A stretch of DNA of 64,000 nt. Origin: Chlamydiota bacterium. Lineage in GTDB: Bacteria; Chlamydiota; Chlamydiia; Chlamydiales; JACKPQ01. Location: positions 22,983-86,982 of the forward strand of contig JAJFLZ010000020.1 of the NCBI GenBank assembly GCA_021772435.1, read 5' to 3'. Positions 1 to 64,000 of the stretch are shown here, in pieces (position 1 is the stretch's first letter; every line of letters begins with the position of its first letter). The position numbers were made by a program, and so were the translations under genes. Under the pieces are notes generated by a model. It worked only from the letters and a program-made list of their open reading frames with translations. It made no database searches and was not told where the DNA came from.

Positions 1-450
1 GGAATGACTTGTCGGGATGGCCTCTGGAAAAACCTTTAAAAGTTCTTCCTGGCTTGTTTTAAGCAAATTTGCTCGAGTGGTTGTGGGAGCTGGGGTATTG
101 AGTGCTTGGCAAAGAGTATCGGCCCGGTCGGGATAGGCGTCATTTAAAAGAGTATATAAAAATTTTGGAAAACTAACCTGGATGTGCTTGGGAAAGTGGG
201 ATATGTTTTCGCGAAAAGTTGGATATGCATCGAGGCGTTTTTCCCAACTTGTGGGTTTGTCAATTTGGGCATCGATGAGACCTTGCCAGCGGATCATGGT
301 GTAAAGTGTGTCGCAAATAACTCTACGGTCTTTAGAACCAACGGCTTTGTTTGCTCGGAAATATTTTGCCAGGTAGGCATCGAGAGGCATTCGGACCTCT
401 TCAAAGGTCGTTAAAATTTTTAATAAATGGTGGTGACGAAAGGATCTCAT
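1..450 (-). CDS. RsmB/Sun-like rRNA methyltransferase, N-terminal part (gene runs off the left edge)
   Basis: Not in the ORF track. My own minus-strand translation from ATG 450-448 gives MRSFRHHHLLKILTTFEEVRMPLDAYLAKYFRANKAVGSKDRRVICDTLYTMIRWQGLIDAQI... and stays open to base 1. The pattern resembles the NusB-like N-terminus of RsmB. Confidence 0.4.
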   Translation of the reverse strand, partial: MRSFRHHHLLKILTTFEEVRMPLDAYLAKYFRANKAVGSKDRRVICDTLYTMIRWQGLIDAQIDKPTSWEKRLDAYPTFRENISHFPKHIQVSFPKFLYTLLNDAYPDRADTLCQALNTPAPTTTRANLLKTSQEELLKVFPEAIPTSHS

Positions 451-480
451 AGGTATAGTATAAAGGAAGGAGAATTTTAT

Positions 481-933
481 ATGTGGAATAGAGTTTTGAT
501 TATTCTTGGCCGTATACTTATCGCTTATATTTTCATTATTGGAGCCGCGAATAAAATTTTTAATTGGTCTGTGATGAGCGAACACACCTCCGCTATCTTT
601 TCCGACTGGAAAGCGTACTCCACAGGCATTGGCTCACTTGAATCGATTTTTGGCATGTTAGAGCCAATCTCGACCTTCCTTCTTGTGATTGCCACAGTGC
701 TAGAGCTCATCGGGGGCATTTCAGTGCTCATCGGTTTTAGACCGAAATGGGGAACCTTCTGTTTAATTCTATTCTTAATACCGACAACAATCCTTTATCA
801 TCATTTCTGGTTTTTAGAAGGTCAAGTAAGAGAGACTGAGCTTGTTTCATTCATGAAAAACTGCTCGATTTTAGGTGGTCTCTTAATTCTCTGGGCTGCT
901 ACCTCCATGCAAAGGAAATTGCGCAACTTATGA
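481..933 (+). CDS. DoxX-family membrane protein
   Basis: ORF 427..933. The likely start is ATG 481 (MWNRVLIILGRILIAY...) after AAGGAAGGAG. It has about four hydrophobic helices and a DoxX-like ELIGGISVLIGF segment. Confidence 0.55.
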   Translation: MWNRVLIILGRILIAYIFIIGAANKIFNWSVMSEHTSAIFSDWKAYSTGIGSLESIFGMLEPISTFLLVIATVLELIGGISVLIGFRPKWGTFCLILFLIPTTILYHHFWFLEGQVRETELVSFMKNCSILGGLLILWAATSMQRKLRNL

Positions 934-1022
934 ACCTGAATTTCGGGTTTATATCATTCATTTTCAGGCATCTTAGTCGCTATCTTGCACCCTTTTTGTG
1001 CTTGTTACCCAAAACTCAGGTT
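933..1022 (+). mobile_element. MITE-like element, short 90-bp derivative (copy 1)
   Basis: Termini are AACCTGAATTTCGGGTTT...CCCAAAACTCAGGTT. It is flanked by ATG/ATG (930-932, 1023-1025). It matches the ends of the 166-bp copies at 38469 and 42856 and has an internal deletion of about 76 bp. Confidence 0.85.
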
Positions 1023-2507
1023 ATGATGGCTTATTTCCTGATGATTTCAGGAGGGGTATGTGTGCTGCTCTGTCCGCCACTTGCCGGTGTTTTGGGCTAC
1101 GCGCTATTCTGGGTGGGTCTTTTAAAAGCTCCAAAACACGCTTTTTGGAAAGCTTTGATTTGGGGGACACTACTTCTGGCTGTGCAGCTATTTTGGCTAG
1201 CTACCCCTGAGTATCACGGTGGTTTTATCATCGTTGCCTACGCACTAATCTGTTTGCTCATGGGATTGATGTGGGCGGGTTTTTCACATCTTGTAAAAAA
1301 AAATATGCATCCACCCCTTCTCCTCGCTGCTATTTGGACGCTCATTGAATGGGCACGATTGCATCTGCTGTGCGGCTTTGCTTGGGACCACGCTGGAATG
1401 GCGCTGGGAAGCACGATTTGGGGAAGACAACTGGCATCAGTAGCGGGCGTATTGGGGCTGACATTTGTTGTGATTTACACCAATCTTTTGTTTTTAAAAC
1501 ACAAGCGTTCCTGGGCAGTCGCTGCTATTGCTCCTTATCTTTTTGGATTTGCACATCTCGCCTATCACGAAAACAAAATGCAAGATGCACCAAAGGGAAA
1601 AGCGCTCCTCATCCAAACGGGTCTTTTACCTGAGCAAAAAGCGCCATTGCATGGCCGATTAGATACCTTTATCGACCCTTTGCAGCAGTGGAAACGGGTC
1701 ATCACGGATTGGGCGGAAGTCGATTGGATTGTCTTTCCTGAAGCAGCATTTCCCTACGGTGCAAACACGCCCCTATTCCACCAAACGCACATCGACCAAT
1801 TATTTGAAACTACAGACCTTGTCGATCAAAAATGGAGCCATCTCGACATTGCCAAACATATTGCTAAGACCTCAAATGCCGAAGTCATCATTGGTTTAGA
1901 TGACTATGATGAAAAAGGGAACTACAACCGTGTTTTTCACCTCTTGCCAGATGGAACGACCACAACTTGGGATAAGAAAAAGCTTTTACCCATCGCTGAA
2001 TGCATGCCTTTTTCATTTCTCAAACCACTCGCTGCTCGTTATGGCATCACCGAATTTTTCTCTCCAGGAGACACCCAATCTCTTGCAGGCTCAAAAATAC
2101 CACTCACGGCATCTGTCTGTTATGATGAATGTTTCAGCTCAGTCATTCGCCAACCCTACGCTAAACTACACATCAATGTGACAAATGATGGCTGGTATCC
2201 AGGCACCAACCTCAATCGCGTCCATTTTAGGCATGCCAGATTGCGCGCCATTGAAAATGGCATTCCGCACCTGCGTGCTTGCAACACAGGGGTGACAGCA
2301 GCCATCGACAGCCTAGGCCGCACCATTGCTAAATTAGACACAGAAAACCCGGGATACCTCAAAGCGGAATTCCCGCTCTACAGCTACCCTACTCTCTTCA
2401 AGCACTTCGGCAACGCCCCCTTGCTCGCCCTCTGCTTTGCCCTCCTGGCTATCCGAGTTTTAGTCCGTCTTTTCCCTAGATTTACACGTAAATCCCCAGT
2501 CATGTAA
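1023..2507 (+). CDS. lnt: apolipoprotein N-acyltransferase
   Basis: Multi-TM N-terminus plus a CN-hydrolase domain (VFPEAAFP, KKKLLP, SVCYDECF). ORF-track start 930 adds 31 MITE-derived codons, so I prefer ATG 1023 (MMAYFLM...). Confidence 0.85.
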   Translation: MMAYFLMISGGVCVLLCPPLAGVLGYALFWVGLLKAPKHAFWKALIWGTLLLAVQLFWLATPEYHGGFIIVAYALICLLMGLMWAGFSHLVKKNMHPPLLLAAIWTLIEWARLHLLCGFAWDHAGMALGSTIWGRQLASVAGVLGLTFVVIYTNLLFLKHKRSWAVAAIAPYLFGFAHLAYHENKMQDAPKGKALLIQTGLLPEQKAPLHGRLDTFIDPLQQWKRVITDWAEVDWIVFPEAAFPYGANTPLFHQTHIDQLFETTDLVDQKWSHLDIAKHIAKTSNAEVIIGLDDYDEKGNYNRVFHLLPDGTTTTWDKKKLLPIAECMPFSFLKPLAARYGITEFFSPGDTQSLAGSKIPLTASVCYDECFSSVIRQPYAKLHINVTNDGWYPGTNLNRVHFRHARLRAIENGIPHLRACNTGVTAAIDSLGRTIAKLDTENPGYLKAEFPLYSYPTLFKHFGNAPLLALCFALLAIRVLVRLFPRFTRKSPVM

Positions 2508-2538
2508 AACCGCGCCTACATCTGAAAAATAACAAGTA

Positions 2539-2581
2539 GGGCCCGGAGCAAGGATTTAAAATGCGCCGAAAGAGTATCTCG
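2539..2581 (-). repeat. partial copy of dispersed repeat family B
   Basis: GGGCCCGGAGCAAGGATTTAAAATGCGCCGAAAGAGTATCTCG matches the CCCGAGCAAGGATCCAAAATGCGCCGAAAGATAATCTCG end of the 63455-63610 copy. Confidence 0.7.
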
Positions 2582-2697
2582 CCTTAAAATTTATAACGAT
2601 CGGTATAGCAAGATTTTTGAATAAACACTGACGTAATCATTCTTTAGCGTTGATCAAAAAAAAGGAGTTAGGCTAGAGTCGAGTAGATGAAGTAATT

Positions 2698-3591
2698 ATG
2701 GAGGACTGTGTGTCGTTTTTTCGCGAAATGTCTTCGTCGCGCGACAAGCAGCGAACGTTAAAAAAAGAAAGTTCCATGTCTGGGACGGGGCTATTTACTG
2801 GGTCAAAAGTTCACATGCGCTTTTGTCCTGCCCCAGAAAATACGGGTATTGTATTCAAGCGCACTGACTTGAGTGGTGCACCGACGTGTCCAGCCTTTGT
2901 GGATCATGTCATCGATACGCCTAGATGTACAATTCTTGGTAAGGGTGAGTGTACCATTCAATCCGTTGAGCACGTTTTAGCTGCGATCGCTGGCTATGGC
3001 ATTGATAATCTCGTGATTGAATTGCAGGGCCCTGAAGTGCCAATTGGCGATGGCTCTGCCGTGCCGTTTATTCAAATGATCGAAGAAGCAGGCATTGCAT
3101 ATCTAAACGCTAAAAAAAAGTGGCATCGCATCACATCGCCCATTTATTGGACTCAAGGAGATGTACATCTTGTTGCATTGCCGTACGATGAGTTCCGTGT
3201 CAGCTATACGCTCAATTACCCCAATTCCAAACTTTTACGCTCGCAGTTTTACACATTTGTGCATAACGAAGAGCACTTTAAAAAAGAGATCGCAAAATGC
3301 AGAACATTTTCTCTTTATGAGGAGATTGTTCCACTGATTGAAAAAAGTCAAATCAAAGGTGGCTCACTAGAGAACGCCTTAGTGATCAAAGACGATGCGA
3401 TTTTAAATCCTGAAGGGGCTTATTTTTATGATGAGATGGCAAGGCACAAAGTGCTAGATCTTATTGGCGATTTATCATTGACAGGTATGTTGATCAAAGC
3501 GCATGTGATTGCTCTGAGGTCAGGACATGCATCTAATGCGGCTTTTGCCAAGGAAATAGTCGATCACTTCAATGCAGAAGCTTGTGTATGA
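2698..3591 (+). CDS. lpxC: UDP-3-O-acyl-GlcNAc deacetylase
   Basis: KQRTLKKE..SGTGLFTGSKVHMRFCPAPENTGIVFKRTDL parallels the E. coli LpxC N-terminus. HKVLDLIGDL motif present. The start could instead be 2728. Confidence 0.9.
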   Translation: MEDCVSFFREMSSSRDKQRTLKKESSMSGTGLFTGSKVHMRFCPAPENTGIVFKRTDLSGAPTCPAFVDHVIDTPRCTILGKGECTIQSVEHVLAAIAGYGIDNLVIELQGPEVPIGDGSAVPFIQMIEEAGIAYLNAKKKWHRITSPIYWTQGDVHLVALPYDEFRVSYTLNYPNSKLLRSQFYTFVHNEEHFKKEIAKCRTFSLYEEIVPLIEKSQIKGGSLENALVIKDDAILNPEGAYFYDEMARHKVLDLIGDLSLTGMLIKAHVIALRSGHASNAAFAKEIVDHFNAEACV

Positions 3592-4061
3592 TAACTAACA
3601 TTGATCCATTAAATACCGTAGTTAGCCATGAAGAAATCACAACAATTTTACCTCACCGTTACCCTTTTTTGCTCGTGGATCGCGTTGTCCATTTAGATTT
3701 AGACGAAAGCTACATTGTTGGACAAAAAAATCTCACATGGAACGAAGAATTTTTTCAAGGGCACTTTCCTGGCACCCCCATCATGCCTGGTGTTTTGATT
3801 TTAGAGGCATTGGCACAGACAGGTGGTATTTTAACCCACAAAAAAGGTTTCAGTACGAGTATCTCAGTTTTGCTTAGCATTAAGAATTCAAAATTTCGTA
3901 AAACGGTTGTGCCGGGTGATATTTTGCATTTGCACGTTTGGTGTAATCACGTCAGTTCCAAAGGTGGTAGAGTACAAGGCAAGGCGATGGTCGGTGATAA
4001 GCTGGCAGCTGAAGCTGAAATTGGCTTTGCTTTTGTAGACAAGGAGCAGATCGGAAGATGA
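3582..4061 (+). CDS. fabZ: 3-hydroxyacyl-ACP dehydratase
   Basis: LPHRYPFLLVDRV and FFQGHFPGTPIMPGVLILEALAQ motifs. Confidence 0.92.
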   Translation: MCMITNIDPLNTVVSHEEITTILPHRYPFLLVDRVVHLDLDESYIVGQKNLTWNEEFFQGHFPGTPIMPGVLILEALAQTGGILTHKKGFSTSISVLLSIKNSKFRKTVVPGDILHLHVWCNHVSSKGGRVQGKAMVGDKLAAEAEIGFAFVDKEQIGR

Positions 4062-4900
4062 AAAAAACAGAAATTCATCCTACAGCTGTTGTAGAAGAGG
4101 GCGCTCAAATTGGTAAAGGTGTCATCGTGGAGCCTTACGCTATCGTGAAAAAAAATGTCGTCTTAGAAGACCTCGTTGTGATTAAATCTCACGCCTACGT
4201 CGACGGGCATACAACCGTTGGAAAAGGAACGACAATTTTTCCATTTGCAAGTGTTGGCTCAAAAACACAAGATCGTAAATTCAAAGGCGAAAAAACCTAC
4301 GTTAAAATCGGTCAAAATTGTGAAATCCGTGAATATGTCACGATCAACTCTTCTTGTGGAGAAGATAGTTGCGTAACCATCGGCGATGATTGTCTATTTA
4401 TGGCCTATTGCCACGTTGCTCATCACTGCGAGATCGGTAATCACGTCACCATGGCCAACGCTAGTATGCTAGCTGGACATGTGACAATCGAAGACTGTGT
4501 GACAATCGGCGGTATGACAGCCGTGCATCAATTTTGCAGACTTGGAGCGCACTCAATGATTGGTGGGCAAAGTGGCATCGTGCACGACGTGCCACCCTAC
4601 ACTGTGGGTTTTGGAAGTCGCAGATACCGCATCGGCGGCCTTAATTTGATTGGTCTAAGGCGTCGCAAATTTTCTAGAGAAGATATTGCAGCTCTAAATC
4701 AAGCGTACAAAATTACCTATCGTTCCGGGCTGTCTCTAATCGAAGCTCTTGAAAAAATCGAAAATGAAATCGAACCGAATCCATGCATTATACATTGGCT
4801 AAATTTTGCTAGAAGCTCAAAGCGGGGGCTTTCAGGATTGGGGCTCGATGAATCAGCGCCAGATGAGCTAGAAAAGCCGCAAGATCTCGTTAACATTTAA
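4058..4900 (+). CDS. lpxA: acyl-ACP--UDP-GlcNAc O-acyltransferase
   Basis: Hexapeptide-repeat left-handed beta-helix, 280 aa, located between fabZ and fmt. Confidence 0.9.
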   Translation: MKKTEIHPTAVVEEGAQIGKGVIVEPYAIVKKNVVLEDLVVIKSHAYVDGHTTVGKGTTIFPFASVGSKTQDRKFKGEKTYVKIGQNCEIREYVTINSSCGEDSCVTIGDDCLFMAYCHVAHHCEIGNHVTMANASMLAGHVTIEDCVTIGGMTAVHQFCRLGAHSMIGGQSGIVHDVPPYTVGFGSRRYRIGGLNLIGLRRRKFSREDIAALNQAYKITYRSGLSLIEALEKIENEIEPNPCIIHWLNFARSSKRGLSGLGLDESAPDELEKPQDLVNI

Positions 4901-5820
4901 TGCGCATTGTCTTTTTCGGCACACCTACTTACGCCGAGCACATTTTAAATTACTTAATTCAACAAAAAGCAAATATCGTTGCTATTGTGACGCGTCCCGA
5001 TAAGCCCAAAGGCAGATCGCGTAAAATGCAGTCGCCACCTGTTAAAGTGCTAGCTGAGCAACAGTTGCCAGGGATCCCTATTTATCAACCTGTCAAAGCA
5101 TCGACACCGGAATTTGCTGAAACACTCAAAGCGTTAAATGCTGACCTGTTTGTCGTAGTCGCTTATGGAGAAATCATCAAACAATTTTTGCTCGATGTTC
5201 CATCTAGCGGATGTATCAATGTGCATTTTAGCTTACTTCCAAAATGGCGAGGAGCCGCGCCGATGCAACATGCGTTAATGGCTGGAGACCTAGAAACAGG
5301 TGTTTCGATTATCGAGATGGTTCTTGCGATGGATGCTGGTGATATTTTGGGAGAAGAAAAAATCTCGATTCCTCCCGAAATGACATGTGGAGAGCTTGCT
5401 CAAAAGCTTTGTACGATGGCCGGGCCGCTCTTAACAAAAGTCATTCAAAGCATTGAAGACAAAACAATAGAGCCGAAAAATCAAGATCCGGCGGGTGTTA
5501 CCATGGCGCCAAAAATTGCGACTGCTGATGCTAAAATCGATTGGGAGAAAAGCGCTCAAGAAGTGCATAACCAGGTGAGGGCCCTAAACCCAGCACCTGG
5601 GGCTTGGTGTGAAGTTTTGGTAGGTGATCAAACCAAACGACTTAAAATATTGCGCACGCAAGCCAATCCTGGAGTGGTAAATAAATATTTGAAAGAAGCC
5701 TGGTATGAGTCTTGCGGCACTGAATCTATTCAGATTTTGGAGATACAGCTCGAGGGCAAGCGCGCAATGACAACTAAAGAATTTATTGCTGGTGTGCATA
5801 AATTAGAAATTGTCAAATAG
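4900..5820 (+). CDS. fmt: methionyl-tRNA formyltransferase
   Basis: MRIVFFGTP..., HFSLLPKWRGAAPMQHAL. Confidence 0.92.
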   Translation: MRIVFFGTPTYAEHILNYLIQQKANIVAIVTRPDKPKGRSRKMQSPPVKVLAEQQLPGIPIYQPVKASTPEFAETLKALNADLFVVVAYGEIIKQFLLDVPSSGCINVHFSLLPKWRGAAPMQHALMAGDLETGVSIIEMVLAMDAGDILGEEKISIPPEMTCGELAQKLCTMAGPLLTKVIQSIEDKTIEPKNQDPAGVTMAPKIATADAKIDWEKSAQEVHNQVRALNPAPGAWCEVLVGDQTKRLKILRTQANPGVVNKYLKEAWYESCGTESIQILEIQLEGKRAMTTKEFIAGVHKLEIVK

Positions 5821-5853
5821 CACTCTTTACAATAACTTTAATTTTCTGTATAA

Positions 5854-6525
5854 TTGAAGCATATGGTTAAATTATTACCTATTACTTCTGAAAGTTCGCA
5901 AAAATGGTTGAAAATTCCTGAACAATTTTCTGCTGATATGGCTGATGTCGTTTTTGATCTAGGCGTTGTTACCATCAGTTGGTTTAAAAGGCTGGACCCC
6001 GCGGCATTCGATGATGCTTGCACAGTCGTCAACCTGACTAAATTACAAGGGATTTTGGGACACGGCAGTGATTTAACCCACGTTTTAGCTTTTCCAGGCC
6101 GCATCAATGGCGTTTTGAAAGCTGAAAACAGTTTTGAGCTTATAAAATCATCACTCCGTCTGTCTAGAACCGTCGCATCAATTGCCAAAATATTATTTGA
6201 TCACGCCGTGATCATCTCTCCTAAAGGTCAATTTATTGCAGGCCGCGTCAAATACGTCACTTGGGCGTTTTCAGGGGCTATCACAGTAGGCGAAAGGCTA
6301 TACGCTTTCTACGATCCGTCAGAGGAAGAAAAGTTGAATGGCAAAGGCTTGCTGATGCTCGACTTAGTCAAATCCACGGCCTTTTTGGCCTTGGGCATTT
6401 TGCGCTTATTAGACAAACCCGAGCTACGCCGCTACGTCTTGCCGCTTAGTACAATTCTTTTGATTTTAGCATCGGTCACATTCACAGGCAAAAAAATGAT
6501 TAAGGCGCAAAGCGATAATGCATAA
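5854..6525 (+). CDS. hypothetical membrane protein (Inc-like candidate, in the slot syntenic with CT529/Cap1)
   Basis: 223-aa ORF with a C-terminal hydrophobic stretch LLMLDLVKSTAFLALGILRLL...LPLSTILLILASVTFTG. No recognisable domain. Confidence 0.5.
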   Translation: MKHMVKLLPITSESSQKWLKIPEQFSADMADVVFDLGVVTISWFKRLDPAAFDDACTVVNLTKLQGILGHGSDLTHVLAFPGRINGVLKAENSFELIKSSLRLSRTVASIAKILFDHAVIISPKGQFIAGRVKYVTWAFSGAITVGERLYAFYDPSEEEKLNGKGLLMLDLVKSTAFLALGILRLLDKPELRRYVLPLSTILLILASVTFTGKKMIKAQSDNA

Positions 6526-6591
6526 AAAACTAGTCTAGAATAGCTGGATTAACTACAATCGCCACTTACAAATCAAAAGAAGGAGTTAAGC

Positions 6592-7428
6592 ATGGCAGAA
6601 ATCGCCGCCACAGCAGCATCATATACATCATCACTCGTCTCATTTGTAGCCGGGGAAGGCACAATTGTCCGCGACTATTTTACAGGAACATCCACTGCGA
6701 AATCCGCAATGAAAGGTATCCAGTGCGTCATTTTAAATGATAACACACGTACGGGCAAAAAAAACTATGACACATTAGATCAGGGAGCGCGGGCAGTCGA
6801 AACATTGTTTGACTTCCGTGAAACATTTGATCGTATCGTAAAGGTTGGAAACCACCTACCTTTAATCATAACAGGTCAAGAAAGCTTTACAGACGTCATT
6901 TATGACGGACTAGACTTAGGTGTTAGCACAATTAGCACGATTCGTGGCTTTACAAGAGCTAAGCCGGGAAAATGGGGTCTTCGCACAGTATCAGACAAAG
7001 AATACAACTACTGGACATTGGCGAAAATGTCCACATCAGCGCTTTGGAAAGGCTCTGCTGCAATAGGTAAGTGGGATACGAAGATGGATCCATTCAAACG
7101 TGCTCGTGATATTTTTATTGTTGTGATGCTTACGCAGTGTGCTGTGAACGCGTTCTTTAACTGCTATCGCGAAGATAATCAGGTCATACTCGACAAATTC
7201 GAATCTGATAAGGCAAGATATGACAAAGACTGGAACAATGGTTTAGAACGTCTTCTGTTCTATTGCGATCCCATTAAACCGATCAAGCATGATTCAATCG
7301 TGCGCTACTTCGGTTGGATTGAATCAATCTTCTGTAATTCGCTTGTAAGACGTGGCGTAGGAGTCGGTATCACAGTCAGCGCCTTTACAGCGCACCGTAA
7401 TGCGAGCTTGGCAGCGCCTGCAGCATAA
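6592..7428 (+). CDS. hypothetical protein ending in -APAA
   Basis: 278-aa ORF after AAGGAG. No recognisable motif. C-terminus is ...NASLAAPAA. Confidence 0.5.
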   Translation: MAEIAATAASYTSSLVSFVAGEGTIVRDYFTGTSTAKSAMKGIQCVILNDNTRTGKKNYDTLDQGARAVETLFDFRETFDRIVKVGNHLPLIITGQESFTDVIYDGLDLGVSTISTIRGFTRAKPGKWGLRTVSDKEYNYWTLAKMSTSALWKGSAAIGKWDTKMDPFKRARDIFIVVMLTQCAVNAFFNCYREDNQVILDKFESDKARYDKDWNNGLERLLFYCDPIKPIKHDSIVRYFGWIESIFCNSLVRRGVGVGITVSAFTAHRNASLAAPAA

Positions 7429-7500
7429 AGGTCTTGCTAAAAAATCATTTCAAACACTATCCTCTTGCCTGAACTTTATTGTAAAAGCCAAGGGGATAGC

Positions 7501-8277
7501 ATGGTTAAAATAGACGTCACTTACGCTCAAAATAAATATATACATAAAGAATACAGCACTTGGGATACGATCTCTAGTCTAGGAACAGAAATGGGATGGG
7601 TTATCCCTGAGGTGCTATGTTCCCTTGTCGATACCGTACTCGAAGTCGAAAAATCGACTAAATTTGACTCTGGACTAAAAGGTGTTTGTAACACTGCTAA
7701 GCTGACCAAAGATTTAGGCACAGTTAGCTCTGGGTATGACTTTGTTTACGCCCTGACATCTTCGCATAAAGAGCTCTTCACTAAGGGTATTGAAATTGTA
7801 CATTTCAATACTAGTTGCGTGGATAGAATCGATGCGCTGGCCTCTTTTTTAGGTGAGGTTTCAGTTGTTTGTGGTGGGGTTAAATTTTTGCACCGTATTG
7901 GAGCTGTCAACATCACGCACCTCATTGACGGTGTGGAAATCACCAAATATTCTACAGGACTGGTCTCATGCCTACTAAAAATTGGTTTAGCAAGAAATTG
8001 GATTACTACGAAGGTCCCAAAGAACGGTTCAAAAGAAGCTTTAGAGGCTCATCAGACGCGCATGACTGCCAAAAAATATAGTTATTATTCTAATGCATCA
8101 CTGGGAATGCTATATGGCGCGCTACTCGCAAGCAAGCGCATGAAAGTAAATAATTATGTTTTCTTAGTAGCGGGTCTTGCTACAAGCATCTCGATGATAG
8201 CATCGCACTTTAAAACAGCAAGGGCAGATCATGCGGAAGCGAAATTTGCAGCGACCAGAATCGCGCCTGCGGCATAG
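7501..8277 (+). CDS. hypothetical protein ending in -APAA
   Basis: ORF 7465..8277. The likely start is ATG 7501 after AAGGGGA. C-terminus is ...FAATRIAPAA. Confidence 0.5.
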   Translation: MVKIDVTYAQNKYIHKEYSTWDTISSLGTEMGWVIPEVLCSLVDTVLEVEKSTKFDSGLKGVCNTAKLTKDLGTVSSGYDFVYALTSSHKELFTKGIEIVHFNTSCVDRIDALASFLGEVSVVCGGVKFLHRIGAVNITHLIDGVEITKYSTGLVSCLLKIGLARNWITTKVPKNGSKEALEAHQTRMTAKKYSYYSNASLGMLYGALLASKRMKVNNYVFLVAGLATSISMIASHFKTARADHAEAKFAATRIAPAA

Positions 8278-8509
8278 AGAATGGCTTCTTATTTGGTTTG
8301 TTGTAGGATTCATCATCACGACGATTATTGTTAATCGATTGATTATAATGGATTTAAAGTGATAGGCGCAACTGGGAGCGTTTGAAAAAGAAATAAAGAG
8401 GTTGTGCGAAAAATACATCCTTTGGTAGGCTGCTACCTTAGCTGGCCGTAGCATTGGACACTGTTTACGAGTTCCAGAAACAAAGTTTAAGAAAAATTAG
8501 AGAAAGATC

Positions 8510-9151
8510 ATGACAAAACAACAGTTACTTGGCACCAAGCAGGGAATGACGACTTATTTCGATGAGAAAGGTAACCTTGTCGTGTGCACTCTGATTACCG
8601 TCGATAAGCACATCGCCGTGCAAGTGAAGACAGCAGACGGTAAAGATGGCTACAACGCTATCCAGTACGGCGCTAGAACTCAGAAGGCTAAACACACGAC
8701 AAAGCCAGTTGCAGGTCACTTCAAGAAAGCTGGAGTAGAACCACGCAAAAACTTATTTGAAATCCGCTTTGAAAAAGAAGCTCCTCATCAAGTTGGTGAA
8801 GAAGTCGGCCTCGAAGTATTTGAAGGCGCTGCCTTTATTGATGTTATCGGCAAATCTAAGGGAAAAGGCTTCCAAGGCGTTATCAAACGATACGGCTTCA
8901 AAGGTGGTCCTGCTGCGCACGGATCGAAATTTCACCGTTCCGGTGGATCGACAGGATGTCGCTCTACCCCGGGTCGTTGCTTACCTGGAACAAAGAAACC
9001 AGGTCATATGGGAAGCGAGAGAGTAACAATTCAAAGTTTAAAAGTTGTAAAATGTGATGCGGAAAAAGGCGTGCTGCTTGTTAAAGGCGCTATTCCTGGA
9101 GCTAAAGGCTCAACCGTATACGTTCGCACAGCAATAAAGAAGGGGTCATAA
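8510..9151 (+). CDS. rplC: 50S ribosomal protein L3
   Basis: LLGTKQGMTTYFDEKG..., FKGGPAAHGS. First gene of the operon. Confidence 0.95.
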   Translation: MTKQQLLGTKQGMTTYFDEKGNLVVCTLITVDKHIAVQVKTADGKDGYNAIQYGARTQKAKHTTKPVAGHFKKAGVEPRKNLFEIRFEKEAPHQVGEEVGLEVFEGAAFIDVIGKSKGKGFQGVIKRYGFKGGPAAHGSKFHRSGGSTGCRSTPGRCLPGTKKPGHMGSERVTIQSLKVVKCDAEKGVLLVKGAIPGAKGSTVYVRTAIKKGS

Positions 9152-9153
9152 AC

Positions 9154-9813
9154 GTGGCTAACTTAAAAAAATACGATTTAAGCGGCAAAGAAATTGGTGA
9201 AATGGCTATCGACGACAAATTGCTAGAAGGCAAGCCACATCGTCAGATGATCAAAGATTACCTAGTAGCACTCAGAAATAACCAACGTCAATGGTCAGCT
9301 AACACAAAAGGGCGTGCTGAAGTTAAATGTACGAGCAAAAAGCCCCACCCACAGAAAGGAACAGGAAGAGCTCGTCAAGGATCGACTGTCTCGCCTCAGT
9401 ACCGTGGTGGTGGTATCGTATTTGGACCAAAGCCAAAACCTCTATCTGTTAGGACTCGCATCAACACAAAAGAAAAAAGAGCGGCTATTCGTTTCTTACT
9501 TGCAGAAAAAATTAATGCCGGTCATGTGAGCATTTTGGATGCCAAGGGCTTTGATGCGCCTAAGACCAAAACCATGGCAAAATTTCTAGAAGCTAGAGAG
9601 TTTAAAAAAGGCCGTGTTCTTTTCCTAGGTCAAATGGGAGAGAGTGAAGGGGCGCTTGTGAAAAGCGTTAACAACCTGCAAAAAGTTTACTACGGAAAAG
9701 CACTTTGCACCAATGGCTACGACATCGTAAATAGCACACGTATCATCGTGATGGAATCAGCGCTAGATGATCTAATTAAAGTTTTAGGAGAGATGGCAAA
9801 TGAAGCAGCGTAA
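9154..9813 (+). CDS. rplD: 50S ribosomal protein L4
   Basis: GTG start. KKPHPQKGTGRARQGS motif. Confidence 0.93.
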   Translation: MANLKKYDLSGKEIGEMAIDDKLLEGKPHRQMIKDYLVALRNNQRQWSANTKGRAEVKCTSKKPHPQKGTGRARQGSTVSPQYRGGGIVFGPKPKPLSVRTRINTKEKRAAIRFLLAEKINAGHVSILDAKGFDAPKTKTMAKFLEAREFKKGRVLFLGQMGESEGALVKSVNNLQKVYYGKALCTNGYDIVNSTRIIVMESALDDLIKVLGEMANEAA

Positions 9814-10132
9814 AAGCCCATACAATGTGATTAAAGAGCGCTATGTAACTGAGAAAGCTCAAATGTTGCAAAGTTTGCATACATCAGCTAGTAATAAGAG
9901 CCAATCAAAGTGCGACAAGCCAAAATACGTTTTTATCGTAGATCTAACTGCGAATAAAGCAGAAATTAAAAATGCTATCGAAGAGATTTTCGCCAAGAAA
10001 AAAGTGACAGTGAAATCAGTCAATACAGTTACAATTCCAGCTAAAAAGCGCAGAGTACGTGGACGTGTTGGCTTTAAATCGGCTTTCAAAAAAGCAATCA
10101 TCACACTTAAAGCTGGCGATAGCCTCGATTAA
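9800..10132 (+). CDS. rplW: 50S ribosomal protein L23
   Basis: Size and position, [11 protein letters not shown]. Confidence 0.9.
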
Positions 10133-10149
10133 CGGAGAAGAAGACAACT

Positions 10150-10998
10150 ATGGCAATGAAAAAATTTCGACCTATCACTCCTGGTCAACGTAATCTTGTT
10201 CTATCAAAGAACGAGGCGTTAACACGTAAAAAAGGCTTAAGACAAACTGTCAAGCCGTGCAAAAAACTACTAGAACCTAAAAAACGTATCAATGGGCGTA
10301 ACCACCACGGGCATATCACATGCCGTCATAGAGGTGGCGGACACAAGCGTTTCTATCGTTTAATTGACTTTACAAGAGACAAGCAAGACATAAAAGCAAA
10401 AGTAGCATCTATCGAATACGATCCAAACAGAACTGCATTTATTGCACTTCTACACTACATCGATGGTGAAAAACGGTATATCATTGCTCCTGAAGGTCTA
10501 AAAGTGGGTACGCATATCCAATCTGGCGCGCAAGCGGAATTCGAAATTGGCAATAGCATGCAACTCAAAGACATGCCGCTTGGTTCTGTTATTCACAATG
10601 TTGAGCTATATCCAGGTAGAGGAGCAAAACTCATCCGTTCAGCAGGACTATCTGCTCAGCTCATGGCAAGAGCAAATGGCTATGCAACACTCAAGATGCC
10701 ATCTGGTGAGGTGCGCCTTATCAATGAAAAATGCATGGCTACATTTGGCGCAGTTTCCAACTCTGAGCGCTCATTGCGTGTCGAAGGGAAAGCGGGAAGA
10801 TCGCGCTGGAAAGGTTTCCGACCAACAGTGCGCGGAACTGCCATGAACCCTGTCGATCACCCACACGGTGGTGGTGAAGGACGTCATAACGGCTACATCC
10901 CTCAAACACCTTGGGGATTGCAGACAAAAGGTAAACGCACACGTGCAAAAAATAAAACCACGAATAAGTGGATTGTAAAACGCAGTAAGAAGAAATAA
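10150..10998 (+). CDS. rplB: 50S ribosomal protein L2
   Basis: [32 protein letters not shown]. Confidence 0.96.
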
Positions 10999-11002
10999 TT
11001 TT

Positions 11003-11266
11003 ATGGGTAGATCACTAAGAAAAGGTCCATTTGTCGACAACTCAATCCTCAACAAATTGAAAAAAATGTCTGGGGAAGGAAAAAAAGACGTCATTAAAAC
11101 TTGGTCACGTAGGTCAATGATCCTTCCAGAAATGGTAGGGCATACCTTTGATGTGCATAACGGTAAAAAATTTATCACGGTATTCGTCTCTGAAAACATG
11201 GTGGGACACAGACTCGGAGAATTTTCTCCAACTCGCCAATTCAAAGGCCACCCGGTTAAGAAATAA
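11003..11266 (+). CDS. rpsS: 30S ribosomal protein S19
   Basis: [12 protein letters not shown]..., [11 protein letters not shown]. Confidence 0.95.
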
Positions 11267-11277
11267 GGTATAGATTG

Positions 11278-11625
11278 ATGAATCAACATGGAAAAGCGAT
11301 AACAAAATACGTTCGCATTGCTCCTCGAAAAGCACGCTTAGCTGCAGGTTTAATCCGCGGTAAAACAGCTCTTCAAGCGATGACTGATCTGACTTTCTGC
11401 AACCTGAAAGCTGGCCATCATATGAAAAAAACATTGATGAGCGCCATAGCTAACGCAGAAACTCAGCATGGAGTTCAAAGAGAGCATCTCGTTATCAAAG
11501 AAGTACGCGTAGACGAAGGTCCGACGATGAAAAGAGCAAAAACCAGATCACGAGGATCTAGAGTACCAATTATGAAACGTATGAGCCATCTCGTTGTAAC
11601 AGTTGCGCCTAAGGAGAATAGTTAA
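11278..11625 (+). CDS. rplV: 50S ribosomal protein L22
   Basis: AITKYVRIAPRKARL; operon position. Confidence 0.93.
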   Translation: MNQHGKAITKYVRIAPRKARLAAGLIRGKTALQAMTDLTFCNLKAGHHMKKTLMSAIANAETQHGVQREHLVIKEVRVDEGPTMKRAKTRSRGSRVPIMKRMSHLVVTVAPKENS

Positions 11626-11627
11626 TT

Positions 11628-12263
11628 ATGGGACAGAAGACATCGCCAAAAGGATTTAGACTCGTGATCCGCAAGGATTGGAGATCGATTTGGTATGCTG
11701 GAAAACAACAATACGGCAAGCTCGTTGCTGAAGACGAAACCCTCCGCGCTTATCTAGCTAAAAAAGCATGTTGTCAAGGATCTTCAGACTTTATCATCAA
11801 GCGTATGAGTGATAAGATCGAAGTAACGATTCACACCTCAAGACCGGGACTTGTCATCGGTAAAAAAGGTTCAGAGATCGATACTTTGAAAAAAGAATTA
11901 AAAGACTTCACTGGCAAAGACGTGTGGTTGGAAGTTGCTGAAATCAAGCGCCCGGATCTCGATGCAAAACTCGTTGGAGAAGGCATCGCTAAACAACTGG
12001 AGCGCCGCATCTCATTTAGACGAGCGATGAAAAAAGCTCTTCAAGCAACAATGGATGCAGGAGCTGCTGGAATTAAAGTTCAAGTATCAGGACGTATTGG
12101 TGGAGCAGAAATTGCCCGAACAGAATGGTACAAAGATGGAAGTATCCCTCTTCATACAATGAGAGCTAATATCGATTACGCCATGGCTCGTGCCGAAACA
12201 ACTTATGGTTCAATTGGAGTCAAAGTTTGGATTAATCGTGGCGAAAAAACAGCAGGACGATAA
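11628..12263 (+). CDS. rpsC: 30S ribosomal protein S3
   Basis: MGQKTSPKGFRL, KH domain GLVIGKKGSEI. Confidence 0.95.
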   Translation: MGQKTSPKGFRLVIRKDWRSIWYAGKQQYGKLVAEDETLRAYLAKKACCQGSSDFIIKRMSDKIEVTIHTSRPGLVIGKKGSEIDTLKKELKDFTGKDVWLEVAEIKRPDLDAKLVGEGIAKQLERRISFRRAMKKALQATMDAGAAGIKVQVSGRIGGAEIARTEWYKDGSIPLHTMRANIDYAMARAETTYGSIGVKVWINRGEKTAGR

Positions 12264-12275
12264 GGAGTAAGAGTA

Positions 12276-12698
12276 ATGGCACTGTTGCCCAAGAAAACAA
12301 AATACCGCAAATGTCAAAAAGGAAACCTGAAAGGGAATAGTAAAGCTGGCAATTTCGTCGAATTCGGCGATTTTGGTATGCAAGCTCTTGATCGCGGCTG
12401 GATCACAGGAAGACAAATCGAAGCATGTCGTGTTGCGATCAACCGATACTTTCAAAGACGTGGAAAAACATGGATTTGTATCTTTCCTGACAAACCGATT
12501 AGTAAAAAACCTGCGGAGACGCGCATGGGTAAAGGTAAGGGCTCACCTGATCAATGGGTAGCTACCGTGAAACCTGGTCGTATTCTCTTTGAAGTAGGAA
12601 ACGTATCGCGCGAGGATGCGCAAAATGCCTTAAGACGAGCGGCGGCAAAATTGCCAATTCGTACTCGATTTGTAGATAGAGTGGAGCGTGTGAATTAA
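12276..12698 (+). CDS. rplP: 50S ribosomal protein L16
   Basis: [19 protein letters not shown]. Confidence 0.95.
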
Positions 12699-12893
12699 AT
12701 GAAAACGAAAGAATTAAGAGATCAAAGTGTTGACGAGCTATTGGCTAAAGCTGAAGACATCAACCGCGAACTGTTTGAGTTAAAATCTAAACTTGGTTTA
12801 GAGAAAAAACTCGATCATCCGCATCTGATCAAAGATCATAAACGCAACAGGGCACGCATCTTAACGATACTGCGTGAAAAAAAGGTAGGCTAA
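12699..12893 (+). CDS. rpmC: 50S ribosomal protein L29
   Basis: [14 protein letters not shown]; 64 aa. Confidence 0.9.
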
Positions 12894-12897
12894 GGCT

Positions 12898-13140
12898 ATG
12901 GAGAGAAAAAACACCCGAAAGTTACGCGAAGGCGTTGTCCAAAGCAATAAAATGGACAAAACCGTGACTGTACGTGTAGAGCGTCGCATGCCGCATCCAC
13001 GTCTTGGTAAAGTCATCAAACTTAGCAAAAAATACTACGCTCATACTGACGAAAAAATTGAAGTTGGCACTCGCGTAAAAATTCAAGAAACAAGACCACT
13101 GTCCAAGCTTAAGCGTTGGCGAGTTGTGGAAGTAGCGTAA
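12898..13140 (+). CDS. rpsQ: 30S ribosomal protein S17
   Basis: [18 protein letters not shown]. Confidence 0.92.
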
Positions 13141-13153
13141 AGGGAATTAAACA

Positions 13154-13522
13154 ATGTTACAACAAGAAAGCGATTTAGAAGTTGCAGACAACAGCGGTGC
13201 AAAACGCGTTAGATGTATCAAAGTATTACGTGGATCCAAGCGTCGCTACGCAAGAGTAGGCGATGTCATTGTTTGTTCCGTAAAAGATGCCGAGCCAAAA
13301 GGTGGCGTCAAAAAAGGTGAAGTTGTCAAAGCAGTGATTATTAGATCTAAGCGCTATATCAAGCGTGCAGATGGCACACACCTTAGATTTTACGATAATA
13401 GCTGTGTCATCATCGATGACAAACAAAATCCCAAAGGAACGCGCATCTTTGGCCCCGTTGCTAGAGAAGTACGTGACCATGGATTTATCAAAATCAGTTC
13501 ACTAGCGCCGGAGGTAGTCTAA
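13154..13522 (+). CDS. rplN: 50S ribosomal protein L14
   Basis: [17 protein letters not shown]. Confidence 0.96.
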
Positions 13523-13525
13523 GTC

Positions 13526-13852
13526 ATGGCTCAAAAATGGATTAAAGAAGGCGATACCGTCAAAGTTCTTTCAGGGAACGATAACGGCCAAGTAGGAAAA
13601 GTTTTAGCCAAATCAAAGACTAATATTGTCGTTCAAGGTGTGAACTTGAGGAAAAAACACGTCAAAAAGCAACAAAATCAAGCAGGCGGCGAGATCGTAA
13701 GCATTGAAAGACCGATCCATATCTCAAACGTTACTCTTTGTGATGCTGAAGGCAATCGCATCAAATTGAAGACAAAAATTGATGGCAAAAAGAAAGATCT
13801 CGTCTACACAAAAGATGGCAAAGAAACCGTCTACCGAACATTGAGGAAATAA
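13526..13852 (+). CDS. rplX: 50S ribosomal protein L24
   Basis: KOW motif IKEGDTVKVLSGNDNGQVGKV. Confidence 0.93.
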   Translation: MAQKWIKEGDTVKVLSGNDNGQVGKVLAKSKTNIVVQGVNLRKKHVKKQQNQAGGEIVSIERPIHISNVTLCDAEGNRIKLKTKIDGKKKDLVYTKDGKETVYRTLRK

Positions 13853-13855
13853 CCG

Positions 13856-14401
13856 ATGTCAAGACTAAAGAAAAGATATAACGAAGAAATCAAAAAGACG
13901 CTGACTTCTAAGTTCAGCTACAAAAATGCTATGCTCGTGCCAAAACTTGTCAAAGTTGTGATCAGCATGGGTCTTGCTGAGGCATCGAAAGATAAAAACT
14001 CTATGCAAGACTGCTTTAAAGAGCTCATGATGCTATCGGGTCAAAAGCCTATCTTCATGAAATCAAAAAAAGCGGTTTCGAACTTTAAATTGCGTGAAGA
14101 TCAAAATATTGGACTGAAGGTCACCTTGCGTGGCAAGCGTATGTACGACTTTCTTGACAGATTTATCAACGTTATTTCACCACGTATTCGCGACTTCCGT
14201 GGTTTTAAAACAAAACTGGACGGTCGAGGCTCATTCTGCCTAGGACTTGATGATCAACAGGTTTTTCCTGAGATCAACCTGGATGACGTTAAGAGAACAC
14301 AAGGGATGAACATTGCATTTGTCACTTCAGCTAAAAACGATGACGAAGGCTATGCGCTCCTGCAAGAGATGGGCATGCCATTTAAACGAGAGGGAGAATA
14401 A
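13856..14401 (+). CDS. rplE: 50S ribosomal protein L5
   Basis: [12 protein letters not shown]; 181 aa; operon position. Confidence 0.94.
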
Positions 14402-14406
14402 CAAAC

Positions 14407-14790
14407 ATGACTGATACAATTGCCGACATGCTGACTAGGATTCGCAACGCCATTATGGCACTGCACGCATACGTCGATATTCCGCACAGCAAAATGAAAA
14501 AACAAATCGCGCACGTATTGAAAGAAAAAGGCATGATTGCAAACTTCCTAGCAGATGACAAAAAACGCACCCTACGTGTTTTTCTAAAATACAATAAGCG
14601 CAGCCCTATTATTCATGGATTGAAACGCATTTCAAAGCCAGGACGACGTGTATACGTTGGTAAAGACAACATTCCACACGTTTTAGATGGTTTAGGATTT
14701 GCTATTGTTTCTACATCAGCAGGAGTGATTGATGGAGATACAGCCCGTAAGCAAGGGTTTGGCGGCGAAGTACTGTGTAGCGTTTGGTAA
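14407..14790 (+). CDS. rpsH: 30S ribosomal protein S8
   Basis: [15 protein letters not shown]. It directly follows rplE, with no rpsN between them. Confidence 0.95.
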
Positions 14791-14807
14791 GAGGAGTAAA
14801 AAAATAG

Positions 14808-15350
14808 ATGTCACGATTAGCAAAAAAACCGATTGAAGTCCCTCAGGGAACTGAAATTAAGATTGAGAAAACCAGAGTTACCGTCAAAGGAAACAGAGGA
14901 CAGCTTGTTCAGGATCACCCACAAGAAATCATCGTAAAACAAGAAGATGGTCTCCTTTGGGTTAGCCTTGATGAAAAAGGAAAGCTTGCAAAACCTTTTC
15001 TAGGATTATATCGTTCACTCATTGGCAACATGGTAGAGGGAGTAAGCAAAGGCTTTGAAAAACGTCTTCAACTGATTGGTGTTGGTTACAGAGCAGCGAT
15101 TAAAGGCACAGCTCTTGATCTTCAAGTAGGATTTTCACACCCAACAGAACTTTCGATTCCTGAAGGAATCAATGTAAAAGTCGATAAAAGCACATTGATC
15201 ATCATTGATGGTGCGGACAAAAGACAAGTAGGTCAATTTGCAGCAGACGTTCGCGCGAAGAGACCTCCTGAACCCTACAAAGGTAAAGGCATCCGCTATG
15301 TGGATGAATACGTACGTAAGAAAGCTGGTAAAACAGCAAAAGGAGCATAA
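14808..15350 (+). CDS. rplF: 50S ribosomal protein L6
   Basis: MSRLAKKPIEVP, PEPYKGKGIRY. Confidence 0.95.
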   Translation: MSRLAKKPIEVPQGTEIKIEKTRVTVKGNRGQLVQDHPQEIIVKQEDGLLWVSLDEKGKLAKPFLGLYRSLIGNMVEGVSKGFEKRLQLIGVGYRAAIKGTALDLQVGFSHPTELSIPEGINVKVDKSTLIIIDGADKRQVGQFAADVRAKRPPEPYKGKGIRYVDEYVRKKAGKTAKGA

Positions 15351-15355
15351 TCGTC

Positions 15356-15727
15356 ATGCATAGTGAAGTAAAACAACGCACGATCAAACAACGTAAAAGA
15401 CAATTACGAGTTAGAAAATACTTGAAAGGAACAGCGGTAAAACCCCGTTTATGTGTCTTTAAAAGCAACGCGCATATCTCCGCTCAACTCATTGATGATG
15501 AATCAGGCAGAACGCTAGTTGGATTTGGTAGCTACAGCAAAGAAATCAAAGCAGCAAGCCAAGGAAAAGCGAAAAAAGAACTTGCAACGATGGTCGGTCA
15601 AAAACTTGGCGTAAAAATCAAAGAGCAAAAAGTAGATCAGATTATCTTTGATCGAGGTTCAAACAAATACCACGGTGTGATCGCTGCCTTAGCGGACGCT
15701 GTTAGAGAAGCAGGAATTAAGTTCTAA
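15356..15727 (+). CDS. rplR: 50S ribosomal protein L18
   Basis: IIFDRGSNKYHGVIAALADAVREAG. Confidence 0.94.
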   Translation: MHSEVKQRTIKQRKRQLRVRKYLKGTAVKPRLCVFKSNAHISAQLIDDESGRTLVGFGSYSKEIKAASQGKAKKELATMVGQKLGVKIKEQKVDQIIFDRGSNKYHGVIAALADAVREAGIKF

Positions 15728-15742
15728 ACTAAAGAAGTAAAT

Positions 15743-16255
15743 ATGATAGAGCCCAGAAAAAGAGAAAGAAAAGAAAAACCCCAAGAGCCAAAATCCGATT
15801 TAGAGGAAAAAGTCCTTTACATCAACCGTTGCTCAAAAGTTGTTAAAGGTGGACGTAAATTCAGCTTTTCCGCGCTTATTCTCGTAGGAGATGGGAAAGG
15901 AAAAGTAGGAGTAGGATTTGCAAAAGCCAACGAAGTGGCGGATGCCATTCGAAAAGGGTCTGAAAATGCTCGTAAAAACCTATTTCCATTTACCATGGAA
16001 GGGGAAACAATTCCGCACGAAGTCAAAGTCAAATGGGATGGGGCGTGTATTTTACTCAAGCCTGCGCCAGCAGGAACAGGCGTTATTGCTGGTTCACAAG
16101 TACGTGCTGTACTAGAAGCAGGTGGCGTAAAAGATGTTGTAGCAAAAAGTATTGGCTGCAACAACCCTAAAAACCAAGTCAATGCCACCGTCAAAGCGTT
16201 GCAAGCCCTGCGTAATCGAAAAGAGACATTAGAACTTAGAGGAACAGATGTTTAA
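15743..16255 (+). CDS. rpsE: 30S ribosomal protein S5
   Basis: INRCSKVVKGGRKFSFSALILVGDGKG. Confidence 0.95.
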   Translation: MIEPRKRERKEKPQEPKSDLEEKVLYINRCSKVVKGGRKFSFSALILVGDGKGKVGVGFAKANEVADAIRKGSENARKNLFPFTMEGETIPHEVKVKWDGACILLKPAPAGTGVIAGSQVRAVLEAGGVKDVVAKSIGCNNPKNQVNATVKALQALRNRKETLELRGTDV

Positions 16256-16709
16256 TCTACACACACTAAAAAACAGCTCAAAATTCACTACACGAAGAAA
16301 ACGCGTGGGTCGAGGAATTGGCTCTGGTCATGGTAAAACATCATGCCGCGGCCATAAAGGTGACAAATCCAGATCTGGTTACAAAAGACGTTTAGGAAAA
16401 GAGGGTGGACAGCTGCCGCTTTACCGTAAACTACCTACTCGCGGATTTCCAAGAGCACGCTTCCAAAAAGAAGTATTTTCCATCAATCTAGCGCGTATTG
16501 AAGAGCTTTATGAAGATGGAGAGACAGTGAATCACGCCACCCTTATCGATAAAGGATTGGCACCTAGGCAAGTTCCAGGTGGCATCAAAATTCTTGGTCA
16601 AGGTGAAATTACAAAAAAAGTCCTCTTTGAGGCAAACGCCTATTCAAAAGGTGCTCTAGAGAAGCTTGAAAAAAGCCCTGCAGAAGTAAAGTCGCCAGCT
16701 AAAGGATAA
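16248..16709 (+). CDS. rplO: 50S ribosomal protein L15
   Basis: RRKRVGRGIGSGHGKTSCRGHKG. It follows rpsE directly, with no rpmD between them. Confidence 0.94.
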   Translation: MFNLHTLKNSSKFTTRRKRVGRGIGSGHGKTSCRGHKGDKSRSGYKRRLGKEGGQLPLYRKLPTRGFPRARFQKEVFSINLARIEELYEDGETVNHATLIDKGLAPRQVPGGIKILGQGEITKKVLFEANAYSKGALEKLEKSPAEVKSPAKG

Positions 16710-16714
16710 TTTCC

Positions 16715-18088
16715 ATGATCGGAACACTGAAGAAGATCTTTTCAATTCCCGACCTCAAACAAAAGATTTTGTTTACATTGATGATGCTTGCATTATGTAG
16801 GTTGGGAAGATTTATTCCTGTGCCTGGCATTAATGCAGAAGAAGCTTTAAAAGTTTTCCAATCAGCAACAGGTGGCGGTCAAAATCTTTTTCAACTTATG
16901 GACGTATTCTCTGGTGGTGCCTTCGCGCAGATGACAATTTTTGCATTGTCTGTCATGCCCTATATTTCGGCCTCTATTGTCATGCAACTATTTATGGCTC
17001 TTGCTCCTGGATTTCAACGTGAGGTTAGAGAGAACCCAGATGCAGGCAGAAAGAAACTGACCAAATGGACTCGCATCCTCACAGTCGGCTTAGCCATGTT
17101 CCAATCAGCTCTTGTAGCTAAAGCAGTGATGGGATTCAATTTTGCAAATCCTGGCATCATCGTCCAAGAAATTACGGACGTTGCCGTTTTAGGATTCCCT
17201 TGGTTGTTTTTTCTCATCGTCATGGCAACCATGACAACTGGAACAGTCTTCTTGATGTGGATTGGTGAGCAGATAACTGAAAAAGGCATTGGAAATGGCA
17301 TTAGCTTAATTATTACAATCGGTATTCTCTCTTCGCTACCATCGACAATTGGTGCCATTATGCGTGGGCTCAACCTCGAATCCCAAGACGTTGGTCAATT
17401 AACATTTACTACTCTGATTGTGCTCGCAGCGATTTTTATTTTCATTATTGTAGGGACTATCTTAGTCACACAAGCGCAGCGAAAAATTCCATTACAATAC
17501 GCCCGAAGAGTTGTAGGAAGAAGAGAAGTTCAAGGGGGAGGCAGTGCCTTTATTCCTCTTAAACTAAACTACGCTGGTGTTATGCCTGTCATTTTTGCCT
17601 CAGCCTTGCTTATGTTTCCTGCAACACTAGCACAACTAGCTGGTCAAAGTGGGTTTTTAAAGAGTTTAGTCGGCTGGTTGTCTCCTGGAAGCTGGGTTTA
17701 CACCACATTTTATGTGGGTCTTATTTTATTTTTTACTTACTTTTGGACGGCAACGCAATTCCATCCTGAACAAATTGCTTCAGATATGAAAAAAAGTGGA
17801 GCCTTCATTCCCGGTGTTAGACAAGGCAAGCCTACGCAAAACTTTCTTGAATTTACCATGAATCGACTGACACTTGCTGGAGCGTTATTTTTAGCATTCA
17901 TCGCAATTTTGCCCATGCTAGTGAGTAAATTTCTTGGTGTAGACCCAAGGGTTAGCAACTTTTTTGGCGGAACATCACTGCTGATTTTAGTTGGCGTCGT
18001 CTTGGATACGATGAAACAAATTGAGTCTCATCTGCTTATGAAGCGGTATGACGGATATATGAAGCGCGGGAGAAAGTTGGCCAGATAG
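16715..18088 (+). CDS. secY: preprotein translocase subunit SecY
   Basis: 457 aa, 10 TM segments, LMWIGEQITEKGIGNGISLII. Confidence 0.96.
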   Translation: MIGTLKKIFSIPDLKQKILFTLMMLALCRLGRFIPVPGINAEEALKVFQSATGGGQNLFQLMDVFSGGAFAQMTIFALSVMPYISASIVMQLFMALAPGFQREVRENPDAGRKKLTKWTRILTVGLAMFQSALVAKAVMGFNFANPGIIVQEITDVAVLGFPWLFFLIVMATMTTGTVFLMWIGEQITEKGIGNGISLIITIGILSSLPSTIGAIMRGLNLESQDVGQLTFTTLIVLAAIFIFIIVGTILVTQAQRKIPLQYARRVVGRREVQGGGSAFIPLKLNYAGVMPVIFASALLMFPATLAQLAGQSGFLKSLVGWLSPGSWVYTTFYVGLILFFTYFWTATQFHPEQIASDMKKSGAFIPGVRQGKPTQNFLEFTMNRLTLAGALFLAFIAILPMLVSKFLGVDPRVSNFFGGTSLLILVGVVLDTMKQIESHLLMKRYDGYMKRGRKLAR

Positions 18089-18154
18089 GTGCCAACCCCT
18101 TGCGACTAAACTGATAAAAGTGGTATGATGTATCCACTGAAAAAAGGAAAAGAG

Positions 18155-18532
18155 ATGCCTAGAATAATTGGAATTGACATCCCGAACAAAAAAAGACTTG
18201 TCATCAGCCTGACGTATATTTACGGGCTTGGTAACACACTTGCAAAAGAAGTCACTAAAAAATTGAATTTAGATCCTGATATGCATGCAGAAAAGCTGAC
18301 TGAAGAAGAGATTTCTAAGATCAACGCATTATTGCAAAGCGAGTACTCAGTAGAAGGTGATAAGCGCCGTGAAGTACAAGGCAATATTAAGCGCCTAATC
18401 AGCATTAACTCCTACCGAGGTATGCGCCACAAAAAAGGCCTGCCAGTTCGCGGACAGCGCACAAGATGTAATGCTCGCACACGTAAAGGTAAAAAGAAAA
18501 CTGTCGCCGGCAAAAAAATGGCAACTAAGTAA
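18155..18532 (+). CDS. rpsM: 30S ribosomal protein S13
   Basis: [10 protein letters not shown] after AGGAAAAGAG. ORF-track start 18125 is probably too early. Confidence 0.94.
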
Positions 18533-18545
18533 TAAGAGGTAGAAT

Positions 18546-18965
18546 TTGGCTAAGCAATACAAATCGAAATTGACAGCGCAGAAAGGCGGCGTTAAGGCTA
18601 AAAAAAGAAGTGCTCGCTCAGTACCAACTGGGATAGCACACGTCAAAGCAACTTTTAATAATACGATAGTCACGATTACAGACCTTTCTGGAAACGTTGT
18701 TGCATGGGCGTCTGCAGGAAAATGTAACTTTAAAGGCTCACGCAAATCTTCTGCGTTTGCTGCAACAGTCGCTGCACAAGATGCAGGCAAGATTGCAAGC
18801 AGTGCAGGAATGAAAGAACTAGAAGTTATTTTAAAAGGCGCAGGAGCTGGACGAGAGTCTGCCGTGCGTGGTTTGCAAAGCGCAGGCTTAGCAATCACCT
18901 ATATCAGCGACAGGACACCCCTACCGCACAACGGATGTCGCCCTCGCAAGCGTCGTCGAGTATAA
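18546..18965 (+). CDS. rpsK: 30S ribosomal protein S11
   Basis: TTG start after [24 protein letters not shown]. Confidence 0.94.
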
Positions 18966-18998
18966 AGATTAAACATTTAAGTCAGGAGAGCATAAGTT

Positions 18999-20087
18999 AT
19001 GCCCACCAAATACGGTAAATTTGAATTACCTCAAAATATCAAAATCGAAGAAACTCAGGGCAATACATATGCTCGCTTCATAGCAGAGGCATTCGAAAGA
19101 GGCTTTGGCCACACCGTTGGAAACCTTTACAGACGCATTATGCTGACATCCATGGAAGCACCGTCGATCATTTCAATTAAAATTGAAGGCGTGCCTCATG
19201 AATTTATGGCTATCGAAGGCATTACTGAAGATATGACACATATTGTCTTGAATCTCAAAAATGCACTCTTGCGTAAAATTCCAACAGATGAAGAGCAAAA
19301 TGCTCGTGGAACGAAAACAATCATGAAAACAATTGAGGTGACGCCACAAATGCTTGAAGCAGGCGGTGGTAGCCATATCGTTACATTTGGGGACTTGGCC
19401 TCGAATGCAGCTTTTGAAGTTGTTAATCCCAATCATAAAGTTTTCACAGTAACAAAGCCTATGTCAAAAAAAGTTGCTCTCAAAGTGAGCATTGGGCGTG
19501 GTTATGTGCCATCTGAGCGTCACAGTATTAAAGACAAAATTGCAGACGAAATTGCAATTGACTCATGCTTTTCTCCTGTACGTTTAGTTAACTATTTTGT
19601 TGAAAATACGCGCGTTGGTCGTGACACAGACTTTGACCGGTTGGTTTTGGAAGTCACAACGGATGGTCGAGTTTCTCCAAAAGAGGCACTTTCATATGCG
19701 ACTAAAATTGGTATGGAGCACCTTAAAGTATTTGATGAGCTTCATTTCCAAGAACTCATTTTTGAAAGCGAAGCTAGTGAAGAAGATTCTGATCGCGATG
19801 CGATGATGTCAAAACTATCTAGGCGCATTGAAGAAATCGAGCTTTCAGTCAGATCGGCTAACTGCTTAACACAAGCTAATATCGAAACAATTGCTGAGCT
19901 TGTTGTCATGCCAGAGCCTGACCTGCTTAAGTTTCGCAACTTCGGTAAAAAGTCACTGACTGAAATCAAAGAAAAACTCGATGAAATGGGTCTGTCTCTT
20001 GGTATGGATCTATCTCGGTACAACATCAACCAAACAAACGTTAAAGATGTGATGACACAATACCATCAAGAAAAGGCAGGCTTCTAA
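18999..20087 (+). CDS. rpoA: DNA-directed RNA polymerase subunit alpha
   Basis: GFGHTVGNLYRRIMLTS, C-terminal domain LSVRSANCL. Confidence 0.95.
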   Translation: MPTKYGKFELPQNIKIEETQGNTYARFIAEAFERGFGHTVGNLYRRIMLTSMEAPSIISIKIEGVPHEFMAIEGITEDMTHIVLNLKNALLRKIPTDEEQNARGTKTIMKTIEVTPQMLEAGGGSHIVTFGDLASNAAFEVVNPNHKVFTVTKPMSKKVALKVSIGRGYVPSERHSIKDKIADEIAIDSCFSPVRLVNYFVENTRVGRDTDFDRLVLEVTTDGRVSPKEALSYATKIGMEHLKVFDELHFQELIFESEASEEDSDRDAMMSKLSRRIEEIELSVRSANCLTQANIETIAELVVMPEPDLLKFRNFGKKSLTEIKEKLDEMGLSLGMDLSRYNINQTNVKDVMTQYHQEKAGF

Positions 20088-20090
20088 AAT

Positions 20091-20522
20091 ATGAGACACC
20101 AAAAATCGACATTTAAGCTGGGACGTAATAGTTCACACCGCAAGGCTATGCTAGCGAACATGCTCAAGGCGCTCGTCGAGCACGGGCGAATCGAGACATC
20201 GATTCCGAAAGCAAAGGAACTTCGCAAGTACGCTGATCGTCTCATCACAATCGCAAAAAAAGACACCTTAGCAAGCCGTCGCCAGGCGATTAGTAAGTTG
20301 CGCATCACGCACAACCCGCTAAACACAAAAGAGCAACGAGCTGCTAAAAGCGGCGATACAAAAGCCTATAATGCTGACCGTCAGCTTTTATCTAAGCTCT
20401 ATGGTGAGTATGCTCCTCGTTTTAAAGAAAGACCAGGTGGATACACACGTATTCTTAAACTAGATTACACGCGCACCGGAGATGGTAGCAGCAGGTGTAT
20501 TCTGGAATATCTCCCAGAATAA
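20091..20522 (+). CDS. rplQ: 50S ribosomal protein L17
   Basis: MRHQKSTFKLGRNSSHRKAML. Confidence 0.95.
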   Translation: MRHQKSTFKLGRNSSHRKAMLANMLKALVEHGRIETSIPKAKELRKYADRLITIAKKDTLASRRQAISKLRITHNPLNTKEQRAAKSGDTKAYNADRQLLSKLYGEYAPRFKERPGGYTRILKLDYTRTGDGSSRCILEYLPE

Positions 20523-20537
20523 ACAAGTTATTTCTTT

Positions 20538-20692
20538 CGAGATTATCTTTTGGCGCATTTCGGATCCTTGCTCGGGGGCAGTACCACAGTACAGCACCCC
20601 TTGCGACGGACGCTCCCTTCGGGGCGCCCTCGTTACTTGCGTACTCGGGCCCAAACTGCATCCAAAACCTAGATCTCGTATCGTTGACTAAC
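20538..20692 (+). repeat. dispersed repeat family B, full copy (about 155 bp)
   Basis: Reverse-complement match to 63455-63610 along its whole length. Short terminal inverted CGAGAT. Internal GC hairpin GCGCTCCCTTCGGGGCGC. Confidence 0.85.
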
Positions 20693-20752
20693 TCAAATTA
20701 TCTAAAATGTTCGTGCAGCTGGTCTGCAAATCATAGTCAAGTCTAGCTATTA

Positions 20753-21268
20753 TTAGGTGAGGGCGATGAAGATGGCGCCGATTGATGCTAACCAGGTAAG
20801 GGGATTCCAGGATGATTGCTGCGCTTTTCTAGCCGCTTCCTCAGCTGCTCTTTTGGCTGCTGCTTCAGCCGCTGCTTTGGCTGCAGTTTCCGCTGCTGCT
20901 CTTTTGTTAGCTCCTTGATATCCTTTGTAAACCATGGTCGCAAGTAGCATAAGCATTAAAGCAGCCAGTATGGCGGCAGCTCCAATTAGGAAGACTTCAG
21001 GCGCAAGCGTTGGAATAAGAACTGGTATCATCAGTGCCGAGACTTTCATCGAAAGAAGCAGGAGAATGATCTGCTCTGGTGAAAAATCAAAGCAACAGCT
21101 AATGGCACCTAAAGATAGCGTCTCTAGATTGATGACAGATGTCCAGGTCAATCCTTTGGTCTCCTCAAGCCAGTTTTTTTGGCTAGGTTGAGGCAATGAG
21201 ACGACGTTCCTCGCCGGAGGAGCCTGCGGGGTTGTCCACTGAAATAAATGTGTTATTTTTGTAATCAT
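20753..21268 (-). CDS. Inc-like membrane protein candidate
   Basis: About 48-residue hydrophobic block IILLLLSMKVSALMIPVLIPTLAPEVFLIGAAAILAALMLMLLATMVY, an Ala/Glu/Lys-rich helix, and a C-terminal TM segment. Confidence 0.5.
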   Translation of the reverse strand: MITKITHLFQWTTPQAPPARNVVSLPQPSQKNWLEETKGLTWTSVINLETLSLGAISCCFDFSPEQIILLLLSMKVSALMIPVLIPTLAPEVFLIGAAAILAALMLMLLATMVYKGYQGANKRAAAETAAKAAAEAAAKRAAEEAARKAQQSSWNPLTWLASIGAIFIALT

Positions 21269-21377
21269 AATTATACACCTTGTTCGATGATTATAATACT
21301 AAACAATATAATATAAGTCAATTATAATAAATAATTTACATTACTATAAATTACTTTAGAAATTAGCATTCAGGGCT

Positions 21378-21405
21378 TTACAACAGGTTAGTTGTTGCAT
21401 ATAGT
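21378..21405 (+). promoter_or_regulatory. candidate sigma-70-type promoter for gapA
   Basis: TTACAA, 16-bp spacer, TATAGT, in an AT-rich divergent intergenic region. Confidence 0.3.
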
Positions 21406-21419
21406 GAAAAAAAATTTAG

Positions 21420-22436
<1,017 letters not shown>

Positions 22437-22458
22437 CAAAAACCATAGGAATATCCTC

Positions 22459-23166
22459 GTGAATTTTACCCGAGAACCCATTACAGAAACCATTATCACC
22501 CCTAAAGAAGGCAATAAACTTGTCGTCCGCAATACAAAAGGGGGAAATAGTGAGTACAATGTTGATGCCGTTGAGGTTGTCAACTTTGGTACAGCGCTAT
22601 TTTTTCGCTCACTTGAGCGTCCGAAATCTTTTCTTTTGCCCGTCAGCGATTTTGAAGTTGTTGAAACAAAAGAAACACGCGTTGCTATTAAGTCTGCCCA
22701 GATTGAAAAGTCTGTTAAAATTTCAGGTGGCAAAACTGAAGAAACAAAGTCCGAAGATCAGCCTGAAAAGAAAAAACGCCGTTCGCGCCGTCGCCGTGTT
22801 AATGAAGATAAGCCTAGCCTTGCCGAAAAGGCCAAAGGAGGTGATACAACCGATGATGCAAAACCTGCCTCATCGCCCAGGCAAAGCTCTCTGTTTGCCC
22901 CCCCCAGCTCTCTTATCTCTGAACAAATCGGAGAAAAATACAAAAACTACCGGTCTACTGAAGCGAATCTTCCAGAAAAGCTAAGCACTGAATCTCAAGC
23001 GGCCGGCCATCAAGAAGACGAGCCCATCGACCACACACCGCTAGAAGACTTCTCTTCTGAAGAAGTCATGCCCGATGCGGAAGTCTTTGAGACGACAACT
23101 GAAGTCGAATCTACGCCCGATATCAAACTACCAACGCCCGACACAGGCGAAAAAGACGAATCTTAA
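22459..23166 (+). CDS. hypothetical protein with a charged, low-complexity C-terminal half
   Basis: GTG-start ORF of 235 aa. KKKRRSRRRR block followed by an acidic tail. Confidence 0.5.
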   Translation: MNFTREPITETIITPKEGNKLVVRNTKGGNSEYNVDAVEVVNFGTALFFRSLERPKSFLLPVSDFEVVETKETRVAIKSAQIEKSVKISGGKTEETKSEDQPEKKKRRSRRRRVNEDKPSLAEKAKGGDTTDDAKPASSPRQSSLFAPPSSLISEQIGEKYKNYRSTEANLPEKLSTESQAAGHQEDEPIDHTPLEDFSSEEVMPDAEVFETTTEVESTPDIKLPTPDTGEKDES

Positions 23167-23170
23167 GACT

Positions 23171-23204
23171 ATTTTGAAGGGGCCATTTCTGGCCCTTTCA
23201 AAAT
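23171..23204 (+). terminator. hairpin immediately after the stop codon
   Basis: ATTTTGAAGGGGCC-ATTTCT-GGCCCTTTCAAAAT forms a 14-bp stem with 1 mismatch. There is no clear T-run. Confidence 0.45.
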
Positions 23205-23384
23205 CCTATTTCAGGTTATTAACTCAGGCTCGCTCCCTATCTTGCCTATTTTCGCGTGCGCGCCGAAAGCGAAGATAGGGCGCAAGTCGGGCTATTAAAA
23301 GGAAAATTGTCATGGGGTGAGAAATCTTGTCGCGAGAAAATCGTTTCTGCCTTAGGATGAGGGTTTACACTCATCGGAGGCGTC

Positions 23385-23981
23385 ATGGAGTCAGTTTCAT
23401 TTTATCTTGCTGGAAGCATTCAAAAGGGGCATGAGCAAAACGAGTCCGAATGGACAAATGCACATATGGAGCATCTAAAAAATGGTCTAGCGCCTCTAGA
23501 TGTACTATTTCTTAATCCAGCCCAGCGCAAAGACGACCTCTCTGATTCTCTCTCTGTTTTTGGCAGAGATATGACTCAAGTTTTTCTAGCTGATATTGTC
23601 TTGGTCGATGCAAGGCATAGAAGGGGACTTGGTGTAGGAGCTGAAATGATGTGGTCAAAATTGCATCATAAACCTCTGCTTACTTGGGCTCCAACAGACA
23701 CGCATTACCACAAAAAAAATTCTACGCTGCTCGGGCAACCGATCGAAGATTACACTCACCCTTTTGTCTACTCGTTGAGTGATTTTATTTTTGAAACGCT
23801 TGATGAGGCAATCGAGTGGATTCAATCATACGTAAATGGAGAGGTGGATCAAATCAAGGATCTGTCTTCTATTCAAAGAGCCATGGTGCACTATCAAAAA
23901 ACGCAGTATCCCATTGATACGCCCATGCAAAAGCTCATTCAATCATCTAAACAACTTATGGAGAAATTTCAAACATGCTAA
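23385..23981 (+). CDS. nucleoside 2-deoxyribosyltransferase-like fold protein (tentative)
   Basis: FYLAGSI...ADIVLVDA...GLGVGAEMMW...HKPLL resembles the YLAG / D..G...E pattern of that family. Confidence 0.35.
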   Translation: MESVSFYLAGSIQKGHEQNESEWTNAHMEHLKNGLAPLDVLFLNPAQRKDDLSDSLSVFGRDMTQVFLADIVLVDARHRRGLGVGAEMMWSKLHHKPLLTWAPTDTHYHKKNSTLLGQPIEDYTHPFVYSLSDFIFETLDEAIEWIQSYVNGEVDQIKDLSSIQRAMVHYQKTQYPIDTPMQKLIQSSKQLMEKFQTC

Positions 23982-24013
23982 AGGTTCTGCTTTGTCTTTT
24001 TATTTTTCCACTG

Positions 24014-25003
24014 ATGGCTCAAAACGTGCTTGTGACAGGAGGTGCGGGTTTTATCGGATCGCACGTCTGTAAACAGCTGCACGATCAAGGTTATACACCC
24101 ATTACTTACGACAATTTAGAATGTGGATTAGAGAGTTTTGTCAAATGGGGACCTTTTGTTAAAGGTGATCTGCTCGATAAACAGACATTGGCTGCAACGA
24201 TCAAAAAATACAAGCCGGTGGCGGTGATGCATCTAGCAGCAGCTATCAGCGTGCGAGAATCAACAGATAACCCATCGAAGCATTACTGGAATAATGTCGT
24301 AGGCACGCTATCGCTTCTGGATGCAATGAGAGAAGCTGGATGCGACAGCCTCATTTTTTCTAGCAGTTGTGCAGTTTATGGCACACCAGAAAAATTGCCA
24401 GTTGTTGAAACCACGCCTTATGCGCCGCAGAGCCCTTACGGCAGAACCAAGCAGATGATTGAGACCATTCTCAAAGATTATGATGATGCCTACGACATTA
24501 AAACGGTGACATTGCGTTATTTCAACGTCAATGGTTGCGATCAAGATAGTGGCCTTTATGAGCAGCGCTCCGATCAGTTCCATCTTGTCCCCCTAGCATT
24601 TAATGCCGCATTCGGTGGTGATCAGCTCAAGATTTTCGGCGCCGACTTTCCAACGGCTGATGGAACGGCTATCCGCGATTACATCCATGTCAAAGACATT
24701 GCAAGCGCGCACATAAAATCACTAGCTTATTTGGAAAAAAACAGGCGCAGTGATCATTTTAATCTCGGTACAGGGCATGGATTTTCAGTGAAGGGCGTTT
24801 TAGATACTATCGAAAAAATCACTGGAAAAACCGTCGCTGCAGATGTCGTATCTAGGCGTCCTGGCGAGCCCTCTAAAATTATTGCTGACATCACCAAAGC
24901 CAAGCACATTTTAGAATGGAAGCCGGAGCATTCATCCCTAGAAAATATTTTAGGCAGCTATTACCATGCACTAAAGCAGAATTTGCTTGAAAACAAGCCG
25001 TAA
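24014..25003 (+). CDS. galE: UDP-glucose 4-epimerase
   Basis: VLVTGGAGFIGSH, YGRTK. ORF-track start 23975 overlaps the previous gene, so I prefer ATG 24014. Confidence 0.88.
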   Translation: MAQNVLVTGGAGFIGSHVCKQLHDQGYTPITYDNLECGLESFVKWGPFVKGDLLDKQTLAATIKKYKPVAVMHLAAAISVRESTDNPSKHYWNNVVGTLSLLDAMREAGCDSLIFSSSCAVYGTPEKLPVVETTPYAPQSPYGRTKQMIETILKDYDDAYDIKTVTLRYFNVNGCDQDSGLYEQRSDQFHLVPLAFNAAFGGDQLKIFGADFPTADGTAIRDYIHVKDIASAHIKSLAYLEKNRRSDHFNLGTGHGFSVKGVLDTIEKITGKTVAADVVSRRPGEPSKIIADITKAKHILEWKPEHSSLENILGSYYHALKQNLLENKP

Positions 25004-25038
25004 TCCCATCTAAACTATAGAGCTATCAACTGACGCCA

Positions 25039-25123
25039 GCTCGGGTGGTGGAATGGTAGACACAAAAGACTTAAAATCTTTTGGGGAGTAATCCCCGTGC
25101 GGGTTCGAGTCCCGCCCCGAGCA
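25039..25123 (+). tRNA. tRNA-Leu (anticodon UAA)
   Basis: Acceptor stem GCTCGGG/CCCGAGC. Anticodon stem AAAGA/TCTTT with loop CTTAAAA. Long variable arm GGGGAGTAATCCCC. T arm GCGGGTTCGAGTCCCGC. CCA is not encoded. Confidence 0.9.
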
Positions 25124-25148
25124 TGACTTGCTAACCAAAGGTGGTTCT

Positions 25149-25520
25149 ATGGCTACGGCGATTATGGGCTCATTAATATTTGATAGAATAACGGATCAAA
25201 CAGTTGTGCCTGAGATGGGCACAAACAAGTATACGGAATTTTATCTCTCAGTAAATTTTTGCGATGATTGCGCTGTTGATAGATTAGAACCTATTATTAC
25301 GTCTAAACAAATAACTAAGTTGTTTTTAAGTATTAATGCTCTTGAAGATAGTGGTGCAGAAAAGTTAGTCAGTTGTTTGAATAAAGTAAATGCCTATCCA
25401 TATGTTAGCATCAACAAAATAGCAAGCCAGTTTTCTAAGAGTGTATTGAATGCGCTAGCCAGTAATAAAAATTTGGCTATTAAAGGTCATGGAATCAGTC
25501 TAAATTTAGAAACCGTTTAA
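25149..25520 (+). CDS. small protein with ribonuclease-inhibitor-type leucine-rich repeats (tentative)
   Basis: LFLSINALEDSGAEKLVSCL and FYLSVNFCDDCAVDRLEPII fit the LxLxxNxLxDxGAxxL pattern. Confidence 0.35.
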   Translation: MATAIMGSLIFDRITDQTVVPEMGTNKYTEFYLSVNFCDDCAVDRLEPIITSKQITKLFLSINALEDSGAEKLVSCLNKVNAYPYVSINKIASQFSKSVLNALASNKNLAIKGHGISLNLETV

Positions 25521-25527
25521 GATTTTT

Positions 25528-26052
25528 TTAATGTTGTAATATTTGTTTGAGGTGAGCTGTGACGCGGACGATGTCGGTTGTTTGGATTTCGCCATCTTCC
25601 CAAAGTGAGCTTGCGATATCGAGCTCTTTGGCAGTGGACTCGACAGCGCGGACAAAACTGCCTGCAAAACAAATGTGAGCTAAGGCGCGAAATAGCTGAG
25701 CGATGGCGCTGATTTCAGGTAGAGATGGAGCAGACTGAGCCGCTCTAGTTGTGTCATTGATCACATTGATAAGAGCCCCTTTCGTGCTGATGATTGGAAA
25801 CTTTAAAGGCATGTTATTTTCGAAAAAAATGGATAGCTCAGAAACGTCATGACCAAGAGAATGTGCAACGCGGCGGAAGTTGGCTAGTTTTTGAACCTGC
25901 TCAGGCGAAAATTCAGGGGAGGGCTCTTCGATCGATTTATCGATAATACGCGCTAATATCATCAGCTCTGCAGGGTCATCAAAGTTGATTTTTTCTTTGT
26001 TAAGTGTTTGTAATGCGTGTTCAAAGGGGGTGTTTTTATCTTTCTTATTCAT
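25528..26052 (-). CDS. hypothetical protein (third gene of a coupled three-gene unit)
   Basis: 174-aa ORF whose start overlaps the upstream stop by 4 nt. Confidence 0.5.
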   Translation of the reverse strand: MNKKDKNTPFEHALQTLNKEKINFDDPAELMILARIIDKSIEEPSPEFSPEQVQKLANFRRVAHSLGHDVSELSIFFENNMPLKFPIISTKGALINVINDTTRAAQSAPSLPEISAIAQLFRALAHICFAGSFVRAVESTAKELDIASSLWEDGEIQTTDIVRVTAHLKQILQH

Positions 26053-26258
26053 TTTAAAAGCAGACGAATGTCCTGTGTTAGTTGATCTATTCTACTGATG
26101 AGAATTTCCTTGGGTAAGTTTCCTTGCATCCACTCTTTGGTGTATCCTAGAAGATGGTGGGCTTCGAGTTTGGTCTGCTCGCTTATATTGGGATTGGCTG
26201 TGATAAATGTGATAAGCGTTGTCAGCTCGCCTATAAGAGGTGCTTTTTCAACTTGCAT
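26049..26258 (-). CDS. hypothetical small helical protein
   Basis: 69-aa ORF that overlaps both neighbours (11 nt and 4 nt). Confidence 0.45.
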   Translation of the reverse strand: MQVEKAPLIGELTTLITFITANPNISEQTKLEAHHLLGYTKEWMQGNLPKEILISRIDQLTQDIRLLLK

Positions 26259-26673
26259 GGATTTCCTCTTTGATATGAGATAAAACGCCTGAAATCAAAT
26301 CAATGTATTGATTGTGCGGTATTTCGGGATGTTTTGCTCCGAGGGTTTTGAGTGTTTCTTGCATGGGTTTGATTAGGTCTGGCGTAGGATTTTTTTTATA
26401 CTCTTCAAATTGTTTGCAAAGCTCTGTGACATCTTTGTGAAATTCAGGGTGAGAGAGCTTACTGTCGAAAAATAGCAATACATCTACCATGCCACCTAGC
26501 TGGTCGCTATCCACTTTGCCATCTGCGCCTTTGTAAGAGTTGTCGTCTAACGTTTGGGCAAGCGCTGATAACGTGTGTTGCAAATTAACAGCATGCCCAG
26601 GACTAAGAGGTGTGCCGTAAATCGGCTGCCCGAATGGGGATATAGGAGGTATATGATCCATGTTTAACTTCAT
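26248..26673 (-). CDS. hypothetical protein (first gene of the three-gene unit)
   Basis: 141-aa ORF with no recognisable motif. Confidence 0.5.
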   Translation of the reverse strand: MKLNMDHIPPISPFGQPIYGTPLSPGHAVNLQHTLSALAQTLDDNSYKGADGKVDSDQLGGMVDVLLFFDSKLSHPEFHKDVTELCKQFEEYKKNPTPDLIKPMQETLKTLGAKHPEIPHNQYIDLISGVLSHIKEEIHAS

Positions 26674-26769
26674 AACATAATAATATTTTTTTGAAACAGG
26701 CGTAAAAAATTAATTGAGCATAAGCTGGCATATTTGGTAACCTCAGTACCACTAATTCTGGAGGCAAAT

Positions 26770-27378
26770 ATGAAAAAACTGTGTGCAATGTTATGTCTAT
26801 TTGTGATTTCAAGTTTTGCACAAGATGCAGAGCGCACCATCTCACACGTAGATCATCACACCTTTGAGCTAGGGACAATTGTCACTTTTACCTTGTCCGA
26901 TTACTCTACTTGGAAAAAATTCATTCATCTTGACCATGAGCATTTATTACACACAATTTGTGATCAGCTGCACGTTGGTGATAAGGTTGCTATCACAGAA
27001 AAGCAATTTTCCAAGCATTTTTGTTTAGAAAAACCCAACACACGAAAAATCTCAGTAGGGATGGCCAAGGGCACCAAATCGCTTTTGCCAACGATCAAAT
27101 CCATCCAGAAAGTGACAGCCCAAGAGGCGGGTTGGTTTTCAAAAGCGAAATACGCCTATGATGTGACTTTATCTGATTCGTCGATGTGGAGACAACCTAG
27201 CGAGTTAGTTTCGCTGCACTGGAGGGAAGGCGATGCAGTCATCGTTAATGCAGAGGGCGGTAAAGCCTATCTCGTTAACGTCGATGCTGAGCATTATCTT
27301 TTGTCTGAAAAAGGAGATCGACAAGATCTGCGTGGGATCTATTTTGATCGTACCCCATCTATTTGGAGGATGATATGA
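26770..27378 (+). CDS. secreted protein, tandem paralog 1 with an internal two-module repeat
   Basis: Signal peptide MKKLCAMLCLFVISSFAQD. Modules are TFTLSDYSTWKK...VGDKVAI and VTLSDSSMWRQ...WREGDAVIV. Confidence 0.6.
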   Translation: MKKLCAMLCLFVISSFAQDAERTISHVDHHTFELGTIVTFTLSDYSTWKKFIHLDHEHLLHTICDQLHVGDKVAITEKQFSKHFCLEKPNTRKISVGMAKGTKSLLPTIKSIQKVTAQEAGWFSKAKYAYDVTLSDSSMWRQPSELVSLHWREGDAVIVNAEGGKAYLVNVDAEHYLLSEKGDRQDLRGIYFDRTPSIWRMI

Positions 27379-27959
27379 AAAAGCTCTGCATTTTTTTCTG
27401 TTTACTGAGCTTTGCGGTGTTTGGAGGAGGTTATCGAATCACAGTTGACGCGCTCGATATCGATGATGAGCCGCCCCGAGCAATTGTCACTTTAAAATTG
27501 TCTAATCATACAACCTGGAAGTGTTTGTGTTCTCCTGAATCTGGTGTTGCAGTTAAGGATGTCACAAAAAAGTTAAAGGTTGGCGATGAGGTTGCGTTTT
27601 ATCGTAGTAAAGGGTCAGAGAGAGGCATTGGGAGACCTGACAGCAAAGAACATGTATATTTTAGGATGACCAAAAAGTCGAAAGCTAGTTTGCCAAAATT
27701 TACGCGGTATGAAAAAGTTGAAGCTAAGCAAAAAGGTTGGTTTTCTCCGCCTAAGTATGAAGGGAGAATACATCTTTCTGATGGCTCAATTTGGAGAGAA
27801 GATTTGCTCTATAAGATTCCGTCACTTTGTAAATACTGGAAGAAGGGATCTGCTGTCATGTATTGTGGTCAAAACGCCAATGACGAATGTATTTTTAGGA
27901 ATCTCGATCAAAAATACATAGGACGCGTTTGCTGCACGTCTTTAAAGAATAAAAAATGA
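27375..27959 (+). CDS. secreted protein, tandem paralog 2
   Basis: Signal peptide [17 protein letters not shown]. Modules are [12 protein letters not shown]...VGDEVAF and [11 protein letters not shown]...[13 protein letters not shown] overlap with paralog 1. Confidence 0.6.
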
Positions 27960-29102
27960 TTTGAGTTTGTCGAAAAAGCCGCTTTTGCGAGGGGAATTGT
28001 GCTCGGTCTCTAGATCGGCATAAGCTTGCAGGGCGGATTTTTGTTTCGAGGATAGGTTAACAGGTGTTTCGACTTGGATGTGGACGAGTAGGTCGCCTTT
28101 GCCATGGCCGTGGACGTTAGGGACGCCTTCACCTCGTACGCGCAGGATTTTGCCAGATTGCGTACCTTCAGGGATAGTTAAGCGTACGCTGCCAGAGAGG
28201 GGAGTGGGGATTTCTTTTTTAACGCCAAGGGTGGCTTCTGTAAAGCTGACGGGCAGCTCTAAGATGATATCGTCGCCTTCACGCTTGAAAACTTCGTGAG
28301 GAGTGACGTTGATGTAGACAAAGAGATCGCCAGGTGGTCCACCAGCAGAGCCTGCATCACCAAAACCGTTCATCTTCATGCGCATGCCATCGTCGACACC
28401 AGCAGGAATAGGGACTTTAACTTTGCGTTTTTCTTTTGAGCGGCCGCCTCCGTGACACTCGGGGCAGATGTCGGTAATCGTTTGTCCGGCGCCGTGGCAC
28501 TGAGGACAGGTTGTAGTCATGGAGAAAAAGCCGCGACTTTGGTGCACTTGGCCAGCGCCGTTACATCCAGAGCACGTTTTGACAGCGTCACGCGATTTAG
28601 CGCCGCTGCCGTGACATTTGCTGCAGTCTACAAAGTTAGTAATAGAGATTTCTTTGTCGATGCCTTTTGCGGCCTCGTCAAAAGAGACGTTGATAGTCGT
28701 TTTTTTACTAGCGCCTTGCTGGGCGTATGATTGATGGCCACCACCACCACCGCCAAAGAGCGATTCGAAAAAGTCGCCACCGCCACCGCCGCCTGTCTGG
28801 CTGCCGAAAGCTCCCATGAAGGTGCGGAGCGCCTCTTCCATGGAAGAGAAGCCTTGCGGGCCGCCGCCAAATCCGCCGCCGCCTTTTAGAGCATCGGCGC
28901 CAAATTGGTCGTAGGTCTGACGTTTTTGATTGTCGCTTAGGACCTCGTAGGCTTCTGAGACTTCCTTGAATTTCTTTTCAGCTGTCTCATCGTCTTTGTT
29001 GCGGTCGGGATGATATTTGAGCGCAAGCTTACGATAGGCTTTTTTAATTTCGCCTTCGCTTGCGCTTTTTTCAACACCTAGTACTTTGTAGTAATCTGTC
29101 AA
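27942..29102 (-). CDS. dnaJ: chaperone DnaJ
   Basis: J domain DYYKVLGV...HPDRN, G/F region, four CxxCxG motifs. Confidence 0.96.
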
Positions 29103-29110
29103 AAGAGCCT

Positions 29111-29296
29111 CTATCTAAACTTTTTGAGTTTATATTTTAAGGCGTTTTTTGATTTAAGACGTTTTCTAACAGATGGTTTGTCATTGAAACGCTTGGCTTT
29201 GACAGTTTTCATTACGCCTTCTTTATCAAGTTTTTTCTTGAGAGCTCGAAGAGCTTTTTCAACTGATTCACCGCTGCGGACTTTTACGCTTGTCAT
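29111..29296 (-). CDS. rpsU: 30S ribosomal protein S21
   Basis: [30 protein letters not shown]-track start 29311 is probably 5 codons too early. Confidence 0.9.
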
Positions 29297-29354
29297 GTTT
29301 AAGATCACCACCTTTATCGTTAAAAATTGATGATAACAGAGAGCAGATTATCGG

Positions 29355-29954
29355 TCAAGGTGTGCGTAAGTAGAGGACCTGAACGTCCTTTGCTGGAGTG
29401 GGAGTGAGGTTTGGGAGAAGAGATGCGATATGCGAGGCACTTGGCTGGACAGCGTGCCAATGCAGATCTCTTTTATTCAATGTGGCTTGGAGGTCGGGTG
29501 CATGTGGAGATAAGAGGTGTGTTTGAGTAGGCAGGTCTTTTGCTTCGCAAAGTGTTGGTTCCAAGTAAGTTGTGCCAATATCGGAATGGTTTCCTGAAAG
29601 AGCGTAAATATGGCCTCCTTTAGCATCTAGAATGCTGACAAAGTCGCCTTGTTTCGGCGGCATCGCCATGAGGCTGCAGAAGGGCAAAAGCGGGATGTTA
29701 TGAGCATATCCGAGCGTTTTAGCGATGGTGACACCGATACGCGTGCCGGTGAAAGCACCTGGGCCAATGCCGATCGCGATTGATGTTAAGTCGCTGATTT
29801 TTAGTTCGTGGCATTTTAAAAAGCCGTCAATGGAAGGCAGGAGCACCAATGATTGCTGGCCGACTGGCAGAGGGTACTCGGCGATTAATTCATCGTCTTG
29901 CGCAAGAGCAAGAAGAGAGTAATCACTGCTGGTATCAAGAATTAATGTAGGCAT
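29355..29954 (-). CDS. tsaB: tRNA t6A biosynthesis protein TsaB (YeaZ)
   Basis: LILDTSS..., GIGPGAFTGTRIGVTIAK. Confidence 0.8.
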   Translation of the reverse strand: MPTLILDTSSDYSLLALAQDDELIAEYPLPVGQQSLVLLPSIDGFLKCHELKISDLTSIAIGIGPGAFTGTRIGVTIAKTLGYAHNIPLLPFCSLMAMPPKQGDFVSILDAKGGHIYALSGNHSDIGTTYLEPTLCEAKDLPTQTHLLSPHAPDLQATLNKRDLHWHAVQPSASHIASLLPNLTPTPAKDVQVLYLRTP

Positions 29955-30013
29955 AGGCGTTTTTTTCTTTTATAAAAAGTCTATCATAGACAGGATAAAA
30001 AGTAGAGAGGACC

Positions 30014-30041
30014 TTGCTTTTTACGTATCTTTCGTGATAAT
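30014..30041 (+). promoter_or_regulatory. candidate promoter for lon
   Basis: TTGCTT, 16-bp spacer, GATAAT, about 25 nt upstream of the TTG start. Confidence 0.3.
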
Positions 30042-30065
30042 TTATTACAGATATAGGGGTATTTT

Positions 30066-39230: not shown

Positions 39231-40805
39231 TTAGCGTGCTAAATATTCTTCTAAGTTGCCTTGAAAGAAATGAATGCCGTCTTTTTCAAAGGCGATGATT
39301 TTGTTGGCGACTTTACCGATGAGATCGCGGTCGTGTGAGACGATGAGTGCTGCGCCTTTAAAATCTTCGAGCCCCCAGGCAAGTGCTGAAACAGATTCGA
39401 GGTCGAGGTGGTTGTTGGGCTCATCGAGCACCAGCACGTTGTGATCAAAGAGCATCATTTTGGCAAAGAGTAGACGTGCTGTCTCTCCCCCAGAAAGGGC
39501 TTTAAGCGATTTGAACGCATCGTCACCAGCAAAGAGCATGCGACCGAGTGCGCCTCGCACATCTTGGTCGTAGAGACCTGTTTGCTGCGCTTTTAGCCAG
39601 TCAAAGGCAGTTTCGTCGGATGATTTGTCGATGGCGTCGTTGTGGTTTTGTGGAAAATAGCCAATGTCAGCTTGGTGTCCGCGCTCTACGGTTCCGCTGT
39701 CTGGCTCTAAAACGCCGGCTAGCATTTTGAGAAGGGTAGTTTTACCGCGGCCGTTATTTCCGATGACTCCGACCTTATCGCCCCGCTCGAGTTCAAATGA
39801 AAAATTGGAAAAAACTTCTTTGTCGTAGGATTTGCCAATTTTTTTGCATTTGAGTGCAACCTTGCCAGAGGCTTTTTCAGGGAGCTTGAAGCGAATATAG
39901 GGGCGTTGAATGTTGGTTTTTTTTTGCTCACCAGGTTTCAAACGTTCGATTTCGCGCAGGCGCGATTGCACTTGCGAGGCCCGTGTTCCAGCGCCGAACT
40001 TTTGAACGAATTCTTGCAACTGGGCAACTTTTTTCTCTTTGGACTTAGCCTCAGCGGTCATGCGCTCGGAGGCAGCTGATTTAGCAACGATCATTTGATC
40101 ATAGTTGCCGGTGTAGGTGATGATGGTGTCGTAGTCGATGTCGGCAATATCGGTTGTGACGCTGTTAAGAAAGTGGCGATCGTGTGAGACGACAATAAGC
40201 GTACCAGTGAAATCCATCAGGAATTTTTCGAGCCACGAGATGGATTCTAAATCTAGGTGGTTTGTTGGCTCATCGAGAAGAAGGGCTTCGGGTTCACCAA
40301 AGAGAGATTGGCAAAGCATAGCTCTAAATTGGTAATCGCTTGGAGTCTCTTTCATTTTTTGATTGTGGCAATCTTCAGGAATGCCCATGCCGCTAAGTAG
40401 CATTTCCGCATCAGATTCTGCAGTGTAGCCATTTTCTATTGCAACGATCTCTTCTAAGTCACCAAGACGCATGCCAATCTCATTGGTCATCTCTTTTTCG
40501 TACAGAAGCTCGCGCTCAGAGAGGGTTGCCCAGAGCCTAGCATTACCCATGATGACGACATCGATCAGCGTGTTTTCCTGGAAATCTTCGATATTTTGGC
40601 GCAAATAGCCGGTGCGTTTCGGCAGCACGATTTCGCCAGAATTGGCCTCAATTTGGCCGATCATGATTTTTAGAAGTGTGGATTTGCCTGCGCCATTAGG
40701 ACCTGTTAAACCATAGCGCTTGCCAGCTTCGAAAGAAGCTGATACATTTTCAAATAGAAGACGAGCTCCCATTTTCTTGCTTATGTCTTTTAATACAACG
40801 GCCAT
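39231..40805 (-). CDS. ABC-F family ATPase (two ABC domains, no TM domain)
   Basis: GPNGAGKST and GNNGRGKTT Walker A motifs, LSGGE signature, 524 aa. Confidence 0.88.
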   Translation of the reverse strand: MAVVLKDISKKMGARLLFENVSASFEAGKRYGLTGPNGAGKSTLLKIMIGQIEANSGEIVLPKRTGYLRQNIEDFQENTLIDVVIMGNARLWATLSERELLYEKEMTNEIGMRLGDLEEIVAIENGYTAESDAEMLLSGMGIPEDCHNQKMKETPSDYQFRAMLCQSLFGEPEALLLDEPTNHLDLESISWLEKFLMDFTGTLIVVSHDRHFLNSVTTDIADIDYDTIITYTGNYDQMIVAKSAASERMTAEAKSKEKKVAQLQEFVQKFGAGTRASQVQSRLREIERLKPGEQKKTNIQRPYIRFKLPEKASGKVALKCKKIGKSYDKEVFSNFSFELERGDKVGVIGNNGRGKTTLLKMLAGVLEPDSGTVERGHQADIGYFPQNHNDAIDKSSDETAFDWLKAQQTGLYDQDVRGALGRMLFAGDDAFKSLKALSGGETARLLFAKMMLFDHNVLVLDEPNNHLDLESVSALAWGLEDFKGAALIVSHDRDLIGKVANKIIAFEKDGIHFFQGNLEEYLAR

Positions 40806-40873
40806 AGGACGAGTTTACCATAAATGAGACCTCAATGCAACTTCATTAAAGCAAATGACGAAGAGGTCTCGAG

Positions 40874-41749
40874 ATGAAAAATGCTGTCTCTAAATTTTTA
40901 CATCAATTAGAAGCGATTAGCGGAGCATCTCCTCATACTATTCGTAATTATCGCCTTGATTTAGAAGCGTTTTTAACTTTTATAAAAAAAGATTGTACAC
41001 CAAATCAGGTTACAAAGGGCATGGTGCGTTCTTATTTGGCAGAGCTGAATCTAAAAGGCGCTAAAAAACGCACGGTACAGAGAAGGCTCTCGTCGTTAAG
41101 GTCTTTTTTTAAATTTGCATTAAAGCAAAAATGGGTGGAAGCTAGCCCACTAGAATCGATCGAAAGTCCAAAGCTCGATAAACCCCTGCCTAAAGCCATA
41201 AGCTGTGAGCAAATCAAAAATTTATTTAATCAACCGAATACGCAAAACCTTCTCGGCTTGCGCGACCGGGCGATGTTAGAGCTTTTTTACAGTTCAGGTT
41301 TGCGCGTGAGCGAGCTTGTAGGTTTAGAGATCAATGATTTTGATTTTAAGGCTCTGCGCATGCGTGTCAAAGGTAAGGGGAAAAAAGAGCGGATATTACC
41401 TGTGACAAAAAACGCAGCGACCTGGGTAGCTGATTATTTGGGCCATCCAGATCGAAAAGCAAAAGACTACGATGCCATCTTTTTAAATAGGTTTGGGACG
41501 CGCATTACCGTGCGCTCTATTGATAGGCTGTTTAAGAAGTATTTGTTGCAAAGTGGAATTGCAAGTTCTGTGACGCCGCATACCATTCGACATACCATTG
41601 CCACGCATTGGCTAGAAAATGGCATGGATCTCAAAACCATTCAAACGCTACTTGGGCATAGTAATTTAGCAACAACAACTATTTATACAAAAGTTTCCAC
41701 GCGCTTAAAAAAAGAAGCTTACGATAAAGCGCACCCTAGGGCAAAGTGA
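40874..41749 (+). CDS. tyrosine recombinase, XerC/XerD family
   Basis: HTIRHTIATHWLENGMDLKTIQTLLGHSNLATTTIYTKV. Confidence 0.85.
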   Translation: MKNAVSKFLHQLEAISGASPHTIRNYRLDLEAFLTFIKKDCTPNQVTKGMVRSYLAELNLKGAKKRTVQRRLSSLRSFFKFALKQKWVEASPLESIESPKLDKPLPKAISCEQIKNLFNQPNTQNLLGLRDRAMLELFYSSGLRVSELVGLEINDFDFKALRMRVKGKGKKERILPVTKNAATWVADYLGHPDRKAKDYDAIFLNRFGTRITVRSIDRLFKKYLLQSGIASSVTPHTIRHTIATHWLENGMDLKTIQTLLGHSNLATTTIYTKVSTRLKKEAYDKAHPRAK

Positions 41750-42599
41750 TCTGAGTTAAAAGGCCTTGGTGATCAGATAGGGGAGGCGCTTTGTTGTGCA
41801 AGGAATAGAAAGGGACTAAGGTTGTGTGCATAGCGGGTGCTGATTTTCCGTAAAAAAGAACATAATCATAGATCACATATTCGGGACCGGTGGGTGTGGA
41901 CCACTTGTTGAATACCTCAGAGCAAGTAGCATCGCTTGGCGTGCAATAAACGCGGTTTTGGTTGTAGGGGTCAAAAAATGCAGTAGGTAAGATCGATAAA
42001 TTGTAAGAGGGTGTCCCCCAAGCAATGTTGAGATCTCCTACGACAAACGTGTCTTGATGCAGCTGCTTAGCTAATTGAGATAGCTGAGTGTTTTGCAAAG
42101 CTCCGTTTCTAGATTTGTTAGCCTCTAAGTGTGTGTTTACAAAAGCTGCAAAAGAAGTTTCAAAAAGGAAAGCCCCTCTAGAAACCCCGAACTGATTTTT
42201 TTTAAATGGTTTGTAATTGGCGTTTTGAATCGAAAATTTACTGGCTACAAAAAGACCGCTATTGAGACCAATCCATTTTGGATCGATGTCGTAATAAAAA
42301 ACAGCGTACGAGGGTTTTAGACGCTCGATGAGCTTTTTTGCAGCTAAGTTAGAATAGACCTCTTGCAAGCAAATGACATCGGGATTGAGCTCTTGAATCT
42401 TTGCGATGAGGCCATTAATACGACTTGGCCACGGTGGCATGCCGTCAGTAAAGTAAGAGAGGGGATAAGGCAAACATAACGTGTTTAGAGAAAAGAGGGT
42501 AAAAGATTCCGTAGGGGATTTAGCTGGTAACTCACCTTGTTTTATTGAAAAAGGAGACGCTAGAAGAGAGGTGCAAATAAAAAAAAGTAAAAAGCGCAT
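41736..42599 (-). CDS. secreted endonuclease/exonuclease/phosphatase (EEP) family protein
   Basis: Signal peptide MRFLLFFICTSLLA, VICLQEV, C-terminal SDHQGL. Confidence 0.7.
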   Translation of the reverse strand: MRFLLFFICTSLLASPFSIKQGELPAKSPTESFTLFSLNTLCLPYPLSYFTDGMPPWPSRINGLIAKIQELNPDVICLQEVYSNLAAKKLIERLKPSYAVFYYDIDPKWIGLNSGLFVASKFSIQNANYKPFKKNQFGVSRGAFLFETSFAAFVNTHLEANKSRNGALQNTQLSQLAKQLHQDTFVVGDLNIAWGTPSYNLSILPTAFFDPYNQNRVYCTPSDATCSEVFNKWSTPTGPEYVIYDYVLFYGKSAPAMHTTLVPFYSLHNKAPPLSDHQGLLTQITLP

Positions 42600-42616
42600 G
42601 CTTTGAGCTATAGCAT

Positions 42617-42731
42617 AACGCTAGCCTGGGATCAAATGTCTATGAGATTGCGTAGATTTTTGATGAGTTTTTCCTGGAAAGGTCGTAAAAAGATAGGTTA
42701 TATCATGGGCAGTTGATCCCAGGCTGGCGTT
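42617..42731. repeat. 19-bp inverted repeat enclosing 77 bp
   Basis: AACGCTAGCCTGGGATCAA (42617-35) pairs with TTGATCCCAGGCTGGCGTT (42713-31), with 1 mismatch. Confidence 0.6.
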
Positions 42732-42747
42732 AGTATATGCAAAAAAT

Positions 42748-43248
42748 GTGGGAAAGGGATAAGCCGGATTCTGTGTTTGGCAATCATTCCTCTAGGGTGG
42801 GTATTGCTACCACATCTCAAGCGTTTATTGAATCAAATAAGCGGACAACTTTAGTAACCTGAATTTCTTCGTTTATATCACTTATCTTCAGGCATTTTAG
42901 TCGCCATCTTGCACCCTTTTTGTGCTCATCTATAGCTTTTGGCTATCGAATCGCAAAAAATGGCACAATCTGTCACCTAATCTGCTCTGAATCTAAATAA
43001 TCTAAACCCGAAACTCAGGTTAGTATTTAATTCTCTTGCTTCGGATAGGGTTTACAGGCAAGGATTATTACTAACACCTTGGCTTGATCTCAAATCAAGC
43101 GTTTTCAGTCTATCTACTAAAAGAAGTAGCGAAATGTTTTCTGTTGCACTTTCCGTAGCCTTACGGCCCCCAGTCTTTCACTGGTATCCTGTCCTGTGAA
43201 GTCCAGACTTTCCTCTGCAAAAATTGCAGCGATTGCCTCCTTTCCCAC
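42748..43248 (-). ncRNA. rnpB: RNase P RNA (bacterial type A) interrupted by a 166-bp MITE
   Basis: The minus strand reads GUGGGAAAGG...GAGGAAAGUCUGGAC...AGUGCAACAGAAAAC...GUAAACCCUAUCCGAAGCAAG...[insert]...ACAGAAUCCGGCUUAUCCCUUUCCCAC. It has universal RNase P signature blocks and P1 pairing of the ends. Confidence 0.85.
42856..43021 (+). mobile_element. MITE-like element, 166-bp copy 3 (inside rnpB)
   Basis: Termini AACCTGAATTTCTTCGTTT...AAACCCGAAACTCAGGTT, flanked by AGT/AGT (42853-55, 43022-24). Confidence 0.88.
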
Positions 43249-44009
43249 TAAACTGTTGCTTTGCGTCTGCGGCGTCTTGGTGCTTCGCCTTCTGGGGTTT
43301 CAGTTTCCTGTTGCCAGAAGTGAATACGTGAGCAATGCTCACAAAAGACCAAGTTTTCTCCTTTACGCACGAGGTTTTCGTGCTGCGGAGTTAAAGCGAT
43401 GTGACAGCCAGCGCATGTGCGGTTCTCTAAAGGAACAACGACACGGTCTTTTTTATTATTGACTAGGCGTTGGTAAACCTTAAGAGCGTGCGCATCTGCT
43501 CCTTCGGCGATTTTATCGCGTTGTTGCTTTAAAGCTTGGCCTTCGACGTTGACTTTTTCGATTGTCGACTTAATTTCAGCTTCAACTTCCTTGCTGCTTT
43601 CCGCAGTCGTTGATAGGCTCTCCTTAATCTTGACCTCGACTTCTTCTTCGGCCATACGCTTATCTGTTAAATCTGAAATCTGCTGCTCTAGAGCGATCTT
43701 TTGACGCTCAGCTGCTGTCATTTCTTGTGTCAGTGCGTTAAACTCATCGACTTTTTTGACGCTTGATTGGCGCGATTCCAAGCTTTTAATGCGACTGGTT
43801 AGTTCAGAGAGTTGCTCTTCGAGCATTTTGATATCGGTATTGAAATTTTTAATTTCCTCAACCTTTTTCTCAAGCTGAACGTGGAGCTCTTGACGCAGAG
43901 CTTCGATCTGACGAAGTTCTTTTTGTCTTTCGCGTTTAACATCCATCAGCTGAATCATCTTGATATCGAGCTCTTGAATTTCCAAAATGGTTTTTAGGGC
44001 AGCGAGCAT
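43248..44009 (-). CDS. coiled-coil protein with a C-terminal C4 zinc ribbon (COG1579-like)
   Basis: Long heptad-rich region followed by CAGCHIALTPQ...FCEHCSRI. Confidence 0.65.
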   Translation of the reverse strand: MLAALKTILEIQELDIKMIQLMDVKRERQKELRQIEALRQELHVQLEKKVEEIKNFNTDIKMLEEQLSELTSRIKSLESRQSSVKKVDEFNALTQEMTAAERQKIALEQQISDLTDKRMAEEEVEVKIKESLSTTAESSKEVEAEIKSTIEKVNVEGQALKQQRDKIAEGADAHALKVYQRLVNNKKDRVVVPLENRTCAGCHIALTPQHENLVRKGENLVFCEHCSRIHFWQQETETPEGEAPRRRRRKATV

Positions 44010-44200
44010 GCTAAATCCTTAACGTAGTAATTCTAGATCGCATTAGGATAACCGATTCAGAGGTGGAAATTCAAGTTAAATTTCTTGTAGAATGTAATAA
44101 TGCTTAAGTTGTTAATAATAAGTGAATTAAATTAATGTAAAACTGCTTTACATCTGTTAGGGGATTGAAAGTAATGGTCTAGTTAGGTTTACTGTGGCTT

Positions 44201-45727
44201 ATGGGAAATTTACAAAACTACTTAGCAAATTGTCCTCAGGACCAGCAAAAAAGCGAGACGATCGCCTATTTGGCAGCGCTTGATTGCCTGAACAAAAACT
44301 GCCCACAAGTAGCACGAGCCATTACATCCGAGCTTGAAAGTCAAAGAAATTGTTTAAAAATGATCGCCTCAGAAAATTATTCCTCTTTGCCTGTACAGCT
44401 GGCCATGGGCAATCTACTCACAGACAAATACGCTGAAGGTTATTCCCACCACAGATTCTATGCCGGTTGTGAAAACGTCGATACCGTTGAAGATTTAGCC
44501 ACAAGCGAGGCCAAAAAGCTCTTCGGTGCCGATCACGCTTACGTGCAGCCGCACTCTGGCATCGATGCCAATCTCGTGGCTTTTTGGTCTATCCTCATTC
44601 ATACCGTACAAAATCCCGAAATTGAGGCGCTTCAAAAAAAGAGTATCTTTGATCTGTCGGAAGATGAATATGAGCGCATCCGTCAAATGATGAGCAAACA
44701 GGTTTTACTTGGCATGTCGCTCAACAGTGGGGGGCACTTAACGCATGGATTTCGGCACAATGTGTCGTCAAAAATGATGCGCAGCTTTTGCTACGATGTC
44801 GATCCCACAACCCATCTTCTCGATTATGATGTCATCCGCGCGCAAGCAAAAGAGGTTAAGCCTCGCATCTTACTAGCTGGTTACTCTGCCTATCCCAGAC
44901 TCATCGACTTTGCTAAAATGAAAGAAATCGCAGATGAGGTCGGCGCTGTGCTCATGGTTGACATGGCCCACTTTGCAGGTTTAGTTGCAGGTGGTGTGAT
45001 GACTGGCAATCACAATCCCGTTCCTTTTGCAGATGTTGTGACATCCACCACGCACAAAACCCTGCGCGGCCCGCGCGGCGGAATCGTTTTATGCAAAAAC
45101 GAATTTAAGGAAATCATCGACAAAGGTTGTCCAACTGTCCTTGGTGGCCCACTGCCCCATGTTATGGCAGCAAAAGCTGTTGCTTTTCAAGAAGCCAATC
45201 GCCCAGAATTTAAAACCTACGCTAGCCAAATCGTTGCTAACTCCAAAGCGCTTGCTGAAAGACTCATGGAAAATGGCGCAACACTCACAACGGGCGGGAC
45301 TGACAATCACTTGCTGGTGATCGATGTGGCAAAAAGCTTTGGCCTAACCGGACTTCAAGCAGAAAAAGCCCTTTGCGAAGGGGGCATCACCGTTAACCGC
45401 AATGCTATTCCATTTGACATCAACGGCGCTTGGTACACATCGGGTGTTAGAATGGGAACGCCGGCACTGACTACACGTGGCATGAAAGAAAACGAGATGA
45501 AGCTCATTGCTGATAGCATCTGCAATCTGCTCAAAAGTGCTAAATCGACAACTGTAGAAAAAACAGGTAAACCCAGCCGAGCAAAAGTAGCACTTGAAGA
45601 AAGTACCTTAGCTAAAGTACAAGCAGATGTGGGAGATCTTTTAAAACAACATCCCTTATACCCAGAAATAGAACTAGAGGAGACAGAAAATGTCAGAAGA
45701 GAAAAAATCGCCATCGAGACTCGATGA
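44201..45727 (+). CDS. glyA: serine hydroxymethyltransferase (long form)
   Basis: [17 protein letters not shown]-Lys motif; 508 aa. Confidence 0.93.
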
Positions 45728-46277
45728 TAAAATTGACGACCTACTTTTAGAGCACCGCCGCCTATTTTTCTCTGCAGCTGTGGACGAGACGAGTGTGACC
45801 GATGCGATCCGCAAACTCTGGTATCTAGAGATGAAAGATCCAGGCAAGCCCATTCTTTTCGTTATCAATTCGCCAGGCGGATCTGTCGATGCAGGATTTG
45901 CAGTATGGGATCTAATCAAAATGATCACATCGCCTGTCACAACCCTTGTAACAGGACTTGCAGCCTCCATGGGATCAGTCCTCAGCCTATGCGGGGGGAA
46001 AGGGCGCCGCTTTGCAACGCCCAACGCTAGATTCATGATTCACCAGCCATCCATTCACGGTGTCATTCGTGGGCAAGCATCTGATCTTGATATTCATGCA
46101 AAAGAGATCATCAAAACACGTAACTACTTAGTGCAGCTTTACGCTGATGCTACAGGTAAAGATTTTGATACCTTAGCAAAACTCATGGATCGCGACACGT
46201 GGATGACAGCAGAAGAAGCCTTAGAATTTGGTCACATCGATGCCATCGCAAAATCCTATAAAGACCTCCAACTCTGA
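45690..46277 (+). CDS. clpP: ATP-dependent Clp protease proteolytic subunit
   Basis: [25 protein letters not shown]. Confidence 0.93.
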
Positions 46278-46306
46278 AACCCACATTGAGCAATTACGTC
46301 TGCTCA

Positions 46307-47041
46307 ATGAGGGTTAAACCCTTGCATTTTGAAAAATGGCAGGGGGCTGGGAATGATTTTATCCTCATCGAAGATCCAGACTTTGATCCCAAGTGGACAG
46401 AGCATCTCTGCCACAGGCGTTATGGAATAGGCGCTGATGGTGTCATCTGGTTTTTGCCACCTGCTCAAATGCGTATCTTCAATGCCGATGGCACACGAGC
46501 AAATTGCTGCGGCAATGCCCTCAGATGTTTAGCCTATGCCAAAAACCTGACCTGCATCAACGGCAAGCACCATGTAAAGCCAGCATCTCAAGGCTTAGCC
46601 ATCTCGATGGGCGTTCCCAAATTTCTCACTCTCCAGACTATCGATACAGGTGTAGCTCACCACGTCGTATTCAATGGTGATTTTTCCGATGCCAAACGCT
46701 TGCGCTTTGAGCACAATGCCAACGTCAATTTTGCGAAAAAGATCTCACCTGGTAGGATCGCGATTAGGACGTATGAGAGGGGGGTGGAGAATGAGACCTA
46801 TTCATGTGGTACAGGCGCTGTTGCCGTTTGTGCCTATGCAAAAAAACACCTATCAGATCCCGGTCCCTTCACGCTTGAGTATATCTCTGGCGACACACTA
46901 TCAGTCTTTTTTGAAAACGAAGAGGCCTACCTCGTAGGCTCTGCAGAAAAAACCTTCGAGGGCACAGTAGATGTTAATTGGGATTCCAAAAGAGATCAAA
47001 AATCACGAATATCGCATCGGAGCGACAGCGCCCTACGTTAA
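46307..47041 (+). CDS. dapF: diaminopimelate epimerase
   Basis: GAGNDFILI, NADGTRANCCGNALRC, SCGTGAVA. The start could be 46286. The 3' end overlaps ald by 71 nt. Confidence 0.85.
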   Translation: MRVKPLHFEKWQGAGNDFILIEDPDFDPKWTEHLCHRRYGIGADGVIWFLPPAQMRIFNADGTRANCCGNALRCLAYAKNLTCINGKHHVKPASQGLAISMGVPKFLTLQTIDTGVAHHVVFNGDFSDAKRLRFEHNANVNFAKKISPGRIAIRTYERGVENETYSCGTGAVAVCAYAKKHLSDPGPFTLEYISGDTLSVFFENEEAYLVGSAEKTFEGTVDVNWDSKRDQKSRISHRSDSALR

Positions 47042-48080
47042 AATGCTCACTCAAGCTGGGCATCAAGTCATTGTTGAAACAAATGCAGGCGATGCGATCG
47101 GCTTTTCAGATGACGATTATATCCAAGCCGGCGGTAAAATTGTTCCCGATGCCAAATCAGTCTACGATGCGGAAATGATCATCAAGGTCAAGGAACCCCA
47201 ACCACAAGAATACCCCTTACTTAAAGAAGACCAAATTCTTTTCTGCTACCTCCATCTAGCTCCCGATCCGAAGCAAACAGAAGCCCTACTCAAACAAAAA
47301 GTCATCGCCATTGCCTACGAGACCGTGCTCGACAACGAAGGTCGATTGCCACTGCTCACTCCCATGAGTGAAATCGCAGGTCGCATCTCCGTTCAAGCAG
47401 GAGCAACAGCACTGCAGATGATCCACGGCGGGAAAGGCGTTTTGCTTGGCGGCGTGCCAGGCGTTCATCCGGCAAAAGTCATCGTTATCGGCGGGGGCGT
47501 TGTCGGCACACAAGCAGCTCGCATGGCTTTTGGCTTAGGCGCCGATGTGACTCTCATGGATCGCAACATGAGCCGCCTGCGCGATGTTGACGAAACCTAC
47601 CGTTTTCGCATTCGCACCCTTTTCTCCACACCGCATGCGATCGAGCAAGCCGTTAAAAGCGCTGATCTCGTCATCGGTGCCGTGCTCGTTCCCGGCGCCA
47701 AAGCGCCGAAACTCGTCACTCGCGACATGCTCAAAAACATGGAGCCGGGCTCGGTCCTCGTTGACGTTGCCATCGACCAAGGCGGCTGCTTTGAAACCTC
47801 GAAGCCTACCACGCACTCGGACCCCACCTACATAATCGACGACATCGTGCACTATTGCGTAACCAACATGCCAGGCGCTTGCGCCAAAACAGCTACCGTG
47901 GCCCTCACAAATGTCACCTTTTCCTACGCCTTATCCATTGCAAGCAAAGGCTGGAAAAAAGCCCTCAAAGACGATCCATTCCTTTGTGCTGGCTTAAACA
48001 CCTGTCAAGGCCACATTACTAATCAACCCGTTGCTGAAGCATTAGGTCAATCCTACACCCCAGCGGAAAAATTTCTTTAA
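46971..48080 (+). CDS. ald: alanine dehydrogenase
   Basis: MLIGIPKEIKNHEYRIG, VIGGGVVGTQAARMAFGLGA Rossmann motif. Confidence 0.9.
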   Translation: MLIGIPKEIKNHEYRIGATAPYVKMLTQAGHQVIVETNAGDAIGFSDDDYIQAGGKIVPDAKSVYDAEMIIKVKEPQPQEYPLLKEDQILFCYLHLAPDPKQTEALLKQKVIAIAYETVLDNEGRLPLLTPMSEIAGRISVQAGATALQMIHGGKGVLLGGVPGVHPAKVIVIGGGVVGTQAARMAFGLGADVTLMDRNMSRLRDVDETYRFRIRTLFSTPHAIEQAVKSADLVIGAVLVPGAKAPKLVTRDMLKNMEPGSVLVDVAIDQGGCFETSKPTTHSDPTYIIDDIVHYCVTNMPGACAKTATVALTNVTFSYALSIASKGWKKALKDDPFLCAGLNTCQGHITNQPVAEALGQSYTPAEKFL

Positions 48081-48140
48081 ATATCAAAATTTGTCTTCAA
48101 TGTTAGGTTGTGCTAAAATAGACCGAATTTATAGGTGCAA

Positions 48141-51100
48141 ATGGCTAAACTTCCCTTTGATCAAGATCTTATCGATCGCGGGCAAAAACTAATCGATAGC
48201 AAAGCTGTCAAAAACGTTCTGTTCTCTGAAGGAACTTATCAGGTGGAGGTTTTTGACAAGGAAGCCTATTGGCCATTTTTGCAGGTGAGCGATGAGGCGG
48301 AATTTGGTGATTATTTTTGCAGCTGCGAGGAGGCAGAAGACGGAGCATGTCCGCATTTGGCAGCTGCTGGTCTAACGATTCTCAAAGAAGGAAGGCCGCT
48401 GCATGTGGTATTTCGAGATAGCCTCTGGAACCACCTCTGTCAAATTGCGTCTAAACGACATGGCTATGAAGTCGATTGTATGCACAAAACCGACCAGGGA
48501 TCCTATACCTGCTCGTCCGTGACAGGTAAATGCCTGTTTGCGCTTAGCCCAAAGACAGAGGGCGGCAAAACCTTCATGCAAGGCATTTTGGAAAATCGAG
48601 CTATTGAAACCGAAGAGACATCCCTGAAATTTTCTAACCTTTCCCCGGAAGAAATCGAAAAATGGCGCGAAGGTAAGCCGAGCCACCATCTGCAATATGA
48701 GCTCTCATTTTGGTCAGATCTAGCCAAAGGTCTTTTGCTGCGACAAATTCAAGGCGACTGCTACACCATCAAATTCGGTGGGGGAGAGCCGCCCAAAGAC
48801 ATCATTGCTGATTTTACTGATTTTTCCATCCGTTGCTATGTTGCTGAAATCAACTGGTCTGAAATCATACCGAGTCTTGCTACGGTAAAAAGCCCAGTAC
48901 CCATCTACGAGCTTTTTGGCTATACCATCGATGCAATCTCCTACGATGAGGCTCTGCGTTGTTTTATAATCACAGCAAAAGAGCACGGGTCGGGCCTTGT
49001 TCCAGGTGAAGGGTATGAGCTCGGCGACTGGGTCTACCAACCTAAAAAAGGCTTTTTCCCAAAAAAGACGCATGATCTCATCGAAAACAATACGATCCCT
49101 TCAAAAAAAGTTGGTTTTGCCCTAGATCATCATAGACAACTACTTGAAAAACACCTCAAGCACCTCACTATTGAGCCAGCAGTCAGCAAACTTAACTATA
49201 CTCTGTATTTTGATGACCAGCAAAGCCTGCATATTGGCGCCTATCTTTTTGAGCCAGGAGATATCAGCACGACTTTTGATCACTGGGCCTATATCAGAGG
49301 TAGCGGTTTTTACAAAATGGATAATCCCGTCTTTGAAGGTAGCGAAAAAATTGTGCCGTGGGATGAAATCAACGACTTTATCAACACTTACAGAGTATGG
49401 CTAAGCCGTTTTAGTGGCTTTGAAATTCACCTGGCCAACATTGAAGCGCATCTCATCTACAGTTTTGATAGAACAGGAGCTCTTTGTTTTGAATCGGAAT
49501 CCGATCTTTTTGAAGATGCAACCGACATCATCGACTTTGGTCAGTGGGTGTACATCAAAGACCGCGGTTTTTACCCAAAAAAACAAGGCAAAGGCCTGCA
49601 TGCCCTACATCCTGGTCAAAAAGTGCCAGCAAGCGATATTGCCTACTTTATTCGCTCTCACTACGAAGAACTCGAACAAATTCAAGGCTTTTTTTGGACG
49701 CATTGCCCTGTTGAAAAAATGGGCTTAAACATATCTCTCGACACACATATTCACACCGAGCCTGAAGTGTTTTACAAGCCCGACTACAAACCAGAGCAAG
49801 TTAAAATTTATGGTGAATTTGCCTACGTCGAAGGAGAAGGTTTTTCAGAAATTCCGATACAAATTCAGCTGCCGGAAAACTACACCACTCCCCAAACCAT
49901 CGACAAAAAAAACGAGCCCTACTTTGTCAATTACGAGCTGGCAAACCTCAAGTCTTTCATCCTCTATCTTGACCCCCGCCTGCAGGTTCCGCACATGCTC
50001 AAACTTACCGTTTCAGATATCGCACCCTCTGAAGAAGCGGGTCTTGGTCACTGGGCTGTTGATCTTTCCTACGAGACCGACGAGGGTCTTGTCGATGTCG
50101 CGCGTATTTGGGATGGTTTGCAAAACAAAGAATCCTACCTCTTTACAGAAGCTGGCCTGATCTTCCTGCGCCAGCCTAGATTTAACTGGCTAAAACAAAT
50201 TCCCAAAAACCGCTTCATTAAAGGAGGACGTAGAGTTGTCCTATCCACCCTCGAATGGATTCGCCTCGGCGTCTTTGAAGATCTACACATCGACACCGCT
50301 AAAGGCTCAGCAAAAGAACTCATCGAGGACTTAAATCGTCTGCAAACAAACGAAATACTCGATCTTCATGGCCTTAAAAGCACCCTCCGTCCCTACCAAG
50401 AAAAAGGCCTGCAATGGCTTTGGTTTCTCTACTGCCACGGCCTATCTGGCCTGCTGTGCGATGACATGGGCCTTGGTAAAACACACCAAGCCATGGCGCT
50501 GATTGCTGCTATCAAAAACAAAAAACCTACCGCCAAATATATCATCATCTGCCCTACCTCTGTCATCTACCACTGGGAAGAGCTCTTGAAAAACTTTCTG
50601 CCACACCTCTCTGTACATCTCTACTACGGCACCACGCGATCCTATATTTCGACTGATGTTCTCCTAACCTCCTACGGCACCTACCGCAGCGATCAAGATA
50701 TGCTCTCACGCCAAGGCTTTGAACTGGCGATCTTAGATGAGTTGCAAGTAGCTAAAAACCCTTCCTCACAAACTCACAAAGCGCTAAAAAAACTGAATAG
50801 CAACATGCGCCTGGCTCTGACTGGTACACCGATCGAAAACCGACTCTCAGAGCTCAAAGCACTCTTTGATATCGTCCTACCTGGCTACTTTCCAAAAGAC
50901 GATCTCTACCGAGAAACCTTTATCAACCCCATCGAAAAAGACAACGACACCTCCAAAAAAATCCTGCTCTCCAAATTCATTCAGCCCTTCCTCCTCCGTC
51001 GCAAAAAATCTGAAGTGCTTCTGGATCTGCCCGAAAAAATCGAAGAAATCGCCTACTGCGACCTCTCCAAAGACCAGCAAGAGCTCTACAAAGCCGCCGT

Positions 51101-51776
51101 CTTCAGAGAGCGCGATGGGCTCTTACGCGAAATTGAAGAATCGTCTCAGCCGGTGCCCTATCTGCACGTCTTTGCTCTTCTCTCACGCCTCAAACAAATT
51201 TGCGATCATCCCGCGCTCATCACCAAAGAGATCTACACCAAATCCACCTCTGGTAAATGGGATCTCTTCCTAGAATTACTCTCTGAAATTCGCGACAGCG
51301 GCCAAAAACTCGTCGTCTTCTCGCAATATCTCGGCATGCTAGACATCATTGAGCATTATCTGTCCTCACAAAAAATCGGCTTTGCCTCCATTCGCGGCTC
51401 CACACGTGACCGCAAGGAACAGCTCCTCAAATTTAAAAACGACCCCACCTGCGAGGTCTTCGTTGCCTCCCTCCAAGCAGCAGGCGTTGGTATTGAGCTC
51501 ACATCGGCCTCTGTTGTCATCCACTACGACCGCTGGTGGAATCCCGCCCGTGAAAATCAGGCTACCGACAGAGTTCACCGCATCGGTCAAAAGCGCGGCG
51601 TACAAGTCTTTAAATTCGTTACCAAAAAAACCATCGAGGAGCACATTCACCAGATCATCGAACGCAAAAAAGGCCTGACCGAAGAGCTTATTAGCTACGA
51701 CGATCAGGCCCTTGTGAAACAGCTCGCTAAAAACGAACTGGTCGAAATCCTACGCTCTCTAGAGAGCAGTTTTTAG
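48141..51776 (+). CDS. SWIM zinc-finger / SNF2-family helicase
   Basis: CSCEEAEDGACPHLAA (SWIM), LCDDMGLGKT, DELQVAKN, QATDRVHRIGQ. ORF-track GTG 48135 is also possible. Confidence 0.9.
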   Translation: MAKLPFDQDLIDRGQKLIDSKAVKNVLFSEGTYQVEVFDKEAYWPFLQVSDEAEFGDYFCSCEEAEDGACPHLAAAGLTILKEGRPLHVVFRDSLWNHLCQIASKRHGYEVDCMHKTDQGSYTCSSVTGKCLFALSPKTEGGKTFMQGILENRAIETEETSLKFSNLSPEEIEKWREGKPSHHLQYELSFWSDLAKGLLLRQIQGDCYTIKFGGGEPPKDIIADFTDFSIRCYVAEINWSEIIPSLATVKSPVPIYELFGYTIDAISYDEALRCFIITAKEHGSGLVPGEGYELGDWVYQPKKGFFPKKTHDLIENNTIPSKKVGFALDHHRQLLEKHLKHLTIEPAVSKLNYTLYFDDQQSLHIGAYLFEPGDISTTFDHWAYIRGSGFYKMDNPVFEGSEKIVPWDEINDFINTYRVWLSRFSGFEIHLANIEAHLIYSFDRTGALCFESESDLFEDATDIIDFGQWVYIKDRGFYPKKQGKGLHALHPGQKVPASDIAYFIRSHYEELEQIQGFFWTHCPVEKMGLNISLDTHIHTEPEVFYKPDYKPEQVKIYGEFAYVEGEGFSEIPIQIQLPENYTTPQTIDKKNEPYFVNYELANLKSFILYLDPRLQVPHMLKLTVSDIAPSEEAGLGHWAVDLSYETDEGLVDVARIWDGLQNKESYLFTEAGLIFLRQPRFNWLKQIPKNRFIKGGRRVVLSTLEWIRLGVFEDLHIDTAKGSAKELIEDLNRLQTNEILDLHGLKSTLRPYQEKGLQWLWFLYCHGLSGLLCDDMGLGKTHQAMALIAAIKNKKPTAKYIIICPTSVIYHWEELLKNFLPHLSVHLYYGTTRSYISTDVLLTSYGTYRSDQDMLSRQGFELAILDELQVAKNPSSQTHKALKKLNSNMRLALTGTPIENRLSELKALFDIVLPGYFPKDDLYRETFINPIEKDNDTSKKILLSKFIQPFLLRRKKSEVLLDLPEKIEEIAYCDLSKDQQELYKAAVFRERDGLLREIEESSQPVPYLHVFALLSRLKQICDHPALITKEIYTKSTSGKWDLFLELLSEIRDSGQKLVVFSQYLGMLDIIEHYLSSQKIGFASIRGSTRDRKEQLLKFKNDPTCEVFVASLQAAGVGIELTSASVVIHYDRWWNPARENQATDRVHRIGQKRGVQVFKFVTKKTIEEHIHQIIERKKGLTEELISYDDQALVKQLAKNELVEILRSLESSF

Positions 51777-51791
51777 CAGTTAGATTCGTTA

Positions 51792-52292
51792 TCAGCTACC
51801 GCTGTTTACAAAGTCATCATACTCTGGGCTAGCATCTCCGTCAAAGCCACCATCACATGTATCTTCAGTTTCTTTTTCTTTTGTGATATCAAATCGCATA
51901 GCGTTAATTTCCTCTAACGATGGAGCGAAGACATTAGTACTTGTCTCAGATTGCTCTTCTGTTGAAGAGGCGGGTTGCTCTTCTGTTGAAGGGGCGGGTT
52001 GTTGAAATGTTATGCCTAAAATAACAAGAAAAGCTATGGCTACAATAGTGAAAACAGAACCTAAAACGATTCCTCCAATAATAAAGGCTGTGCTGACAGG
52101 ATTTGCTGCAACTACAGCAGAGACGCCAATTACAGAAGCTAGGCCGATGAAGCCGACTGTGGGCTTAGCAATGGCAGCTGCTGAGGCAACTGCTAGGGCA
52201 GCTGATGCTAAAGAGGCAATAGCGCAACGACTGCGTTTTACAGCAGTTGTAAAAAAAGACTGCTCTTGGTTGTTAATAGTATTTGTACTCAT
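51792..52292 (-). CDS. Inc-like membrane protein (cluster member 3)
   Basis: About 70-residue Ala/Gly/Val/Ile hydrophobic block AIASLASAALAVASAAAIAKPTVGFIGLASVIGVSAVVAANPVSTAFIIGGIVLGSVFTIVAIAFLVILGI. Confidence 0.6.
   Translation of the reverse strand: MSTNTINNQEQSFFTTAVKRSRCAIASLASAALAVASAAAIAKPTVGFIGLASVIGVSAVVAANPVSTAFIIGGIVLGSVFTIVAIAFLVILGITFQQPAPSTEEQPASSTEEQSETSTNVFAPSLEEINAMRFDITKEKETEDTCDGGFDGDASPEYDDFVNSGS
51951..51998. repeat. 2 x 24-bp tandem repeat inside a CDS
   Basis: TTGCTCTTCTGTTGAAGAGGCGGG / TTGCTCTTCTGTTGAAGGGGCGGG encodes P(A/S)STEEQ twice. Confidence 0.85.
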
Positions 52293-52331
52293 AATAATTC
52301 CTTGTTTTTTGATTATTTTAATATAATTTAC

Positions 52332-52640
52332 TTAAATCTGTTGGTTATTTTTATATGCCCAGGCAATGGCTAATGCAAATCCAACTAGACCGATAAGAGC
52401 TATGGCAATGCCGATCCAAAGGGTAGGGGGAGCTGCGACGATTAATGCTCCAAGTCCTAAAGTGCCAGCAACTAATGTTGTGCCTGCCAGAGAATTTGGA
52501 ATCATGGAAGCGCCACCGATCGCTATAAAGCTTGATACTCCAGCTACGATCATGGCAATCTTACGATAGCGATTAGTCCTTATCTGCTCTTGAATGCGTG
52601 GATCTTGTTCTATCTTATTGATACCAAATAATTTAGCCAT
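52332..52640 (-). CDS. Inc-like membrane protein (cluster member 2)
   Basis: 102 aa, mostly one long hydrophobic block IAMIVAGVSSFIAIGGASMIPNSLAGTTLVAGTLGLGALIVAAPPTLWIGIAIALIGLVGFALAIAWAY. Confidence 0.6.
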   Translation of the reverse strand: MAKLFGINKIEQDPRIQEQIRTNRYRKIAMIVAGVSSFIAIGGASMIPNSLAGTTLVAGTLGLGALIVAAPPTLWIGIAIALIGLVGFALAIAWAYKNNQQI

Positions 52641-52710
52641 ATATAATACACTTTTTTAGTTAATTAAAATATATTTTATAAAAAACAGTAATTAATGTCA
52701 AATAATAAAT

Positions 52711-52740
52711 ATAAAAAGACCTAGCTTTCGCTAGGTCTTA
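52711..52740 (-). terminator. rho-independent terminator
   Basis: Stem AAGACCTAGC, loop TTTC, stem GCTAGGTCTT. On the minus strand it is followed by TTTTTATATTT, just downstream of the 52756 stop. Confidence 0.7.
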
Positions 52741-52755
52741 ATAATCGGTAGATTT

Positions 52756-53346
52756 TTAATTTGTTGATGAAGGCCACTTAAAAGCAAGGGGATCTGAGTT
52801 ATCGACGCTCGGTTCCTGAGGTTCAGTAGCAGGCTGACTAGCAGTCTCAGATTCTTCTATAGTTTTGGTGCTCAAGTCGGGAATAAAGTTATTATTCTTC
52901 ATGTAAGCATTTGGGTCACCAGCGATTTCAGCATTTCTCACGTTCTTAGTTTCTGGACGGCTGTAAATGTATAGGCCAGCTGAAACAGCAAGTAAGATAG
53001 CGAAAACGACAGTGCCACCGATTAAGATCTGTGGTAAGATAGCCATTGCACTTGGGATAACAACAGCAGAAATACCTGCGATTGCTAAAACAGAAGCAAT
53101 TTGAGCTGTTGAAATGGTTCCTAGGTAAGCTAGTAAACCAGTGATTAGGCCAACGCTTAATAGTGCGCAAGAAGCGCCACTCGTGATGCTTAAAGCTAAA
53201 GCAGCTTTTTGCGTGTTTGTTCTCTCTGCAACGGGTGTTGTACCAGCTAGCTCTGCGCGTAGTTCTGGGCTACCATAGAAAGCACCGTATGCTAGAACAG
53301 GGGCTTCTGTTTGTAATGTAGTCCCATTAGGGTTAAGTGTTGTCAT
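52756..53346 (-). CDS. Inc-like membrane protein (cluster member 1)
   Basis: Hydrophobic block AALALSITSGASCALLSVGLITGLLAYLGTISTAQIASVLAIAGISAVVIPSAMAILPQILIGGTVVFAILLAVSAGLYIY. Confidence 0.6.
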   Translation of the reverse strand: MTTLNPNGTTLQTEAPVLAYGAFYGSPELRAELAGTTPVAERTNTQKAALALSITSGASCALLSVGLITGLLAYLGTISTAQIASVLAIAGISAVVIPSAMAILPQILIGGTVVFAILLAVSAGLYIYSRPETKNVRNAEIAGDPNAYMKNNNFIPDLSTKTIEESETASQPATEPQEPSVDNSDPLAFKWPSSTN

Positions 53347-53507
53347 GTTTTTATTCTCCTTTTTAAGGTTAATTATTTAAAAAACTGGAATAATATTAAT
53401 TAAAATTAGACTTATTGTCAATAAAATTTATACTTAAATATATGTAACTAAATATTTTACTTTACAAAAGTTGGCGGAAATTGTTGATTTCGTGTATAGT
53501 TGTGGGA

Positions 53508-54845
53508 ATGAAAACACGTGTTCCAAAAATAGCCATTATCGGTAGGCCTAATGTAGGTAAATCAGCCCTTTTTAACCGTATTGCGGGCAGGAGAGTGGCC
53601 GTAGTCCATGAGGAAGAAGGGGTTACGCGTGATCGTCTGTACAGGCGCTGTGAGTGCTTTGGAAAATCCTTTGATCTGATCGACACGGGCGGTATGGAGT
53701 ATTTTAGCGAGCTTCCCTTTAAAGAGGAGGTGCGCGCGCAAGCTGAAATCGCCGCAAATGAGGCAGATGCCATTATTTTTCTGGTCGATGGGGTATTGGG
53801 GCTAACACCGCAGGATCGGGAGGTCTGGAAGGCTCTTAGGGCCTATGATAAGCCGATTGTGGTAGCTGTTAATAAGATCGACTCTAGAGATCGGGAGAAT
53901 TTGATCCACGCCTTTCACACGTTTGGTGAGCCGCATCCCGTATCTGCTATCCAGGGTTATTTGGTGGCTGAGCTTTTGGAGAAGGCGCTCGCTCTTTGTC
54001 CTGAAGTGGATGGGGAGGAAGAAGACAGCATTAAGGTGGCATTTATCGGCCGGCCGAATGTGGGTAAGTCGACACTTCTTAACTGCATTCTCGGTGAAAA
54101 GCGCACGATTGTAAGTGAAATAGCTGGAACAACGCGCGATAGCATCGATGCCCAGATTGAGATTGGTGATCAGCGCTATACGTTGATTGACACAGCAGGC
54201 ATTAGACGCAAGCCCAAGGAGACCGCTGTGGTCGAAAAATTTGCCGCGATGCGTACGCAAATGGCTATCGAACGCGCTGATATCTGCGTGCTGCTTCTAG
54301 ATAGCGTTGAGGGTCTATCTGTACAAGACAAACGCATTGCGTGTGAGATTGAGGATGCTGGAAAAGCATGCATCTTGTTTTTCAACAAATGGGACAAAGT
54401 CAAGGGCTTCCGCATGGAGCACTGCCAAAAAGCGATCAAAGATGATGCGTCGTTTTTAGCGCACTGCCCGATGCTTTTTGCCTCAGCGCTCACTGGCCGC
54501 AATACTGAAAAACTATTTGAGATGATTAAAACAGTGCACGAACACATGCACACACGTATTACAACGGGCCAGCTAAACAAATTTGTAGAGCGCACCATCC
54601 AAGCCTACTCACCGCCGATGCTAAAAGGCAAACGTCTACGCATCTATTATCTGACGCAAGTCAAAACAGATCCGCCGCATTTTGTGCTCTTTGTCAATAA
54701 TCACGAGCTGATGCTTGAAACTTATCGCAAGTACTTGTTGAATGCTTTTAGAAGAGAGTTTGGCTTTGCTGGCTGTCCGATCAAATTTGCCCTGCGCCGA
54801 CACGCCCAGCGCGAAGACATCTCTAGGTACGTTGCGAGCCGCTAG
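53508..54845 (+). CDS. der: GTPase Der (EngA)
   Basis: Two GTPase domains, GRPNVGKSALFN and GRPNVGKSTLLN. I prefer ATG 53508. Confidence 0.93.
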   Translation: MKTRVPKIAIIGRPNVGKSALFNRIAGRRVAVVHEEEGVTRDRLYRRCECFGKSFDLIDTGGMEYFSELPFKEEVRAQAEIAANEADAIIFLVDGVLGLTPQDREVWKALRAYDKPIVVAVNKIDSRDRENLIHAFHTFGEPHPVSAIQGYLVAELLEKALALCPEVDGEEEDSIKVAFIGRPNVGKSTLLNCILGEKRTIVSEIAGTTRDSIDAQIEIGDQRYTLIDTAGIRRKPKETAVVEKFAAMRTQMAIERADICVLLLDSVEGLSVQDKRIACEIEDAGKACILFFNKWDKVKGFRMEHCQKAIKDDASFLAHCPMLFASALTGRNTEKLFEMIKTVHEHMHTRITTGQLNKFVERTIQAYSPPMLKGKRLRIYYLTQVKTDPPHFVLFVNNHELMLETYRKYLLNAFRREFGFAGCPIKFALRRHAQREDISRYVASR

Positions 54846-54897
54846 TTGACAATATCGCTGCCACTTCTTAAAATAATTTCTTTTTAAGGAGATTTTT

Positions 54898-54990
54898 GTG
54901 CCCAGAATTTCTGAATTTTTCGGTATATTCATTTATTTCTATTTTGAAGATCATAATCCACCACATTTTCATGCCATCTATGGTGAATAT
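54898..54990 (+). pseudogene. DUF4160-family gene truncated by IS insertion
   Basis: GTG after AAGGAG. VPRISEFFGIFIYFYFEDHNPPHFHAIYGEY matches the DUF4160 N-terminus. The reading frame then runs into the IS terminal repeat and stops at 55018-20. Confidence 0.65.
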
Positions 54991-56228
54991 GCAGGGAAAT
55001 TGCATGAAGAAATGATTTGACAAATCAAAGAAAATTTTGAAGACTTTACCTCCTAACCAAGGAGGTTTATAATGGCAATTCAAAATTTAGAAGAAACGTC
55101 AATCATGCATTGTTTTGCGGTTTTACCAGATCCAAGAAGAACTAGAAATCAAGTCTATTCCCTGTTCGATATCATTACAACTACGATACTTGCAGTCCTA
55201 TGTGGGGCTGATGACTGGGTAGAAATTAACTTCTGGGGAGAAGCTAATCTTTCTTGGTTACAGGAAAAAGGACTATGTGAAAATGGGATCCCTTCTCACG
55301 ATACATTTAGCCGGTTTTTTCGATTTGTGGACCCTAATGCGTTTGAGCGGTGTTTTATCAGTTGGACTCAGAAAATATCAAAAGTCCTTGGTGGGATCAT
55401 TGCTGTAGACGGCAAAGTCCTCTGTAATTCTGGCAGCGGAGAAGAAAAAGCTATTCATCTTGTCAGCGCTTTTTCTGTCGAAAACGATATTGTCTTAGGG
55501 CAATTAGCCACTCGAGCTAAATCAAACGAAATCACAGTTTTCCCTGAATTACTTAAGTTACTGGATCTAAGAGAAGCCATAATTACAATCGATGCGGCCG
55601 GTTGTCAGAAAGACATAGCAAAGCAAATACGAGAACAAAAAGGTGATTATGTTTTGGCTCTGAAAGGCAATCAAGGGACCCTCCATGCAGAAGCAAAAAA
55701 CTTTTTTAAGCAGGCGTTGGAAGTGAGCTCCAAAGAGGCAGGCTGTGATCACTACATAAGCGAAGAGAAGTCTCGAGGACGTAAAGAAACGAGAGAAGTT
55801 TGGGTTACTGAGGAGCTAGATTGGCTAGAGCAAAAAGAACATTGGAGCGGATTAAAAAGCATCGCCTGTATAAAAAACCGTAGATTGGTTAAGGGCAAAG
55901 AGACAACAGAGCAAAGGTATTATATTTCCAGTTTGGAAGCAGACGCATGGAAAATTGGGCGAGCTATTAGAAGTCATTGGTCTGTAGAAAACAAGCTGCA
56001 CTGGCAGCTTGATGTGTCGTATGGAGAAGATGGTTGCAAAGTGCGCAAAGACAGTGGAGCTGAGAACTTTTCAGTTATTCGAAGGGCAACGCTAAATCTT
56101 TTAAAAGCAGATAAAAAGACGAAAGCCGGTATAAAGAATAAGAGATCAAAAGCTGGCTGGGATAAGGATTACATGCTCAAAATTTTAGCGATGGAGTGTT
56201 AAGTAATTTCTTCATGCAATTTCCCTGC
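54991..56228 (+). mobile_element. ISAs1-family insertion sequence
   Basis: 23-bp perfect terminal inverted repeats GCAGGGAAATTGCATGAAGAAAT (54991-55013) and ATTTCTTCATGCAATTTCCCTGC (56206-28) enclose a single transposase gene. Confidence 0.85.
55072..56202 (+). CDS. ISAs1-family (H-repeat-associated) transposase
   Basis: LPDPRRTRNQVYSLFDIITTTILAVLCGADDWVEI...NGIPSHDTFSRFF, DGK, IDAAGCQ. Confidence 0.85.
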   Translation: MAIQNLEETSIMHCFAVLPDPRRTRNQVYSLFDIITTTILAVLCGADDWVEINFWGEANLSWLQEKGLCENGIPSHDTFSRFFRFVDPNAFERCFISWTQKISKVLGGIIAVDGKVLCNSGSGEEKAIHLVSAFSVENDIVLGQLATRAKSNEITVFPELLKLLDLREAIITIDAAGCQKDIAKQIREQKGDYVLALKGNQGTLHAEAKNFFKQALEVSSKEAGCDHYISEEKSRGRKETREVWVTEELDWLEQKEHWSGLKSIACIKNRRLVKGKETTEQRYYISSLEADAWKIGRAIRSHWSVENKLHWQLDVSYGEDGCKVRKDSGAENFSVIRRATLNLLKADKKTKAGIKNKRSKAGWDKDYMLKILAMEC

Positions 56229-56431
56229 ACTTTAGTCAATTAGAGCGGTTATTTGAATTAGATCCTGAAGCTAATTGGTATCAACAACTAGATGACGAAG
56301 TTCAAATACGAAAAAACACCGCAAATGGGTTTAGACAAGGCTGCGAAGGTGCCAAGCTTTGGTCTTATGCCCATATATTAGCTCGCCATGCTTTTAACGA
56401 AGATCAACAAGATTTACATCTAGCAAAGAAA

Positions 56432-57109
56432 ATGCTCGTAAATGCAACAAACGCAAAAGAGGTAGAGAACACAATAACAGCACACCAGCATGTGCTCCGT
56501 ATAAAACCCACTCAAGAAAACATCCAAAACTTTTTGACATATTGTAATCAAACAGAAACCCTACCAGAATCAGCATTCGATCAGCTCTTTGAGCTGCCAA
56601 AAGTTGAGGAGCCACTCGCGCACTCAAACAATTTAGTAGCAGCTGCAAAAATTATCGAAAAGACAAAGCCTGACAAAGCCTTGCAACTAGCCACGCAGGC
56701 TGTGACAAGCTGTATGACCAATGCTAGCGCATATCAACACTTTCTTTCACTTTACCAACGGGAAAACAAACAACCAGAAGCAGTCGATCTGCTTGTATTT
56801 ATCGCAAATCAACTCAAATCAACACAAAAGTTTTCTGATTGTCAAAAGCTTCTGGAATTTTTGAAAACATCTAAAATTACACATCCCGATTTAGAAAAAC
56901 TTTATTCAGAGACCCCTTACATGAACAAAATCGTTGCGCAGGACATTCAGATTAAAACATTAGAGTCGAAAGTAGAGAAACTGGAAACAACACAAGCAGA
57001 ACTTCTTGAGCGCGTAACAGCCCTTGAGGGAAACGCTGGTTATAGTCTCGTTAAAAACTTTTCAACAGTTTTGGGGGGCTGGGCTACGCCTACAGAGACG
57101 CCAAGATGA
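56432..57109 (+). CDS. helical-repeat plus coiled-coil protein, probably 5'-truncated by the IS
   Basis: The frame is open with no start codon from 56207 (IS edge) to ATG 56432. C-terminal heptads IQIKTLESKVEKLETTQAELLERV. Confidence 0.4.
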   Translation: MLVNATNAKEVENTITAHQHVLRIKPTQENIQNFLTYCNQTETLPESAFDQLFELPKVEEPLAHSNNLVAAAKIIEKTKPDKALQLATQAVTSCMTNASAYQHFLSLYQRENKQPEAVDLLVFIANQLKSTQKFSDCQKLLEFLKTSKITHPDLEKLYSETPYMNKIVAQDIQIKTLESKVEKLETTQAELLERVTALEGNAGYSLVKNFSTVLGGWATPTETPR

Positions 57110-57258
57110 AGCGCCAGTTAGTTAATATTTTGTTAAGATTAACTCTAGCTACTAATCAATAGTAACAACTTTTTTTCACTTTTGATTAAAAATGACTAGA
57201 TTTATTAATCGCTCGTTTGTAAGATGGAGACCGGCATACGGTAAAACAACGAGGGATC

Positions 57259-64000: not shown

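Follow-up and report, generated by a model that had tools for sequence, protein, structure and literature searches.

The window analyzed here, a 64,000-nucleotide stretch of a chlamydial genome, carries two plus-strand genes that meet at a short repeated element. The upstream gene (481..933) is doxX-like and encodes 150 amino acids from the ATG at 481, which has a strong Shine-Dalgarno (SD)-like match, AAGGAAGGAG (-9.4 kcal/mol). Its product was assigned to Pfam DoxX (PF07681) in the gene call of L001, a contig of an independent read assembly. The downstream gene is lnt. In its present form the open reading frame spans 930..2507 and encodes 525 amino acids with the Pfam domains LNT_N (PF20154) and CN_hydrolase (PF00795), and its product begins MNLNFGFISFIFRHLSRYLAPFLCLLPKTQV-MMAYFLM. 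In its ancestral form the frame spans 1023-2507 on the plus strand and encodes 494 amino acids. This 494-residue body is whole and full length and is 41-73% identical to homologues. Its residues E271, K349 and C397 fall in the conserved E/K/C columns of the homologue alignment, and Lnt chains in the PDB were matched at E = 2e-14.

The element at the junction (933..1022, plus strand) is 90 bp long and is an internally deleted derivative of a family of about 166 bp. Its ends are 16-nt terminal inverted repeats (TIRs), the left at 933..948 and the right at 1007..1022 (both plus strand), which pair with each other and are 88% complementary. [quoted passage not shown] Each of these points was borne out by the sequence and its six-frame open reading frames. 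The identification as a MITE stands on the TIRs, the target duplication, the lack of coding capacity and the occurrence of numerous copies spread over at least three chlamydial genomes. The junction reads ...GCGCAACTT ATG | AACCTGAATTTCGGGT...ACCCAAAACTCAGGTT | ATG ATGGCTTAT..., and the duplication can be read in two equally good ways because the element starts with A and ends with T: either ATG (3 bp) around a 90-bp element, with copies at 930..932 and 1023..1025, or TATGA (5 bp) around an 88-bp element ACC...GGT, with copies at 929-933 and 1022-1026. The pre-insertion sequence, AACTTATGATGGCT, is the same under both readings, and 93 nt were added either way. The left copy now supplies an additional in-frame start upstream of lnt, overlapping the stop of doxX, and the right copy holds the ancestral lnt start codon, whose aligned methionine starts the homologues P0003, P0004 and P0006.

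A MITE-family element has thus inserted at the pentamer T-ATG-A, where the TGA of doxX overlapped the ATG of lnt, and by duplication both genes regained a signal of their own, the left copy holding the doxX TGA and the right copy the lnt ATG at 1023. The doxX stop itself (931-933) was not altered by the insertion. Within the window, the left 23 nt of the element have a second match against an expectation of 0 (100 shuffles). The insert is also present in the independent read assembly (Logan SRR15505513, L001), which is 100% identical over 11.9 kb. A metagenome search for an empty-site allele of the same species with the 23-mer GCGCAACTTATGATGGCTTATTT gave 0 matches, and a search of the element against Rfam at gathering thresholds returned no known RNA family.

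The state before insertion is preserved in relatives. Aligning the junction with related loci had been proposed as a check, and the four-way alignment shows ATGA in L002, L003 and L004 with one clean 93-bp gap opposite the insert; the L003 junction reads TTATGA. In all three of these loci doxX and lnt overlap by 4 bp (doxX at 4552-5004 and lnt from 5001 in L002, 2552-3004 and 3001 in L003, 12-467 and 464 in L004), as expected from the earlier proposal that the element had landed on an ATGA stop/start overlap, and the doxX orthologues there encode 150-151 amino acids. The closest Lnt homologues (53-73% identity) start MIA... or MTA... at the column of window Met32, which is the ATG at 1023, and the 31-residue extension was found in none of the aligned Lnt homologues. 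The empty ATGA sites and the homologue starts at Met32 therefore mark the insertion as derived, precise and placed on the stop/start overlap. An ancestral origin of the 93 nt with loss in the relatives, or an assembly artefact, is scarcely credible and effectively refuted. The insert is indeed carried by one genome alone, but two assemblies concur on it, three relatives of differing distance share the precise ATGA junction, and the segment belongs to a dispersed repeat family with TIRs and duplications.

The preliminary description had staked its reading on the existence of further copies, and these are present both in the window and in other chlamydial genomes. BLAST with the element against the window found a full-length sister copy of 167 bp at 38469..38635 (plus strand; duplication AAT), 4 nt upstream of the ATG of a minus-strand open reading frame at 37757-38464. 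A second full-length copy, of 166 bp, interrupts the RNase P RNA gene at 42856..43021 (plus strand; duplication AGT, read as ACT on the minus strand). Relative to these, the lnt copy aligns over its left 70 bp and last 16 bp and is missing 76 internal bp. A scan with a 21-mer core, covering one genome per species, recovered 12 copies, all in one other metagenome-assembled genome, Chlamydiales bacterium HK-STAS-VERR_A-4, and about 89% identical to the window copies. This is a different organism, its shared genes having about 78% DNA identity to the window. The census in the source organism covers the 64-kb window, with its three copies. One more copy, flanked by TAATA on both sides, lies in a third chlamydial genome (L041, a 1.59-Mb contig). 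A TIR-like match at 3361-3384 of L005 lies within a coding region and was set aside as chance.

Flanking direct repeats accompany all 14 complete copies as well as the L041 copy, and their sequence varies from copy to copy. They measure 3-6 bp if the element is read AACC...GGTT, or 5-8 bp if it is read ACC...GGT. A TA duplication of the IS630/mariner type was considered and rejected, since the lnt copy has GA on its left side and the direct repeats run to at least 5 bp. No copy holds a transposase gene, the copies being 90 bp or 166-167 bp long and most of them having stops in all six frames. Folded as RNA, a full-length copy forms a single long hairpin (-64.8 kcal/mol, z = -10.4). Both filled and empty sites are known, the latter from relatives at lnt and at the RNase P RNA gene. 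A full-text search yielded 9 papers mentioning both MITEs and Chlamydiae, in which no chlamydial MITE family is described; this one is now known from at least three environmental chlamydial genomes.

The lnt copy is unusual within the family in being readable. Among the 14 complete copies it alone has a length that, together with the duplication, is divisible by three, and only it and the copy at 38469 are free of stops in the frame concerned. One frame of the element meets a TGA at element positions 5-7, and another creates a TAA at the junction if the flank ends in T; the sole open frame, AAC CTG ..., is the one set by the ATG at 930. In the HK-STAS copies this frame is interrupted by two or more stops, of which two fall within the segment missing from the lnt copy. 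It is because the 76 internal bp are missing and the stop-free frame is the one read that insert and duplication amount to 93 nt and fuse the ATG at 930 in frame to lnt. An in-frame, stop-free remnant would fit selection, although as one sequence it is no more than suggestive.

The present locus offers lnt two places to start, and the signals around them point on balance to the upstream one. Ancestrally, lnt had an AAGGAA motif 13 nt upstream of the ATGA, an arrangement kept in L002, and both features now belong to the ATG at 930. The SD-like pairing upstream of ATG 930 is -5.8 kcal/mol versus -3.2 kcal/mol upstream of 1023/1026, the reference medians being -3.8 for genes and -2.1 for random positions (computed with a generic anti-SD, the window holding no 16S gene). 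The value at 1023/1026 lies near the 25th percentile of random positions. Ribosomes ending at the doxX TGA would re-initiate at the overlapping ATG 930, as they presumably did at the junction before the insertion, and this codon would retain the help of the ancestral AAGGAA. The spacing of 13 nt is above optimal. No promoter-like site facing lnt was found within the element. Its one terminator-like hairpin (929-953) is not above the shuffled level. In the structure of minimum free energy, the TIR stem is closed at its base by pairing of 928-933 with 1021-1026. Because of the coupling, the AAGGAA motif, the stronger SD pairing, the lack of a promoter facing lnt and the TIR stem over 1021-1026, we favor the 525-residue extended Lnt, started at ATG 930, as the probable product; it would be made wholly or mainly with its 31-residue N-terminal tail, and some initiation at ATG 1023/1026 may also happen.

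The same insertion could also have left Lnt to be made from ATG 1023 (or 1026), the 31 codons being untranslated or giving a minor product, and the element would then uncouple lnt from doxX and may reduce lnt expression. We regard this as a serious possibility, though not the expected one. All homologues begin at the methionine aligned with 1023, an AGGT placed 4 nt ahead of ATG 1026 could permit a certain amount of direct initiation, and ribosomes finishing doxX would melt the 928-933/1021-1026 stem and so expose the downstream ATGs. Such a start would nevertheless have to work from the weak SD-like match at 1023/1026 and an element devoid of a promoter-like site, and ATG 930 has taken over the overlap of the ancestral start with the stop and lies in the lnt frame, which means that re-initiating ribosomes would read through 1023. 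Far less probable is that the insertion damaged lnt, by misdirecting the protein or by making its translation fail, and that the gene is being lost from a lineage in which Lnt is dispensable. Lnt is dispensable in some bacteria, the extension contains hydrophobic runs, and L002 has a split lnt, although the L002 assembly shows many broken genes. The intact, full-length body with its conserved catalytic columns and 41-73% identity speaks against decay, and for a gene that had ceased to matter, an in-frame, stop-free insert would be coincidental. The locus also poses a practical problem for annotation, as public gene calls give only the 525-residue form even though the ancestral protein has 494 residues.

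The E. coli Lnt N-terminus is cytoplasmic with a basic tail, as known from Lnt structures. The extension contains three K/R residues and a single H and lacks D/E, and its Kyte-Doolittle maximum over 19 residues is 1.26, against 2.08 for the first transmembrane segment (TM1) and a usual threshold of 1.6. Its two hydrophobic runs, FGFISFIF and YLAPFLCLL, could disturb membrane insertion, but the tail appears to have too little continuous hydrophobicity for a membrane helix and should stay cytoplasmic, ahead of TM1. By alignment with E. coli Lnt, a basic cytoplasmic tail would be compatible with Lnt topology and should be tolerable, and the enzyme is predicted to remain functional with it. The AlphaFold model of the 525-residue protein (mean pLDDT 66) has values below 50 for residues 1-47 except 10-11 and is uninformative for the extension.

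The association with coding signals extends beyond lnt. When target sites were rebuilt by deleting each element together with one copy of its duplication, 6 of the 14 overlapped the stop codon of an open reading frame of at least 100 amino acids (the lnt site, L005, L006, L011, L014 and L015). The chance level is about 1-3%, this being the fraction of non-coding positions in the same loci that lie as near to a stop (binomial p of about 1e-7 to 1e-8). In L014 and L006 the element has a gene directly against each end, the two genes being convergent, and in L011 a TAG has become a TAA at the same position through the junction. A preference for TA-rich pentamers and purifying selection, acting jointly, would explain the pattern. 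A further reading, which we put forward only tentatively and consider rather unlikely, is that the family is a boundary-seeking MITE and that the in-frame 90-bp form was selected after insertion to restore the coupling of doxX and lnt. Such an element would combine T-A-rich pentamer targets (TAGTA, TAATA, TATGA) with termini that offer T|AA junctions and a TGA at positions 5-7. It would settle on stops, on stop/start overlaps and on a peripheral helix of RNase P RNA, with the host signals regenerated. If this is true, the lnt case would be one outcome of a general strategy for transposon persistence in a gene-dense intracellular genome.

The copy in the RNase P RNA gene (rnpB; 42744-43248, minus strand) interrupts a gene that is essential in bacteria where tested. 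Rfam recognized this gene over the full model (198.9 bits, 505 nt), and the 166-bp MITE copy in its entirety falls as a single unaligned insert between positions 245 and 246 of the model, within the P15-P17 region. In three relatives, where the gene was located by conserved synteny with a zinc-ribbon gene, rnpB is 331-339 nt long and lacks the insert. The MITE probably adds a further long hairpin to the periphery of the RNA. Should the stop-codon association and the rnpB insertion hold genome-wide, they would outweigh the lnt case, bearing as they do on the survival of mobile DNA in compact genomes and on the foreign RNA load of a ribozyme.

In-frame fusions between small repeats and open reading frames are well documented for RPE, BOX, ERIC, QMITE and MIRU (PMC3184786, PMC10969869, PMC5896051), and the lnt insertion adds an unusually clean case to them without establishing a new principle. 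It is of interest as a fully reconstructible case in which a transposon duplicates the start codon at a translationally coupled gene pair and leaves both genes intact, while the downstream enzyme Lnt would gain a new N-terminal tail. Rickettsia palindromic elements (RPE) likewise lie in frame in protein-coding genes, adding a peptide while the gene is kept (PMC10969869, PMC3184786). Like the element at lnt, they are short mobile palindromes of a bacterium that lives obligately inside cells, and the gene survives their in-frame insertion, but they have no sequence relationship to the chlamydial family. Their in-frame insertion is family-wide and their peptide conserved, whereas 1 of 14 copies is in frame here, and only after internal deletion; RPE also sit internally, and the lnt copy extends the N-terminus. 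The MIRU, or mycobacterial interspersed repetitive units, are small repeats between the genes of polycistrons, with ends that overlap the flanking stop and start codons and a short open reading frame inside (PMC3184786). They resemble the lnt copy as operon-junction repeats overlapping a stop and a start. The MIRU frame is, however, a separate mini-cistron, in contrast to the lnt MITE frame, which is fused to the downstream gene, and the elements are not homologous. In Coxiella burnetii, copies of QMITE1 and QMITE2 extend 1-50 bp into the 3' ends of genes, and in the enhC gene of the Dugway strain a QMITE gives an in-frame extension of 33 residues (PMC5896051). These too are MITEs of an intracellular bacterium, and their small overlaps with gene 3' ends are similar to the chlamydial stop-codon pattern. 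They differ in that the overlaps are C-terminal, the parent elements are others and the direct repeats of QMITE2 are 7-11 nt long.

The 22-nt terminus of the family, AACCTGAGTTTTGGGTTTTTAT, returned 24 loci from a metagenome scan and adjoins IS982-family transposase genes in several of the contigs. The ends encoding the transposase C-terminus adjoin it in L017, L019, L028 and L035-L038, and the open reading frame of L039 matches the IS982 model NF033520 at 262.8 bits against a cut-off of 130. IS982-family elements are about 1 kb long, have ends that begin AC and make short target duplications whose length varies. At 1025 bp, the L039 element is of this size but is without a clear duplication; the MITE ends read ACC...GGT with duplications of 5-8 bp. 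The 22-nt termini match those of IS982-family insertion sequences, and the most apt description of the family is that of a MITE whose termini are of IS982 type. Neither the window nor any of the 12 HK-STAS loci yielded an IS982 transposase, and the MITE would presumably be mobilized in trans by a transposase of this type. A similar relationship is described for MITECca01 of Cardinium, the inverted repeats of which match an IS982-family element that is presumed to mobilize it in trans (PMC9769881). Both are MITEs of intracellular bacteria with inverted repeats of IS982 type, compared here by description and not by sequence, but MITECca01 is about 240 bp long and lies mostly between genes or in other mobile elements and, unlike the chlamydial family, has no reported insertions at start codons or in RNA genes.

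An IS4-like element of 1.4 kb, found in L022 and L041, was considered as the autonomous parent and rejected, being nested in the loop of a MITE copy. About 80 bp at either end agree with the two arms of the MITE at 83-86%. Its transposase is a DDE_Tnp_1 protein carrying the motif Y-2-R-3-E-6-K, and the best NCBIfam match of this protein, IS4_2, scores 146 bits against a cut-off of 152. IS4 proper is characterized by a duplication of about ten bp and a YREK motif (De Palmenaer et al., PMC2266710). Inside the MITE copy the IS4-like element has inner TIRs of its own, CTCACCACCTATCAGTTT, and in L041 it is flanked by a 10-bp duplication, CGCCTACGGC, a length in keeping with IS4 proper; it is therefore nested in the MITE and not parental to it. 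L047 contains an element of 1223 bp that encodes a 45%-related transposase and has repeats of 22 bp, CTTAGCGCCTATCAGTTTCAAG, along with a duplication of 9 bp; its TIRs are of the same kind as those of the IS4-like element.

The MITE family found at the doxX-lnt junction is also present inside a structural RNA gene. The RNase P RNA gene, rnpB, lies on the minus strand at 42744-43248 (Rfam RF00010, 198.9 bits, 505 nt spanned) and contains, in its P15-P17 region, a full-length, 166-bp MITE copy (42856-43021) as one insert. In three relatives, rnpB lacks the insert and measures 331-339 nt, versus 505 nt in the window. Read on the rnpB strand, the 166-bp insert folds into one hairpin of -64.8 kcal/mol.

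Several copies of the family sit at the ends of genes. When target sites were reconstructed by removing each complete copy and one copy of its duplication, 6 of 14 overlapped a stop codon that ends a long ORF, whereas approximately 1-3% would be expected for non-coding positions. These sites are window 930-933 and five loci of the chlamydial MAG HK-STAS-VERR_A-4 (L005, L006, L011, L014 and L015). The stops are regenerated by the MITE ends, as in L011, where TAG became TAA. In L014 and L006 the element sits between two convergent genes, which adjoin it on either side.

At the lnt copy, the left-repeat tip folds on itself as a small hairpin (AACCTGA/TCGGGTT) with a T-rich run after it, at 929-953. 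A scan scored this hairpin as terminator-like, at a frequency no higher than in shuffled sequences; a possible effect would be attenuated read-through from doxX to lnt. The third copy (38469-38635) lies upstream of a minus-strand ORF (37757-38464), and 4 nt separate its end from the ATG at 38464. With the element so close to this putative start, any ribosome-binding site of the ORF would lie within the MITE terminal repeat.

Some copies of the family have themselves been invaded. In a third chlamydial genome (L041, 2847-4241) and in a metagenome contig (L022, 745-2143), an IS4-family element of approximately 1.2 kb, with a YREK transposase and the inner TIR CTCACCACCTATCAGTTT, is nested within the central loop of a MITE. 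In L041 the IS4-family element is flanked by the 10-bp duplication CGCCTACGGC, and the arms of the L022 composite are symmetric across 110 bp. Two samples carry this same composite, each at a different locus. Among metagenome contigs L017-L040, the terminus AACCTGAGTTTTGGGTTTTTAT is common to several otherwise unrelated elements, including IS982-family insertion sequences (L039, 1025 bp) and other MITE-like elements of approximately 160 bp (L024, L026 and L032). Many of the AACCTGAGTTTTGGGTTTTTAT matches are located at contig ends, as expected because repeats break assemblies.

In L002, the closest relative among those whose locus was fetched, lnt (5001-6480) is called as two ORFs of 341 and 167 aa, and lpxC, fabZ and lpxA are likewise fragmented; these breaks look like frameshifts introduced by long-read assembly, not like a biological feature. 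A tRNA gene at window 25039-25123 (Rfam, 62.4 bits) is matched by a stretch of L011 with 100% identity over 86 nt, while the surrounding DNA is only approximately 78% identical.

Follow-up and report, generated by a model that had tools for sequence, protein, structure and literature searches.

The rnpB locus

The window, by which we mean the whole 64,000-nt stretch of DNA from an uncultured environmental chlamydia that was analysed, carries on its minus strand a full-length bacterial class-A RNase P RNA gene, rnpB, whose sequence is interrupted by a palindromic mobile element (Table 1). In an Rfam scan of the whole window, the RNase P model RF00010 matched this locus with 198.9 bits (gathering score, 100 bits), covering model positions 1-367 without truncation; about 166 nt, located after the 5' strand of P16 and before P17, are unaligned and treated as an insert state. 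The motifs GAGGAAAGUC..., AGUGCnACAGAAA, GUAAACCC and ACAGAAnCCGGCUUA, together with the P4 strands, are all found in the cmscan alignment, and the two ends of the RNA pair over 10 bp to form P1. The full-length match, the signature motifs and the P1 pairing make the identification secure. They also bear out an earlier note on this DNA, which had recognized a type-A rnpB from the same motifs, had paired its ends as P1 and had named the covariance model as the appropriate check; the model spans the gene in spite of the insert. The type-A module P15-P16-P17 and the complementarity needed for the P6 pseudoknot are likewise present.

Upstream, the stop codon of a gene for a CT398-like protein, made up of a coiled coil plus a Zn-ribbon, abuts the first base of rnpB. 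Neither an rnpA nor an rpmH motif was found within the 64-kb window, and the only other Rfam match in it is a class II tRNA of 85 nt with a long variable arm (25039-25123, 62.4 bits).

Table 1. Coordinates of rnpB, its structural elements, its neighbour and the copies of the inserted element in the window.
Feature	Position	Strand	Basis or remark
rnpB (class-A bacterial RNase P RNA) with the insert	42744..43248	-	RF00010; 505 nt by Rfam bounds
P1 arms of rnpB	42748-42757 and 43239-43248	-	10-bp pairing; P1 ends at 42748
CT398-like Zn-ribbon gene, 253 aa	43248..44009	-	Pfam PF02591, PF24481; synteny anchor
MITE copy inside rnpB, 164 bp, termini ACCTGAG...CTCAGGT	42857..43020	-	alignment of copies and duplications
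Target duplication TAGTA (UACUA in the RNA), rnpB 5' side	43021..43025		alignment of copies
Target duplication TAGTA, rnpB 3' side, directly before P17	42852..42856		alignment of copies
P16 5' strand GAAUUAAAU	43025..43033	-	pairs with 42830-42838
P16 3' strand AUUUGAUUC	42830..42838	-	pairs with 43025-43033; helix covaries
P17 hairpin AAG-UUGUCCG-CUU	42839..42851	-	fold of the P15-P17 module
P6 pseudoknot 3' strand GUCC, in the P17 loop	42843-42846	-	complementary to J5/7 GGAC
P6 pseudoknot 5' strand, J5/7 GGAC	43191..43194	-	covaries with L17 across orthologues
Sibling full-length MITE, intergenic, TAATA duplication	38470..38633	+	BLAST within the window
Internally deleted MITE derivative, 88 bp, TATGA duplication	934..1021	+	BLAST within the window

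Several other repeats occur in the window. A second palindromic element, unrelated to the one inside rnpB, lies at 42616-42732, only 12-16 nt past the 3' end of the gene. It is about 117 nt long, 73% self-complementary, bounded by CTAACGCCAGCCTGGGATCAA and TTGATCCCAGGCTAGCGTTAT, and single-copy in the window; in the nearest relative, only 57 nt separate rnpB from the next gene. The Logan contig L004 breaks at 42716, inside this element, which suggests that the element is repeated elsewhere in the genome. There is also an inverted repeat pair of 154 bp (63464-63617 and 20531-20683, 81% identity), a pair of 140 bp (36023-36162 and 34834-34973, 99% identity) and a pair of about 1 kb (60771-61765 and 57983-59219, 94-98% identity). 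Such dispersed and duplicated sequences suggest a repeat-rich genome.

The inserted element is a MITE

When 42856-43021 was compared with the rest of the window by BLAST, the segment 38469-38634 matched at 92.8% identity and an internally deleted third copy was matched at 933-1022; the earlier observation that the element inside rnpB recurs at an intergenic site at 38469 is thereby upheld. These 64 kb of host genome thus hold three copies, and a 23-nt probe for the terminus of the element finds two sites where 0.00 are expected by chance. A 21-nt core common to the three copies has 12 matches in a collection of species-representative genomes, all of them in a single genome, the Chlamydiales MAG HK-STAS-VERR_A-4 (GCA_024233455.1), whose copies are 88-92% identical to the window copy. 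The genome of the nearest relative therefore holds at least 12 copies of the family.

All 14 full copies are flanked by perfect target duplications, the sequence of which differs from copy to copy. The duplication is 5 bp long in nine copies and 6-8 bp in the remainder, and it is of the T...A type in every copy but one (13 of 14, the exception being L026). Inverted termini, ACCTGAGTT.GGGTTTA, are found at both ends, self-complementarity amounts to 68% over the whole length, and the copy in rnpB is small (164 bp) and without a transposase. Since inverted termini, copy-specific duplications, small size and a large number of copies are the features that define a MITE, the insert in rnpB is a genuine MITE that arrived by true transposition. 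The earlier note had likewise argued for a true insertion with a target duplication, and the perfect duplications of the full copies agree with it, but the 3-bp duplication AGT/AGT that it proposed is too short: AGT is the inner part of a 5-bp duplication, TAGTA. The 3-bp model was replaced by one with duplications of 5-8 bp and termini ACC...GGT, which fits all 14 full copies, L026 included.

Termini that start with AC and a variable duplication length are reminiscent of the IS982 family. A solo terminus beside a transposase, as a sign of an autonomous parent, was found neither in the window nor in 12 x 8 kb of the relative's genome; a terminus-like site at about 3383 of L015 was considered as the end of a parent IS and rejected as a chance match inside an ordinary coding gene. 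A cyanobacterial origin of the DNA, and the Nezha and STRR repeat families as identities for the insert, were also considered and set aside, since the neighbouring proteins place the window in Chlamydiia. Two further observations concern the family itself. A duplication that varies between 5, 6, 7 and 8 bp while keeping a strong T...A pattern (L015-L026 and the window copies) is unusual for a single transposase, and the 88-bp derivative sits where ORFs 427-933 and 930-2507 meet, close to the start of a 525-aa ORF.

The insertion site lies between P16 and P17

The MITE landed in the 4-nt unpaired J16/17 linker, ACUA, and the reconstructed empty site of rnpB reads AATTAAATACTAAAGTTGTCCGC. On the 5' side, U43025 serves both as a base of the target duplication and as the last base of the P16 5' strand. 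P16 itself comprises 9 bp in the window and corresponds to the 9-bp helix described in the earlier note; it is real, and the pairing GAAUUAAAU/AUUUGAUUC of the window covaries with GACCAA/UUGGUC, GAGCG/CGCUC, GAAACGCA/UGUGUUUC, GGAAUCAU/AUGAUUCC and GAAUUGGUC/GAUCGAUUC in the orthologues. The placement of the insert in the P15-P17 region can be made more precise, namely to the J16/17 linker. The insertion does fall inside the 17-nt segment that had been taken for a loop, but this segment is not a plain loop: it consists of the ACUA linker followed by the P17 hairpin, which bears one strand of P6.

The succession of P16, linker and P17 is common to all six rnpB sequences whose modules were folded (the window and five orthologues), and in these the linker is unpaired, 3-7 nt long, located on the 5' side and variable in sequence. 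P6 covaries as well, the J5/7 strand and the P17 loop reading GGAC/GUCC in the window and GAAC/GUUC, GGGC/GCCC and GGAGC/GCUCC in orthologues. The P16, P17 and P6 pairs were derived from per-sequence folds; in the MAFFT alignment the P16 columns are out of register. Judged from these folds, P16, P17 and the covarying P6 would be left undisrupted by the insertion. P17 of the window has only 3 bp (AAG/CUU) and is weaker than in relatives, and a bulky arm 1 nt away from it could hinder the formation of P6.

Relatives, synteny and absence of the insert elsewhere

The closest homologues of the flanking 253-aa protein come from Chlamydiia, Simkaniaceae and Rhabdochlamydiaceae MAGs, the nearest being 79% identical. 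In five progressively more distant relatives, the genes are arranged as ClpP-SHMT, Zn-ribbon, rnpB, Xer recombinase and ABC-F, sometimes with an Exo_endo_phos gene between rnpB and the Xer recombinase, and rnpB follows the Zn-ribbon gene in L006, L008, L009, L010/L012 and L013/L014. The five orthologous RNAs are 326-341 nt long, start within a few bases of the Zn-ribbon stop and score 210-251 bits against RF00010, values that serve as a stand-in for scoring the excised window RNA. Removal of 169 bp from the window gene leaves 332 nt, or 336 nt by the Rfam bounds, and the 336-nt RNA aligns end to end with all five orthologues at 73-84% identity, the nearest at 84%. The excision to about 332 nt that had been carried out in silico from the sequence alone is thereby confirmed.

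Beyond these orthologues, conserved anchors revealed the position of rnpB in 68 of an additional 80 chlamydial metagenome loci, bringing the comparison to 73. A MITE-type insert at J16/17 occurs in none of them (0/73), and the possibility, raised in the earlier note, that relatives carry the same 166 nt at this position finds no example among these loci. The distance from one P4 strand to the other is 431 nt in the window versus a median of 272 nt and a maximum of 373 nt in the 73 loci, and the P15-P18 segment is 261 nt versus 73-133 nt (median 98). By these two measures, the insertion is unique to the window genome. Every chlamydial locus in which rnpB was located (the window and the 73) uses the position after the Zn-ribbon gene. 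The sister genome carries the same MITE family, yet its rnpB is uninterrupted, and on both counts it represents the state before the insertion.

The adjacency of the two genes is itself widespread, rnpB starting no more than a few bases from the Zn-ribbon stop in at least 74 chlamydial loci (the window, L006, L008-L014 and L027-L106). This suggests either that the two genes are co-transcribed and the transcript is processed, or that the 3' end of the Zn-ribbon gene contains a promoter. As a separate observation, the rnpB specificity-domain segments of L037 and L102 are about 85-90 nt above the clade median (P4-to-AAACCC length of 233-240 nt versus 151 nt) and may represent independent expansions, for instance in P12.

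Contigs across the junctions

The insertion is known from one metagenome-assembled genome and from one source population only. One reading is that the filled site is a faulty assembly of repeated sequence, or else an infrequent, mildly deleterious allele in a population whose sites are mostly empty. Short-read contigs do break inside the MITE, but L003 and L005, two Logan contigs from run SRR15505514, match the window at 100% identity and cross both junctions between unique rnpB sequence and the MITE, L003 reaching 42968 and L005 reaching 42926 from opposite sides, with a 43-nt overlap inside the element. These runs may be the source data of the MAG itself, so the contigs confirm the assembly rather than an independent population. 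Mis-joins certainly occur in assemblies of this kind, as the chimeric contig described below attests, but a perfect 5-bp duplication fitting the T...A pattern of the family would not result from a mis-join, and the MITE copy in rnpB has private substitutions of its own. No contig bridging an empty site was found for either flanking gene, and the empty-site allele had 0 matches in the JGI metagenome collection. An artefact or a transient allele is therefore highly improbable, and is to our minds the least probable of the readings considered here.

The chimera in question is L002 (Logan, SRR15505513), where an identical Zn-ribbon gene is followed by an uninterrupted rnpB of 232.7 bits. L002 equals the window over 1,940 nt and then diverges abruptly at about nt 112 of rnpB (about 43136 in the window). 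The sequence beyond this point and the folE fragment next to it are those of another chlamydial MAG, GCA_021772455.1, which has its own 258-aa Zn-ribbon, SHMT, ClpP and FolE genes around its own rnpB, so that L002 is an inter-species chimeric contig. The switch occurs within an exact 37-nt stretch common to the rnpB genes of the window and of GCA_021772455.1; by base composition the two sources of L002 are not separable. L002 was rejected both as an empty-site allele and as a second rnpB, being a join of two co-occurring species at their shared 37 nt. An uninterrupted second rnpB, the possibility that the earlier note had weighed against a functional interrupted gene, has L002 as its sole candidate in the same samples, and that copy belongs to another organism. 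The case is a caution against taking such public contigs as evidence for alleles. A further contig, L001, ends at 43144.

Predicted folding and conservation of the interrupted RNA

Because the MITE is nearly palindromic, its RNA would be expected to fold into a long imperfect hairpin of about 62 pairs. Folded alone, the insert indeed gives one long imperfect hairpin of -66.8 kcal/mol (z = -9.8 versus shuffles), and in the fold of the 501-nt RNA, 62 pairs are internal to the insert while the expectation for pairs joining it to the core is 0.00. The prediction agrees with the earlier proposal that the insert extrudes as a separate arm, and the local structure is predicted to be a three-way junction of P16, insert arm and P17. 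Within the insert, a single weak match to the terminator consensus was found, at the first 17 nt of the element. Matches to this consensus occur at chance frequency (2 found versus 1.2 expected), and an internal terminator that truncates rnpB was rejected on these grounds. Comparison of the insert with known RNA families gave only sub-threshold chance matches.

Outside the insert, the conserved features of the RNA are intact. The rnpB gene of the window differs at 4 of 176 clade-invariant columns, and the orthologues, each left out in turn and compared with the other five, differ at 4-12. Two of the four changes constitute a compensatory swap from C-G to A-U in the stem adjoining ACAGAAA. At clade-invariant positions, no excess of change is seen in the gene. 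The MITE copy inside it has 10 private states in 165 nt, and if these arose after the insertion, a neutral rnpB should have decayed more; the post-insertion origin of the private substitutions is an assumption, so this argument from timing is only suggestive.

These results bear on whether the gene is dead or dying, that is, whether the insertion inactivated rnpB and the cell is served by another rnpB copy or by a protein-only RNase P. Formation of P6 is reported to be critical for the activity of RNase P RNA, the insert sits right beside P17, and bacteria that carry both types of RNase P, few as they are, are on record (PMC9945441). Against such an inactivation, the interrupted copy is the ancestral syntenic one, in the position used by the window and all 73 other loci; its invariant positions show no excess of changes, one change being a compensatory pair; and the only candidate for a second rnpB in the samples is the one in L002, which belongs to GCA_021772455.1. 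A dead gene is in our estimation very improbable.

Retention or removal of the inserted arm

Intervening sequences (IVS) in bacterial 23S and 16S rRNA are removed by RNase III, often without religation. They add a hairpin to an essential structural RNA, within one of its helices or loops, where they are tolerated as independently folding units, and extended duplexes are the kind of substrate from which they are removed. To our knowledge, most rRNA IVS are without demonstrable transposon ends or target duplications. Their hosts are rRNA genes, whereas the host of the chlamydial insert is the gene of a ribozyme.

In its predicted fold, the insert resembles excised expansions and IVS in forming an extended helix separate from the core. 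The MITE hairpin might thus be cut from the primary transcript, for example by RNase III, to leave a functional RNase P RNA in two parts, about 225 and 105 nt long, that are joined through P1, P4, P6 and P16. An extended duplex of about 62 pairs with a perfect 13-bp helix at its base, as predicted here, would suit such processing, but the hairpin has many internal loops and no feature of the sequence requires it to be processed. A direct precedent is Thermodesulfatator indicus, whose type-A RNase P RNA also has a large lineage-specific extra segment. Its P12 expansion is removed after transcription in the native host and in E. coli, which leaves a fragmented RNA and indicates that a fragmented RNase P RNA can be a natural functional form (PMC9945441). 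The P RNAs of E. coli and T. thermophilus have moreover been reconstituted from separate halves (cited in PMC9945441). However, the T. indicus expansion is located at P12, in the other domain of the RNA, it has no known mobile-element origin, a protein-only RNase P is also present in that organism, and annealing of the T. indicus fragments into an active RNA failed in vitro (PMC9945441). Excision takes place in T. indicus, whereas in the chlamydial rnpB processing is only hypothesized. We consider it unlikely that the hairpin is cut out, and the same reserve applies to regarding the MITE as a transposon-born intervening sequence that gave rise, by a single transposition, to a naturally split RNase P.

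Probable tolerance of the insertion in a putatively permissive linker

The reading that we prefer, with a probability of about 70%, is that the only rnpB of the cell is functional and tolerates the transposition, which hit a permissive linker of the gene. A non-autonomous MITE, active in this chlamydial lineage, jumped into an ordinary syntenic rnpB, its landing site being the 4-nt P16/P17 linker, which is unpaired and variable in sequence. The hairpin would form the third arm of a junction between P16, insert and P17, leaving undisturbed the catalytic core, P15-P17 and the P6 pseudoknot. With these parts unharmed, the ribozyme would remain functional and the cell would tolerate the insertion. 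We infer that the arm folds independently in the cell and that the RNA is active. That the arm is also retained, and thus constitutes a freshly born, transposon-derived expansion segment of a ribozyme, has in our view about an even chance of being correct.

RNase P RNAs of the PVC group tolerate an extra P16.1 helix or other deviations in P15/P16/P17 (PMC9945441, citing Herrmann 1996/2000, Butler & Fuerst 2004). P16.1 is comparable to the inserted arm as an extra helix in the same region of the RNA and in the same superphylum, and by analogy this precedent suggests that the region tolerates additions. P16.1 and the other deviations fit a permissive linker only if P6 can still form. The arm in rnpB shares the P16.1-type position between P16 and P17 but not the lineage conservation: P16.1 is short, conserved in its lineage and of obscure origin, whereas the arm is 164 nt long, is found in one genome (0/73 others) and is the copy of a transposon.

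Palindromic, MITE-like repeats are tolerated in functional genes or structured RNA in other bacteria. For instance, Rickettsia palindromic elements are inserted in frame in protein genes (PMC10969869), and in Ca. Thiomargarita the dsrA group I intron harbours a MITE (PMC4853749). The hosts in those cases are protein genes or a self-removing intron, whereas here the host is the body of an essential trans-acting ribozyme. A literature search found no published MITE in rnpB or in another stable RNA gene. Vioque 1997 (Nucleic Acids Res 25:3471) is said to have described STRR repeats in helix P12 of rnpB from heterocyst-forming cyanobacteria, reportedly short tandem heptamer repeats that lengthen this existing helix of the specificity domain. 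The chlamydial insert, in contrast, is a transposon with inverted ends and a target duplication, and would give the catalytic domain an additional branch. For bacterial RNase P RNA in general, expansion and even fragmentation have been described before.

Significance

Ribosomal RNA and RNase P RNA are thought to grow by the accretion of new segments, the first origin of which can rarely be observed. As applied to RNase P, the accretion model has self-contained helical segments added onto an unchanged core (PMC12974513). The locus described here provides a before-and-after pair for such an event: the uninterrupted rnpB of the sister genome, and the rnpB of the window, in which the target duplication is still visible and the core is apparently still under constraint. 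The question is a tractable one, as both versions of the gene could be synthesized for the established E. coli complementation and in vitro cleavage assays. For annotation, the locus carries a warning: an rnpB of about 500 nt still scores above threshold, but with a longer insert the gene could be split or escape notice.

Should the RNA be active, a transposon would have supplied an essential ribozyme with a ready-folded new arm in one step, and J16/17 would be marked as a permissive site. The interrupted rnpB may thus illustrate, in nature, how a mobile element furnishes a ribozyme with an additional arm. Its value would lie in offering a dated case, transparent in its mechanism, of the way in which an expansion segment could originate.
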